The translations under genes were made by a program, and so were the position numbers. From Escherichia coli (GTDB taxonomy: Bacteria; Pseudomonadota; Gammaproteobacteria; Enterobacterales; Enterobacteriaceae), in the NCBI RefSeq assembly GCF_003334315.1, contig NZ_QOWR01000011.1: a DNA stretch of 64,000 nucleotides. The stretch is one strand, 5' to 3'. Positions 1 through 64,000 of the stretch are shown here, piece by piece. The notes beneath the pieces are model-generated. The model worked only from the letters and a program-made list of their open reading frames with translations, was not told where the DNA came from and ran no database searches. Numbering within the stretch: position 1 is the first letter of the stretch; the number at the start of each line of letters is the position of its first letter.

Positions 1-1190
<1,190 letters not shown>

Positions 1191-1289
1191 TATTGCTGAC
1201 ACGGTTTTCCCCTCACCCTAACCCTCTCCCCAGAGGGGCGAGGGGACCGACCGAGCGCCTTTTTGACTCTGTACACGGTTAACACTTTG

Positions 1290-1325
1290 CCGGATGCGGC
1301 GTGAACGCCTGATCCGGCCTACGGT
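1290..1325. repeat. REP (repetitive extragenic palindrome) unit in pstA-pstB spacer; additional GC-rich inverted repeat at about 1205-1250
   Basis: gccggatgcggcgtgaacgcctgatccggcctac matches the canonical REP consensus; upstream ccctctccccagaggggcgagggg is an imperfect palindrome. Confidence 0.6.
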
Positions 1326-1333
1326 AAGCCTGA

Positions 1334-2146
<813 letters not shown>

Positions 2147-2160
2147 TTCAGGAGTGCGTT

Positions 2161-2886
2161 ATGGACAGTCTCAATCTTAATAAACATATTTCCGGCCAGT
2201 TCAACGCCGAACTGGAAAGTATCCGCACGCAGGTGATGACCATGGGCGGCATGGTGGAGCAGCAGCTTTCTGATGCAATCACCGCGATGCATAACCAGGA
2301 CAGCGATCTGGCGAAGCGCGTCATCGAAGGCGACAAGAACGTCAACATGATGGAAGTGGCGATCGATGAAGCCTGCGTGCGCATTATCGCCAAACGTCAG
2401 CCGACGGCGAGCGACCTGCGACTGGTTATGGTGATCAGTAAAACCATTGCCGAGCTGGAGCGTATTGGCGACGTGGCGGACAAAATCTGCCGTACTGCGC
2501 TGGAGAAATTCTCCCAGCAGCATCAGCCGTTGCTGGTAAGTCTGGAGTCGCTGGGCCGTCATACCATCCAGATGCTGCACGACGTGCTGGACGCGTTCGC
2601 GCGGATGGACATTGACGAAGCGGTACGTATTTATCGTGAAGATAAAAAAGTCGATCAGGAATACGAAGGTATTGTTCGTCAACTGATGACCTACATGATG
2701 GAAGATTCGCGTACCATTCCGAGCGTACTTACTGCGCTGTTCTGCGCGCGTTCTATCGAACGTATTGGCGACCGCTGCCAGAATATTTGTGAGTTTATCT
2801 TCTACTACGTGAAGGGGCAGGATTTCCGTCACGTCGGTGGCGATGAGCTGGATAAACTGCTGGCGGGGAAAGATAGCGACAAATAA
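2161..2886 (+). CDS. phoU: Phosphate signalling complex protein PhoU
   Basis: 241 aa from ATG 2161 ([14 protein letters not shown]...); the ORF-track start at 2143 is an upstream extension; duplicated PhoU-domain motifs. Confidence 0.92.
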
Positions 2887-2896
2887 TTCACCAGAC

Positions 2897-2930
2897 AAAT
2901 CCCAATAACTTAATTATTGGGATTTGTTAT
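2897..2930 (+). terminator. Rho-independent terminator of the pst-phoU operon
   Basis: Inverted repeat aaatcccaataa/ttattgggattt followed by a T/A-rich tract. Confidence 0.6.
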
Positions 2931-2939
2931 ATATAACTT

Positions 2940-3080
2940 TATAAATTCCTAAAATTACACAAAGTTAATAACTGCGAGCATGGTCATATTTTTATCAATA
3001 GCGCATTGCTATTTTCTCTGCACGCAATTAAATTAATTTCCGAACCTGGATGTTCGTTATAAAAACCATTAATAAATGAC
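2940..3080 (+). promoter_or_regulatory. bgl promoter region: AT-rich upstream silencer and weak CAP-like site
   Basis: Very AT-rich tract; TGCGAgcatggTCATA (2974-2989) resembles the CAP half-site arrangement TGTGA-N6-TCACA; positioned upstream of the bglG leader. Confidence 0.45.
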
Positions 3081-3081
3081 T

Positions 3082-7431
<4,350 letters not shown>

Positions 7432-7435
7432 CCAA

Positions 7436-7481
<46 letters not shown>

Positions 7482-7482
7482 A

Positions 7483-10329
<2,847 letters not shown>

Positions 10330-10334
10330 AATAA

Positions 10335-11066
<732 letters not shown>

Positions 11067-11078
11067 GCTGAAGAAATA

Positions 11079-11763
<685 letters not shown>

Positions 11764-12237
11764 TTAACTTAAAGAGTCTGTTTCAGGACATGAAATATCC
11801 AATCCGGGCAGACGGGTAATGATTCTGCTCATCACCACACCTGCCAGCAATGCAGGAATGATGCGGACAACGAGACTGTCACCAGAAAGAATGTTTTCAA
11901 ACAACTCCGAGGAAGCCATGCCCTTAATATGTACAATAACTGCACAATAGATCTCGGTGATAACGACGCCACCTATGCCACCAGCCAGACAACGATAATT
12001 TTTCTGTGACCCGATCTTTTCCGGCAGACAGGCGACCATCACGCCGGTTAACAATGCAGGAATAGCTCCCGTAGTAATCGACAATAAGAGAAACAATGGA
12101 AGTACCTGTATTATTACCAAAAGAACCAGCGGTTCTTTTGCGAAGAATATGTAGAGGACAAGAAACAGAACACCAATTAACGGTCCTAAAACCGCAAAAT
12201 AAAGTCCGTGATGTATTACCCGACGTGAAACAGACAT
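11764..12237 (-). CDS. cbrB: Inner membrane protein CbrB
   Basis: Hydrophobic about 157-aa protein starting at internal Met (MSVSRRVIHHGLYFAVLG...); the ORF-track N-terminal extension was rejected; exact start uncertain. Confidence 0.7.
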   Translation of the reverse strand: MSVSRRVIHHGLYFAVLGPLIGVLFLVLYIFFAKEPLVLLVIIQVLPLFLLLSITTGAIPALLTGVMVACLPEKIGSQKNYRCLAGGIGGVVITEIYCAVIVHIKGMASSELFENILSGDSLVVRIIPALLAGVVMSRIITRLPGLDISCPETDSLS

Positions 12238-12284
12238 ATCAAACACCCTTAACTTACCTTTGAGCGCCAATTTAAGCGGGGTAA

Positions 12285-12300
12285 GTGAAGGGAGTGTGAA
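12285..12300 (-). promoter_or_regulatory. cre-tag (CreB response-regulator binding direct repeat) upstream of cbrB
   Basis: Minus strand reads TTCACactcccTTCAC, matching the TTCACnnnnnnTTCAC cre-tag consensus, about 50 bp upstream of the cbrB start. Confidence 0.65.
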
Positions 12301-12303
12301 GAA

Positions 12304-12969
12304 CTATGCCGTAATATCCCAACCACGCGCTTTCCACAGTTCCGGTAACTGCGAAAGATGGGTAAAGGTGGTGACTTTCGGGTGAACGATCGGCTTATTG
12401 TGCGGGTCGGCGCAGAAGTAGAACACTTCCATACCTGCGTCGATACCAGATTGCGCACCGGCAACTGAGTCATCAACCAGAATGCAGTTTTCTACATTTA
12501 CATTCATCGCTTTTGCCGCATGGAACATTAACGCCGGGTCTGGCTTCCAGCGCTGAATATCGTAGCCGCTGAACAGTTTATCCGGGAAGTAGTGCAACAT
12601 ATTCAGCTTGCCCATAGAATGCTGCATTTTGTTATTTGGGCCGTTAGATACCACACACATTGGCGCAGTGATCGCTGACAGGAGCGCTCCAGCCCCTTCG
12701 ATGGCTTCCAGTTCTGAATCGAACAGCCGAGCGACTTCTGCACGGTAAACGTGTTCAGCTTCTGTTTTCGCTAACGTAACACCATGTTCAAGGGAAACAA
12801 TATCGATAATTTCGTACAGTTTTACACCTTTGAAACGTTTGAATACCTCTTCAGGATCGAGCGTAATACCAAATTCCTGAAACATCGTTACATATGCGCG
12901 AGAGCAAATGACTTCACTGTCGACCAGCGTACCGTCGCAGTCGAAAAATACCGCTTCTATCCGGGACAT
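12304..12969 (-). CDS. yieH: HAD-superfamily phosphatase (6-phosphogluconate phosphatase-like)
   Basis: 221-aa ORF with HAD motif I FFDCDGTLVDSE near the N-terminus. Confidence 0.85.
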   Translation of the reverse strand: MSRIEAVFFDCDGTLVDSEVICSRAYVTMFQEFGITLDPEEVFKRFKGVKLYEIIDIVSLEHGVTLAKTEAEHVYRAEVARLFDSELEAIEGAGALLSAITAPMCVVSNGPNNKMQHSMGKLNMLHYFPDKLFSGYDIQRWKPDPALMFHAAKAMNVNVENCILVDDSVAGAQSGIDAGMEVFYFCADPHNKPIVHPKVTTFTHLSQLPELWKARGWDITA

Positions 12970-13133
12970 GCCTTTCCTTTTTAATCAGTTTAACGTTTTC
13001 GTAGAGCCGATTTGCGCAACGCAATCGTTGCCGTATAAGTAAATCCAATAAAAAAGTCTCTCACAAACGCGCCTATTGTCGCATTTTGGTATACGATAGC
13101 GACGGATTTTCCCTCCTTGTTCGGAAATAGATA

Positions 13134-14471
13134 ATGAGTCAACAACACACAACCCAGGCTTCTGGCCAGGGGATGCTGGAACGCGTGTTTAAACTGCGCG
13201 AACATGGCACGACGGCACGGACCGAAGTGATCGCTGGTTTTACCACCTTCCTGACGATGGTTTACATCGTTTTTGTTAACCCGCAAATTCTTGGCGTTGC
13301 TGGCATGGATACCAGCGCCGTCTTCGTCACTACCTGTCTGATTGCTGCATTCGGCAGTATTATGATGGGACTGTTTGCTAACCTGCCAGTTGCACTGGCA
13401 CCCGCTATGGGCCTGAATGCGTTCTTCGCTTTTGTCGTTGTGCAGGCGATGGGCTTGCCGTGGCAGGTCGGGATGGGCGCAATCTTCTGGGGCGCGATAG
13501 GTCTGCTGTTACTGACGATTTTCCGCGTTCGCTACTGGATGATTGCCAACATTCCGGTGAGTCTGCGTGTGGGCATCACCAGCGGTATCGGTCTGTTCAT
13601 TGGTATGATGGGACTGAAGAATGCAGGTGTGATTGTCGCTAACCCGGAAACGCTGGTCAGCATCGGTAATCTGACTTCTCACAGCGTGCTGCTGGGGATC
13701 CTCGGCTTCTTCATCATCGCCATTCTGGCCTCGCGCAACATTCACGCGGCGGTGCTGGTTTCCATCGTGGTGACAACGCTGCTGGGCTGGATGCTGGGTG
13801 ATGTCCACTATAATGGCATCGTTTCTGCGCCGCCGAGCGTAATGACTGTCGTGGGTCATGTAGATTTAGCCGGTTCGTTTAACCTCGGCCTGGCAGGGGT
13901 GATTTTCTCTTTCATGCTGGTCAACCTGTTTGACTCCTCCGGTACGCTGATTGGCGTGACCGATAAAGCAGGTCTGGCGGATGAGAAGGGTAAATTCCCG
14001 CGCATGAAGCAGGCGCTATATGTCGACAGTATCTCTTCTGTTACCGGTTCGTTTATCGGTACTTCTTCTGTTACGGCGTATATCGAGTCTTCTTCCGGCG
14101 TTTCTGTTGGTGGTCGTACCGGTCTGACGGCAGTCGTTGTTGGTCTGCTGTTCCTGCTGGTTATCTTTCTGTCGCCGCTGGCGGGGATGGTGCCAGGCTA
14201 CGCTGCAGCTGGTGCGCTGATTTACGTTGGCGTGCTGATGACTTCCAGTCTGGCACGCGTGAACTGGCAGGATCTTACTGAATCTGTTCCGGCGTTTATT
14301 ACCGCCGTGATGATGCCGTTCAGCTTTTCGATTACCGAAGGTATTGCGCTGGGCTTTATCTCCTACTGCGTAATGAAAATCGGTACCGGACGTCTGCGTG
14401 ATCTAAGCCCGTGCGTAATCATCGTTGCGCTGCTGTTTATCCTGAAGATTGTGTTTATCGACGCTCACTAA
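13134..14471 (+). CDS. adeP: Adenine permease (NCS2/AzgA family)
   Basis: 445-aa polytopic membrane ORF; divergent from yieH. Confidence 0.88.
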   Translation: MSQQHTTQASGQGMLERVFKLREHGTTARTEVIAGFTTFLTMVYIVFVNPQILGVAGMDTSAVFVTTCLIAAFGSIMMGLFANLPVALAPAMGLNAFFAFVVVQAMGLPWQVGMGAIFWGAIGLLLLTIFRVRYWMIANIPVSLRVGITSGIGLFIGMMGLKNAGVIVANPETLVSIGNLTSHSVLLGILGFFIIAILASRNIHAAVLVSIVVTTLLGWMLGDVHYNGIVSAPPSVMTVVGHVDLAGSFNLGLAGVIFSFMLVNLFDSSGTLIGVTDKAGLADEKGKFPRMKQALYVDSISSVTGSFIGTSSVTAYIESSSGVSVGGRTGLTAVVVGLLFLLVIFLSPLAGMVPGYAAAGALIYVGVLMTSSLARVNWQDLTESVPAFITAVMMPFSFSITEGIALGFISYCVMKIGTGRLRDLSPCVIIVALLFILKIVFIDAH

Positions 14472-14486
14472 AATCGATAGCGCGTT

Positions 14487-14526
14487 AAAAACCCGCCATG
14501 CATGATTGCTGGCGGGTTATTTATTT
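14487..14526. terminator. Bidirectional rho-independent terminator between adeP and yieF
   Basis: aaaaacccgccatgcatgattgctggcgggttatttattt: GC stem cccgcca/tggcggg flanked by A-run and T-run. Confidence 0.7.
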
Positions 14527-15091
14527 AGATCTTAACTCGCTGAATAAACTCACCAAATGCGGTCAATTGCCCGGTCAGGTGGTCCAGCGTACCCTGGTCA
14601 ATCACTTCTCCGGTTTGCGGATCAACTTTGTTCTGAATCACGCCGCCCATAAATTCCGGCTTGTTCATCACCATTGCATCGAGGAAAACCAGAATCTGGC
14701 GCAGGTGATACTGACAGCGCGCGCCGCCAATCACGCCCATTGAGCTGGTCTGAATCAATACCGGTTTACCGGCCAGCGGTTGATCCGGCAGGCGGGAAAG
14801 CCAGTCGATGGCATTTTTCAGCCCACCCGGTACCGAGTAGTTATATTCCGGCGTGACGATCACCACACCGTCAGCCTGACGGATCTGTTCCGCCAGAGCT
14901 TCAACCGTTGCTGGAAAACCGTCTTCCTGCTGTACGTCAGCGTCATACAAGGGAATGTCGGCAATGGAAGGTAACGCATTGACTTCCATGCTCGCCGGAG
15001 CAATTTTCGGCAGGGTACGTGCAACCATGCCATTAAATGAGCCTTTGCGCAGGCTCCCCAGTAACGTAACCACCTGCAATTTTTCAGACAT
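14525..15091 (-). CDS. chrR: NAD(P)H-dependent FMN reductase / chromate reductase
   Basis: 188-aa ORF, flavodoxin-like NADPH-dependent FMN reductase signature (LGSLRKGSFN). Confidence 0.85.
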   Translation of the reverse strand: MSEKLQVVTLLGSLRKGSFNGMVARTLPKIAPASMEVNALPSIADIPLYDADVQQEDGFPATVEALAEQIRQADGVVIVTPEYNYSVPGGLKNAIDWLSRLPDQPLAGKPVLIQTSSMGVIGGARCQYHLRQILVFLDAMVMNKPEFMGGVIQNKVDPQTGEVIDQGTLDHLTGQLTAFGEFIQRVKI

Positions 15092-15112
15092 GATGACTCC
15101 TGTGGTTGTCTA

Positions 15113-15874
15113 TCAATTTGGCGAAAAAGCCTTCACGGTAGAGAGTTGGGCAAAACGCATCATCCGGCTGGTAGGATTGTTGGCGCGGCTGTGAATATCC
15201 GGCAGGCTTTTCCAGCCGTGTTTGCCATCTAACTCCCAGACACTGAGCTTTTCAATCGTGGGCGTGACCGCCACGGACCACACCAGCACGTCTTCCGCGT
15301 CGCATAACGCTTCTACATGATTTACATGAGCACATTTCAGGCGTCCGGCAATGGGCAGCAGCTGCAGATCGCGCGGATCGTCATTCAAAACATCACCGGT
15401 TAGTTTTAGCACGCTTCGGCGCAGCGTGATGAGCTGCGCCCGCGCTTCGTTAGGATCGTTTTGTTTACTGATCCATAGCGATTCATTGCTGGAAAAGGTG
15501 TGGTTATCGGGCGCGTGTGGGCTATGAAACCCGCGCGTCGCACGCTGTAGTTCCATATCGAGACCACATTCACCTTCGGTTGTTAACGCCACGCCAACCA
15601 TATTCCCGGCATAGGAAATAGAAAACGAAGGCAAATTTTTATCACTGAAAACCGGTTTACCTTTCGGCAGGGTGACGATTTCCGGCAATTCGCCAATGCC
15701 ATACAGCATGAACATCAGTTCTGCGAGTAAACCTCTAGACGCCAGAAAACGGCTTTGACGATGAGGGGGAATGTTTCGGGCTTCTTGATGACACTGGGAG
15801 GGGAGACGAACAGAAATCAGATGTCCTTCCGTTAAAATCCCTCGGGCAAAGTGAGTCGCCATTTTTCGCTCCAT
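15113..15874 (-). CDS. yieE: Putative 4'-phosphopantetheinyl transferase family protein
   Basis: 253-aa ORF; synteny upstream of yieF; family assignment from recognition, not search. Confidence 0.7.
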   Translation of the reverse strand: MERKMATHFARGILTEGHLISVRLPSQCHQEARNIPPHRQSRFLASRGLLAELMFMLYGIGELPEIVTLPKGKPVFSDKNLPSFSISYAGNMVGVALTTEGECGLDMELQRATRGFHSPHAPDNHTFSSNESLWISKQNDPNEARAQLITLRRSVLKLTGDVLNDDPRDLQLLPIAGRLKCAHVNHVEALCDAEDVLVWSVAVTPTIEKLSVWELDGKHGWKSLPDIHSRANNPTSRMMRFAQLSTVKAFSPN

Positions 15875-16018
15875 GCTTAATGGTCCATTATGAATACAAG
15901 AGTAATCATTTACTGGAATGATGGACAGACTAAAGCGGCTAAAAGTTCGATTCAGACAAGCTTATTACAACTTTTTTACATTTTATTGTGAAATTGGGTC
16001 GCGTTTCATACGATTCGG

Positions 16019-16978
16019 TTATGCCATCGACGCGTAAAGGTTTTTAATGGTTTCCCGTAACCAGACGATCTTCGGATTATGGCTGTTCCGTTTATGCCAC
16101 AGCAGGGTAAAAGGAACTTCCAGCTTTTTTTGCTGGCTTTCGTCAAACGGGAGAGGAAGAGCAACCAACGGCAGTTGATGGAGTTGATTGTAGTACTGAC
16201 AGTAGCGCGGCGCGGTCGCCAGTAGCAGATTGTCGGGTTGCGCTGCCATAAACAGTGACTGCTCAAATTCCGGCAGGCTCATAGCAATCGTGCGTTCGCG
16301 CCCCAGCTCCTGTAACACATTGTCCAGCGCCCAGGTGTCGCTCTGTTCCCAGCAAATGCTGATATGCGGATAACGTAAAAAGGTGTCCAGATTCCACGTT
16401 TCATGCAGTGCCGGATGATCTTTGCGTAACCAGACGCAGGGTACATCACTAAACAGCACTTCATAATCAATGGCTAACGGTAGCGAGCTTAACAGCTCCC
16501 GCGAGCGAGGATGGCTTTCGCGACCGGAAAAACCAATATCCACTTCACCACGAGTAATGGCATCTAAGGAATCGTAATCCCAGTTACGTAGTTTGATGGT
16601 CGCCTGCGGGTAACGTTGGTAGATCCGTTTCGACAGCGCATTAAGCATGATCATCATCAGCGGCGATTCCGCCGCCAACTCAAACTTCAGGCCGCGCGGT
16701 GTCTGGTGGTGCGGTTTATCCAGCAGCAGATTGCTCATTTGCATCTATTCCGCCAGATTTTGCTCCATGCTGACCATCAGCGGTGTGGGCGACAGACCCA
16801 GCGGTGAGTTCACAAAGAGCGGGTCGTCAAACCACGCTCTTAACTTTGCCAGCGACTTACTCACCGCCGAAGGTGTCACGTTTATCCGCTTCGCCGCTTT
16901 GGTTACGCTGCGCTCCTGCATCAGCAGTTGCAGACAAAGCAGCAGATTGAGATCAAGCGTGGTGATGGATTTCTTCAT
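16019..16978 (-). pseudogene. yidZ: LysR-family transcriptional regulator YidZ interrupted by an in-frame TAG (amber) between the HTH and effector domains
   Basis: ORF-track pieces 16745..16987 (HTH: ...[16 protein letters not shown]...) and 16019..16744 (substrate-binding domain) are in the same frame, separated only by TAG at 16745-16747 (minus strand); combined length matches the expected 319 aa. Confidence 0.7.
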
Positions 16979-18128
16979 GAGCGGCAACGGGGCGTCCAGG
17001 CGCGACGAACATAATCAGCAACAGGCTCACTATGCTACAGGCAATCAGAATCCCGATCAGCATATTCCATGCGCCGATACCAACCACCGCTGCCAGCCAA
17101 ATCCACAGTGACGAACCGCAAACCTGCGCAATACCTAAGGTCGAGCTGGCTACGCCCGCGCGTAATGAAAACGGCCCTAACGCCTGACTCATCGCCACAC
17201 CAAAACCTACCGAGAAACCGGCGCAAATCAGCGTGATACCAAACAGAGAAACCGCATGGGAAGGTGAAACGGCAAGAGTGATCCCCGCCGCCAGGAATAA
17301 CACCTGCGAGGTGATCATCAACGTACGTGGCTTAAAAATTCCCAGCGCAAATGGCGTGGAGAATGAAACGGTCATGCTGACGCCAGCGGTCAGCGCCATA
17401 ATGGTGGCGTATTCACCGCGCTCAAACCCCATGATTTCCATCAGCAATACCGGTGACGTGTTGACGAAAGTGAGGATCACCGAAACGCTGAGGGTGGTGA
17501 TAACAACACGGCTGAGGAAAAAACGGTTAAGCAGCGACTCGCTATTTTCTCGTGGTTTATCCGAAGCTGCGGGGGCCGCTGGGCGCGTTTCTTTTAAAAT
17601 AAACAAAGACAACATCAGTACCGCGATGCCCATCATTGCCATCGCCCAGAACAGACTCTGCCACGGGAATTTAAGCATAATCAGATGTCCGAGCACTGGC
17701 GCTAACACCGGAATGATGCAGGTAATACCGTTGAGTAATGACAGCACTTTAGCCCGACGTCGATCATCCAGCGTGTCGCGCAAAATAGCGAACGCCACTA
17801 CGTAACAACAGCCTGCGCCCAACCCCTGTAGAAATCGGCCTGCAAGAAATAACGTGCTGGTTTCAGCCAGTGAACAGAACACCGAGGCAATAATAAATAG
17901 CGCCGCGCCGGGTATGGCGACCGGCTTTCTCCCTGAACGATCGGCCACTTTACCGGCAAATAACATCGCAGCTGCCATCCCCGCCAGATATACGGAGAAC
18001 GCAATATGCAACTGCGCTTCGCTGGCATTGAGATCGGCGGCGATGCGCGGTAAACCAACGAGGTACATATCAATCCCGGCGGGATAAAGTAAAACCAGGG
18101 CAAAACTACAAATCAAAAAGCGGGACAT
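16953..18128 (-). CDS. mdtL: MFS multidrug efflux transporter MdtL
   Basis: 391-aa 12-TM MFS ORF; 3' end overlaps the yidZ start by about 26 bp. Confidence 0.88.
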
Positions 18129-18259
18129 GGGCTAAAGCGTCCTGATAGTAAGGTGACGCAAAGCATACGTGGTGAAGGAGGATCAGGCGAGTTGCCATTT
18201 GGACATAAGTGATTTCCTGAGAGGCAAGAAGCCAGCGAATGGCTGGCTTCTTGAAGGAT

Positions 18260-19507
18260 TTAGCCAAATTTAGGTAACACGTTAAAGACGTTGCCGAACC
18301 AGCACAAAATCACGGTTATACCAAAGAGAATGACAATCGCCGGAATAAGATTGCCGCCCCAGACCGTGAACATCTGATTGGGAAACTTCTTGCGAGCTTT
18401 GATTGCAAGCACTGCGGGAATAATGACCGCCCAGATGGTGGCGCACAGCCCGGCACCGCCGATCCCGTAAATAAAGCCGTTCGGGAAGATCAGATACAAC
18501 AACGCAGGTGGCAGGAAGGTTAACAGCACGGTTTTGAAACGCCCGCCGTGGGAGTTATCAATCTTAAACAGGTCCGCCAGATAATCGAACAACCCCAGCG
18601 TGACACCAAAGAACGAACTGGCAACAGCTAAGTTAGAGAACACCAGCAGGCAAAACTCGATAATGCCGTGCTGTTTGGTGCCGAGGAACGATTTCACCAG
18701 CGAATCAACGTTGCCGCCTGAGGAGATAATCGCCTTAAAGCTTTCTCGCGGAATATTCCCCATGGTGCAATAGAGCCAGAAGAGATAAATCACCAGCGCC
18801 AGCAGCGAACCAAATACTACGCTTTTGATTAACTTATCTTTGCGTTTTCCATAGCAAATAATCAGGCTGGGAATATTGCCGTGGAAACCAAATGACGCCA
18901 GACACACCGGCAAAGCCATAAAGATATACGGGAAGTAAGACGTTCCCGCAGTGGAGCTGGTGGCGTCGCGCAGAATGGAGTAATCGACCTGGAAGAAAAA
19001 AGAACCAAACACGATCACAAAGGAGATAATCTTCAGCCCGAGGAACAATGAGGTAATACGACTGGCGGCTAACGAACTTAACCACAATACGCTGGCAACG
19101 AAAATGGCTGTGCAGATCCCGACAATACGTGGATTAGCGTGATAACCCAAATTCATTGATATCGTTTCACTAATGATCGCACCATTAGCAGAGATATAGG
19201 CATAAGTGAGGATATAGAGAACGAAGGCAACGGTAATACCGCTGATAATGTTCCAGGTGTTACCGATTAAATCTTTGGTGATGGTGTTAAAACTGGAGCC
19301 GACGGGATAATTTAAATTTGCTTCTAATAACAATAACCCGGAATGAAGCATTGAAAACCAGGCAATGATAAGGATAAAGGCACCCCAGAAAAACCAGGCA
19401 CCGGCAAGATCAACAGGTAAAGCAAACATACCTCCACCAATTACTGTACCTGCTATAACCATAACACCCCAAAATGCAGAGTGCTTTTTTTCAGCTTGAT
19501 CAGTCAT
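18260..19507 (-). CDS. tnaB: Low-affinity tryptophan permease
   Basis: 415-aa aromatic amino acid permease ORF downstream of tnaA. Confidence 0.9.
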   Translation of the reverse strand: MTDQAEKKHSAFWGVMVIAGTVIGGGMFALPVDLAGAWFFWGAFILIIAWFSMLHSGLLLLEANLNYPVGSSFNTITKDLIGNTWNIISGITVAFVLYILTYAYISANGAIISETISMNLGYHANPRIVGICTAIFVASVLWLSSLAASRITSLFLGLKIISFVIVFGSFFFQVDYSILRDATSSTAGTSYFPYIFMALPVCLASFGFHGNIPSLIICYGKRKDKLIKSVVFGSLLALVIYLFWLYCTMGNIPRESFKAIISSGGNVDSLVKSFLGTKQHGIIEFCLLVFSNLAVASSFFGVTLGLFDYLADLFKIDNSHGGRFKTVLLTFLPPALLYLIFPNGFIYGIGGAGLCATIWAVIIPAVLAIKARKKFPNQMFTVWGGNLIPAIVILFGITVILCWFGNVFNVLPKFG

Positions 19508-19597
19508 GATGCCACCTTTAGAGGAAGGCTATTTTTGTTATTGAGGATGTAGGGTAAGAGAGTGGCTAACATCCTTATAGCCACTCTGTAGTATTAA

Positions 19598-21013
19598 TTA
19601 AACTTCTTTAAGTTTTGCGGTGAAGTGACGCAATACTTTCGGTTCGTACGTAAAGGTTAATCCTTTAATATTCGCCGCGTTCTCTTTCACATGTTTAAAG
19701 GCTTCAATAATGAAGTCCATATGTGTTTGAGTATATGTTGCGCGCGGAATGGTTAAACGCAGCAGTTCAGCCGGGCATGGCAGTTGTTTACCGGTTTTCG
19801 GATCGCGGCCTAACAGGAAAGAGCCAATTTCTACCGCACGGATACCGGCGACTTTATACAGCTCGCAGGCCAGCGCCTGTGCCGGGAACTGGTCTGCCGG
19901 GATATGCGGCAACAGTTTACCGGCATCAACGAATGCCGCGTGACCGCCCGCCTGCTGGCAGACAACGCCAATCTCTTCCAGACCATCGACCAGATACTGT
20001 ACCTGCGCGATACGATAAGCCAGCCAGTCGAGATTCATGCCGTCATACAGACCTACCGCCAGACGCTCCATCGCGCCGCCTTCCAGGCCGCCATATGTCG
20101 GGAAGCCTTCCTGCACCACGCAAAGGGTTCTGCACTCGGTGTACACATCAAAGAAGCTGTCGTCTTTCATGCACAGCAGGCCGCCCATCGGCACCATCGC
20201 ATCTTTCTTGGCGGACATCGCCAGCATATCGGCATATTTGTAGGTTTCGCGGGTGATCTGCTCGATGGTCCAGTCTTTGTATTCTGCTTCACGCTGCTTG
20301 ATGAAATAGGCGTTTTCAGCAAAGCGCGCGGAGTCCATTACCACCGGAATATCGTATTTCTTCGCGATGCTGTACATCGCTTTTAAGTTTGCCAGTGAAA
20401 CCGGCTGACCACCTGCAGAGTTACTGGTGATGGTTGCAACGATATACGGCACGTTATTCGGACCAACTTCTTCAATACCGCGTTCTAATCCCTCAAGGTC
20501 AAAGTTGCCTTTAAAGTCGTAACGCACGCCCGTATCGAAGGCTTCTTTGATATAGACGTTACGCACGGTACAGCCGTTGATCTGGCTATGGCCCTGCGTG
20601 GTATCAAAGAAATAGTTAGAGAACGCCACCATTTTGCTGCGATCCAGGCCTTTTTCCTGCTCGCGTTTTTTAATCAGTACCGGAATATAGATTTGCTCTG
20701 CGCCACGGCCCTGGTGAGTCGGAATGGTGTATTGATAACCAAAGATATTTTTCACTGACTCGGCTAACGCATAGTAGCTACGACTGCCGCTGTAGGCTTC
20801 GTCGCCGCGCATCATCGCAGCCTGCATGCTCTGCGTCACCGCCCCGGTGCCGCTGTCGGTCAGTAAATCGATAAACACATCTTCGCTATCCAGCAGGAAC
20901 GGGTTCATACCGGATTTAATAATTGCCTCTTCACGATAAGCGCGAGTGGTACGTTTTACTGGCTCAATAACACGAATGCGGAACGGTTCAGGGAGATGTT
21001 TAAAGTTTTCCAT
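19598..21013 (-). CDS. tnaA: Tryptophanase (tryptophan indole-lyase), PLP-dependent
   Basis: 471 aa from internal Met ([24 protein letters not shown]...); the ORF-track start MKDYV is an upstream extension. Confidence 0.93.
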
Positions 21014-21233
21014 TACATAATCCTTCATTTATTTTAATTACAGTGATCCCTGTGAATATTACATCTGCTATACCGATTAATTCGCCAGATATATATGCAA
21101 GCACCATCATTTACTAAAACAAGTAAATAAACGAGAGATGACCTTTGCAAAAGGCAAAATTAAGATATAGCAAACAAATAGATCACATTGAATCTAATCG
21201 GTTTGGCTCTGGTGATGGCTACAGAAGGGCAAA

Positions 21234-21308
21234 TCAAGGGCGGTGATCGACAATTTTGTTGTCAATATTGAACCATTTTGAGGTCACACATATATGTAAG
21301 ATATTCAT
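21234..21308 (-). CDS. tnaC: tna operon leader peptide TnaC (24 aa)
   Basis: Minus-strand ORF atgaatatcttacatatatgtgtgacctcaaaatggttcaatattgacaacaaaattgtcgatcaccgcccttga = MNILHICVTSKWFNIDNKIVDHRP*; below the ORF-track size cutoff. Confidence 0.9.
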   Translation of the reverse strand: MNILHICVTSKWFNIDNKIVDHRP

Positions 21309-21470
21309 AATGCACTTATCCTCGCAAGACACGAGGCTACATTATTACACTCAGAGTTTTTGTCTATTCTGAAATTGTTTAAATGTGAATCGAATCACAA
21401 TCGTTCGGGGAGCAATATTAAATGCTTTTTTTAAAGATTATAAATTACGTAAGAATTTTAATGTTTAAAA
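21309..21470 (-). promoter_or_regulatory. tna promoter region (AT-rich, catabolite-controlled)
   Basis: AT-rich segment upstream of tnaC; position-based inference, exact -35/-10 not assigned. Confidence 0.4.
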
Positions 21471-21550
21471 AAAGGGTTGAGGAATAACAGGAGTGGTAAC
21501 AATGAAGCGAAGCCGCATCTGACAGTCAGAATGCGGCTTCGTAAGCGCGG

Positions 21551-22915
21551 TTACTTACCAATACAGAAGCTGGAGAAAATCCGCCCCAGCAGGTCGTCTG
21601 AAGTAAATTCCCCGGTGATTTCGCTTAAGTTCTGCTGTGCCAGACGCAACTCTTCCGCCAGCAGTTCACCTGCCCAGGCTCCCAACAGTTGCGCTTTGCC
21701 CTGTTGTAGATGTTCCGCTGCCTGTTCCAGCGCCTGTAGGTGGCGACGACGCGCCAGGAAGCCGCCTTCCATGTTGGTGTCAAAGCCCATGCTCTGTTTG
21801 AGATGGTTACGCAGCACGTCCACGCCTTCACCAGTCCTTGCCGAGAGACGAATTAACGCGTGACCGTTCACTTCACTCATTCCCAGCGTTTCGCCGGTGA
21901 TATCGGCTTTATTGCGCACCACGGTGATCGGCAGTTTCGCTGGCAGACGGGCAATAAATTCCGGCCAGATCTCTGCCGGATCCACGGCGTCTGTTGTGGT
22001 GCCATCGACCATAAACAGCACGCGGTCGGCCTGTTCAATTTCCTGCCACGCGCGCTCGATACCAATACGTTCTACTTCGTCACTGGCTTCACGTAGCCCG
22101 GCGGTATCGATGATATGCAGCGGCATTCCGTCAATGTGGATATGCTCACGCAGCACGTCACGCGTAGTTCCGGCGATATCGGTTACGATTGCCGCTTCAC
22201 GCCCCGCCAGCGCGTTTAACAGGCTCGATTTACCGGCGTTAGGACGTCCGGCAATCACCACTTTCATCCCTTCGCGCAACAAACTACCCTGACGTGCTTC
22301 AGCACGCACTGCATCAAGATCGGCAATAACGTCATTGAGCTGGGCTTCAATTTTTCCGTCGGAGAGGAAATCGATCTCTTCATCGGGGAAATCAATTGCC
22401 GCTTCGACGTAAATGCGCAAGTGGGTGAGGGCTTCTACCAGATGATTAACCCGTGCGGAGAATGCGCCTTGCAGCGAGTTAAGTGCCGAACGGGCCGCCT
22501 GTTCCGAACTGGCGTCGATAAGATCGGCAATCGCCTCGGCCTGGGCTAAGTCAAGTTTATCGTTAAGAAACGCGCGTTCGGAAAACTCACCAGGGCGAGC
22601 AATCCGCAGGCCGGGAATGGTCAGAATGCGTTTTAACAGCAGGTCGAGGATCACCGGACCGCCATGACCTTGCAGTTCCAGCACATCTTCGCCGGTGAAC
22701 GAGTTCGGGCCAGGGAACCATAGCGCAATCCCCTGATCGAGCACGCTGCCGTCGGCGTCTTTAAACGGAAGATAATCGGCGTAGCGCGGCTTAGGCAGTT
22801 TACCCAGCACGGTTTCGGCAACTTCACGGGCTTTGAAGCCGGAGATGCGCAGGATGCCAACGCCGCCACGTCCCGGAGGCGTGGCCTGGGCTACGATAGT
22901 GTCATTATCGCTCAT
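21551..22915 (-). CDS. mnmE: tRNA modification GTPase MnmE
   Basis: 454-aa ORF with G-domain motifs ([18 protein letters not shown]) and C-terminal CIGK. Confidence 0.93.
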
Positions 22916-22971
22916 GATGTTCCTGTTGCTTTGTGTGGCGGATGCGCGGTGCTTATCCGCCCTACGAAAAG

Positions 22972-23003
22972 AAAAAAGGCGGTCAACTGACCGCCCTTAT
23001 TTT
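22972..23003 (-). terminator. Hairpin plus T-run downstream of yidC
   Basis: Minus strand: ggcggtcagttgaccgcc followed by tttttt; a REP-like palindrome lies at about 22940-22968. Confidence 0.55.
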
Positions 23004-23020
23004 AGCGAAAACTCACCGAA

Positions 23021-24667
23021 TCAGGATTTTTTCTTCTCGCGGCTATGCAGGCCACGTTTTTCCAGACCACGGTAAATCAGCTGCTGCTGAATAATGGTTA
23101 CCAGGTTGCTGACGATATAGTACAGCACCAGACCTGACGGGAACCACAGGAAGAACACGGTGAAGATGACCGGCATAAAGGTCATGATCTTCTGCTGCAT
23201 CGGGTCGGTCACTGTGGTCGGCGACATCTTCTGAATGAAGAACATCGTTACGCCCATCAGGATCGGCAGGATGTAGTACGGGTCCTGTGCCGACAGGTCG
23301 TGGATCCACAGTGCAAACGGTGCCTGACGCAGTTCAACGGAACCCATCAGCATGTAGTACAACGCCAGGAAGATTGGCATCTGGATCAGCAGCGGGAAGC
23401 AGCCGCCCAGCGGGTTAACCTTCTCAGCTTTGTACAGCGCCATCATTTCCTGGCTGATACGCTGTTTGTCATCGCCCAGACGCTCACGCATTGCCTGAAT
23501 CTTCGGCTGCAACATACGCATCTTCGCCATGGAGGTGTACTGCGCTTTGGTCAGCGGGTACATGATGCCACGAACGATAAAGGTGATGATGATAATGGAG
23601 AAGCCCCAGTTACCCACAAAGCTATGGATCCATTTCAGCAGTTTGAACAGCGGCTGAGAGATGAACCACAACCAACCGTAATCAACGGTCAGATCCAGGT
23701 GCGGAGCAACAGCTGCCATTTTGTCCTGGATTTCCGGGCCAACCCACAGGGTGCTGTTCATCGCGCCAGTCTGACCAGGCTGAACCAATACCGGCTGAGA
23801 TTTATAGCCGATAGCGGCGATGCCGTTACCCAGATTAGCGGTATAGAAGTTGTTGGTACCGTCGTTATGCGGGATCCACGCCGTCGCGAAATACTGTTGC
23901 AGCATCGCCACCCAACCACCTTTCGAAGAGATGTTCAGGTTTTCGTTATCGGCAATGGTATCGAACTTGTATTTCTCATACTTCTCGTCAGGCGTGGAGT
24001 ACGCCGCGCCACGGAAGGTGTGCAGTGCGAAGTTGCTGCTTCCGGTATCGAGATGCGGTGGCAGAGTGATGGATTGCTTCAACTGACCAAACGAGGAGAT
24101 TTCCAGCGGTTTCTCGCCAGCGTTCTGCACGTTGTAGTTGACGTTGACAGCGTAATCACCACGTTTCAGGACAAACGTTTTGGTAAACGTGTTGCCTGCC
24201 GCGTCGGTATACGTCATCGGCACCTGCAGTTCGTTTTGACCTTCAGCCAGCACATAAGCGTCTTTTTCAACGTTATACAGCGGACGCGGGCCGTTAGCCG
24301 GGTTATCCGGGCCATCACGACCGGTCAGACCGCTCTGTGCCTGATAAATAAACTGCGGTGAAGTTTCCAACAGCTGGAACGGCTGGGTAGAGTTCAGCTC
24401 TTTCGGGTAAGCAGGCAGCAGAGCTTGCTCAACATCACCACCACGGGTGTTGATGGTCAGATCAAGCACGTCGGTCTTAACCGAGATCAGTTTCCCCTGG
24501 CCACTGGCCGGTACGCCCTGGTCGGCGGCGCTACCCGCTGCGGTGGTCGTTGTCTGCGTGGTCTGTTGGGCCTGAGGTTGCGGGTTTTTATCCTGCTCCC
24601 AGGCTTGCCAGATCATGAAAGACACGAACAGCAAAGCGATGACTAAAAGATTGCGTTGCGAATCCAT
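23021..24667 (-). CDS. yidC: Membrane protein insertase YidC
   Basis: 548-aa ORF; N-terminal TM, large periplasmic domain, conserved C-terminal 5-TM core. Confidence 0.93.
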
Positions 24668-24669
24668 CG

Positions 24670-24927
24670 TTAGTGTTCTCTGGTATCAAATGGTCCGGGC
24701 GGGACGGGATCGTCACCACCAGGGTGTAAAGGGTGGCATTTTAATACGCGTTTCACCGTCAACCAACTGCCTTTTATCACTCCAAACCTGCGCAATGCCT
24801 CAATTCCGTAGCTTGAACAGGTTGGAGTGAAACGACAATGCGGCCCGAGTAGCGGACTAATCAGGCGTTGATAGACCCGAATGAGGGCTATCAGGACCCG
24901 CGAGCCAGGCGACAGTGGCGGCGCCAT
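24670..24927 (-). CDS. yidD: Membrane protein insertion efficiency factor YidD
   Basis: 85-aa ORF; conserved rnpA-yidD-yidC arrangement; 5' end overlaps rnpA 3' end. Confidence 0.85.
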
Positions 24928-25250
24928 AATTTTTCCAACGCTTCCGAGAGAGCACGGTTATCGAGGTCGGCAACCCCTTTTTTCGCCACCACCACGAAAT
25001 CCATAGCCGGGAGTTCATGTTGGCGCAGACGGAAGCTTTCACGCGTCAGACGTTTAATCCGATTGCGTTCATGGGCGCGTCGAACGTTTTTCTTGGCGAC
25101 TGTAAGACCGATACGGGGATGCCCCAGCGAATTCAGGCGGCCGAGAATGGTAATTTGCGGCGTGCCAGCCCGTTGTGGCTGCTGGAAGACGAATGTGAAT
25201 TGACTGGGAGTTAACAAGCGTAACTCCCTGGGAAATGCGAGCTTAACCAC
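24891..25250 (-). CDS. rnpA: RNase P protein component
   Basis: 119-aa basic protein; conserved rpmH-rnpA order. Confidence 0.92.
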
Positions 25251-25266
25251 TCAGGGGTTAGCTTTA

Positions 25267-25419
<153 letters not shown>

Positions 25420-25772
25420 CTAAACTTGAATAAATTCAATGGCTTTATTGGATATCCGCCGAAAAATGAAACGATGGACACCGAAGCCATGGGTGATTAA
25501 AGAGGCCGGATTGTAATAATTGTACACTCCGGAGTCAATTCTCTTTCCTTATTTACCGCGCTTTTCCGCACCTTTTCGCAGGGAAAATGTACGACCTCAC
25601 ACCAGTGGAAACCAGCATGGCGCGCCGGGTGGAGGATTATACGGGCTGATGGGTAAAGCGCAAGGATCGTCCTGGATCTTTATTAGATCGATTAAGCCAA
25701 TTTTTGTCTATGGTCATTAAATTTTCCAATATGCGGCGTAAATCGTGCCCGCCTCGCGGCAGGATCGTTTAC

Positions 25773-25900
25773 ACTTAGCGAGTTCTGGAAAGTCCTGTGG
25801 ATAAATCGGGAAAATCTGTGAGAAACAGAAGATCTCTTGCGCAGTTTAGGCTATGATCCGCGGTCCCGATCGTTTTGCAGGATCTTGATCGGGCATATAA
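25773..25900. promoter_or_regulatory. GATC (Dam methylation) cluster in the dnaA promoter region
   Basis: At least six GATC sites within about 130 bp (25773, 25830, 25855, 25868, 25881, 25888). Confidence 0.65.
25796..25804. promoter_or_regulatory. Consensus DnaA box in the dnaA promoter region (autoregulation)
   Basis: tgtggataa (reverse complement TTATCCACA) is a perfect 9-mer DnaA box, about 210 bp upstream of the dnaA start. Confidence 0.75.
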
Positions 25901-26013
25901 CCGCAGACAGCGGTTCGTGCGTCACCCTCAAGCAGGGTCTTTTCGACGTACGTCAACAATCATGAATGTTTCAGCCTTAGTCATTATCGACTTTTGTTCG
26001 AGTGGAGTCCGCC

Positions 26014-27417
26014 GTGTCACTTTCGCTTTGGCAGCAGTGTCTTGCCCGATTGCAGGATGAGTTACCAGCCACAGAATTCAGTATGTGGATACGCCCATTG
26101 CAGGCGGAACTGAGCGATAACACGCTGGCCCTGTACGCGCCAAACCGTTTTGTCCTCGATTGGGTACGGGACAAGTACCTTAATAATATCAATGGACTGC
26201 TAACCAGTTTCTGCGGAGCGGATGCCCCACAGCTGCGTTTTGAAGTCGGCACCAAACCGGTGACGCAAACGCCACAAGCGGCAGTGACGAGCAACGTCGC
26301 GGCCCCTGCACAGGTGGCGCAAACGCAGCCGCAACGTGCTGCGCCTTCTACGCGCTCAGGTTGGGATAACGTCCCGGCCCCGGCAGAACCGACCTATCGT
26401 TCTAACGTAAACGTCAAACACACGTTTGATAACTTCGTTGAAGGTAAATCTAACCAACTGGCGCGCGCGGCGGCTCGCCAGGTGGCGGATAACCCTGGCG
26501 GTGCCTATAACCCGTTGTTCCTTTATGGCGGCACGGGTCTGGGTAAAACTCACCTGCTGCATGCGGTGGGTAACGGCATTATGGCGCGCAAGCCGAATGC
26601 CAAAGTGGTTTATATGCACTCCGAGCGCTTTGTTCAGGACATGGTTAAAGCCCTGCAAAACAACGCGATCGAAGAGTTTAAACGCTACTACCGTTCCGTA
26701 GATGCACTGCTGATCGACGATATTCAGTTTTTTGCTAATAAAGAACGATCTCAGGAAGAGTTTTTCCACACCTTCAACGCCCTGCTGGAAGGTAATCAAC
26801 AGATCATTCTCACCTCGGATCGCTATCCGAAAGAGATCAACGGCGTTGAGGATCGTTTGAAATCCCGCTTCGGTTGGGGACTGACTGTGGCGATCGAACC
26901 GCCAGAGCTGGAAACCCGTGTGGCGATCCTGATGAAAAAGGCCGACGAAAACGACATTCGTTTGCCGGGCGAAGTGGCGTTCTTTATCGCCAAGCGTCTA
27001 CGATCTAACGTACGTGAGCTGGAAGGGGCGCTGAACCGCGTCATTGCCAATGCCAACTTTACCGGACGGGCGATCACCATCGACTTCGTGCGTGAGGCGC
27101 TGCGCGACTTGCTGGCATTGCAGGAAAAACTGGTCACCATCGACAATATTCAGAAGACGGTGGCGGAGTACTACAAGATCAAAGTCGCGGATCTCCTTTC
27201 CAAGCGTCGATCCCGCTCGGTGGCGCGTCCGCGCCAGATGGCGATGGCGCTGGCGAAAGAGCTGACTAACCACAGTCTGCCGGAGATTGGCGATGCGTTT
27301 GGTGGCCGTGACCACACGACGGTGCTTCATGCCTGCCGTAAGATCGAGCAGTTGCGTGAAGAGAGCCACGATATCAAAGAAGATTTTTCAAATTTAATCA
27401 GAACATTGTCATCGTAA
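26014..27417 (+). CDS. dnaA: Chromosomal replication initiator DnaA
   Basis: 467 aa from GTG 26014 ([13 protein letters not shown]...); AAA+ Walker [12 protein letters not shown]; C-terminal DNA-binding domain. Confidence 0.95.
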
Positions 27418-27421
27418 ACCT

Positions 27422-28521
27422 ATGAAATTTACCGTAGAACGTGAGCATTTATTAAAACCGCTACAACAGGTGAGCGGTCCGTTAGGTGGTCGTCCTACGC
27501 TACCGATTCTCGGTAATCTGCTGTTACAGGTTGCTGACGGTACGTTGTCGCTGACCGGTACTGATCTCGAGATGGAAATGGTGGCACGTGTTGCGCTGGT
27601 TCAGCCACACGAGCCAGGAGCGACGACCGTTCCGGCGCGCAAATTCTTTGATATCTGCCGTGGTCTGCCTGAAGGCGCGGAAATTGCCGTGCAGCTGGAA
27701 GGTGAACGGATGCTGGTACGCTCCGGGCGTAGCCGTTTTTCGCTGTCTACCCTGCCAGCGGCGGATTTCCCGAACCTCGATGACTGGCAGAGTGAAGTCG
27801 AATTTACCCTGCCGCAGGCAACGATGAAGCGTCTGATTGAAGCGACCCAGTTTTCTATGGCGCATCAGGACGTTCGCTATTACTTAAATGGTATGCTGTT
27901 TGAAACCGAAGGTGAAGAACTGCGCACCGTGGCAACCGACGGCCACCGTCTGGCGGTCTGTTCAATGCCAATTGGTCAATCTTTGCCAAGCCATTCGGTG
28001 ATCGTACCGCGTAAAGGCGTGATTGAACTGATGCGTATGCTCGACGGCGGCGACAATCCGCTGCGCGTACAGATTGGCAGCAACAACATTCGCGCCCACG
28101 TTGGCGACTTTATCTTCACCTCCAAACTGGTGGATGGTCGCTTCCCGGATTATCGCCGCGTTCTGCCGAAGAACCCGGACAAACATCTGGAAGCTGGCTG
28201 CGATCTGCTCAAGCAGGCGTTTGCTCGCGCGGCGATTCTCTCTAACGAGAAATTCCGCGGCGTACGTCTTTATGTCAGCGAAAACCAGCTGAAAATCACC
28301 GCCAACAACCCGGAACAGGAAGAAGCGGAAGAGATCCTCGACGTTACCTATAGCGGTGCGGAGATGGAAATCGGCTTCAACGTCAGTTATGTGCTGGATG
28401 TTCTGAACGCGCTGAAATGCGAAAACGTCCGCATGATGCTGACCGATTCGGTTTCCAGCGTGCAGATTGAAGATGCGGCCAGCCAGAGCGCGGCTTATGT
28501 TGTCATGCCAATGAGACTGTA

Positions 28522-28522
<1 letters not shown>
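27422..28522 (+). CDS. dnaN: DNA polymerase III beta sliding clamp
   Basis: 366-aa [20 protein letters not shown]...; conserved dnaA-dnaN-recF order. Confidence 0.95.
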
Positions 28523-32038
<3,516 letters not shown>

Positions 32039-32039
32039 T

Positions 32040-32160
32040 GGCGCTAACCATGCGAGCGTGCCTGATGCGCTACGCTTATCAGGCCTACGAAAATCTTGCA
32101 ATGTATTGAATTTTCATGATTTTGTAGGCCGGATAAGGCGTTCACGCCGCATCCGGCAAG
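32040..32160. repeat. Tandem REP/BIME-like palindromic units downstream of gyrB
   Basis: gcctgatgcgctacgcttatcaggcctac and ggccggataaggcgttcacgccgcatccggc, REP consensus in opposite orientations. Confidence 0.65.
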
Positions 32161-32170
32161 AAGCTATAAG

Positions 32171-32200
32171 AAAAGGGCGGAGATCATCTCCGCCCTTTTT
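32171..32200 (+). terminator. Rho-independent terminator after gyrB
   Basis: aaaagggcggagatcatctccgcccttttt: perfect GC stem with flanking A-run and T-run. Confidence 0.8.
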
Positions 32201-32277
32201 ATTTCTGCAATCCGCAATTATCATCCCGCAAATCTATACTTTTTGGGTCAACACGTAACGCTTTACAGGTGATTATC

Positions 32278-32676
32278 ATGGGGCTTTTTGATGAAGTTGT
32301 CGGTGCCTTTCTGAAAGGCGATGCGGGGAAATATCAGGCTATTTTAAGTTGAGTTGAGGAGCAGGGCGGCATTCAGGTGCTGCTGGAAAAACTGCAAAGT
32401 GGCGGCTTAGGGGCCATTCTCTCAACCTGGCTGAGTAATCAACAGGGCAATCAATCGGTTAGTGGCGAGCAACTGGAATCGGCGCTCGGCACAAATGCGG
32501 TGTCCGATCTCGGGCAAAAACTTGGCGTGGATACCAGTACAGCTTCCAGTTTACTGGCAGAACAATTGCCGAAGATTATTGATGCGCTCTCACCGCAAGG
32601 TGAAGTGTCACCACAAGCCAATAACGATCTGCTTTCCGCAGGCATGGAACTGCTGAAAGGGAAACTCTTCCGCTAA
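32278..32676 (+). pseudogene. yidB: Small DUF937-type protein YidB interrupted by an in-frame TGA at codon 25
   Basis: ATG 32278 MGLFDEVVGAFLKGDAGKYQAILS then TGA (32350-32352), and the same frame continues VEEQGGIQVLLEKLQSGG... to 32676; the ORF track only reports the downstream piece 32377..32676. Confidence 0.65.
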
Positions 32677-32679
32677 GCA

Positions 32680-32722
32680 AAAAGGGAGCACGCAACGCGC
32701 GTTGCATCCCCCTTTTCCCTCG
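32680..32722 (+). terminator. Hairpin with perfect palindrome between yidB and yidA
   Basis: gggagcacgcaacgcgcgttgcatccccc followed by ttttccc. Confidence 0.5.
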
Positions 32723-32790
32723 GGTGTTGTACTGATTTTTGAGCGGAATCGCGTTAGCATGGGTCAGGAACCAATCTACCTGGGGAACTC

Positions 32791-33603
32791 ATGGCTATTA
32801 AACTCATTGCTATCGATATGGATGGCACCCTTCTGCTGCCCGATCACACCATTTCACCCGCCGTTAAAAATGCGATTGCCGCAGCTCGCGCCCGTGGCGT
32901 GAATGTCGTGCTAACGACGGGTCGCCCGTATGCAGGTGTGCACAACTACCTGAAAGAGCTGCATATGGAACAGCCGGGCGACTACTGCATTACTTATAAC
33001 GGCGCGCTGGTACAGAAGGCCGCTGATGGTAGCACCGTGGCGCAAACTGCTCTCAGCTATGACGACTATCGTTTCCTGGAAAAACTCTCTCGCGAAGTCG
33101 GTTCTCATTTCCACGCCCTGGACCGCACCACGCTGTACACCGCCAACCGTGATATCAGCTACTACACGGTGCATGAATCCTTCGTTGCCACCATTCCGCT
33201 GGTGTTCTGCGAAGCGGAGAAAATGGACCCCAATACCCAGTTCCTGAAAGTGATGATGATTGATGAACCCGCCATCCTCGACCAGGCTATCGCGCGTATT
33301 CCGCAGGAAGTGAAAGAGAAATATACCGTGCTGAAAAGTGCGCCGTACTTCCTCGAAATCCTCGATAAACGCGTTAACAAAGGTACGGGGGTGAAATCAC
33401 TGGCCGACGTGTTAGGTATTAAACCGGAAGAAATCATGGCGATTGGCGATCAGGAAAACGATATCGCAATGATTGAATATGCAGGCGTCGGTGTGGCGAT
33501 GGATAACGCTATTCCTTCAGTGAAAGAAGTGGCGAACTTTGTCACCAAATCTAACCTTGAAGATGGCGTGGCGTTTGCTATTGAGAAGTATGTGCTGAAT
33601 TAA
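32791..33603 (+). CDS. yidA: HAD-superfamily sugar phosphatase (Cof subfamily)
   Basis: 270-aa ORF with HAD motif I IAIDMDGTLL. Confidence 0.9.
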   Translation: MAIKLIAIDMDGTLLLPDHTISPAVKNAIAAARARGVNVVLTTGRPYAGVHNYLKELHMEQPGDYCITYNGALVQKAADGSTVAQTALSYDDYRFLEKLSREVGSHFHALDRTTLYTANRDISYYTVHESFVATIPLVFCEAEKMDPNTQFLKVMMIDEPAILDQAIARIPQEVKEKYTVLKSAPYFLEILDKRVNKGTGVKSLADVLGIKPEEIMAIGDQENDIAMIEYAGVGVAMDNAIPSVKEVANFVTKSNLEDGVAFAIEKYVLN

Positions 33604-33610
33604 TCTGTGG

Positions 33611-33641
33611 GCGGGCAAACAGCATAAACGCGTTTGCCCGC
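33611..33641. terminator. Bidirectional terminator hairpin between convergent yidA and yidX
   Basis: gcgggcaaacagcataaacgcgtttgcccgc, a 10-bp perfect stem. Confidence 0.7.
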
Positions 33642-33648
33642 TTACTGA

Positions 33649-34305
33649 TTATTGGTTTACTGCATATACAACCAGAAATTGCAGCGGTGCAGTAATGATG
33701 TCCAGCGTAACAGTCACTGGCAGTAATGCTGCGGAAACACCATCCGGAATGCCTCTGGGTGAATAGTATTCATAAAATCGCACTTTAAATGGATGGTAGA
33801 ACGCCATCACCTTTGAGTAATCCATGTTTTTATTTTTCTCATGGATTGTGCCTTTTAGGTTTTCCAGTGACCTGGTACAGTGTTGAACACCACAGGCAAA
33901 ACCATAATGCGTTGCCAGTGCCTTTTCTTCTTCGTTATTCCAGTAGTAGTAAAGCGATATTGTGCCGGTAAATTTCTTTTTCCCCGCATTTAAAACAAAT
34001 CTTGCGTCATCGGCAACCTGAATATTGTGCCGGTTAAGTGCTGGATCATTGAGCATCTTAACGATGTCATCGGCACCATCAGTGATAAGGTAATCCAGCG
34101 ATTCCCCTACAAAAACATAGCCTTTTGTTCCATTACTATCTTTTGCCTGCGATAGCCCAGTGATGGTGTCTGACTGCGATTGATACTTTCCTGAACTACC
34201 CTTTGCGGTATGGGAAACCAGAGCATACGAGATACAGCCTGAAAGCATCAGCGCCAGTGGGAATAAACCGGCAGCCTTAAAAAATCCCTTAAAATTCAAC
34301 TTCAT
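33649..34305 (-). CDS. yidX: Putative lipoprotein YidX
   Basis: 218 aa from internal Met with lipoprotein signal peptide [24 protein letters not shown] (lipobox LSGC). Confidence 0.75.
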
Positions 34306-34442
34306 GATTAATCCTTTAAACGAGTAGCTAAGCCGTTGAAAGCATACTCTTCTTTCCCTCCTGTTTAGCGCCTGATATCCCTTTTCAGATTTCTGCCCGA
34401 CGCATGTCATTTTTTTATGCATTGTTCTTTTTGTGATCTAAA

Positions 34443-34519
34443 TTGTAGTACAACAATATAAGTTTGTACTACATTACACGCACGGCAAACGCGAACGTCA
34501 TCACGCTGGTACTACAAAG
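34443..34519. promoter_or_regulatory. DgoR operator repeats in the dgo promoter
   Basis: Three copies of the GntR-type half-palindrome: ttgTAGTACAac (34443-34453), tgTACTACAt (34465-34473), gGTACTACAaag (34507-34519). Confidence 0.6.
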
Positions 34520-34582
34520 TTGCCGCGTTATGCATCGATCGGGGTAAAGTAGAGAAGAACATACAGAGCACAAGGACTCTCC

Positions 34583-35272
34583 ATGACTCTCAATAAAACC
34601 GATCGCATTGTCATTACGCTGGGTAAACAGATCGTTCACGGCAAATACGTGCCAGGCTCGCCGCTTCCGGCTGAGGCGGAACTCTGTGAGGAGTTTGCAA
34701 CCTCGCGCAACATCATCCGTGAGGTGTTCCGTTCGCTGATGGCGAAGCGGCTGATTGAAATGAAACGTTATCGCGGGGCGTTTGTGGCACCGCGTAACCA
34801 GTGGAATTACCTCGACACTGACGTACTGCAATGGGTGCTGGAAAATGACTACGACCCACGGCTTATCAGTGCCATGAGCGAAGTGCGAAATCTGGTGGAA
34901 CCGGCGATTGCCCGTTGGGCAGCAGAGCGCGCGACTTCCAGCGATCTGGCGCAGATTGAATCGGCGCTGAACGAGATGATTGCCAACAATCAGGACCGCG
35001 AAGCGTTTAACGAAGCGGATATTCGCTACCACGAGGCGGTGCTGCAGTCGGTGCATAACCCGGTGTTACAGCAACTTAGCATTGCGATCAGTTCGCTGCA
35101 GCGGGCGGTTTTTGAACGAACCTGGATGGGCGATGAGGCCAACATGCCGCAAACGCTCCAGGAACATAAGGCGCTGTTCGATGCGATACGACATCAGGAC
35201 GGCGATGCGGCAGAGCAGGCGGCGCTTACCATGATCGCCAGCTCGACACGAAGGTTAAAGGAAATCACATGA
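34583..35272 (+). CDS. dgoR: GntR/FadR-family repressor of the galactonate operon
   Basis: 229-aa ORF with N-terminal winged-HTH and FadR-type C-terminal domain. Confidence 0.9.
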   Translation: MTLNKTDRIVITLGKQIVHGKYVPGSPLPAEAELCEEFATSRNIIREVFRSLMAKRLIEMKRYRGAFVAPRNQWNYLDTDVLQWVLENDYDPRLISAMSEVRNLVEPAIARWAAERATSSDLAQIESALNEMIANNQDREAFNEADIRYHEAVLQSVHNPVLQQLSIAISSLQRAVFERTWMGDEANMPQTLQEHKALFDAIRHQDGDAAEQAALTMIASSTRRLKEIT

Positions 35273-36147
35273 CAGCTCGCTACATCGCAATTGACTGGGG
35301 ATCGACCAATCTGCGCGCCTGGCTTTATCAGGGCGACCACTGCCTGGAGAGCAGGCAATCAGAAGCAGGCGTCACGCGCCTGAACGGAAAATCTCCGGCT
35401 GCGGTGTTAGCAGAAGTCACGACCGACTGGCGTGAAGAGAAAACGCCAGTGGTAATGGCAGGAATGGTTGGCAGCAACGTCGGCTGGAAAGTTGCACCGT
35501 ATTTATCTGTTCCTGCCTGTTTTTCGTCTATTGGCGAACAATTAACGTCAGTTGGCGACAATATCTGGATTATTCCCGGATTATGCGTCTCTCATGACGA
35601 TAACCACAATGTGATGCGCGGCGAAGAAACACAATTGATCGGCGCGCGAACTCTGGCTCCTTCCTCTCTTTATGTTATGCCCGGTACGCATTGCAAATGG
35701 GTGCAGGCCGATAGCCAGCAAATCAACGATTTTCGCACCGTGATGACCGGTGAATTACATCATTTACTGTTAAATCACTCATTGATTGGCGCAGGTTTGC
35801 CGCCGCAGGAAAACTCTGCCGATGCCTTCGCGGCTGGCCTTGAGCGCGGCCTTAATGCGCCCGCCATATTGCCGCAGCTTTTTGAAGTTCGCGCCTCGCA
35901 TGTGCTGGGAACACTTCCCCGCGAACAGGTCAGCGAATTTCTCTCTGGTTTGTTGATTGGCGCAGAGGTTGCCAGTATGCGCGACTATGTGACCCATCAA
36001 CACGCCATCACCCTTGTCGCCGGAACATCGCTGACCGCGCGCTACCAGCAAGCCTTTCAGGCGATGGGTTGCGACGTGACGGCGGTGGCGGGCGACACGG
36101 CATTTCAGGCTGGTATAAGGAGCATCGCTCATGCAGTGGCAAACTAA
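35269..36147 (+). CDS. dgoK: 2-dehydro-3-deoxygalactonokinase
   Basis: 292-aa ORF; 4-bp overlap with the dgoR stop. Confidence 0.88.
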   Translation: MTARYIAIDWGSTNLRAWLYQGDHCLESRQSEAGVTRLNGKSPAAVLAEVTTDWREEKTPVVMAGMVGSNVGWKVAPYLSVPACFSSIGEQLTSVGDNIWIIPGLCVSHDDNHNVMRGEETQLIGARTLAPSSLYVMPGTHCKWVQADSQQINDFRTVMTGELHHLLLNHSLIGAGLPPQENSADAFAAGLERGLNAPAILPQLFEVRASHVLGTLPREQVSEFLSGLLIGAEVASMRDYVTHQHAITLVAGTSLTARYQQAFQAMGCDVTAVAGDTAFQAGIRSIAHAVAN

Positions 36148-36748
36148 ACTTCCGCTGATCGCCATTTTGCGCGGCATTAAGCCCGACGAGGCGCTGGCGC
36201 ATGTTGGCGCGGTGATTGACGCCGGGTTCGACGCGGTTGAAATCCCGCTGAATTCCCCACAATGGGAGCAAAGCATTCCCGCCATCGTTGATGCGTATGG
36301 CGACAAGGCGTTGATTGGCGCAGGTACGGTACTGAAACCTGAACAGGTCGATGCGCTCGCCAGGATGGGCTGTCAGCTCATCGTTACGCCCAATATCCAT
36401 AGTGAAGTGATCCGCCGTGCGGTGGGCTACGGCATGACCGTCTGCCCCGGCTGCGCGACGGCGACCGAAGCCTTTACCGCGCTCGAAGCGGGCGCGCAGG
36501 CGCTGAAAATATTTCCGTCATCGGCTTTTGGTCCGCAATACATCAAAGCGTTAAAAGCGGTATTGCCATCGGACATCGCAGTCTTTGCCGTTGGCGGCGT
36601 GACGCCAGAAAACCTGGCGCAGTGGATAGACGCAGGTTGTGCTGGGGCGGGCTTAGGCAGCGATCTCTATCGCGCCGGGCAGTCCGTAGAACGCACCGCG
36701 CAGCAGGCAGCAGCATTTGTTAAGGCGTATCGAGAGGCAGTGCAATGA
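36131..36748 (+). CDS. dgoA: 2-dehydro-3-deoxy-6-phosphogalactonate aldolase
   Basis: 205-aa ORF, KDPG-aldolase family; overlaps the dgoK 3' end by 17 bp. Confidence 0.88.
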
Positions 36749-37893
36749 AAATCACCAAAATTACCACGTATCGTTTACCTCCCCGCTGGATGTTCCTGAA
36801 AATTGAAACCGATGAAGGCGTGGTCGGCTGGGGCGAGCCAGTGATTGAAGGCCGCGCCCGCACGGTGGAAGCGGCAGTTCACGAGCTGAGCGACTATTTG
36901 ATTGGTCAGGATCCATCGCGCATCAACGACTTATGGCAAGTGATGTATCGCGCCGGATTTTATCGTGGCGGTCCAATCCTGATGAGCGCCATCGCCGGGA
37001 TCGACCAGGCGTTATGGGATATCAAAGGCAAAGTGCTGAATGCGCCGGTCTGGCAACTGATGGGCGGCCTGGTTCGCGACAAAATTAAAGCCTACAGTTG
37101 GGTCGGCGGCGATCGTCCGGCGGATGTTATCGACGGCATTAAAACGCTACGCGAAATCGGCTTCGATACCTTTAAACTGAACGGTTGTGAAGAACTGGGG
37201 CTAATTGATAACTCCCGCGCGGTAGATGCGGCAGTCAACACCGTGGCACAAATTCGTGAAGCTTTTGGCAATCAGATTGAGTTTGGTCTTGATTTCCACG
37301 GTCGCGTCAGCGCGCCGATGGCGAAAGTGCTGATTAAAGAACTGGAGCCGTATCGCCCACTGTTTATTGAAGAGCCGGTGCTGGCAGAACAAGCCGAATA
37401 CTACCCGAAACTGGCGGCACAAACGCATATTCCGCTGGCGGCGGGTGAGCGCATGTTCTCACGCTTCGATTTTAAACGCGTGCTGGAGGCGGGCGGTATT
37501 TCGATTCTGCAACCGGATCTCTCCCACGCGGGCGGTATTACCGAATGCTACAAAATTGCCGGAATGGCAGAAGCCTATGATGTGACCCTTGCGCCGCACT
37601 GTCCGCTCGGACCGATTGCACTGGCGGCTTGTCTGCATATCGACTTTGTTTCCTATAACGCGGTACTTCAGGAACAAAGTATGGGCATTCATTACAACAA
37701 AGGCGCGGAGTTACTCGACTTTGTGAAAAACAAAGAAGACTTCAGCATGGTTGGCGGCTTCTTTAAACCGTTAACGAAACCGGGCTTAGGCGTGGAAATC
37801 GACGAAGCTAAAGTTATTGAGTTCAGTAAAAATGCCCCGGACTGGCGTAATCCGCTCTGGCGTCATGAAGATAACAGCGTAGCAGAGTGGTAA
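36745..37893 (+). CDS. dgoD: D-galactonate dehydratase (enolase superfamily)
   Basis: 382-aa [35 protein letters not shown]... Confidence 0.92.
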
Positions 37894-38012
37894 TTCCTGC
37901 CACGTAAGCCCCTCATCGGGCACTAAAACAGCAATACAAAAATATAACCCTCTGTAAATTACAGGGCATGGTGAGCGGCTTCGCTATGCCCAAAATCTGG
38001 AGAAAGCTCGCT

Positions 38013-39305
38013 ATGGATATCCCCGTTAATGCAGCAAAGCCGGGGCGTCGGCGTTATCTGACGCTGGTGATGATCTTTATTACGGTGGTCATTTGTTATG
38101 TTGACCGCGCTAACCTGGCCGTGGCTTCCGCCCATATTCAGGAAGAGTTCGGCATTACGAAAGCGGAAATGGGCTATGTATTTTCGGCCTTCGCCTGGCT
38201 TTATACGCTATGCCAGATCCCCGGCGGTTGGTTTTTAGATCGCGTAGGTTCTCGCGTGACTTATTTTATTGCGATATTTGGTTGGTCAGTGGCGACTTTA
38301 TTCCAGGGCTTTGCCACGGGATTAATGTCATTAATTGGTCTGCGTGCGATAACCGGTATTTTCGAAGCGCCCGCTTTCCCGACCAATAACCGGATGGTGA
38401 CCAGCTGGTTCCCGGAACATGAACGCGCTTCCGCCGTTGGTTTTTATACGTCTGGTCAGTTTGTCGGTCTGGCGTTTTTGACTCCGCTGCTGATCTGGAT
38501 TCAGGAGATGTTGAGCTGGCACTGGGTGTTCATTGTCACTGGTGGTATCGGCATTATCTGGTCGCTGATTTGGTTTAAGGTTTATCAGCCGCCGCGCCTG
38601 ACCAAAGGTATCAGCAAAGCTGAACTGGATTACATTCGTGATGGCGGCGGTCTGGTGGATGGTGATGCGCCGGTGAAAAAAGAGGCACGTCAGCCGTTAA
38701 CAGCCAAAGACTGGAAGCTGGTGTTCCATCGTAAACTGATCGGCGTTTATCTTGGGCAATTTGCGGTGGCTTCTACACTGTGGTTTTTCTTAACCTGGTT
38801 CCCGAACTATTTAACCCAGGAAAAAGGAATCACGGCGCTGAAAGCAGGCTTTATGACCACGGTGCCATTCCTCGCGGCGTTTGTCGGCGTCCTGCTCTCT
38901 GGCTGGGTCGCGGATCTGCTGGTACGTAAGGGCTTTTCACTGGGCTTTGCGCGTAAAACGCCGATTATCTGCGGCTTGCTGATCTCCACCTGCATTATGG
39001 GCGCTAACTACACTAACGATCCGATGATGATTATGTGCCTGATGGCGCTGGCATTCTTCGGTAACGGTTTTGCTTCGATTACCTGGTCGCTGGTCTCTTC
39101 TCTGGCACCGATGCGCCTGATTGGTTTAACCGGCGGCGTGTTTAACTTCGCCGGTGGTCTGGGCGGCATCACCGTTCCGCTGGTGGTGGGGTACCTGGCG
39201 CAGGGTTACGGTTTCGCACCTGCACTGGTTTATATCTCCGCCGTCGCGTTGATTGGCGCGCTCTCTTACATCCTGCTGGTGGGCGATGTGAAGCGCGTTG
39301 GCTAA
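38013..39305 (+). CDS. dgoT: D-galactonate:H+ symporter (MFS, anion:cation symporter family)
   Basis: 430 aa from internal Met ([22 protein letters not shown]...); the ORF-track start 37968 is an extension. Confidence 0.88.
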
Positions 39306-40366
39306 TCTTTCAACTGTGGAATATGCGCCATACCACTGCGCATAATCCACTTTCTTAAAGCCGGTGCGGTCAGGCATCGGCTTTTTACTATCTTGCCGAA
39401 GAGTTTTAAACGCAGTTTGCGGGTGGCGCGCCAGTAAGCGGTATTGAGCTTCTCTGGCTGCTTCAGTAACACCGCACGCAGAATGTCTGCGCTATCCAGC
39501 GCATAGCTAATCCCCTCCAGCGAACTGGCGCTGATAAATCCTGCCGCTTCGCCAATCAGAAAGGCGTTGTCCTTACCGCAGACAAAATCCTGCCAGCGTG
39601 AGGGAAACAGCACCGTGCATTTTTCGCTTTTCACCGCCTTACCAAACTGGAACTGAAAGGCGCTCATTTTCTCTTTCAGCGTCGTGAAACGCGTCTGACC
39701 GTCTTTCATTGGATAAGCACCGCCAAAGATAAAATAACCGTCTTTGCTGATACTCCATGAATAACAGTTAGTTATCGAATTATCAAAGATGCAGGAGTAG
39801 AACGGCACCGGATGTTTCTCCGCGAACCACTGCTGGATAGCGACATATTTACGGATTTGATGATCCGGGTAGAGATGTCGCCGCACCATCGAGTTTGCGC
39901 CATCGGCACCGACCAGATAGCGGGCGGTAATATGTTGCTCCCAGCCGTCTGCACGAAAAATGACATGCCATTTATCATCCTCACGCCAGATTTTTCGGCA
40001 CAGGCTATCGTGATAAACCTCAACGCTGGTGGGGATCAGCGATTTCATCCACAAGTCGAAAGCATGGCGATTAATATTGATATAGCTTCGCTGGTAGTTA
40101 CGCGTGAGCGATGCGGCGACGTCGACAGTTTTGACGCTGAAAATCTGCGGGTTGGCGATCACATCGACAGGAAGCGTCAGTCCATCGCGAATAAAAGATC
40201 GCTGCGCGTCCGGTGCCAGCAGACCGCCGCAAGGTTTGCTGAAACCTTCAGTACCACACTGGTGCTTTTTATCCAGCGCGATCACCTGCATTTTGCCTGC
40301 TAATTTTCGCGCCAACGCCGATCCTGCCGGGCCGATGCCAATAATCGCCACGTCGAAATGTTCCAT
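39302..40366 (-). CDS. cbrA: FAD-dependent oxidoreductase, colicin E2 tolerance protein CbrA
   Basis: 354 aa from internal Met; Rossmann FAD motif [14 protein letters not shown]. Confidence 0.85.
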
Positions 40367-40412
40367 CTTTTCACTCACATTCATCACGATGGCAAAAGAC
40401 TATTGTCTGAAA

Positions 40413-40428
40413 GTGAAGTCCTTGTGAA
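40413..40428 (-). promoter_or_regulatory. cre-tag (CreB binding direct repeat) upstream of cbrA
   Basis: Minus strand reads TTCACaaggacTTCAC, about 47 bp upstream of the cbrA ATG. Confidence 0.65.
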
Positions 40429-40466
40429 GTATGATGGCGGGACCCGTTTTGTATCAGGACCGCGCC

Positions 40467-41681
40467 ATGAAACAGATAACCTTTGCTCCCCGTAATCACC
40501 TGCTCACCAATACCAATACCTGGACGCCCGACAGCCAGTGGCTGGTATTTGACGTGCGTCCTTCTGGCGCGTCGTTTACCGGAGAGAGCATTGAGCGTGT
40601 GAATATCCATACCGGCGAGGTCGAGGTTATCTATCGCGCGTCACAGGGCGCACACGTCGGCGTGGTGACCGTTCATCCGAAGTCAGAGAAGTATGTCTTC
40701 ATCCACGGCCCGGAAAATCCTGATGAAACATGGCATTACGACTTCCATCATCGGCGCGGAGTGATTGTTGAAGGCGGCAAGATGAGTAACCTTGATGCGA
40801 TGGATATTACCGCGCCGTATACGCCTGGAGCGCTGCGCGGCGGCAGCCATGTGCATGTCTTTAGCCCGAACGGTGAAAGGGTGAGCTTTACCTATAACGA
40901 CCATGTAATGCATCAACTCGATCCGGCGCTGGATTTGCGAAACGTCGGTGTTGCTGCACCGTTTGGCCCGGTCAATGTACAAAAGCAGCATCCGCGTGAG
41001 TACAGCGGTAGCCACTGGTGCGTGCTGGTGAGTAAAACCACGCCCACGCCGCAGCCAGGCAGTGATGAAATCAATCGTGCTTATGAAGAAGGATGGGTAG
41101 GAAATCACACGCTGGCGTTTATTGGCGACACACTTTCGCCAAAGGGCGAGAAAGTGCCGGAGCTGTTTATCGTTGAGTTACCGCAAGATGAAGCTGGCTG
41201 GAAAGCGGCAGGTGATGCGCCGTTAAGTGGAACGGAAACCACCCTGCCCGCGCCACCGCGCGGCGTCGTGCAGCGACGTTTAACCTTTACCCACCATCGG
41301 GCTTATCCGGGGTTAGTCAACGTCCCGCGCCACTGGGTGCGCTGTAATCCGCAGGGTACGCAAATCGCGTTTTTAATGCGTGATGATAACGGCATTGTGC
41401 AACTATGGCTTATCTCGCCACAGGGCGGCGAGCCGCGCCAGTTAACCCATAACAAAACGGATATTCAGTCTGCATTTAACTGGCATCCATCAGGAGAATG
41501 GTTGGGCTTTGTGCTGGATAATCGAATTGCTTGTGCCCATGCGCAAAGCGGCGAGGTTGAGTATTTAACCGAAAACCACGCCAATCCGCCTTCTGCGGAT
41601 GCCGTGGTCTTCTCACCGGATGGTCAATGGCTGGCGTGGATGGAAGGTGGCCAGCTGTGGATCACCGAAACTGATCGCTAA
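40467..41681 (+). CDS. yidR: Uncharacterized beta-propeller-like protein YidR
   Basis: ORF MKQITFAPRNHLLTNTNTWTPDSQWLVFDVRP...; start ambiguous (ATGs at 40431/40434 also in frame); 40467 chosen for its better RBS context. Confidence 0.7.
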   Translation: MKQITFAPRNHLLTNTNTWTPDSQWLVFDVRPSGASFTGESIERVNIHTGEVEVIYRASQGAHVGVVTVHPKSEKYVFIHGPENPDETWHYDFHHRRGVIVEGGKMSNLDAMDITAPYTPGALRGGSHVHVFSPNGERVSFTYNDHVMHQLDPALDLRNVGVAAPFGPVNVQKQHPREYSGSHWCVLVSKTTPTPQPGSDEINRAYEEGWVGNHTLAFIGDTLSPKGEKVPELFIVELPQDEAGWKAAGDAPLSGTETTLPAPPRGVVQRRLTFTHHRAYPGLVNVPRHWVRCNPQGTQIAFLMRDDNGIVQLWLISPQGGEPRQLTHNKTDIQSAFNWHPSGEWLGFVLDNRIACAHAQSGEVEYLTENHANPPSADAVVFSPDGQWLAWMEGGQLWITETDR

Positions 41682-41682
41682 A

Positions 41683-42015
41683 TCAGTTATCAGGCATTCT
41701 GGCCGGTGGAATAACCGCATTGGTGGCTTGCGCGTTGGCTTCGCTTTTTTCAACGCGTGAGCGCACCGAGCTGTCTTTGCGGAACACATCCCACGGCAGT
41801 AAAAGCGTGTCCATCACAGCGGTAAACGGCATATCGAGAATCGCCAGCGACTTAGTGCCCCAGTTGGTTTCATCGTCGCCAATCATGGTGGCGCTGGCGC
41901 GGGTGCCGGGATACGTTCCTTCTTTCCCCCCGGTATGGGACATCACGCTGGAGCATCCTCCGAGTAATGTCATTCCGCTGCATATCATGAACGCTAACAA
42001 CACATTTCTTATCAT
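41683..42015 (-). CDS. yidQ: Small lipoprotein YidQ
   Basis: 110 aa from internal Met with lipobox (MIRNVLLAFMICSGMTLLGGCSS). Confidence 0.75.
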   Translation of the reverse strand: MIRNVLLAFMICSGMTLLGGCSSVMSHTGGKEGTYPGTRASATMIGDDETNWGTKSLAILDMPFTAVMDTLLLPWDVFRKDSSVRSRVEKSEANAQATNAVIPPARMPDN

Positions 42016-42188
42016 AATAAATTCATCTGTTGATCGTGGGTGTTGGCCTGATGAGTTATAGCGATCCCTTGCTGAAAATAACATCATCATTACGTCGCTC
42101 TGTGGCGGCAATCGCACTTTAACGTTTCGTGCTGCCCCCTCAGTCTATGCAATAGACCATAAACTGCAAAAAAAAGTCCGCTGATAAG

Positions 42189-42218
42189 GCTTGAAAAGTT
42201 CATTTCCAGACCCATTTT
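42189..42218 (+). promoter_or_regulatory. sigma32 (heat-shock) promoter of ibpAB
   Basis: CTTGAAA (42189-42195), 14-bp spacer, CCCATTTT (42210-42217); matches sigma32 consensus CTTGAAA-N13-15-CCCCATNT. Confidence 0.75.
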
Positions 42219-42320
42219 TACATCGTAGCCGATGAGGACGCGCCTGATGGGTGTTCTGGCTACCTGACCTGTCCATTGTGGAAGGTCTTACATTCTCGCT
42301 GATTTCAGGAGCTATTGATT

Positions 42321-42734
42321 ATGCGTAACTTTGATTTATCCCCGCTTTACCGTTCTGCTATTGGATTTGACCGTTTGTTTAACCACTTAGAAAACAACCA
42401 GAGCCAGAGTAATGGCGGCTACCCTCCGTATAACGTTGAACTGGTAGACGAAAACCATTACCGCATTGCTATCGCTGTGGCTGGTTTTGCTGAGAGCGAA
42501 CTGGAAATTACCGCCCAGGATAATCTGCTGGTGGTGAAAGGTGCTCACGCCGACGAACAAAAAGAGCGCACCTATCTGTACCAGGGCATCGCTGAACGCA
42601 ACTTTGAACGCAAATTCCAGTTAGCTGAGAACATTCATGTTCGTGGGGCTAACCTGGTAAATGGTTTGCTGTATATCGATCTCGAACGCGTGATTCCGGA
42701 AGCGAAAAAACCGCGCCGTATCGAAATCAACTAA
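42321..42734 (+). CDS. ibpA: Small heat-shock protein IbpA (alpha-crystallin family)
   Basis: 137 aa [24 protein letters not shown]...; alpha-crystallin domain. Confidence 0.93.
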
Positions 42735-42845
42735 TTCCCTAAGGCCGCCTGGCGCGGCCTGACATCTCCATGCTCGCCGTCAGGGAGCATATGCGAATCT
42801 TCGGATTTGCAGGTACTTACTCGCTTCTTAGAAGGAGAAATGACT

Positions 42846-43274
42846 ATGCGTAACTTCGATTTATCCCCACTGATGCGTCAATGGATCGGTTTTGACAAAC
42901 TGGCCAACGCACTGCAAAACGCCGGTGAAAGCCAGAGCTTCCCGCCGTACAACATTGAGAAAAGCGACGATAACCACTACCGCATTACCCTTGCGCTGGC
43001 AGGTTTCCGTCAGGAAGATTTAGAGATTCAACTGGAAGGTACGCGCCTGAGCGTAAAAGGCACGCCGGAGCAGCCAAAAGAAGAGAAAAAATGGCTGCAT
43101 CAAGGGCTTATGAATCAGCCATTTAGCCTGAGCTTTACGCTGGCTGAAAATATGGAAGTCTCTGGCGCAACCTTCGTAAACGGTTTACTGCATATTGATT
43201 TAATTCGTAATGAGCCTGAACCCATCGCAGCGCAGCGTATCGCTATCAGCGAACGTCCCGCGTTAAATAGCTAA
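42846..43274 (+). CDS. ibpB: Small heat-shock protein IbpB
   Basis: 142 aa from ATG 42846 ([24 protein letters not shown]...); paralog of ibpA; good SD (aggag) upstream. Confidence 0.92.
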
Positions 43275-43288
43275 CTAGCTATTCTCTT

Positions 43289-43316
43289 TGCCCCGCCATT
43301 CTGGTGGGGCTTTTTT
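43289..43316 (+). terminator. Rho-independent terminator of ibpAB
   Basis: gccccgccattctggtggggcttttttt. Confidence 0.8.
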
Positions 43317-43469
43317 TGTCTTACTTACTCAACAATGCGTTAAATTTCGACTGTTTAAGATATTTCGGCACGTTCTTTCCCGTGATAATGTGCGCTATAA
43401 GGCAAATCTGCTTCACCGATTCAGCCATAATCCGTAGCAATTAAAATGTTATCTCAAGAGAAATGGACG

Positions 43470-45131
43470 ATGAGTGATATAGCATTAACGGTCAGTATTC
43501 TGGCTTTGGTGGCAGTCGTCGGTTTGTTTATCGGCAACGTCAAATTTCGCGGCATAGGATTAGGTATTGGCGGCGTGCTGTTTGGTGGGATCATCGTCGG
43601 CCATTTTGTTTCTCAGGCGGGGATGACATTAAGTAGCGATATGCTGCATGTTATTCAGGAATTTGGCCTGATCCTGTTCGTTTATACCATCGGGATTCAG
43701 GTAGGGCCGGGCTTCTTTGCCTCATTGCGCGTCTCCGGATTACGCCTCAACCTGTTTGCTGTTCTGATCGTCATCATCGGTGGTCTGGTTACCGCCATCC
43801 TGCATAAACTGTTTGATATTCCACTGCCGGTAGTGCTGGGGATTTTCTCCGGTGCGGTTACCAATACGCCAGCGCTGGGGGCAGGGCAGCAGATTTTGCG
43901 CGACCTGGGTACACCAATGGAAATGGTCGATCAGATGGGGATGAGTTACGCGATGGCGTATCCATTCGGCATTTGCGGGATTTTGTTCACCATGTGGATG
44001 TTGCGGGTTATTTTCCGCGTCAATGTCGAGACAGAAGCTCAGCAGCACGAGTCTTCACGCACCAATGGCGGCGCGCTGATCAAGACTATCAATATTCGCG
44101 TTGAGAACCCTAACCTGCATGATTTAGCCATTAAAGATGTACCGATTCTCAACGGCGACAAAATTATCTGCTCGCGTCTGAAACGCGAAGAAACCCTAAA
44201 AGTTCCTTCGCCAGATACCATTATCCAACTGGGCGATTTGCTGCATCTGGTGGGTCAGCCAGCGGATTTACATAATGCGCAACTGGTGATTGGTCAGGAG
44301 GTCGATACCTCGCTGTCTACGAAAGGCACTGATTTGCGCGTCGAGCGTGTGGTGGTCACCAATGAAAACGTGCTCGGAAAACGTATTCGCGACCTGCACT
44401 TTAAAGAACGCTATGACGTTGTTATCTCGCGCCTGAACCGTGCCGGGGTCGAACTGGTCGCCAGTGGCGATATCAGCCTGCAGTTCGGCGATATCCTCAA
44501 TCTGGTGGGGCGTCCGTCCGCAATTGATGCCGTTGCCAATGTGCTGGGGAATGCGCAGCAAAAACTGCAACAGGTTCAGATGCTGCCAGTGTTTATTGGC
44601 ATCGGGCTTGGCGTATTGTTAGGTTCTATTCCCGTCTTTGTGCCTGGGTTCCCGGCCGCGTTGAAACTGGGGCTGGCGGGCGGTCCGCTGATTATGGCGT
44701 TGATCCTCGGGCGTATCGGCAGTATCGGCAAGCTGTACTGGTTTATGCCGCCAAGCGCCAACCTCGCGCTGCGGGAACTGGGGATCGTGCTGTTCCTCTC
44801 GGTCGTTGGTCTGAAATCTGGTGGGGATTTTGTGAATACCCTGGTCAATGGCGAAGGGCTAAGCTGGATTGGTTATGGTGCCCTGATCACCGCCGTTCCG
44901 CTGATTACTGTTGGCATTCTGGCGCGGATGTTAGCCAAAATGAATTACCTGACCATGTGCGGGATGCTGGCAGGTTCCATGACCGATCCTCCGGCGCTGG
45001 CGTTTGCTAATAATCTTCATCCAACCAGTGGTGCGGCGGCGCTCTCTTACGCCACTGTCTATCCGTTAGTGATGTTTCTGCGAATTATCACCCCCCAATT
45101 ACTGGCGGTGCTCTTCTGGAGTATCGGTTAA
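43470..45131 (+). CDS. yidE: Putative transporter YidE (AAE family, duplicated membrane domains with central TrkA-C/RCK_C domains)
   Basis: 553 aa from internal Met ([20 protein letters not shown]...); two hydrophobic halves flanking a soluble middle. Confidence 0.82.
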
Positions 45132-45844
45132 CTCTTTTCCGGGTGGAGTCGCCGTAAATGGTACTCCACCTGGTATTCGCTGGCATTTCTGAACATCACT
45201 GAATAATTCAAAAACTCCCCGCTCTCGCTATATGACAACGAGGTGATCCGCAGCAGTGGCGTGTGTTCCGCTACCTTCATTTGCCGCGCCAGCAGTCTAT
45301 CGGCGAGCACTGGCGTCAGGCTTTCATAATTACCGCCAATCAAAATCCCGCACTCTTGTTCAATATATTCAAACTTCGACCCTTCCAGATGTTGCAGCGA
45401 AAGATTACGGAACAGTTTTACCGGCATATAGCTGTCTTCCAGCATCAGCGGTTTCCCTTCCACAAAACGAACGCGACGGGAGAAGTAGATCTGCTCGTTG
45501 ATTTGAATCCGTAACTGGCTGGCAATGGCCGGAGGCGCAGGCATGATTTCAAAAATCAGCACCTGGCTGGTGACCGTTTTTCCCTGCCGTTTTAACACCT
45601 CCACCAGTCCGGTCAGGCTGGCGGTTTGATGCAGCACATCTTTGCGCACCAGGTAAGTGCCGCTGCCGTGGCGGCGGACCACCAGCCCCCACGCTACCAG
45701 CAGGTCAATCGCTTTACGGATGGTCATCCGGGATACTGCAAATTCTTCCGCCAACTTTTTTTCACCGGGAAGAAGGCTGTTTAGCGTGAAATCTGCGGAA
45801 TTAAGTCGAATTCTTAACCGCTCCGCAATGCTTTTGTAGATCAT
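45128..45844 (-). CDS. yidP: GntR-family transcriptional regulator (HutC subfamily, UTRA effector domain)
   Basis: 238 aa from internal Met ([16 protein letters not shown]...), wHTH motif [22 protein letters not shown]; ORF-track upstream extension rejected. Confidence 0.82.
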
Positions 45845-46139
45845 CTCTAGATCTCTTTTTTGCCTGCAAGCCCGGGTAATGCGCCCACAAGTTCTGCTTA
45901 ATCGATTGAAAAAACATCTTTTTTTTAAAGATGTGTTCGATGCTGTGTACCAGTGCTCACAGATGTCTACTTTTTCGCGAAAACGTAGATCTCTACCGCC
46001 CAACGAAAAGCATGAAAGCGATCACGAATCCCATTGGGTCGTCATGTTCTGTCGATCGCATCTTCCTATCCTCGCTCCAGGCCTGCCGCATAACCAATCA
46101 GGCTTCCTACTTACAGAATTGAGAAAAGAGGATGTGGAA

Positions 46140-49490
<3,351 letters not shown>

Positions 49491-49626
49491 AACCTGAACT
49501 TAACAGAAAACAATCCGTTCAGGGATACGACGTTTGTATTTTAAGAATCTGACTGCCTGACCCGACGCATTTTACCTCTCCCTATATTCATGCGTCCGGG
49601 ACATAAACATAAATAAGGGCTATGAG

Positions 49627-51342
49627 ATGAATTCGTTACAAATCTTGAGTTTTGTCGGTTTTACGCTGCTGGTGGCGGTGATCACCTGGTGGAAGGTCCG
49701 CAAAACAGATACCGGATCGCAACAAGGCTATTTTCTTGCCGGACGTTCACTAAAAGCGCCGGTTATTGCCGCTTCGTTAATGCTAACCAACCTTTCCACG
49801 GAACAACTGGTCGGCCTTTCCGGGCAGGCCTACAAAAGCGGCATGTCGGTGATGGGCTGGGAAGTGACTTCAGCGGTGACGCTGATCTTCCTCGCGCTAA
49901 TCTTTTTACCGCGCTATCTGAAGCGCGGCATTGCCACCATCCCCGATTTTCTGGAGGAACGTTATGATAAAACGACGCGTATTATCATCGACTTCTGCTT
50001 CCTAATTGCCACCGGCGTCTGCTTTCTGCCGATTGTTCTCTACTCCGGCGCGTTGGCGCTCAACAGCCTGTTTCACGTCGGGGAATCGCTACAGATTTCT
50101 CACGGTGCGGCTATCTGGCTACTGGTAATTTTGCTTGGTCTGGCGGGAATTTTGTATGCGGTGATCGGCGGACTGCGCGCAATGGCAGTGGCGGACTCCA
50201 TCAACGGTATTGGGCTGGTTATCGGCGGGTTGATGGTGCCGGTATTTGGCCTGATCGCGATGGGCAAGGGCAGCTTTATGCAGGGCATTGAGCAACTCAC
50301 CACCGTTCACGCCGAGAAATTAAACTCAATCGGTGGCCCGACCGTTCCCTTGCCGATTGGCGCGGCATTTACCGGTTTGATTCTGGTGAACACCTTTTAC
50401 TGGTGTACAAATCAGGGCATCGTGCAACGCACGCTGGCGTCAAAAAGCCTGGCGGAAGGGCAAAAGGGGGCGCTGTTAACGGCGGTGCTGAAAATGCTCG
50501 ACCCGCTGGTACTGGTGCTGCCAGGGTTGATTGCGTTTCATCTGTATCAGGATTTACCGAAAGCCGACATGGCCTACCCGACGCTGGTCAATAACGTTCT
50601 GCCAGTGCCAATGGTGGGTTTCTTCGGCGCGGTGTTATTTGGTGCGGTGATCAGTACCTTCAACGGCTTTCTGAATAGCGCCAGTACGTTATTCAGTATG
50701 GGTATTTACCGTCGCATCATTAACCAGAATGCCGAGCCGCAGCAGCTGGTCACCGTCGGGCGCAAATTTGGTTTCTTTATCGCTATCGTTTCGGTGCTGG
50801 TCGCGCCGTGGATCGCCAACGCGCCGCAGGGGCTGTATAGCTGGATGAAACAGCTCAACGGCATTTACAACGTGCCGCTGGTTACCATCATCATTATGGG
50901 CTTTTTCTTCCCGCGCATCCCGGCGCTGGCGGCAAAAGTAGCGATGGGGATTGGCATAATCAGCTACATCACCATCAACTACCTGGTGAAGTTCGACTTC
51001 CATTTCCTCTATGTGCTGGCCTGTACGTTCTGCATCAACGTGGTCGTGATGCTGGTGATCGGTTTTATCAAACCGCGCGCCACGCCGTTCACCTTCAAAG
51101 ATGCGTTTGCGGTGGACATGAAACCGTGGAAAAACGTCAAGATCGCGTCAATTGGCATCCTGTTCGCGATGATTGGCGTCTATGCCGGGCTGGCTGAATT
51201 CGGCGGCTACGGTACGCGCTGGTTAGCGATGATCAGTTATTTCATTGCCGCCGTAGTGATTGTCTACCTGATTTTTGACAGCTGGCGGCATCGTCACGAC
51301 CCAGCCGTAACCTTTACTCCCGACGGGAAGGATAGCCTATGA
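49627..51342 (+). CDS. yidK: Sodium:solute symporter (SSS family) transporter
   Basis: 571-aa polytopic ORF; co-directional with and overlapping yidJ. Confidence 0.85.
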   Translation: MNSLQILSFVGFTLLVAVITWWKVRKTDTGSQQGYFLAGRSLKAPVIAASLMLTNLSTEQLVGLSGQAYKSGMSVMGWEVTSAVTLIFLALIFLPRYLKRGIATIPDFLEERYDKTTRIIIDFCFLIATGVCFLPIVLYSGALALNSLFHVGESLQISHGAAIWLLVILLGLAGILYAVIGGLRAMAVADSINGIGLVIGGLMVPVFGLIAMGKGSFMQGIEQLTTVHAEKLNSIGGPTVPLPIGAAFTGLILVNTFYWCTNQGIVQRTLASKSLAEGQKGALLTAVLKMLDPLVLVLPGLIAFHLYQDLPKADMAYPTLVNNVLPVPMVGFFGAVLFGAVISTFNGFLNSASTLFSMGIYRRIINQNAEPQQLVTVGRKFGFFIAIVSVLVAPWIANAPQGLYSWMKQLNGIYNVPLVTIIIMGFFFPRIPALAAKVAMGIGIISYITINYLVKFDFHFLYVLACTFCINVVVMLVIGFIKPRATPFTFKDAFAVDMKPWKNVKIASIGILFAMIGVYAGLAEFGGYGTRWLAMISYFIAAVVIVYLIFDSWRHRHDPAVTFTPDGKDSL

Positions 51343-52832
51343 AACGCCCCAATTTTCTGTTCGTCATGACCGATACCCAGGCCACCAATATGGTCGGTTG
51401 CTATAGCGGTAAACCGCTGAATACGCAAAATATTGATAGTCTGGCGGCGGAAGGTATTCGCTTTAATTCCGCCTACACCTGTTCACCGGTTTGTACGCCT
51501 GCACGGGCCGGACTATTTACCGGTATCTACGCTAACCAGTCCGGCCCGTGGACCAACAACGTCGCGCCAGGCAAAAACATCTCCACTATGGGGCGCTACT
51601 TTAAGGATGCCGGCTATCACACCTGTTACATCGGCAAATGGCATCTCGACGGTCATGACTATTTCGGCACTGGCGAGTGTCCGCCGGAGTGGGACGCTGA
51701 TTACTGGTTCGATGGGGCGAACTATCTTAGCGAACTGACGGAAAAAGAGATTAGCCTGTGGCGCAATGGCCTAAACAGCGTCGAAGATTTACAGGCGAAC
51801 CATATCGACGAAACCTTCACCTGGGCGCATCGTATCAGCAATCGGGCGGTGGATTTTCTGCAACAGCCTGCGCGCGCAGACGAGCCTTTCCTGATGGTGG
51901 TTTCGTATGATGAGCCGCATCACCCGTTCACCTGTCCGGTGGAGTATTTAGAGAAATACGCTGATTTTTACTACGAGCTGGGCGAGAAAGCACAGGATGA
52001 CCTGGCTAACAAACCGGAACATCACCGCTTATGGGCGCAGGCGATGCCATCGCCAGTCGGTGATGACGGGCTTTATCACCATCCGCTCTATTTTGCCTGT
52101 AATGACTTTGTTGATGACCAAATCGGACGGGTCATCAATGCCTTAACGCCAGAGCAACGTGAAAATACGTGGGTTATTTATACCTCCGATCACGGCGAAA
52201 TGATGGGCGCACATAAGCTGATCAGTAAAGGGGCGGCGATGTATGACGACATCACCCGCATTCCGCTGATCATCCGTTCGCCGCAAGGGGAGCGGCGACA
52301 GGTCGATACGCCAGTCAGTCATATCGATTTACTGCCGACAATGATGGCGCTGGCAGATATTGAAAAACCAGAGATTCTGCCGGGGGAAAATATCCTTGCC
52401 GTGAAAGAGCCACGCGGCGTGATGGTGGAATTTAACCGCTACGAGATTGAGCATGACAGCTTTGGCGGTTTTATTCCGGTGCGTTGCTGGGTGACGGATG
52501 ACTTTAAACTGGTACTCAACCTCTTCACCAGTGATGAACTTTACGATCGCCGTAATGACCCAAATGAAATGCATAACCTGATCGATGATATCCGTTTTGC
52601 AGACGTTCGCAGCAAAATGCATGACGCCTTATTGGATTACATGGACAAAATTCGCGATCCGTTCCGCAGTTACCAATGGAGTCTGCGTCCGTGGCGTAAA
52701 GATGCACGGCCGCGCTGGATGGGGGCGTTTCGTCCACGTCCACAAGATGGCTATTCGCCAGTTGTACGCGACTATGACACCGGCCTACCGACACAAGGGG
52801 TGAAGGTGGAGGAGAAAAAACAGAAGTTCTGA
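51339..52832 (+). CDS. yidJ: Putative sulfatase (type I sulfatase family)
   Basis: 497-aa ORF with sulfatase signature region CSPVCTPARAGLFTG (C/S-x-P-x-R) near the N-terminus. Confidence 0.88.
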   Translation: MKRPNFLFVMTDTQATNMVGCYSGKPLNTQNIDSLAAEGIRFNSAYTCSPVCTPARAGLFTGIYANQSGPWTNNVAPGKNISTMGRYFKDAGYHTCYIGKWHLDGHDYFGTGECPPEWDADYWFDGANYLSELTEKEISLWRNGLNSVEDLQANHIDETFTWAHRISNRAVDFLQQPARADEPFLMVVSYDEPHHPFTCPVEYLEKYADFYYELGEKAQDDLANKPEHHRLWAQAMPSPVGDDGLYHHPLYFACNDFVDDQIGRVINALTPEQRENTWVIYTSDHGEMMGAHKLISKGAAMYDDITRIPLIIRSPQGERRQVDTPVSHIDLLPTMMALADIEKPEILPGENILAVKEPRGVMVEFNRYEIEHDSFGGFIPVRCWVTDDFKLVLNLFTSDELYDRRNDPNEMHNLIDDIRFADVRSKMHDALLDYMDKIRDPFRSYQWSLRPWRKDARPRWMGAFRPRPQDGYSPVVRDYDTGLPTQGVKVEEKKQKF

Positions 52833-52878
52833 CGATAATGTCCGCTGATGATCACCCGGCGGGCATTATTCAGGCTGC

Positions 52879-53328
52879 TTAAACCAGTGAACCGCCGGTC
52901 AGGAAGGAAAAGATAAGGAATATCAGCAAAATGCTGCACACGATGCCGATACCAAAAAGCAAGGTATGGAAAGCCAGCGTCCCGCCGCCAAAAACCAGCG
53001 CGCCGCGAATGCCCCAGCGATTTTCCTTACGCATACCGCCAATAAATGCGCAAAGTAGCGCAGCAATGGCCAGTGCGATACCGCTTTGATTGAGGATTTT
53101 ATCGACATCTACGTCCTCTTTTTTCTCCACGGTGGTAATTTTTTCGCCTTTTATTCCGGCGAGAAGACCTCTTTTAATTTCAGCCGTTTTGTCCGCCACG
53201 ATGCTTTCAAACGTTGGCGGTGGTGCGGAGAAAGGGCCGAATGAAAAGTGGATAATCCCCATCATTAAAGCGATGGCACCGAACAGCATGCCCAATGAAC
53301 TGATTTTATTTTGAGCTATGATACCCAT
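52879..53328 (-). CDS. yidI: Inner membrane protein YidI
   Basis: 149 aa from internal Met with strong SD (ggaggtcagATG); three predicted TM segments. Confidence 0.75.
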   Translation of the reverse strand: MGIIAQNKISSLGMLFGAIALMMGIIHFSFGPFSAPPPTFESIVADKTAEIKRGLLAGIKGEKITTVEKKEDVDVDKILNQSGIALAIAALLCAFIGGMRKENRWGIRGALVFGGGTLAFHTLLFGIGIVCSILLIFLIFSFLTGGSLV

Positions 53329-53435
53329 CTGACCTCCTTGTAGCGGATGGCAAAAGCATATCAGGAAACGGGCGGACGAAATTCTTAAAAAAACCGCTAA
53401 AGGTAGAGCGTTAGTGAAATTGCAAAGGAGCAACA

Positions 53436-53783
53436 ATGAAAATTTCCCGCCTCGGAGAAGCGCCTGATTACCGCTTCTCGCTGGCTAATGAGCGTACTTT
53501 TCTGGCGTGGATCCGTACTGCACTAGGATTTCTGGCGGCGGGGGTTGGGCTTGATCAACTTGCGCCAGATTTCGCCACGCCCGTCATTCGCGAACTGCTG
53601 GCGTTGTTGTTGTGTCTGTTTTCCGGCGGGTTAGCGATGTATGGCTACTTGCGCTGGTTACGCAATGAAAAAGCGATGCGTCTGAAAGAGGACCTGCCCT
53701 ACACCAACAGCTTATTAATCATTAGCTTAATATTGATGGTCGTGGCGGTGATCGTTATGGGACTGGTGTTGTATGCCGGATAG
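53436..53783 (+). CDS. yidH: Inner membrane protein YidH (DUF202)
   Basis: 115-aa ORF with 3 TM segments. Confidence 0.8.
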   Translation: MKISRLGEAPDYRFSLANERTFLAWIRTALGFLAAGVGLDQLAPDFATPVIRELLALLLCLFSGGLAMYGYLRWLRNEKAMRLKEDLPYTNSLLIISLILMVVAVIVMGLVLYAG

Positions 53784-54135
53784 CCGCAAAGCCAGACGCA
53801 TTGCCGACCCAGGACTGCAGCCGGAGCGCACATCACTGGCGTGGTTTCGTACCATGCTGGGCTACGGCGCGTTGATGGCGTTGGCTATCAAACACAACTG
53901 GCACCAGGCGGGCATGTTATTCTGGATTTCGATTGGCATTCTCGCCATCGTGGCGCTGATCCTCTGGCACTACACCCGTAATCGCAATTTAATGGATGTC
54001 ACGAATAGCGATTTTTCCCAATTTCACGTAGTCCGTGACAAATTTTTGATCTCCCTCGCGGTGTTATCTCTCGCAATACTGTTTGCTGTAACGCATATAC
54101 ATCAACTTATCGTATTTATTGAGAGAGTCGCATGA
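53773..54135 (+). CDS. yidG: Inner membrane protein YidG
   Basis: 120-aa ORF overlapping the yidH end by 11 bp. Confidence 0.8.
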   Translation: MPDSRKARRIADPGLQPERTSLAWFRTMLGYGALMALAIKHNWHQAGMLFWISIGILAIVALILWHYTRNRNLMDVTNSDFSQFHVVRDKFLISLAVLSLAILFAVTHIHQLIVFIERVA

Positions 54136-54629
54136 CAGGAAGTCAGGTCATTGATGCTGAAGAGGACAGGCATAAACTGGTTGTAGAGTACAAGGATGCT
54201 CTGCAACCTGCCGATTTTTATCACAATTTCAAACAGCGGGGCATCCGCTCCGTACAGCTCATTCCCTATCTTGAATTTGATGACCGGGGCGATCTGACGG
54301 CCGCTTCGGTGACAGCAGAGCTGTGGGGGAAATTTTTAATTGCCCTGTTCGAGTGTTGGGTGCGGGCAGATATCAGTCGTATCTCGATTGAGCTTTTTGA
54401 CGCCACCTTACAAAAATGGTGTGGCAGCGAAAACCCGCAACCGCGCTGTGACTGCCAGGCGTGCGACTGGCATCGCCTGTGCCCGCACGCTCGGCAGGAG
54501 ACGCCAGACAGCGTGCTTTGTGCGGGCTATCAGGCGTTTTATTCTTACTCCGCACCGCATATGCGGGTGATGCGTGATCTGATAAAGCAGCATCGTTCTC
54601 CCATGGAGCTGATGACGATGCTGCGGTGA
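54132..54629 (+). CDS. yidF: Cys-rich protein resembling the C-terminal (SPASM-like) part of anaerobic sulfatase-maturating enzymes; no radical-SAM core
   Basis: 165-aa ORF with a CxxCxxxxxCP-type cysteine cluster (CDCQACDWHRLCP) but no CxxxCxxC motif. Confidence 0.7.
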   Translation: MTGSQVIDAEEDRHKLVVEYKDALQPADFYHNFKQRGIRSVQLIPYLEFDDRGDLTAASVTAELWGKFLIALFECWVRADISRISIELFDATLQKWCGSENPQPRCDCQACDWHRLCPHARQETPDSVLCAGYQAFYSYSAPHMRVMRDLIKQHRSPMELMTMLR

Positions 54630-54636
54630 CGTGCGC

Positions 54637-55821
54637 TTAAACGGGCTGCCCCTGATGCGACATCCGCGTCGCCAGCGGCAGCCAGCACAGCACGATCAAC
54701 AATCCCATTAAGGTCATCAACAACCCCAGGCTGCCCTGACCGGTTTGCGGCAACATCGCAGAGAGCGACGCCAGCACGCCGGAACCAATGTTTTGCAGAC
54801 CGCCGACCAGCGCGCCAGCCGTGCCCGCCAGGAAGGGGAACGGCTCCATCGCGCCGCTGGTCGCCAGCGGAAACAGCATCCCGGCACCGAAAAAGAACAG
54901 CGCGGCGGGAACGAGCAGCGTCCAGACATTCATCACGCCAAACCAGTCGGGGATCCACATCAGCAAGCCAGCCAGCAGGCAGCAGATAACCGACTGCCAC
55001 ATTAACGTGGAGAAGCGTTTATTGGGACGTCCGGCAAACCATGCGCCAAAAAACGCTGCCGGAATCGGCAGAATAAACAAAATACTGACCGTCATACTGC
55101 TCAGCCCTAACACCGCGCCCATCAGCACGCCGGAGCAGGCTTCAAAGGCGGCAATCCCGGCCAGACCGCCAATCAGCATCAGCAAATAACAGTTAAAACC
55201 GCTGTTACCGAAAAGCGTTTTATAACTGGTAAGCAGGCGCGTGCGCGGTGCATCGACCGGACGCGTTTCCGGCATCCAGCGGGCCATACTGAAGGTCACA
55301 CCAGCACAAAGAACCAACAAAAAGAGATAACAGGCGCGCCAGTTCCACATCGTATCCAGCAGACCGCCGATTAGCGGTGCGAGCAACGGACTGACGAGAA
55401 TCCCCATGTTTAACAGGCTGTTAGCATGGCGCAACTGTGTCCGTTCATATAAATCTCGCGGTAAAGTACGCGCCATTACGCCGCCAACGCCGGTGCCCAT
55501 CCCCTGCATCGCGCTGGCGGCAATCAACACCGTCAAACTGGAGGTCGTGACCGCGACCAGCGTTGCCAGCATAAAAATGGACATTCCGACGAGGATCACC
55601 GGTCGGCGGCCCACGCGGTCGGAAATCGGGCCATAAAACAGCTGTGAGACACCGTAAGTCAGCAGATAAGCGCCCATTACGCTCTGCACCGCCCCTTCAC
55701 GGACGTTGAGATCGCGCGCCATATCGGCAATAGCTGGAATATAAATGGTTTGCGCCATCTGACCGACGGCCACGAGTAATACCAACATCAATAACAAATT
55801 GACGTTTCTTTGCCTTTTCAT
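54637..55821 (-). CDS. emrD: MFS multidrug efflux pump EmrD
   Basis: 394 aa from MKRQRNVNLLLMLVLLVAVGQ...; 12-TM MFS. Confidence 0.9.
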   Translation of the reverse strand: MKRQRNVNLLLMLVLLVAVGQMAQTIYIPAIADMARDLNVREGAVQSVMGAYLLTYGVSQLFYGPISDRVGRRPVILVGMSIFMLATLVAVTTSSLTVLIAASAMQGMGTGVGGVMARTLPRDLYERTQLRHANSLLNMGILVSPLLAPLIGGLLDTMWNWRACYLFLLVLCAGVTFSMARWMPETRPVDAPRTRLLTSYKTLFGNSGFNCYLLMLIGGLAGIAAFEACSGVLMGAVLGLSSMTVSILFILPIPAAFFGAWFAGRPNKRFSTLMWQSVICCLLAGLLMWIPDWFGVMNVWTLLVPAALFFFGAGMLFPLATSGAMEPFPFLAGTAGALVGGLQNIGSGVLASLSAMLPQTGQGSLGLLMTLMGLLIVLCWLPLATRMSHQGQPV

Positions 55822-55995
55822 TATCACGGATGCTTTTATAAAAATAATTAGAATAAGTCACTACGCATTCCCATAAATGCGGGAGAGGAATCTATCACAT
55901 TGATGAATGTTAGCCAGATATACGCCAGGAATGGGGAATTGTTTAGCGGCAGAATATGTAAACAAAAGCGGCAATAAATGTTGCCGGGAGAGATG

Positions 55996-56033
55996 GTAGG
56001 GCGGATAAGATGCGTCAGCATCGCATCCGACAC
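55996..56033. repeat. REP-like palindromic unit
   Basis: gtagggcggataagatgcgtcagcatcgcatccgacacc matches the REP consensus. Confidence 0.6.
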
Positions 56034-56052
56034 CAACCCGCACGCTAAATAT

Positions 56053-56083
56053 AAAAGGGGAGCGGTTTCCCGCTCCCCTTTGG
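56053..56083 (-). terminator. Rho-independent terminator of tisAB
   Basis: Minus strand: aaaggggagcgggaaaccgctcccctttt followed by atattt; immediately 3' of tisB. Confidence 0.7.
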
Positions 56084-56100
56084 TGCGACTTGAATCTGAA

Positions 56101-56190
56101 TTACTTCAGGTATTTCAGAACAGCATCAAGCAGTTGCAGTGCTGCAACAATGAGTTTGAGGATAAGAATGGCGATATCCACCAGGTTCAT
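56101..56190 (-). CDS. tisB: Type I toxin TisB (29-aa membrane peptide, SOS-induced)
   Basis: Minus-strand ORF translates exactly to MNLVDIAILILKLIVAALQLLDAVLKYLK*; SD caggag 7 nt upstream; not in the ORF track (too short). Confidence 0.92.
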   Translation of the reverse strand: MNLVDIAILILKLIVAALQLLDAVLKYLK

Positions 56191-56300
56191 ACGCGTCTCC
56201 TGTGGTTCAGGAGCACTGCCAGCTGACGTACCTTTCCGCTGCCTGTTGCCAGCTGTTGTGCACGCGGTATCTCAAGGAGAAACGTTGTGCTTGTTGACAT
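56187..56300 (-). other. tisA: tisA upstream ORF of the tisAB transcript (37 codons)
   Basis: Minus-strand ORF MSTSTTFLLEIPRAQQLATGSGKVRQLAVLLNHRRRV* whose stop overlaps the tisB ATG (ATGA); contains the IstR-complementary region. Confidence 0.55.
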
Positions 56301-56424
56301 AACACAGTGTGCTCACGCGGGGTTAAGGCGCTGACGGCACCACCCGTTTCAGCCAGGACTTAGTGCGCCGGGTAACGATGCGGCCCCCGCATAACACATT
56401 GCGTACAGTGATATTATAGAAGTT

Positions 56425-56444
56425 TACTGTATAAATAAACAGTA
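56425..56444. promoter_or_regulatory. LexA box (SOS box) controlling tisAB and the divergent istR-2 promoter
   Basis: TACTGTATAAATAAACAGTA: palindromic CTGT-N8-ACAG with AT-rich core, near-perfect match to the LexA consensus. Confidence 0.85.
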
Positions 56445-56550
56445 ATATTTGGACAAAACGCAAACTGTGATCGATACTCAACTATGCACTAAATACGTCA
56501 AAATTCGTGCCGAAATTGCGCGTTCTGCGCGGAACACGTATACTTTCAGT

Positions 56551-56625
56551 GTTGACATAATACAGTGTGCTTTGCGGTTACCAGCCGCAGGCGACTGACG
56601 AAACCTCGCTCCGGCGGGGTTTTTT
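56551..56625 (+). ncRNA. istR: IstR-1 antitoxin sRNA (about 75 nt); the longer SOS-induced IstR-2 would start upstream near the LexA box
   Basis: TATACT -10 at 56539-56544; 5' segment gttgacataatacagtgtgct complementary to tisAB mRNA (plus-strand 56293-56313); ends in GC hairpin plus U-run (56600-56625). Confidence 0.65.
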
Positions 56626-56754
56626 GTTATCTGCAATTCAGTACAAAACGTGATCAACCCCTCAATTTTCCCTTGCTGAAAAATTTTCCATTGTCTCCCC
56701 TGTAAAGCTGTGCTTGTATAAATATTGTTAAACACAAAACCAACAAGGTCCCCA

Positions 56755-56853
56755 ATGACTACTTCCATGCTCAACGCAAAACTACTACCAACTGCGCCAT
56801 CCGCCGCAGTGGTCGTCGTGCGTGTGGTGGTGGTCGTCGGCAATGCGCCGTAG
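56755..56853 (+). CDS. ivbL: ilvB operon leader peptide IvbL (32 aa)
   Basis: MTTSMLNAKLLPTAPSAAVVVVRVVVVVGNAP*: Val/Leu-rich run typical of attenuation leaders; below the ORF-track cutoff. Confidence 0.9.
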   Translation: MTTSMLNAKLLPTAPSAAVVVVRVVVVVGNAP

Positions 56854-56877
56854 GGACTGGAACAACACACGATTCCA

Positions 56878-56913
56878 AAACCCCGCCGGCGCAAACCGGG
56901 CGGGGTTTTTCGT
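56878..56913 (+). terminator. ilvB attenuator (rho-independent terminator)
   Basis: aaaaccccgccggcgcaaaccgggcggggtttttcgttt. Confidence 0.8.
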
Positions 56914-56958
56914 TTAAGCACCTCCCGGAAAGTCGGCCCAGAAGAAAAGGACTGGAGC

Positions 56959-58647
56959 ATGGCAAGTTCGGGCACAACATCGACGCGTAAGCGCTTTACC
57001 GGCGCAGAATTTATCGTTCATTTCCTGGAACAGCAGGGCATTAAGATTGTGACAGGCATTCCGGGCGGTTCTATCCTGCCTGTTTACGATGCCTTAAGCC
57101 AAAGCACGCAAATCCGCCATATTCTGGCCCGTCATGAACAGGGCGCGGGCTTTATCGCTCAGGGAATGGCGCGCACCGACGGTAAACCGGCGGTCTGTAT
57201 GGCCTGTAGCGGACCGGGTGCGACTAACCTGGTGACCGCCATTGCCGATGCGCGGCTGGACTCCATCCCGCTGATTTGCATCACTGGTCAGGTTCCCGCC
57301 TCGATGATCGGCACCGACGCCTTCCAGGAAGTGGACACCTACGGCATCTCTATCCCCATCACCAAACACAACTATCTGGTCAGACATATCGAAGAACTCC
57401 CGCAGGTCATGAGCGATGCCTTCCGCATTGCGCAATCAGGCCGCCCAGGCCCGGTGTGGATAGACATTCCTAAGGATGTGCAAACGGCAGTTTTTGAGAT
57501 TGAAACACAGCCCGCTATGGCAGAAAAAGCCGCCGCCCCCGCCTTTAGCGAAGAAAGCATTCGTGACGCAGCGGCGATGATTAACGCTGCCAAACGCCCG
57601 GTGCTTTATCTGGGCGGCGGTGTGATCAATGCGCCCGCACGGGTGCGTGAACTGGCGGAGAAAGCGCAACTGCCTACCACCATGACTTTAATGGCGCTGG
57701 GCATGTTGCCAAAAGCGCATCCGTTGTCGCTGGGTATGCTGGGGATGCACGGCGTGCGCAGCACCAACTATATTTTGCAGGAGGCGGATTTGTTGATAGT
57801 GCTCGGTGCGCGTTTTGATGACCGGGCGATTGGCAAAACCGAGCAGTTCTGTCCGAATGCCAAAATCATTCATGTCGATATCGACCGTGCAGAGCTGGGT
57901 AAAATCAAGCAGCCGCACGTGGCGATTCAGGCGGATGTTGATGACGTGCTGGCGCAGTTGATCCCGCTGGTGGAAGCGCAACCGCGTGCAGAGTGGCACC
58001 AGTTGGTAGCGGATTTGCAGCGTGAGTTTCCGTGTCCAATCCCGAAAGCGTGCGATCCGTTAAGCCATTACGGCCTGATCAACGCCGTTGCCGCCTGTGT
58101 CGATGACAATGCAATTATCACCACCGACGTTGGTCAGCATCAGATGTGGACCGCGCAAGCTTATCCGCTCAATCGCCCACGCCAGTGGCTGACCTCCGGT
58201 GGGCTGGGCACGATGGGTTTTGGCCTGCCTGCGGCGATTGGCGCTGCGCTGGCGAACCCGGATCGCAAAGTGTTGTGTTTCTCCGGCGACGGCAGCCTGA
58301 TGATGAATATTCAGGAGATGGCGACCGCCAGTGAAAATCAGCTGGATGTCAAAATCATTCTGATGAACAACGAAGCGCTGGGGCTGGTGCATCAGCAACA
58401 GAGTCTGTTCTACGAGCAAGGCGTTTTTGCCGCCACCTATCCGGGCAAAATCAACTTTATGCAGATTGCCGCCGGATTCGGCCTCGAAACCTGTGATTTG
58501 AATAACGAAGCCGATCCGCAGGCTTCATTGCAGGAAATCATCAATCGCCCTGGCCCGGCGCTGATCCATGTGCGCATTGATGCCGAAGAAAAAGTTTACC
58601 CGATGGTGCCGCCAGGTGCGGCGAATACTGAAATGGTGGGGGAATAA
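56959..58647 (+). CDS. ilvB: Acetolactate synthase I large subunit
   Basis: 562-aa ThDP-dependent enzyme ORF (GDGS...MNIQE ThDP-binding region). Confidence 0.93.
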   Translation: MASSGTTSTRKRFTGAEFIVHFLEQQGIKIVTGIPGGSILPVYDALSQSTQIRHILARHEQGAGFIAQGMARTDGKPAVCMACSGPGATNLVTAIADARLDSIPLICITGQVPASMIGTDAFQEVDTYGISIPITKHNYLVRHIEELPQVMSDAFRIAQSGRPGPVWIDIPKDVQTAVFEIETQPAMAEKAAAPAFSEESIRDAAAMINAAKRPVLYLGGGVINAPARVRELAEKAQLPTTMTLMALGMLPKAHPLSLGMLGMHGVRSTNYILQEADLLIVLGARFDDRAIGKTEQFCPNAKIIHVDIDRAELGKIKQPHVAIQADVDDVLAQLIPLVEAQPRAEWHQLVADLQREFPCPIPKACDPLSHYGLINAVAACVDDNAIITTDVGQHQMWTAQAYPLNRPRQWLTSGGLGTMGFGLPAAIGAALANPDRKVLCFSGDGSLMMNIQEMATASENQLDVKIILMNNEALGLVHQQQSLFYEQGVFAATYPGKINFMQIAAGFGLETCDLNNEADPQASLQEIINRPGPALIHVRIDAEEKVYPMVPPGAANTEMVGE

Positions 58648-58650
58648 GCC

Positions 58651-58941
58651 ATGCAAAACACAACTCATGACAACGTAATTCTGGAGCTCACCGTTCGCAA
58701 CCATCCGGGCGTAATGACCCACGTTTGTGGCCTTTTTGCCCGCCGCGCTTTTAACGTTGAAGGCATTCTTTGTCTGCCGATTCAGGACAGCGACAAAAGC
58801 CATATCTGGCTACTGGTCAATGACGACCAGCGTCTGGAGCAGATGATAAGCCAAATCGATAAGCTGGAAGATGTCGTGAAAGTGCAGCGTAATCAGTCCG
58901 ATCCGACGATGTTTAACAAGATCGCGGTGTTTTTTCAGTAA
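58651..58941 (+). CDS. ilvN: Acetolactate synthase I small (regulatory) subunit
   Basis: 96-aa ACT-domain ORF immediately after ilvB. Confidence 0.92.
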
Positions 58942-59016
58942 CCGCTCAAGGCTTGAACAACATCGCGCTTATCGTTAAGGTAAGCGCGTATTTTTTTTAC
59001 CCGCCAGGACAAGACC

Positions 59017-59607
59017 ATGATCACCGTTGCCCTTATAGACGATCACCTCATCGTCCGCTCCGGCTTTGCGCAGCTGCTGGGGCTGGAACCTGATTTGCAG
59101 GTAGTTGCCGAGTTTGGTTCGGGGCGCGAGGCGCTGGCGGGGCTGCCGGGGCGCGGTGTGCAGGTGTGTATTTGCGATATCTCCATGCCCGATATCTCCG
59201 GTCTGGAGCTGCTAAGCCAGCTGCCGAAAGGTATGGCGACGATTATGCTCTCCGTTCACGACAGTCCTGCGCTGGTTGAGCAGGCGCTTAACGCGGGGGC
59301 ACGCGGCTTTCTTTCCAAACGCTGTAGCCCGGATGAACTCATTGCTGCGGTGCATACGGTTGCCACGGGCGGCTGTTATCTGACGCCGGATATTGCCATT
59401 AAACTGGCATCCGGTCGTCAGGACCCGCTAACCAAACGTGAACGCCAGGTGGCGGAAAAACTGGCGCAAGGAATGGCGGTGAAAGAGATTGCCGCCGAAC
59501 TGGGCTTGTCACCGAAAACGGTACACGTCCATCGCGCCAATCTGATGGAAAAACTGGGCGTCAGTAACGACGTAGAGCTGGCGCGCCGCATGTTTGATGG
59601 CTGGTGA
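59017..59607 (+). CDS. uhpA: Response regulator UhpA (NarL/FixJ family)
   Basis: 196-aa ORF; receiver domain plus LuxR-type HTH. Confidence 0.93.
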
Positions 59608-61109
59608 TGAAGACGTTGTTCTCCCGCTTAATTACCGTTATTGCCTGCTTTTTTATCTTCTCTGCCGCATGGTTTTGCCTGTGGAGTATCAGCCTGCATC
59701 TGGTTGAGCGCCCTGATATGGCGGTGCTGTTATTTCCGTTTGGTCTGCGTCTGGGGCTAATGCTGCAATGCCCGCGCGGATACTGGCCCGTATTGCTGGG
59801 CGCGGAGTGGCTGCTGATTTACTGGCTAACGCAGGCGGTCGGTTTAACCCATTTTCCGTTATTGATGATCGGTAGTTTACTGACGTTACTGCCCGTAGCG
59901 CTGATCTCGCGCTATCGCCATCAGCGTGACTGGCGCACCTTGCTGTTACAGGGGGCGGCGTTAACGGCGGCGGCGTTGTTGCAGTCGCTGCCCTGGCTTT
60001 GGCACGGCAAAGAGTCGTGGAATGCGCTGTTGCTGACTTTAACTGGCGGCCTGACGCTGGCCCCGATATGTCTGGTGTTCTGGCACTATCTCGCCAATAA
60101 CACCTGGCTGCCGCTCGGTCCGTCACTGGTTTCTCAGCCAATCAACTGGCGCGGGCGACATCTGGTCTGGTACTTGCTGCTGTTTGTTATCAGTCTCTGG
60201 CTCCAGTTGGGATTGCCGGACGAACTGTCGCGCTTTACGCCATTCTGTCTGGCGCTGCCGATTATCGCGCTGGCCTGGCACTATGGTTGGCAAGGGGCGC
60301 TGATTGCGACGTTGATGAACGCCATCGCGCTGATCGCCAGTCAAACCTGGCGCGATCATCCGGTGGATTTATTGCTCTCGCTGCTGGTGCAAAGTCTGAC
60401 AGGGTTGTTGCTTGGCGCTGGCATCCAGCGGTTGCGTGAACTTAACCAGTCGCTGCAAAAGGAACTGGCGCGCAATCAGCATCTGGCTGAACGGTTGCTG
60501 GAAACCGAAGAGAGCGTGCGCCGTGATGTGGCGCGTGAGCTGCATGATGATATCGGTCAGACCATCACTGCTATTCGTACTCAGGCGGGCATTGTTCAGC
60601 GGCTGGCGGCAGATAACGCCAGCGTGAAGCAGAGCGGGCAGCTCATCGAACAACTATCGCTGGGCGTTTACGACGCGGTGCGCCGTTTGTTGGGTCGGTT
60701 ACGTCCGCGCCAGTTGGATGATCTCACCCTGGAGCAGGCCATCCGCTCACTGATGCGGGAAATGGAGCTGGAAGGGCGCGGTATTGTCAGCCATCTCGAA
60801 TGGCGAATCGATGAATCAGCGTTAAGCGAAAACCAGCGCGTGACGCTGTTTCGTGTCTGCCAGGAAGGGCTGAACAACATTGTGAAACATGCTGATGCCA
60901 GCGCGGTCACCCTGCAAGGCTGGCAGCAGGATGAACGGTTGATGCTGGTTATTGAAGACGATGGCAGCGGTTTGCCGCCGGGTTCCGGGCAACAAGGTTT
61001 TGGCCTCACCGGAATGCGCGAGCGCGTAACGGCGCTGGGTGGCACATTACACATTTCCTGTCTGCACGGCACGCGTGTCAGCGTTTCTCTACCTCAACGC
61101 TATGTCTAA
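59607..61109 (+). CDS. uhpB: Sensor histidine kinase UhpB
   Basis: 500 aa from ATG 59607 (overlaps the uhpA stop, gGTGATGa); N-terminal multi-TM domain; H-box ELHDDIGQ. Confidence 0.92.
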
Positions 61110-61118
61110 GGTTTGATG

Positions 61119-62438
61119 ATGTTGCCGTTTCTGAAAGCGCCTGCCGATGCGCCATTAATGACTGATAAATATGAAATTGATGCCCGCTATCGCTACTGGC
61201 GTCGGCATATTCTGCTGACCATCTGGCTGGGTTACGCGCTGTTTTACTTCACGCGGAAAAGTTTTAACGCCGCCGTACCAGAAATCCTTGCTAACGGCGT
61301 GCTCAGCCGTAGCGATATCGGCCTGTTAGCGACCCTGTTTTACATTACCTATGGCGTGTCGAAGTTTGTCTCCGGCATTGTCAGCGATCGCTCAAATGCC
61401 CGTTATTTTATGGGGATAGGGCTTATCGCCACGGGCATTATCAACATTCTGTTTGGCTTCTCGACGTCGCTATGGGCGTTTGCCGTGCTCTGGGTGCTGA
61501 ACGCCTTTTTCCAGGGCTGGGGTTCACCGGTGTGTGCGCGTCTGTTAACGGCCTGGTATTCACGTACCGAGCGCGGCGGTTGGTGGGCATTATGGAACAC
61601 GGCGCATAACGTCGGCGGCGCACTCATTCCCATTGTGATGGCAGCGGCTGCGCTGCATTACGGCTGGCGTGCCGGGATGATGATTGCTGGTTGTATGGCG
61701 ATAGTCGTGGGGATTTTTCTCTGCTGGCGGCTACGCGATCGCCCGCAGGCGTTAGGTTTACCGGCGGTCGGTGAATGGCGACACGACGCGCTGGAAATTG
61801 CTCAACAACAAGAAGGGGCAGGGTTGACGCGTAAAGAGATCCTCACCAAATATGTGTTGCTGAATCCGTATATCTGGCTGCTTTCGTTTTGCTATGTGCT
61901 GGTCTATGTGGTCCGGGCGGCGATCAACGACTGGGGCAATTTGTATATGTCCGAGACACTGGGCGTCGATCTGGTCACGGCGAATACGGCAGTGACGATG
62001 TTTGAACTGGGCGGATTTATCGGTGCGCTGGTAGCCGGTTGGGGCTCGGACAAATTGTTTAACGGCAACCGAGGGCCGATGAATTTGATTTTCGCCGCCG
62101 GAATTTTGCTTTCAGTCGGCTCCCTGTGGCTGATGCCATTTGCCAGCTACGTGATGCAGGCAACCTGCTTCTTCACCATTGGTTTTTTTGTCTTTGGCCC
62201 ACAGATGTTAATCGGTATGGCGGCGGCAGAGTGTTCCCACAAAGAGGCGGCAGGGGCGGCGACGGGGTTTGTCGGCTTGTTTGCTTATCTGGGGGCGTCG
62301 CTTGCTGGTTGGCCGCTGGCGAAAGTACTCGATACCTGGCACTGGAGCGGATTTTTTGTGGTTATCTCTATCGCCGCCGGGATTTCCGCACTGCTGTTAC
62401 TGCCCTTTTTGAACGCCCAGACACCGCGCGAAGCGTGA
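61119..62438 (+). CDS. uhpC: Membrane sensor protein UhpC (MFS, organophosphate:Pi antiporter family)
   Basis: 439 aa from ATG 61119 (MLPFLKAPADAPLMTDKYEID...); paralogous to uhpT. Confidence 0.9.
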   Translation: MLPFLKAPADAPLMTDKYEIDARYRYWRRHILLTIWLGYALFYFTRKSFNAAVPEILANGVLSRSDIGLLATLFYITYGVSKFVSGIVSDRSNARYFMGIGLIATGIINILFGFSTSLWAFAVLWVLNAFFQGWGSPVCARLLTAWYSRTERGGWWALWNTAHNVGGALIPIVMAAAALHYGWRAGMMIAGCMAIVVGIFLCWRLRDRPQALGLPAVGEWRHDALEIAQQQEGAGLTRKEILTKYVLLNPYIWLLSFCYVLVYVVRAAINDWGNLYMSETLGVDLVTANTAVTMFELGGFIGALVAGWGSDKLFNGNRGPMNLIFAAGILLSVGSLWLMPFASYVMQATCFFTIGFFVFGPQMLIGMAAAECSHKEAAGAATGFVGLFAYLGASLAGWPLAKVLDTWHWSGFFVVISIAAGISALLLLPFLNAQTPREA

Positions 62439-62439
62439 T

Positions 62440-62575
62440 GCATCTCACCTTTTCACTTCATATCCGGCAAAACTAAGAAATTTTCCAGGTTTTGCCTGGA
62501 CGCTATCTCAGGCCTGATTTGCTGCTGATTTTTACAATGCATGCCTCACGCAGGTATTCATTTCAGGAGTAACCC
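62440..62575 (+). promoter_or_regulatory. uhpT promoter region (UhpA/CAP-dependent)
   Basis: Intergenic uhpC-uhpT; inverted repeat ccaggttttgcctgg (about 62486-62500); assignment by position, sites not individually validated. Confidence 0.45.
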
Positions 62576-63967
62576 ATGCTGGCTTTCTTAAACCAGGTTC
62601 GCAAGCCGACCCTGGACCTTCCGCTCGAAGTGCGGCGCAAAATGTGGTTCAAACCGTTCATGCAATCCTACCTGGTGGTCTTTATCGGCTACCTGACGAT
62701 GTACCTGATTCGCAAGAACTTTAACATCGCGCAGAACGATATGATTTCGACCTACGGGTTGAGCATGACGCAGCTGGGGATGATCGGCCTGGGTTTCTCC
62801 ATCACTTATGGCGTGGGTAAAACGCTGGTTTCCTACTACGCCGACGGCAAAAACACCAAACAATTCCTGCCGTTCATGCTGATCCTCTCTGCTATTTGTA
62901 TGCTGGGCTTCAGTGCCAGTATGGGCAGCGGCTCGGTTAGCCTGTTCCTGATGATTGCCTTCTACGCCTTAAGCGGCTTTTTCCAGAGTACCGGCGGTTC
63001 GTGCAGTTACTCCACCATCACCAAATGGACGCCGCGTCGTAAACGCGGGACATTCCTCGGTTTCTGGAATATTTCTCACAACCTTGGCGGTGCAGGCGCA
63101 GCAGGTGTGGCGCTGTTCGGGGCAAATTACCTGTTCGATGGCCATGTCATCGGCATGTTTATCTTCCCGTCGATTATCGCGCTGATTGTCGGTTTTATCG
63201 GCCTGCGTTACGGCAGCGACTCCCCGGAATCTTATGGCCTCGGCAAAGCTGAAGAACTGTTCGGCGAGGAGATCAGCGAAGAGGACAAAGAGACAGAATC
63301 TACCGATATGACCAAGTGGCAGATCTTTGTTGAGTATGTGCTGAAAAACAAAGTGATCTGGCTGCTGTGCTTCGCCAACATTTTCCTCTATGTGGTACGT
63401 ATTGGTATCGACCAGTGGTCAACCGTATACGCGTTCCAGGAACTGAAACTCTCTAAAGCGGTGGCGATTCAGGGCTTTACGCTGTTTGAAGCTGGTGCGC
63501 TGGTCGGTACGCTGCTGTGGGGCTGGCTCTCTGACCTGGCGAACGGTCGCCGTGGCCTGGTGGCCTGCATCGCGCTGGCGCTGATTATCGCCACGCTCGG
63601 TGTGTATCAACATGCCAGTAACGAATATATCTATCTGGCTTCTCTCTTTGCGTTGGGTTTCCTGGTCTTTGGCCCGCAATTGTTGATTGGTGTGGCTGCT
63701 GTTGGCTTTGTACCTAAAAAAGCGATTGGCGCTGCCGATGGTATTAAAGGCACCTTTGCTTACCTGATTGGTGACAGCTTTGCCAAGTTAGGTCTGGGAA
63801 TGATTGCCGATGGGACGCCGGTATTCGGCCTTACCGGCTGGGCAGGCACCTTCGCCGCGCTGGATATCGCCGCGATTGGTTGTATCTGCCTGATGGCGAT
63901 AGTGGCGGTAATGGAAGAACGCAAAATCCGCCGCGAGAAAAAAATTCAGCAGTTGACAGTGGCATAA
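62576..63967 (+). CDS. uhpT: Hexose-6-phosphate:phosphate antiporter UhpT
   Basis: 463-aa [36 protein letters not shown]... Confidence 0.93.
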
Positions 63968-64000
63968 ACGTAACTGGTGACTTTTGCCCGGCATGACGCC

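Follow-up and report, generated by a model that had tools for sequence, protein, structure and literature searches.

The window analysed here, a stretch of 64,000 nucleotides of Escherichia coli DNA, almost certainly carries the chromosomal type I toxin-antitoxin module tisB/istR-1 in its K-12 allele, located between emrD and ivbL-ilvBN. This module is well known from earlier, detailed work, and the copy described here adds nothing new to its biology. The evidence obtained in this study comprises sequence identity, family matches, cis-elements, antisense complementarity and conservation across genera. An earlier reading of the letters alone (the sequence-only reading) had proposed an SOS-controlled tisAB/istR type I locus at this site, and the proposal is supported by identity to K-12 and by tests of the peptide, the small RNA (sRNA) and the LexA box.

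Identity, setting and distribution of the locus

A megablast query spanning 56040-56640 was compared with 5,426 complete E. coli genomes, and 601 of its 601 bases are identical to K-12 MG1655 and to many other E. coli strains. The identity extends well beyond the module, as the 5601 bases fetched around the locus, including 2.5 kb on each flank, are 100% identical to K-12 MG1655, and the window is therefore K-12-type E. coli DNA. Gene order and orientation (emrD, ysdE, tisB, ivbL, ilvB, ilvN) are the same as in the K-12 RefSeq record, and the locus occupies the chromosomal site between emrD and ivbL-ilvBN that is expected of TisB/IstR-1. Compared with tisB/istR-1 of K-12 MG1655, sequence, neighbourhood and the Asn2 allele are all the same and no difference was found. 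A decayed or chance look-alike of the module has practically no probability, being ruled out by 100% identity to the experimentally studied K-12 locus and by the intactness of all its elements.

To describe these elements, the region 55700-57000 was read on both strands and every ORF of at least 20 codons was listed. The coordinates given by the sequence-only reading are all correct, and each element that it described is present where it was placed. Two of its statements need qualification. The locus had been called invisible to the ORF track, which holds for length-thresholded ORF lists but not for RefSeq/PGAP, since "tisB: type I toxin-antitoxin system toxin TisB" is annotated under the match; IstR and tisA are missing from the K-12 RefSeq feature table. 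In addition, the left limit had been set at 56053, and the transcription unit in fact runs a few bases further left, with its U-tract reaching about 56044-56048.

Megablast matched the query in 4,396 of the 5,426 complete E. coli genomes; the match covers at least 80% of the query in 4,151 genomes and less than 80% in a further 245, and 1,030 genomes (about 19%) have no match. This distribution is consistent with the published one, in which the E. coli locus is full in 82%, interrupted in 3% and absent in 15% (PMC11264685). The proportions without the locus, about 19% here and 15% in that study, indicate that tisB/istR is dispensable. All matches to the locus in E. coli are chromosomal, and a tblastn search of TisB against plasmids and phages found nothing.

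The surrounding DNA contains several other small features. Between emrD and tisB lies ysdE, a 24-aa small ORF (55903-55977, plus strand) that is annotated in the RefSeq K-12 record; it appears in the ORF list solely as a 25-aa ORF with a TTG start, and its comparison with NCBIfam gave no match. Between emrD and the tisB terminator there is also a REP-like palindromic element, GGCGGATAAGATGCGTCAGCATCGCATCCGAC, at about 55998-56035, where a single REP has been described (PMC2577331); this element probably accounts for the second megablast match seen in each genome. On the other side, the ivbL leader peptide MTTSMLNAKLLPTAPSAAVVVVRVVVVVGNAP is encoded at 56755-56853 on the plus strand (NF007579, 78.7 bits) and is followed by its attenuator hairpin at about 56880-56910, ahead of ilvB (56959-58647). 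A minus-strand Rfam match to "P6" at 56879-57064 was rejected as spurious, as its 22 bits fall short of the gathering score of 50 and it corresponds to the ivbL attenuator hairpin. Elsewhere in the window, three Rfam matches exceed their gathering scores: AsdA, the antisense RNA of dnaA mRNA (101.9 bits, 26524-26604, minus strand), the ES036/CssrF sRNA (44.8 bits, 32081-32123, minus strand) and a ROSE_2 RNA thermometer (100.4 bits, 42255-42327, plus strand).

Toxin gene, control region and antisense RNA

The features of the module are collected in the table below.

Table. Features of the tisB/istR-1 locus in window coordinates; the exact +1 and 3' ends of transcripts are inferred positions, not mapped ones.
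Feature	Position	Strand	Description
tisAB intrinsic terminator	56044-56081	-	12-bp stem 56054-56081, 4-nt loop, then U-tract TTTTATATTT
tisAB primary transcript	56048-56406	-	about 359 nt; start 56406 from the -10 position and the published length
tisB CDS	56101-56190	-	29 aa, MNLVDIAILILKLIVAALQLLDAVLKYLK; hydrophobic inner-membrane toxin; ORF list, NCBIfam, RefSeq
tisA ORF	56187-56300	-	37 codons in tisB 5' UTR; TGA overlaps tisB ATG
tisB Shine-Dalgarno AGGAGA	56196-56201	-	inside predicted hairpin; ribosome-binding site as in PMC11264685 Table 1
IstR-1 target / ribosome standby site in tisAB mRNA	56292-56313	-	about +94 to +115; direct repeat
tisAB promoter -10 TATAAT	56413-56418	-	PMC11264685 Table 1; TATA core invariant in 15 sequences
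LexA (SOS) box TACTGTATAAATAAACAGTA	56425-56444		2 mismatches to TACTGTATATATATACAGTA; also found as inverted repeat
IstR-2 promoter	56450-56478	+	TGGACA, 17-nt spacer, GATACT; same hexamers in PMC11264685 Table 1
IstR-2 long form	56485-56625	+	about 140 nt, contains all of IstR-1; 5' end approximate
IstR-1 promoter, constitutive	56516-56544	+	-35 TTGCGC 56516-56521, -10 TATACT 56539-56544; PMC11264685 Table 1
IstR-1 antitoxin sRNA	56551-56625	+	about 75 nt; single-stranded 5' antisense tail, internal hairpin, terminator hairpin
IstR terminator hairpin	56600-56623	+	then U-tract; consensus scan

The 29-aa TisB that had been read on the minus strand is present as an ORF and passes both NCBIfam equivalog cut-offs, matching NF011340 with 69.6 bits (cut-off 53) and TIGR04459 with 59.9 bits (cut-off 38), each over positions 1-29 of 29. 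The peptide is strongly hydrophobic (GRAVY 1.62), and its polar residues D5, K12, Q19, D22 and K26 fall on one helical face. A search for relatives of TisB in the PDB found none. The allele is of the K-12 type, with Asn at position 2, which is the minority allele, as Ser2 replaces Asn2 in 85% of E. coli loci (PMC11264685). A rho-independent terminator had also been noted after tisB, and the consensus scan places a 12-pair hairpin there, running on the minus strand from 56081 to 56054 and into the U-tract. This terminator forms the 3' end of the tisAB RNA of about 359 nt; a start at 56406, set by the -10 hexamer, and an end near 56048 agree with the published length of 359 nt (PMC2577331). Three forms of this RNA, +1, +42 and +106, have been described (PMC6690012), and the processed, active +42 form would begin near 56365 in the window.

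Besides encoding TisB, the tisAB RNA might act in trans as an antisense regulator of uxaA and dinD and thereby damp the SOS response, which we consider quite unlikely. The stretches reported to be antisense to uxaA (20 nt, 56362-56381, minus strand) and dinD (16 nt, 56121-56136, minus strand) are both present, and overexpression of tisAB led to uxaA mRNA cleavage and SOS inhibition (PMC2577331). However, those effects came from plasmid overexpression, under which the toxicity of TisB, with its loss of proton motive force and ATP, can itself slow the SOS response, and the 16-nt dinD stretch, being part of the tisB coding sequence, is constrained anyway.

The near-consensus LexA box that had been recognised at the tisAB promoter agrees with the consensus at 18 of 20 positions. 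It is the sole match with at most three mismatches in the 64-kb window, and 100 dinucleotide-preserving shuffles yielded no match, so that the number expected by chance is 0. Only 6 nt separate the box from the tisAB -10 hexamer downstream of it, and the box therefore overlaps the -35 region and spacer of this promoter, which thus carries an SOS box of the TACTG(TA)5CAGTA type; on its other side, the box ends 5 nt upstream of the IstR-2 -35. In K-12, LexA represses tisAB, and a PtisAB-gfp fusion is induced about 1000-fold by ciprofloxacin (PMC2826370). All MG1655 promoter hexamers and the ribosome-binding site listed in Table 1 of PMC11264685 are present at sensible spacing. These include the plus-strand promoter whose -10, TATACT, had been picked out from the sequence. 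In the consensus scan, the IstR-2 promoter is the only sigma-70-like match in the region.

The plus-strand sRNA of about 75 nt, which had been likened to IstR-1, indeed starts near 56551 and ends in a terminator hairpin. An Rfam scan, named in the sequence-only reading as a check for IstR, returned the istR family RF01400 at 56496-56625 (150.1 bits, gathering score 45, E = 2.9e-32). The match is full length (model positions 1-130 of 130) and lies on the plus strand, opposite to that of tisB. The 22-mer at the 5' end of IstR-1 (56550-56571) is the istR complement reported previously (PMC2577331), and it is identical at 21 of 22 positions to the target at 56292-56313, the two forming a direct repeat with one T/C difference. 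In the predicted duplex, 56551-56571 of IstR-1 and 56293-56313 of tisAB form 21 base pairs, one of them G-U, with an energy of -33.5 kcal/mol. RNAduplex applied to the full-length RNAs gave an over-extended, unrealistic duplex, and the 21-bp core alone is reported here. The target sits 103-123 nt upstream of the tisB ATG, and its placement at about +94 to +115 puts the published +106 cleavage inside the IstR-1 duplex.

Conservation across enterobacteria, tisA and IstR-2

For a test of conservation, a collection with one genome per species was scanned with a degenerate DNA pattern drawn from invariant positions of the Rfam istR consensus. The pattern was built on IstR alone, and the results for the peptide, the LexA box and the target are therefore independent of the anchor. 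The scan gave 14 loci, counted as 14 other enterobacterial species, which belong to Salmonella enterica subsp. arizonae and diarizonae, seven Citrobacter, Siccibacter, Franconibacter, Pseudenterobacter, two further Enterobacteriaceae and a divergent E. coli. All 14 score above the Rfam istR gathering score, at 67-145 bits.

Each element of the module recurs in these species. In all 12 loci with enough flanking sequence, the strand opposite to IstR-1 has a 29-aa TisB-like ORF, located upstream of IstR-1 by 316-358 nt, and all 12 retain the TisB core LKL(I/M)VAxxQLLDAVLK. All 14 species also have a CTG-N10-CAG box, at -115 to -126 relative to IstR-1. Relatives thus keep both the peptide and the LexA box, the two features whose lack of conservation the sequence-only reading had named as grounds for abandoning its proposal. 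Complementarity between IstR-1 and the 5' UTR is retained in every locus that reaches the target (13 of 13), and in six of these 13 the same A-to-G change is present on both antisense partners. The tisB terminator hairpin is retained in 12 other species, with compensatory changes. Furthermore, the promoter cores are invariant in 15 sequences, namely AATTGC and GTATA(C/G)TT for IstR-1, and GAC (-35) and ATACT (-10) for IstR-2, the latter across at least six genera, and every promoter hexamer of the locus is invariant or close to it. Conserved islands in the intergenic region are the LexA box, five promoter hexamers and, where the tisAB RNA has its 5' end, a short stretch rich in G+C.

A lineage-specific difference was seen at the start of IstR-2. 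Both Escherichia sequences have an 11-nt insertion just after the IstR-2 -10 (about 56479-56489, plus strand) relative to Citrobacter, Salmonella and most others. Because of this insertion, the LexA box in Escherichia stands at -126 from the IstR-1 +1 instead of about -115, and the 5' end of IstR-2 differs.

The element that does not follow this pattern is tisA. The sequence-only reading had listed a 37-codon tisA ORF preceding tisB, and the ORF is present, but its status as a gene does not stand. The start position reads ACG rather than ATG in 8 of 13 species loci, and the frame is shifted or shortened in several, E. coli E69 having 27 codons, S. diarizonae 31 and Citrobacter 18056 just 6. 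Comparison of tisA with the NCBIfam families gave no match, and tisA has been reported to be untranslated (PMC2826370, PMC11264685). Judged from these sequences, tisA is not a conserved gene but an ORF in form only, lost between genera. Within E. coli, in contrast, the 37-aa ORF is retained in more than 99% of tis/istR loci (PMC11264685). The tisA ATG falls within the IstR-1 target, and constraint at the RNA level would be the simplest explanation of this retention, one that is favoured by the loss of the ORF between genera.

It is highly improbable that tisA is genuinely translated into a leader or co-toxin peptide and that the ATGA overlap couples its translation to that of tisB, as is the case for mok and hok. 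The overlap of the 37-codon ORF with the tisB ATG would suit such coupling, as would its near-universal retention in E. coli and the frame class (2 mod 3) that 8 of the 13 species loci share in their spacing from the tisA position to the tisB ATG. Against this stand the ACG starts, the cut or shifted frames and the absence of any family match, together with published statements that tisA is untranslated (PMC2826370) and that there is "no experimental evidence" for its translation (PMC11264685), and the position of the ATG inside the IstR-1 target accounts for the E. coli conservation at the RNA level. With ACG in 8 of 13 loci and a varying frame and length, tisA is not the conserved, translated upstream ORF of a mok/hok-type system.

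IstR-2 raises a different question. IstR-1 is constitutive and IstR-2 is LexA-controlled (PMC2826370), and it is unlikely that IstR-2, rather than IstR-1, is the relevant antitoxin or that it has a separate SOS-specific job. Several points speak for such a role: IstR-2 includes the entire IstR-1 sequence, its promoter cores are invariant in the 15 sequences, and deletion of the istR-2 promoter gave a low-persister phenotype (PMC2826370). However, IstR-2 has been reported not to repress or otherwise control tisB (PMC2826370, PMC11264685), and the predicted fold has its 5' extension base-paired to the beginning of the antisense region. Moreover, the IstR-2-specific sequence is not kept in Siccibacter, Franconibacter and UBA3516, and covariation is weak there. 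The covariation term for IstR is -1.02 kcal/mol, a weak value because the IstR-1 part is near-invariant and the IstR-2-specific hairpin is broken in distant genera.

There is a rather low chance that IstR-2 has a function of its own, which could be through a trans target or in timing the shut-off of tisB after SOS. The spacing between its promoter hexamers and the LexA box is fixed, and the hexamers do not vary across at least six enterobacterial genera. In the published work, deleting the istR-2 promoter reduced persisters to the extent seen in a tisAB knockout, and a site for a positive regulator was put forward (PMC2826370). In the alignment of 15 sequences, the known hexamers are the only conserved islands from the LexA box to IstR-1, and damage to the tisAB promoter context seems the more likely cause of the low-persister phenotype.

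Mechanism, related systems and significance

As the K-12 locus on which the experiments were done has this same sequence, the mechanism is taken from the literature (PMC6690012, PMC4147584, PMC2826370, PMC2577331), on which transcription, processing, LexA binding, toxicity and the persister phenotype would all rest for this copy. LexA bound to its box would repress the tisAB promoter and also the divergent IstR-2 promoter. Upon DNA damage, RecA-stimulated cleavage of LexA would allow the tisAB RNA of about 359 nt to be made from the minus strand. The primary +1 RNA should be translationally inert, and loss of 41 nt would yield the +42 form. In the +42 RNA, a single-stranded standby site loads 30S and S1, from which the structured tisB ribosome-binding site is reached (PMC6690012, PMC4147584); in the window this standby site would lie about 100 nt upstream of that ribosome-binding site. 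IstR-1 would be made constitutively from the plus strand and would pair with the standby site through its 5' 21 nt. On the standby site, IstR-1 blocks loading and leads to RNase III cleavage, which leaves the inert +106 form (PMC6690012, PMC4147584; PMC2577331 for cleavage and target).

When tisB mRNA exceeds IstR-1, the 29-aa amphipathic TisB helix is expected to enter the inner membrane. TisB causes depolarisation of the inner membrane and a fall in ATP, and it favours persisters that tolerate ciprofloxacin (PMC2826370); its insertion here would likewise lower proton motive force and ATP and may produce dormant, antibiotic-tolerant persisters. Thermodynamic folding of the +1, +42 and +106 RNAs gave a mean unpaired probability for the standby region of 0.39 in the +1 form and 0.48 in the +42 form; this rise is modest, and folding alone therefore does not reproduce the published on/off switch. 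The sequence holds nothing that contradicts the tisB/istR-1 explanation.

Other type I systems share parts of this design. For example, dinQ/agrB of E. coli, which is SOS-controlled, also encodes a LexA-repressed small inner-membrane toxin with a divergent sRNA acting on the 5' UTR, and its inert primary transcript is activated by 5' processing, at +44 as against +42 (PMC3567139, PMC5066626). However, its peptide and sRNAs are unrelated and it occupies another genome site, and the peptide in the window matches the TisB models, not DinQ. In shoB/ohsC and zorO/orzO, the sRNA is likewise divergent, and the site in the long toxin 5' UTR with which it pairs is distant from the ribosome-binding site (PMC4147584, PMC2887945), but these systems are without a LexA box or SOS control and belong to other peptide and RNA families. 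The hok/sok system of plasmid R1 resembles tisB/istR in its small membrane toxin, antisense RNA, RNase III-cleaved duplex and overlapping upstream ORF. It differs in that mok is translated and needed for hok translation, unlike tisA, which is reportedly untranslated and is not conserved, and in that Sok overlaps in cis, whereas IstR-1 is encoded by a divergent gene and targets a standby site in trans. It also differs in residence, hok/sok being carried on plasmid R1 while tblastn found no plasmid or phage copy of TisB.

For the present analysis, the value of the locus is that of a positive control, in which a 29-codon gene, an sRNA and a LexA box were correctly recovered from raw sequence and were each borne out by independent tests. 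The comparative work adds small increments, namely that the box, three promoters, antisense pair, peptide and terminator are retained in 14 other species, that tisA is not kept as an ORF between genera, and that Escherichia has an 11-nt insertion at the start of IstR-2. The locus itself is a textbook case of an SOS-induced type I toxin driving fluoroquinolone persistence, and of antisense control exerted through competition for a ribosome standby site.

What the first reader, a model, noticed from the sequence alone, without database searches (positions are those of the whole stretch)
56293..56571. Near-identical 21-nt direct repeat 258 bp apart gives the antisense pairing between IstR and the tisAB leader
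gttgacataaCacagtgtgct (56293-56313) and gttgacataaTacagtgtgct (56551-56571) match at 20 of 21 positions in the same orientation. tisAB is transcribed from the minus strand and istR from the plus strand, so the IstR 5' end is complementary to the tisAB mRNA at the first copy; the single difference would be a G-U wobble. The first copy overlaps the tisA start codon, consistent with a ribosome standby site that IstR-directed RNase III cleavage would remove.
Basis: partly seen in the sequence, partly recalled or inferred. Interest (0 to 1): 0.45.

Follow-up and report, generated by a model that had tools for sequence, protein, structure and literature searches.

The report
Known IstR-1/tisB antisense pairing site
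The 21-nt direct repeat is real and is the well-studied site where the E. coli antitoxin RNA IstR-1 pairs with the leader of the tisB toxin mRNA; it is textbook biology, not a discovery.

Summary
GTTGACATAACACAGTGTGCT (56293-56313) and GTTGACATAATACAGTGTGCT (56551-56571) are the only two matches in the window, and no match appeared in 100 shuffles. The stretch is 100% identical to E. coli K-12 MG1655. It contains tisB (minus strand), the untranslated tisA ORF, a LexA box and istR (plus strand, Rfam RF01400, 150 bits).

Because the two genes are transcribed divergently, a direct DNA repeat gives complementary RNAs. The literature has described this "21 nt of complementarity" since 2004. IstR-1 pairs through its 5' end with the ribosome standby site about 100 nt upstream of the tisB ribosome-binding site. 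This blocks 30S loading, and RNase III cuts the duplex to give the inert +106 mRNA.

I added cross-genus evidence. All 61 TisB loci with enough upstream sequence (15 named genera) carry both copies. A sharply bounded 22-bp duplex is 98.7% paired, three positions changed on both sides, and one-sided changes are mostly G-U wobbles.

The overlap with the tisA ATG is real but incidental, since that codon is ACG or ACA in 45 of 61 loci. Occlusion of the standby site, not cleavage, is the primary block.

Novelty: already known. Interest: low.

The parts
56293..56314 (-). IstR-1 target in the tisAB mRNA leader (about +93 to +114 if +1 = 56406), which is the single-stranded ribosome standby region.
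   Evidence: The conserved 22-bp duplex is defined. The standby-site role comes from PMC6690012.
56551..56572 (+). 5'-terminal pairing segment of IstR-1 (nt 1-22).
   Evidence: 5'-end pairing is stated in PMC3919570.
56496..56625 (+). istR gene as matched by Rfam RF01400, covering most of IstR-2 and all of IstR-1. IstR-1 is inferred to span 56551-56625 (75 nt).
   Evidence: 150.1 bits, gathering score 45. The IstR-1 start is inferred from the -10 box position and the 75-nt length, which I recall from Vogel et al. 2004 and could not cite from a held paper.
56539..56544 (+). IstR-1 promoter -10 TATACT. The -35 TTGCGC is at 56516-56521 with a 17-nt spacer, which places +1 at G 56551, the first paired base.
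   Evidence: Read from the sequence. The -10 hexamer (TATACT; TATAGT or TATAAT in 4 loci) is conserved 6-7 nt upstream of that base in all 61 loci. The promoter is reported as conserved in E. coli in PMC11264685.
56600..56623 (+). istR intrinsic terminator
56425..56444 (.). LexA box TACTGTATAAATAAACAGTA in the divergent promoter region
   Evidence: 2 mismatches to the consensus, the only hit in the window. Conserved in the related loci.
56413..56418 (-). tisAB promoter -10 TATAAT. The predicted +1 is about 56406.
   Evidence: the seventh base after the -10 is G in all loci. A 359-nt tisAB RNA is stated in PMC2577331, consistent with the span from 56406 to the terminator.
56187..56300 (-). tisA ORF (37 codons). 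It is untranslated, and its ATG lies inside the IstR-1 target.
   Evidence: Described as untranslated in PMC2826370. Not conserved as an ORF and has no NCBIfam match.
56101..56190 (-). tisB toxin gene (29 aa)
   Evidence: NF011340 69.6 bits against a cutoff of 53; TIGR04459 59.9 against 38
56054..56081 (-). tisAB intrinsic terminator

Best explanation
This is the tisB/istR-1 type I toxin-antitoxin locus of E. coli K-12. The two repeat copies lie on the same DNA strand but are transcribed in opposite directions, so the RNAs are complementary. Copy 2 is the first 21-22 nt of the constitutive 75-nt antitoxin RNA IstR-1. Copy 1, read on the minus strand, lies in the tisAB mRNA leader about 100 nt upstream of the structured tisB ribosome-binding site. 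In the processed +42 mRNA that stretch is the single-stranded standby site where 30S subunits preload via protein S1. IstR-1 pairs with it through its 5' end, with a G-U wobble at IstR position 11 and a second at position 22. This excludes the 30S subunit. The duplex is then cut by RNase III, giving the translationally dead +106 mRNA. After DNA damage LexA is inactivated, tisAB transcription outruns IstR-1, and TisB is made. Shown here: the repeat, its uniqueness, gene identities and strands, duplex strength, and cross-genus conservation with compensatory changes. Taken from published experiments: transcript ends, standby binding, RNase III cleavage and the phenotype.
For: The repeat is unique in the window, with 0/100 shuffles matching. 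The locus is 100% identical to MG1655, with tisB, ivbL and ilvB annotated. Rfam istR scores 150 bits on the + strand over copy 2. TisB meets both NCBIfam equivalog cutoffs, and a LexA box is present. The first 30 nt of IstR-1 form a -45.2 kcal/mol duplex at copy 1, against -28.8 for the next best non-self site in 128 kb of both strands. A scan anchored on TisB, independent of the repeat, returned 66 loci in 15 named genera. All 61 with enough upstream sequence have both copies, with 0-2 mismatches against 6-8 in shuffles, spaced 237-258 nt apart. All 16 representative loci have an istR hit above the gathering score on the strand opposite tisB. On 43 distinct sequences the 22-bp core is 98.7% paired, against 21-48% when slid by 1-3 columns. 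Three positions changed on both sides (GC 25/AU 14; CG 42/UA 1; UA 42/CG 1), 53 one-sided cells are G-U wobbles against 12 unpaired, and 0/500 shuffles reach the observed values. Pairing collapses exactly at the predicted IstR-1 +1, whose -10 box is conserved at a nearly fixed distance of 6-7 nt. Literature: 21-nt complementarity, rnc and istR effects (PMC4147584); standby site, S1, IstR-1 competition and +106 (PMC6690012); 5'-end pairing (PMC3919570).
Against: Nothing contradicts it. There are limits to what I could show. In silico folding did not reproduce the published unmasking of the target on +1 to +42 processing (mean unpaired probability 0.40 vs 0.42, higher in 30 of 61, p = 0.37). RNAalifold found no covariation for a 5'-end/target helix. 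The exact +1, +42 and +106 positions are inferred from promoter geometry and the published 359-nt length, not read from the primary papers, which are not held. The covariation counts are not phylogenetically corrected.
Confidence: 0.97

Rival explanations
1. This is leader-ORF coupling as in hok/mok/sok. IstR-1 would act by covering the tisA start codon and blocking tisA translation, to which tisB translation would be coupled.
For: The tisA ATG (56298-56300) lies inside the duplex, and the tisA ORF ends 4 nt into tisB (56187-56300 vs 56101-56190).
Against: The equivalent codon is ATG in only 16 of 61 loci (ACG 44, ACA 1). Its distance to the tisB ATG ranges from 74 to 143 nt in all three frames, and ORF lengths run from 8 to 72 codons. 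The tisA peptide matches no NCBIfam family. tisA is described as untranslated (PMC2826370). 30S binding at the site is tRNAfMet-independent and depends on S1 (PMC6690012).
Confidence: 0.02
2. The repeat is a DNA-level element, such as two binding sites for one protein or a duplication scar, and the RNA complementarity is a by-product.
For: Both copies contain a perfect TTGACA hexamer and a near-palindrome (CACAGTGTG), as seen in the sequence. The spacing is conserved at 237-258 nt.
Against: The differences between copies are biased towards those that keep RNA pairing: 53 G-U cells against 12 unpaired, and three positions changed on both sides. Conservation stops exactly at the predicted IstR-1 transcription start. 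Both copies persist when a group II intron moves them 2155 nt apart. No -10 element follows either TTGACA at promoter spacing (one search lists only one promoter-like site, elsewhere). Published experiments show direct RNA-RNA action in vitro.
Confidence: 0.01
3. It is a chance repeat with no function.
For: None.
Against: 0 of 100 shuffles give any match, and the repeat is present in 61 of 61 related loci across 15 named genera.
Confidence: 0

Closest known systems
tisB/istR-1 type I toxin-antitoxin system of E. coli K-12 (Vogel et al. 2004; Darfeuille et al. 2007; Romilly et al. 2019, PMC6690012)
   Same: It is this locus itself. The sequence is 100% identical to MG1655, with the same genes, the same 21-nt complementarity and the same standby-site mechanism.
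   Different: Nothing differs. My only refinement is that the conserved duplex across genera is 22 bp and includes a second G-U in E. coli.
zorO/orzO (E. coli O157:H7) and shoB/ohsC
   Same: These are divergently transcribed, non-overlapping type I pairs. [quoted passage not shown]
   Different: They have different toxins and sRNAs, are not LexA-controlled, and are at other chromosomal positions.
dinQ/agrB
   Same: It is SOS/LexA-controlled and divergent, the +1 mRNA is inert, and a 5'-processed (+44) form is active (PMC5668327).
   Different: There is no standby site. AgrB induces a refolding that sequesters the Shine-Dalgarno sequence instead of competing with ribosomes.
hok/mok/sok
   Same: The antisense RNA binds far upstream of the toxin start, RNase III cuts the duplex, and an inert primary transcript is activated by processing.
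   Different: Sok is cis-encoded and overlaps its target. It works by blocking translation of the leader ORF mok, to which hok is coupled. Here the leader ORF tisA is untranslated and not conserved.

Membership tests
tisB/istR-1 type I toxin-antitoxin locus | 29-aa hydrophobic TisB toxin ORF | tested here: met
   The ORF is at 56101-56190 (-). NF011340 scores 69.6 bits (cutoff 53) and TIGR04459 scores 59.9 bits (cutoff 38), both full length. It is annotated as tisB in MG1655.
tisB/istR-1 type I toxin-antitoxin locus | istR sRNA gene matching Rfam RF01400 | tested here: met
   150.1 bits against a gathering score of 45, model positions 1-130 of 130, at 56496-56625 on +.
tisB/istR-1 type I toxin-antitoxin locus | Toxin and antitoxin genes transcribed divergently without overlap | tested here: met
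   tisB and its terminator are on the minus strand, and istR and its terminator on the plus strand. The two repeat copies are 258 nt apart, with the promoters between them.
tisB/istR-1 type I toxin-antitoxin locus | LexA box at the tisAB promoter | tested here: met
   TACTGTATAAATAAACAGTA at 56425-56444, 2 mismatches to the consensus and the only hit in the window. Conserved in related loci. LexA binding itself was not tested here.
tisB/istR-1 type I toxin-antitoxin locus | About 21 nt of complementarity between the IstR-1 5' end and the tisAB leader, about 100 nt upstream of the tisB ribosome-binding site | tested here: met
   The target lies 103-123 nt upstream of the tisB ATG. It is conserved, with compensatory changes, in 43 distinct sequences.
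tisB/istR-1 type I toxin-antitoxin locus | Target is a 30S/S1 standby site exposed in the +42 mRNA, and the IstR-1 duplex is cut by RNase III to give +106 | not testable with these tools
   Published in PMC6690012. My folding predictions neither confirm nor contradict the unmasking. With +1 at 56406, +106 falls at 56301, inside the duplex (inference).
hok/sok-type control by a translated leader ORF | A translated upstream ORF whose initiation is blocked by the antisense RNA and to which toxin translation is coupled | tested here: not met
   The tisA ATG is present in only 16 of 61 loci, and its frame and length are not conserved. It is reported as untranslated.
cis-encoded (overlapping) type I antitoxins such as Sib/Ibs | Antitoxin gene overlaps the toxin gene on the opposite strand | tested here: not met
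   The istR gene (56496-56625) does not overlap the tisAB transcription unit (about 56048-56406). Complementarity is limited to 22 nt.

The most novel reading that the evidence does not exclude
The G-U wobbles in the duplex may be a selected tuning feature, not neutral drift. Across genera the mRNA side of the duplex is almost invariant, while IstR carries C-to-U changes at three positions (11, 20 and 22). These always leave a G-U pair. U11 recurs in Escherichia, in Klebsiella/Raoultella and in one Enterobacter. In E. coli the U11-G pair lies at about +104, two bases from the published RNase III cut at +106. The wobble could therefore set the position or rate of RNase III cleavage, or the off-rate of IstR-1. 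A related idea is that the repeat is the relic of a local duplication of an ancestral overlapping antisense module. I found no extended homology to support that.
Probability: 0.1. Interest if true: 0.3.

Novelty: already known. Interest (0 to 1): 0.08.

Why it matters
As a finding it adds nothing new. This pairing is the founding observation of the tisB/istR-1 system and the best-characterised natural example of antisense control at a ribosome standby site, with a role in SOS-induced persister formation. The value of this check is a clean confirmation that the first-stage reader correctly recognised the locus and mechanism from raw sequence. It also gives a small comparative data set: 61 loci in 15 named genera showing that the duplex, its exact 5' boundary and its spacing are conserved with compensatory changes, while the tisA start codon inside it is not.

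Tried and rejected
1. Extended homology beyond the repeat, to test for a longer ancient duplication. Local alignment of the flanks is no better than shuffles. The long -78 kcal/mol duplexfold of whole IstR-1 against the +42 mRNA is only modestly beyond shuffled controls (mean -52, minimum -68) and ignores intramolecular structure. Rejected.

I replaced it with a degenerate DNA pattern for the TisB core.

3. Within-E. coli variation is too low for a covariation test, since the locus is at least 98% identical.

4. The RNAalifold consensus of the +1 to +120 leader recovered only a conserved GGGG/CCCC helix and local hairpins. It gave no compensatory support for the published pairing between the 5' end and the target, because the variable 5' segment aligns poorly.

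5. Per-species accessibility of the target in +1 versus +42-equivalent mRNAs showed no systematic difference. This step of the model therefore rests on published probing only.

6. The primary paper by Darfeuille et al. 2007 is not held, and no supplement is held for PMC6690012. The exact transcript ends are therefore inferred.

7. The Rfam 'P6' hit at 56879-57064 scores 22 bits against a gathering score of 50 and matches essentially only a terminator hairpin. I dismissed it as chance.

Full report
**1. Observation**

Both are on the + strand, differ only at position 11, and are 258 nt apart. They are the only matches in the 64-kb window on either strand, even with three mismatches allowed. None of 100 dinucleotide-preserving shuffles produced a match.

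The identity extends by one base on the left (T at 56292/56550). It does not extend significantly beyond that. Flank alignments score no better than shuffles, with 57/1000 (downstream) and 786/1000 (upstream) shuffles scoring as high.

**2. What is there**

The stretch 55900-56950 is 100% identical to E. coli K-12 MG1655 and many other E. coli genomes, between emrD and ivbL-ilvB. The features are as follows.

- On the minus strand lie tisB (56101-56190, 29 aa), the 37-codon tisA ORF (56187-56300) and an intrinsic terminator (56081-56054).
- TisB meets both NCBIfam equivalog cutoffs. The tisA peptide matches nothing.
- On the plus strand, Rfam istR (RF01400) matches 56496-56625 at 150 bits against a gathering score of 45, ending in a terminator at 56600-56623.
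- A LexA box (TACTGTATAAATAAACAGTA, 56425-56444) lies between the genes.
- The IstR-1 promoter (-35 TTGCGC 56516-56521, 17-nt spacer, -10 TATACT 56539-56544) places +1 at G 56551. That is the first base of copy 2 and gives a 75-nt RNA ending at 56625. The 75-nt length is from my memory of Vogel et al. 2004 and agrees with the sequence.
- The tisAB -10 (TATAAT, 56418-56413) places +1 near 56406. This fits the published 359-nt RNA (PMC2577331) and puts copy 1 at about +94 to +114, the tisA AUG at +107 and the tisB AUG at +217.

**3. Why a direct repeat gives antisense pairing**

The two copies are on the same DNA strand but are read from opposite strands, so the RNAs are complementary.

The first 30 nt of IstR-1 form a -45.2 kcal/mol duplex at copy 1. 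The next best non-self site on either strand of the whole window reaches only -28.8.

**4. Published mechanism**

- The primary +1 mRNA is inert.
- Removal of 41 nt gives the +42 mRNA, which exposes a single-stranded standby site about 100 nt upstream of the sequestered tisB ribosome-binding site.
- 30S subunits bind there through protein S1, independently of tRNAfMet.
- IstR-1 pairs across that segment, displaces 30S and S1, and abolishes in vitro translation.
- RNase III cuts the duplex to give the inert +106 mRNA (PMC6690012; PMC5668327).

[quoted passage not shown] With +1 at 56406, +106 falls at 56301, inside the duplex (my inference).

**5. Independent comparative test**

To avoid circularity I anchored on the toxin, not the repeat. 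A degenerate DNA pattern for the TisB core matched once in the window and in 66 genome loci. These fall in 15 named genera of Enterobacteriaceae, plus several unclassified Enterobacteriaceae genomes: Escherichia, Salmonella, Citrobacter, Enterobacter, Leclercia, Lelliottia, Klebsiella, Raoultella, Trabulsiella, Siccibacter, Phytobacter, Superficieibacter, Intestinirhabdus, Huaxiibacter and Pseudenterobacter. All 66 encode 29-aa TisB homologues, with 38 distinct sequences.

An unbiased search looked for the best 21-nt direct repeat between the leader and the region further upstream. It recovered the same element in every locus tested except L059, with 0-2 mismatches (6-8 in shuffled controls) and 237-258 nt spacing. 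In L059 the second copy lies beyond the 750-nt search window. Taken together, 61 of 61 loci with enough upstream sequence have both copies. The remaining six held loci are truncated less than 330 nt upstream of tisB. All 16 representative loci have an Rfam istR hit above the gathering score on the strand opposite tisB.

I then joined the IstR segment to the leader segment for the 43 distinct sequences and counted pairs.

- Pairing is 91-100% at each of 22 consecutive positions and only 2-65% at each position outside them.
- The 22-bp core is 98.7% paired, against 21-48% when the partner is slid by 1-3 columns.
- Three positions changed on both sides: G-C 25/A-U 14, C-G 42/U-A 1, and U-A 42/C-G 1.
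- One-sided changes give 53 G-U cells against 12 unpaired cells.
- No shuffle out of 500 reaches the observed pairing, double-change or covariation values.
- The 5' boundary of the duplex coincides with the predicted IstR-1 +1, whose -10 box is conserved at a nearly fixed distance of 6-7 nt in all loci.

These counts are not phylogenetically corrected.

**6. The tisA start codon**

The position that co-varies most (G-C/A-U) is the middle base of the tisA ATG. The codon is ATG in 16 loci, ACG in 44 and ACA in 1. Its distance to the tisB ATG varies from 74 to 143 nt in all three frames, and the ORF that follows runs from 8 to 72 codons.

What is conserved is the pairing, not the start codon. This argues against a mok/hok-like coupling model and agrees with the literature.

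**7. What I could not confirm computationally**

- The RNAalifold consensus of the leader recovers a conserved GGGG/CCCC long-range helix but gives no covariation for pairing between the 5' end and the target.
- The predicted accessibility of the target is the same in +1 and +42-equivalent mRNAs across 61 species (0.40 vs 0.42, higher after truncation in 30 of 61, p = 0.37).

The unmasking step therefore rests on published structure probing, not on my computations.

**8. Verdict**

The finding is already known, since the window contains the very locus on which the mechanism was worked out. I add three refinements.

- The conserved duplex is 22 bp, with two G-U pairs in E. coli.
- The primary block is occupancy of the standby site, and cleavage is secondary.
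- The tisA ATG is dispensable.

The most novel reading left open is that the recurrent IstR-side G-U wobbles tune RNase III cleavage or duplex kinetics. One of them lies two bases from the +106 cut. This is speculative, at about 10%.

Noticed in passing
window 56298-56300 (minus strand); loci L002-L067: The tisA start codon inside the IstR-1 target is ATG in only 16 of 61 related loci (ACG in 44, ACA in 1). The T-to-C change is mirrored by an A-to-G change in IstR-1. The tisA frame and length are not conserved.
   Followed up: yes
L059 6450-6675 (Klebsiella michiganensis DSM 25444): A group II intron (RF02005, 180.6 bits) is inserted between the tisB promoter region and istR, just beside the LexA box. 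Both repeat copies are intact but are now 2155 nt apart instead of about 248.
   Followed up: partly
L068 about 3400-4700 (E. coli DETEC-P351); equivalent to window about 56431-56438: An ISKox3 (ISL3-like) element is inserted inside the LexA box with an 8-bp target duplication (ATAAATAA). It splits the palindrome between the tisAB side and the istR side, so LexA control or the -35 region of tisAB is probably altered in this strain.
   Followed up: partly
window 56551-56572 vs 56293-56314; alignment A1: Variation in the duplex is asymmetric. The mRNA side is almost invariant across genera, whereas the IstR side carries C-to-U changes at positions 11, 20 and 22 that always leave G-U pairs. U11 occurs in Escherichia, Klebsiella/Raoultella and one Enterobacter.
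   Followed up: partly
window about 56322-56361 (minus strand); alignment A2 columns 55-95: A central block of the tisAB leader (AAGTCCTGGCTGAAACGGGTGGTGCCGTCAGCGCC) is nearly invariant across 15 named genera. It is more conserved than the TisB N-terminus or the first 25 nt of the transcript. It includes the stem-loop region reported as the 5' structure element of the standby site.
   Followed up: no
window 56040-56640 vs E. coli genomes: Only 4151 of 5426 complete E. coli genomes carry the full tisB/istR locus. Many extra short matches per genome correspond to the istR terminator, as PMC11264685 also noted.
   Followed up: no
window 56362-56381 (minus strand): [quoted passage not shown] It occurs only once in this window.
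   Followed up: partly
window 55903-55977 (+) and 56755-56853 (+): The small-protein gene ysdE lies just downstream of the tisAB terminator, and the ivbL leader peptide with its attenuator lies upstream of ilvB. Both are ordinary annotated features. The sub-threshold Rfam 'P6' hit at 56879-57064 matches essentially only a terminator hairpin.
   Followed up: no

Follow-up and report, generated by a model that had tools for sequence, protein, structure and literature searches.

The ivbL leader of the Escherichia coli ilvBN operon: parts of a known Val/Leu attenuator and their conservation in Enterobacterales

The trp, his, leu, thr, pheA, and ilvGMEDA (ilvL) leaders of Enterobacteria share a common logic, in which a short ORF carries codons for the end product, hairpins compete within the transcript, and the position of the ribosome serves as the sensor. 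The leader of ilvBN, ivbL, is alike in these respects, with Val and Leu as its regulatory codons, whereas the other leaders use Trp, His, Leu, Thr/Ile, Phe, or Ile/Val/Leu. It also differs from the trp leader, where the 1:2 protector hairpin is strong, in that the equivalent hairpin of ivbL is thermodynamically weak. The leader/uORF attenuator of ilvBNC in Corynebacterium reportedly has a similar layout, i.e., alternative hairpins and, ahead of ilvB, a leader peptide whose ORF includes codons for branched-chain amino acids. Several of the enterobacterial leaders have families in Rfam, which includes Leu, Trp, His, and Thr leader families, whereas ivbL has no Rfam match: a search of 55800–57200 at an E-value threshold of 1 yielded no family matching the leader, but only istR and weak, terminator-like matches on the minus strand. 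The ivbL attenuator is itself a textbook element, sequenced and explained in 1982–83. It is described as the attenuation leader of ilvBN in two sources that cite Friden et al. (1982) (PMC3783181; PMC11347164), and the K-12 element goes back to Friden, Newman and Freundlich (1982, PNAS 79:6156), in so far as that work is referred to in PMC3783181.

The window analyzed here, i.e., the whole stretch of 64,000 nucleotides, carries this element. We put at about 0.97 the probability that it is the known ivbL leader/attenuator of E. coli ilvBN, which encodes acetohydroxy-acid synthase I, and that it acts by ribosome-mediated transcription attenuation; the element is an ordinary one, already known, and nothing contradicts the identification. 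Its parts and neighbors, in order along the sequence, are as follows.

56649–56664, plus strand: putative CRP-like site CGTGATCAACCCCTCA upstream of the promoter, with a 7/10 match to TGTGA-N6-TCACA.
56691–56723, plus strand: putative sigma-70 promoter block, comprising TTGTCT (56691–96), CTGTGCTTGTATAAAT, and a −10-like TATAAA (56717–22), proposed from conserved blocks.
56730–56749, plus strand: 5′ UTR, C/A-rich, with the Shine–Dalgarno sequence AAGG, read from the sequence.
56755–56853, plus strand: leader ORF ivbL, from the ORF list, RefSeq, PF08049, and NF007579.
56782–56787, plus strand: regulatory Leu codons CUA CUA; CTACTA is invariant in 36/36 aligned leaders.
56791–56810, plus strand: hairpin A (ACUGCG...CGCAGU), between the Leu and Val codons; dG −9.8, z = −2.1, present in the RNAalifold consensus.
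56809–56838, plus strand: regulatory Val run VVVVRVVVVV, from the sequence and its conserved third positions.
56844–56893, plus strand: antiterminator spanning the UAG stop, from folding, with core pairs kept in 33–36/36 leaders.
56877–56915, plus strand: intrinsic terminator (the attenuator) with its U-tract to 56915, from folding, conservation, and a Term-seq 3′ end (PMC9023263).
56959–58647, plus strand: ilvB, acetolactate synthase I large subunit, the first regulated gene (equivalog NF006016, 1087 bits vs. a cutoff of 870; RefSeq).
58651–58941, plus strand: ilvN, acetolactate synthase I small subunit (equivalog NF006036, 185.8 bits vs. a cutoff of 128; RefSeq).

Several lines of comparison converge on this identification. 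Many E. coli chromosomes, the K-12 derivative ER1709 among them, match region 56500–57100 at 100% identity, and the RefSeq feature “ilvB operon leader peptide IvbL” of the ER1709 record maps exactly onto 56755–56853; in that record ivbL is flanked by ilvB, ilvN, uhpA, and uhpB downstream and by tisB and emrD upstream. The peptide matches Pfam PF08049 (IlvB_leader) over residues 1–32 of 32 with E = 2.3e-20 and NCBIfam NF007579, likewise over residues 1–32 of 32, with 78.7 bits against a cutoff of 60. The ivbL stop at 56853, the ilvB start at 56959, and the ilvN start at 58651 follow one another on the plus strand. At a threshold of at least 95% identity, the 261-nt leader region is chromosomal and single-copy in 5419 of 5426 complete E. 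coli genomes. Sequence, peptide, place upstream of ilvB, and terminator are all identical to those of the E. coli K-12 ivbL–ilvBN attenuator, with no differences, and the first-pass annotation of this DNA, which had named it a classic attenuation leader of ilvBN, was correct. The identification does not change the current understanding of an element that all E. coli genome annotations include and that already serves as a synthetic-biology part; what is gained is the exact coordinates of its parts.

The leader ORF comprises 32 sense codons, as had been read initially, from ATG at 56755 to TAG at 56851–56853, and encodes the peptide MTTSMLNAKLLPTAPSAAVVVVRVVVVVGNAP, in which the motif AAVVVVRVVVVV is found. 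The Shine–Dalgarno sequence AAGG (56746–49), as read from the sequence, is spaced 5 nt from the AUG, and an AGG at equal distance is kept in relatives, in which a start codon, ATG or GTG, aligns as well. Ten Val and three Leu codons had been counted in the first-pass annotation; the Leu count is right, namely CUC at 56770–72 and the tandem CUA CUA at 56782–87 (codons 10–11), while Val codons are one fewer, nine, and this single codon, along with a hairpin spacing that was approximate, is all in which the early call erred. The nine Val codons, 19–22 and 24–28 (56809–56838), read GUG GUC GUC GUG and GUG GUG GUG GUC GUC, with a single CGU for Arg breaking the run into VVVVRVVVVV. CUA is a rare codon in E. 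coli. In a six-frame scan, ivbL is the sole place in the 64-kb window with at least nine Val per ten codons, the binomial expectation being ~6e-6, and a chance origin of the Val run is excluded. A total of twelve Val and Leu codons has also been counted for ivbL in a published study (PMC11187965).

Downstream of the ORF, the terminator stem is formed by 13 pairs between 56877–56889 and 56896–56909, nine of them G–C and four A–U, with a loop of 6 nt and a single bulged G (dG −21.6 kcal/mol, z = −3.1, equally good folds in 2/200 shuffles), and the U-tract UUUUUCGUUU (56906–56915) overlaps and follows the stem. Measured from the stop codon, the gap is 23 nt to the first A–U pair and 27 nt to the first G–C pair, which agrees with the GC-rich hairpin and T-run initially placed 25 bp downstream. 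A simple terminator scan did not call the attenuator hairpin, because its stem is bulged. Two weak, sub-threshold Rfam matches, to the Pseudomonas P6 3′ end and STnc310, fall on the minus strand at 56879–56929; they arise only from the symmetry of A-tract, stem, and U-tract, which gives the region the look of a bidirectional terminator. A Term-seq 3′ end observed in vivo, ivbL_t, is listed in the literature (PMC9023263), with termination strength scored as weak in a reporter assay (PMC9023263).

Folding of the nascent RNA up to the terminator loop yields a competing structure, the antiterminator (56844–56893), in which UGCGCCG (56844–50) pairs with CGGCGCA (56887–93) and GGG (56853–55) with CCC (56882–84), enclosing an inner hairpin of 56858–63 with 56871–77. 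Its dG is −21.9 kcal/mol with z = −4.0, and none of 200 shuffles is as stable. Nucleotides 56882–84 and 56887–89 are common to the antiterminator and the 5′ arm of the terminator, and the stabilities of the two structures are about equal. Since the antiterminator uses bases of the terminator 5′ arm, the two structures are mutually exclusive. Moreover, the final two sense codons and the stop codon UAG (56851–53) lie within the 5′ strand of the antiterminator, so that, on the folding model, the position of the ribosome would decide between antiterminator and terminator. Other antiterminator pairings, including an extended form with the second Val run, are predicted as well.

In order to follow this dependence, we folded the nascent transcript with all RNA hidden up to a point 12 nt downstream of the ribosomal A site, a procedure which is a model rather than an experiment. 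For the E. coli leader, with the A site on the Leu codons or on Val codons 19–27, six to eight of the nine nucleotides of the terminator GC arm are predicted to pair upstream, in a fold that is the antiterminator or its extended form. On the final Val codon (28), five of the nine would still be paired and the antiterminator would be partial, and on the last codons or the stop none of the nine is paired and the terminator is the sole stable structure predicted. The same switch is predicted in all 36 leaders of the comparative set described below, with 6–8/9 arm nucleotides sequestered when the A site is on a Leu codon or on one of the first nine codons of the matched Val run, and 0–3 when it is on the stop. 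Both checks proposed at the outset, namely RNA folding for alternative structures and a terminator placed to respond to ribosome stalling, thus have positive outcomes: the antiterminator at 56844–56893 competes with the terminator, and it overlaps the stop codon, with masked folding predicting the switch.

These parts suggest the following course of events. Transcription would start some 25–30 nt ahead of the ivbL AUG, with a ribosome translating the leader while RNA polymerase moves downstream. With charged Val-tRNA and Leu-tRNA plentiful, the ribosome would reach the last codons and the UAG stop (56851–53), where it would cover UGCGCCG/GGG (56844–55), the 5′ strand of the antiterminator; with the antiterminator blocked, the terminator (56877–56909) and its U-tract would form and transcription would end before ilvB. 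At low charging of Val- or Leu-tRNA, the ribosome would instead stall at CUA CUA (56782–87) or within the Val run (56809–38), leaving 56844–55 free to pair with 56882–93, and the antiterminator would sequester the GC core of the terminator 5′ arm, allowing read-through into ilvBN. We infer the kinetics of these steps, as we do the start site. Experiments on the ivbL region of MG1655, used as an attenuator part, bear on the amino-acid response directly: downstream GFP is repressed by added Val and Leu (PMC11187965), and when the Val/Leu codons are swapped for Thr or Pro codons, the response moves to those amino acids (PMC11187965).

The comparison with other ilvB leaders, likewise proposed at the outset, was based on a scan for the degenerate DNA pattern GTNx4-CGN-GTNx5 in one genome per species, which gave at least 120 loci. 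Among the matches listed, 36 loci lie upstream of a same-strand ilvB homologue (64–98% amino-acid identity), with the leader stop codon 77–164 nt ahead of the ilvB start. They come from Escherichia, Citrobacter, Enterobacter, Klebsiella, Kluyvera, Leclercia, Kosakonia, Pluralibacter, Cedecea, Serratia, Yersinia, Dickeya, Pectobacterium, Brenneria, Morganella, and others besides; the sample was chosen via the Val-run pattern and is therefore biased toward close relatives. The geometry of the E. coli leader is predicted in the 35 other Enterobacterales leaders as well. The leader peptides share a common core, ...LL.TA...AAVVVVRVVVVVG.AP, and have a variable N-terminal part. Invariant blocks of the 36-leader alignment are CTACTA, GCGCCGTA, CCCCGCCGGCG, and GCGGGGTTT, GCGCCG is invariant too, and the non-coding stretch from the stop codon to the terminator is almost invariant.

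The RNAalifold consensus of the 36 leaders comprises hairpin A, a weak hairpin B, and the terminator. All 11 consensus pairs of the terminator are kept in 35–36/36 leaders, and the core pairs of the antiterminator in 33–36/36, without variation. Almost no covariation is seen among the 36 leaders in the antiterminator and terminator pairs, and the covariation test is uninformative here because these pairs never vary; the inner hairpin at 56858–77 shows a few compensatory changes, in a part of the alignment disturbed by indels. The antiterminator and terminator are thus invariant rather than covarying in this comparative set, and their conservation, as an alignment-based argument, is compatible with the attenuation model, not a covariation proof of it. 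Hairpin A does have a covarying pair, 56793:56808, which is C–G in 25 leaders, U–A in 10, and other in one, a count reached in none of 500 shuffles; it joins the third positions of a Thr and an Ala codon. Hairpin A may act as a pause hairpin or as the “segment 1” hairpin. Hairpin B (56817–22 with 56845–50), the candidate for the classical “protector,” has dG −10.3 and z = +0.99, i.e., no thermodynamic support, and was not accepted as an established element. The equilibrium fold of the ribosome-free nascent RNA still shows the antiterminator. A long-range pairing between the ORF start and the Val run, present in the E. coli minimum free energy fold, was disregarded, given the lack of conservation of the N-terminal codons.

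Conservation of the leader extends to synonymous sites. In the 36 species, the ivbL codons for Val, Gly, Ala, and Pro are 72–100% conserved at the third position, whereas in the control, 39 invariant four-fold codons of ilvB, the third-position mean is 60% and only 5% of columns reach 90%. That synonymous sites of ivbL are far more conserved than those of ilvB argues for selection at the level of RNA or codon choice. The nucleotides from CUACUA to the terminator, synonymous sites and spacer included, are near-invariant across genera whose IlvB is only 64–86% identical. This constraint could conceivably, though improbably, reflect a second function, e.g., the abundant terminated leader RNA of ~185 nt acting in trans, whether as an sRNA or by sponging GcvB; trans action has reportedly been demonstrated for the rnTrpL attenuator RNA of Sinorhizobium.

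Some variants of the leader were observed in the same alignment. In Yersinia, Brenneria, Serratia silvae, S. bockelmannii, and Morganella, the leader carries GTG at the position aligned with the E. coli ATG; an in-frame ATG is absent from the Dickeya and Pectobacterium leaders. The stop is TAA (UAACGGG) in Yersinia, Brenneria, Pectobacterium, Dickeya, and Morganella, with TAG kept in Serratia. In Kluyvera, ~60 nt are inserted downstream of the terminator, ahead of ilvB. The frame remains open upstream in Enterobacter cloacae, E. asburiae, and Pseudocitrobacter, giving 58–71 codons; these extensions are probably not used.

Control of ilvBN might be mainly post-transcriptional, by the sRNA GcvB and RNase E cleavage of the ivbL–ilvB transcript, with termination playing a minor part. 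Such control would accord with the reported targeting of ivbL by GcvB, for which a site near the AUG is predicted, and with the RNase E sites reported in the ivbL–ilvB interval (PMC11347164), with the C/A-rich 5′ UTR, and with the weak termination at ivbL_t in the reporter assay (PMC9023263). However, the predicted terminator/antiterminator pair and the dependence on Val/Leu codons (PMC11187965) stand regardless, which makes GcvB and RNase E an added layer rather than a replacement, and the authors themselves write that the GcvB mechanism “needs further corroboration” (PMC11347164); as a substitute for attenuation we find it very unlikely. Next to no weight can be given to a chance or independent small ORF beside an ordinary terminator of an upstream transcript such as istR, with translation and termination uncoupled: the hairpin with its A- and U-tracts does look like a generic, even bidirectional, terminator, with weak minus-strand Rfam matches of the terminator type, and terminator/antiterminator covariation is nil, but istR has its own terminator at 56600–56623 (for which reason the attenuator hairpin was rejected as that of istR), istR and ivbL are separated by a conserved promoter block, nine Val in ten codons have an expectation of ~6e-6 in the window, the order of ORF, hairpin, and ilvB recurs in 36 species (among the matches listed), the antiterminator overlaps the stop codon, and codon swaps alter the amino-acid specificity (PMC11187965).

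For the Val/Leu-responsive attenuation of ilvBN, the upstream region supplies a candidate promoter. Blocks conserved across Enterobacterales are GTGATC, within the CRP-like site, TTGTC (56691–95), and CTGTGYTTGTATAAAT (56709–23); judging from these blocks, transcription would start at about 56727–56730. A consensus promoter scan did not call the ivbL promoter. The CRP-like site CGTGATCAACCCCTCA is the best match to TGTGA-N6-TCACA within 56600–56720, and activation of ilvB by cAMP–CRP is indicated by the title of Friden et al. (1982) as it is cited in PMC3783181. The C/A-rich 5′ UTR of ivbL, AAACACAAAACCAACAAGG (56730–56748), is of the type to which the GU-rich region of GcvB binds.

Two small genes lie directly upstream of the ilvB promoter, namely the sRNA gene istR at 56496–56625 on the plus strand (Rfam RF01400, 150 bits, full length) and tisB at 56101–56190 on the minus strand, a gene for a 29-aa toxin. 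The istR stretch (56480–56700) occurs in 4396 of 5426 complete E. coli genomes, as against 5419 of 5426 for the ivbL leader. An istR-type terminator precedes the ivbL promoter in Citrobacter, Leclercia, Phytobacter, Kosakonia, and Pluralibacter. The istR terminator of E. coli, AAACCTCGCTCCGGCGGGGTTTTTTGTTATCTGC (56601–56634), appears to occur a second time, at another place, on most E. coli chromosomes: the istR-stretch query hits a median of two places per genome, one example being these 34 nt alone at 100% identity, and no second copy of AAACCTCGCTCCGGCGGGGTTTTTTGTTATCTGC lies within the 64-kb window. Farther upstream, between emrD and tisB, RefSeq annotates the small ORF ysdE (55900–55977, plus strand), which is adjoined by a weak REP-like match on the minus strand (Rfam naRNA4, E = 0.3, 56000–56032).
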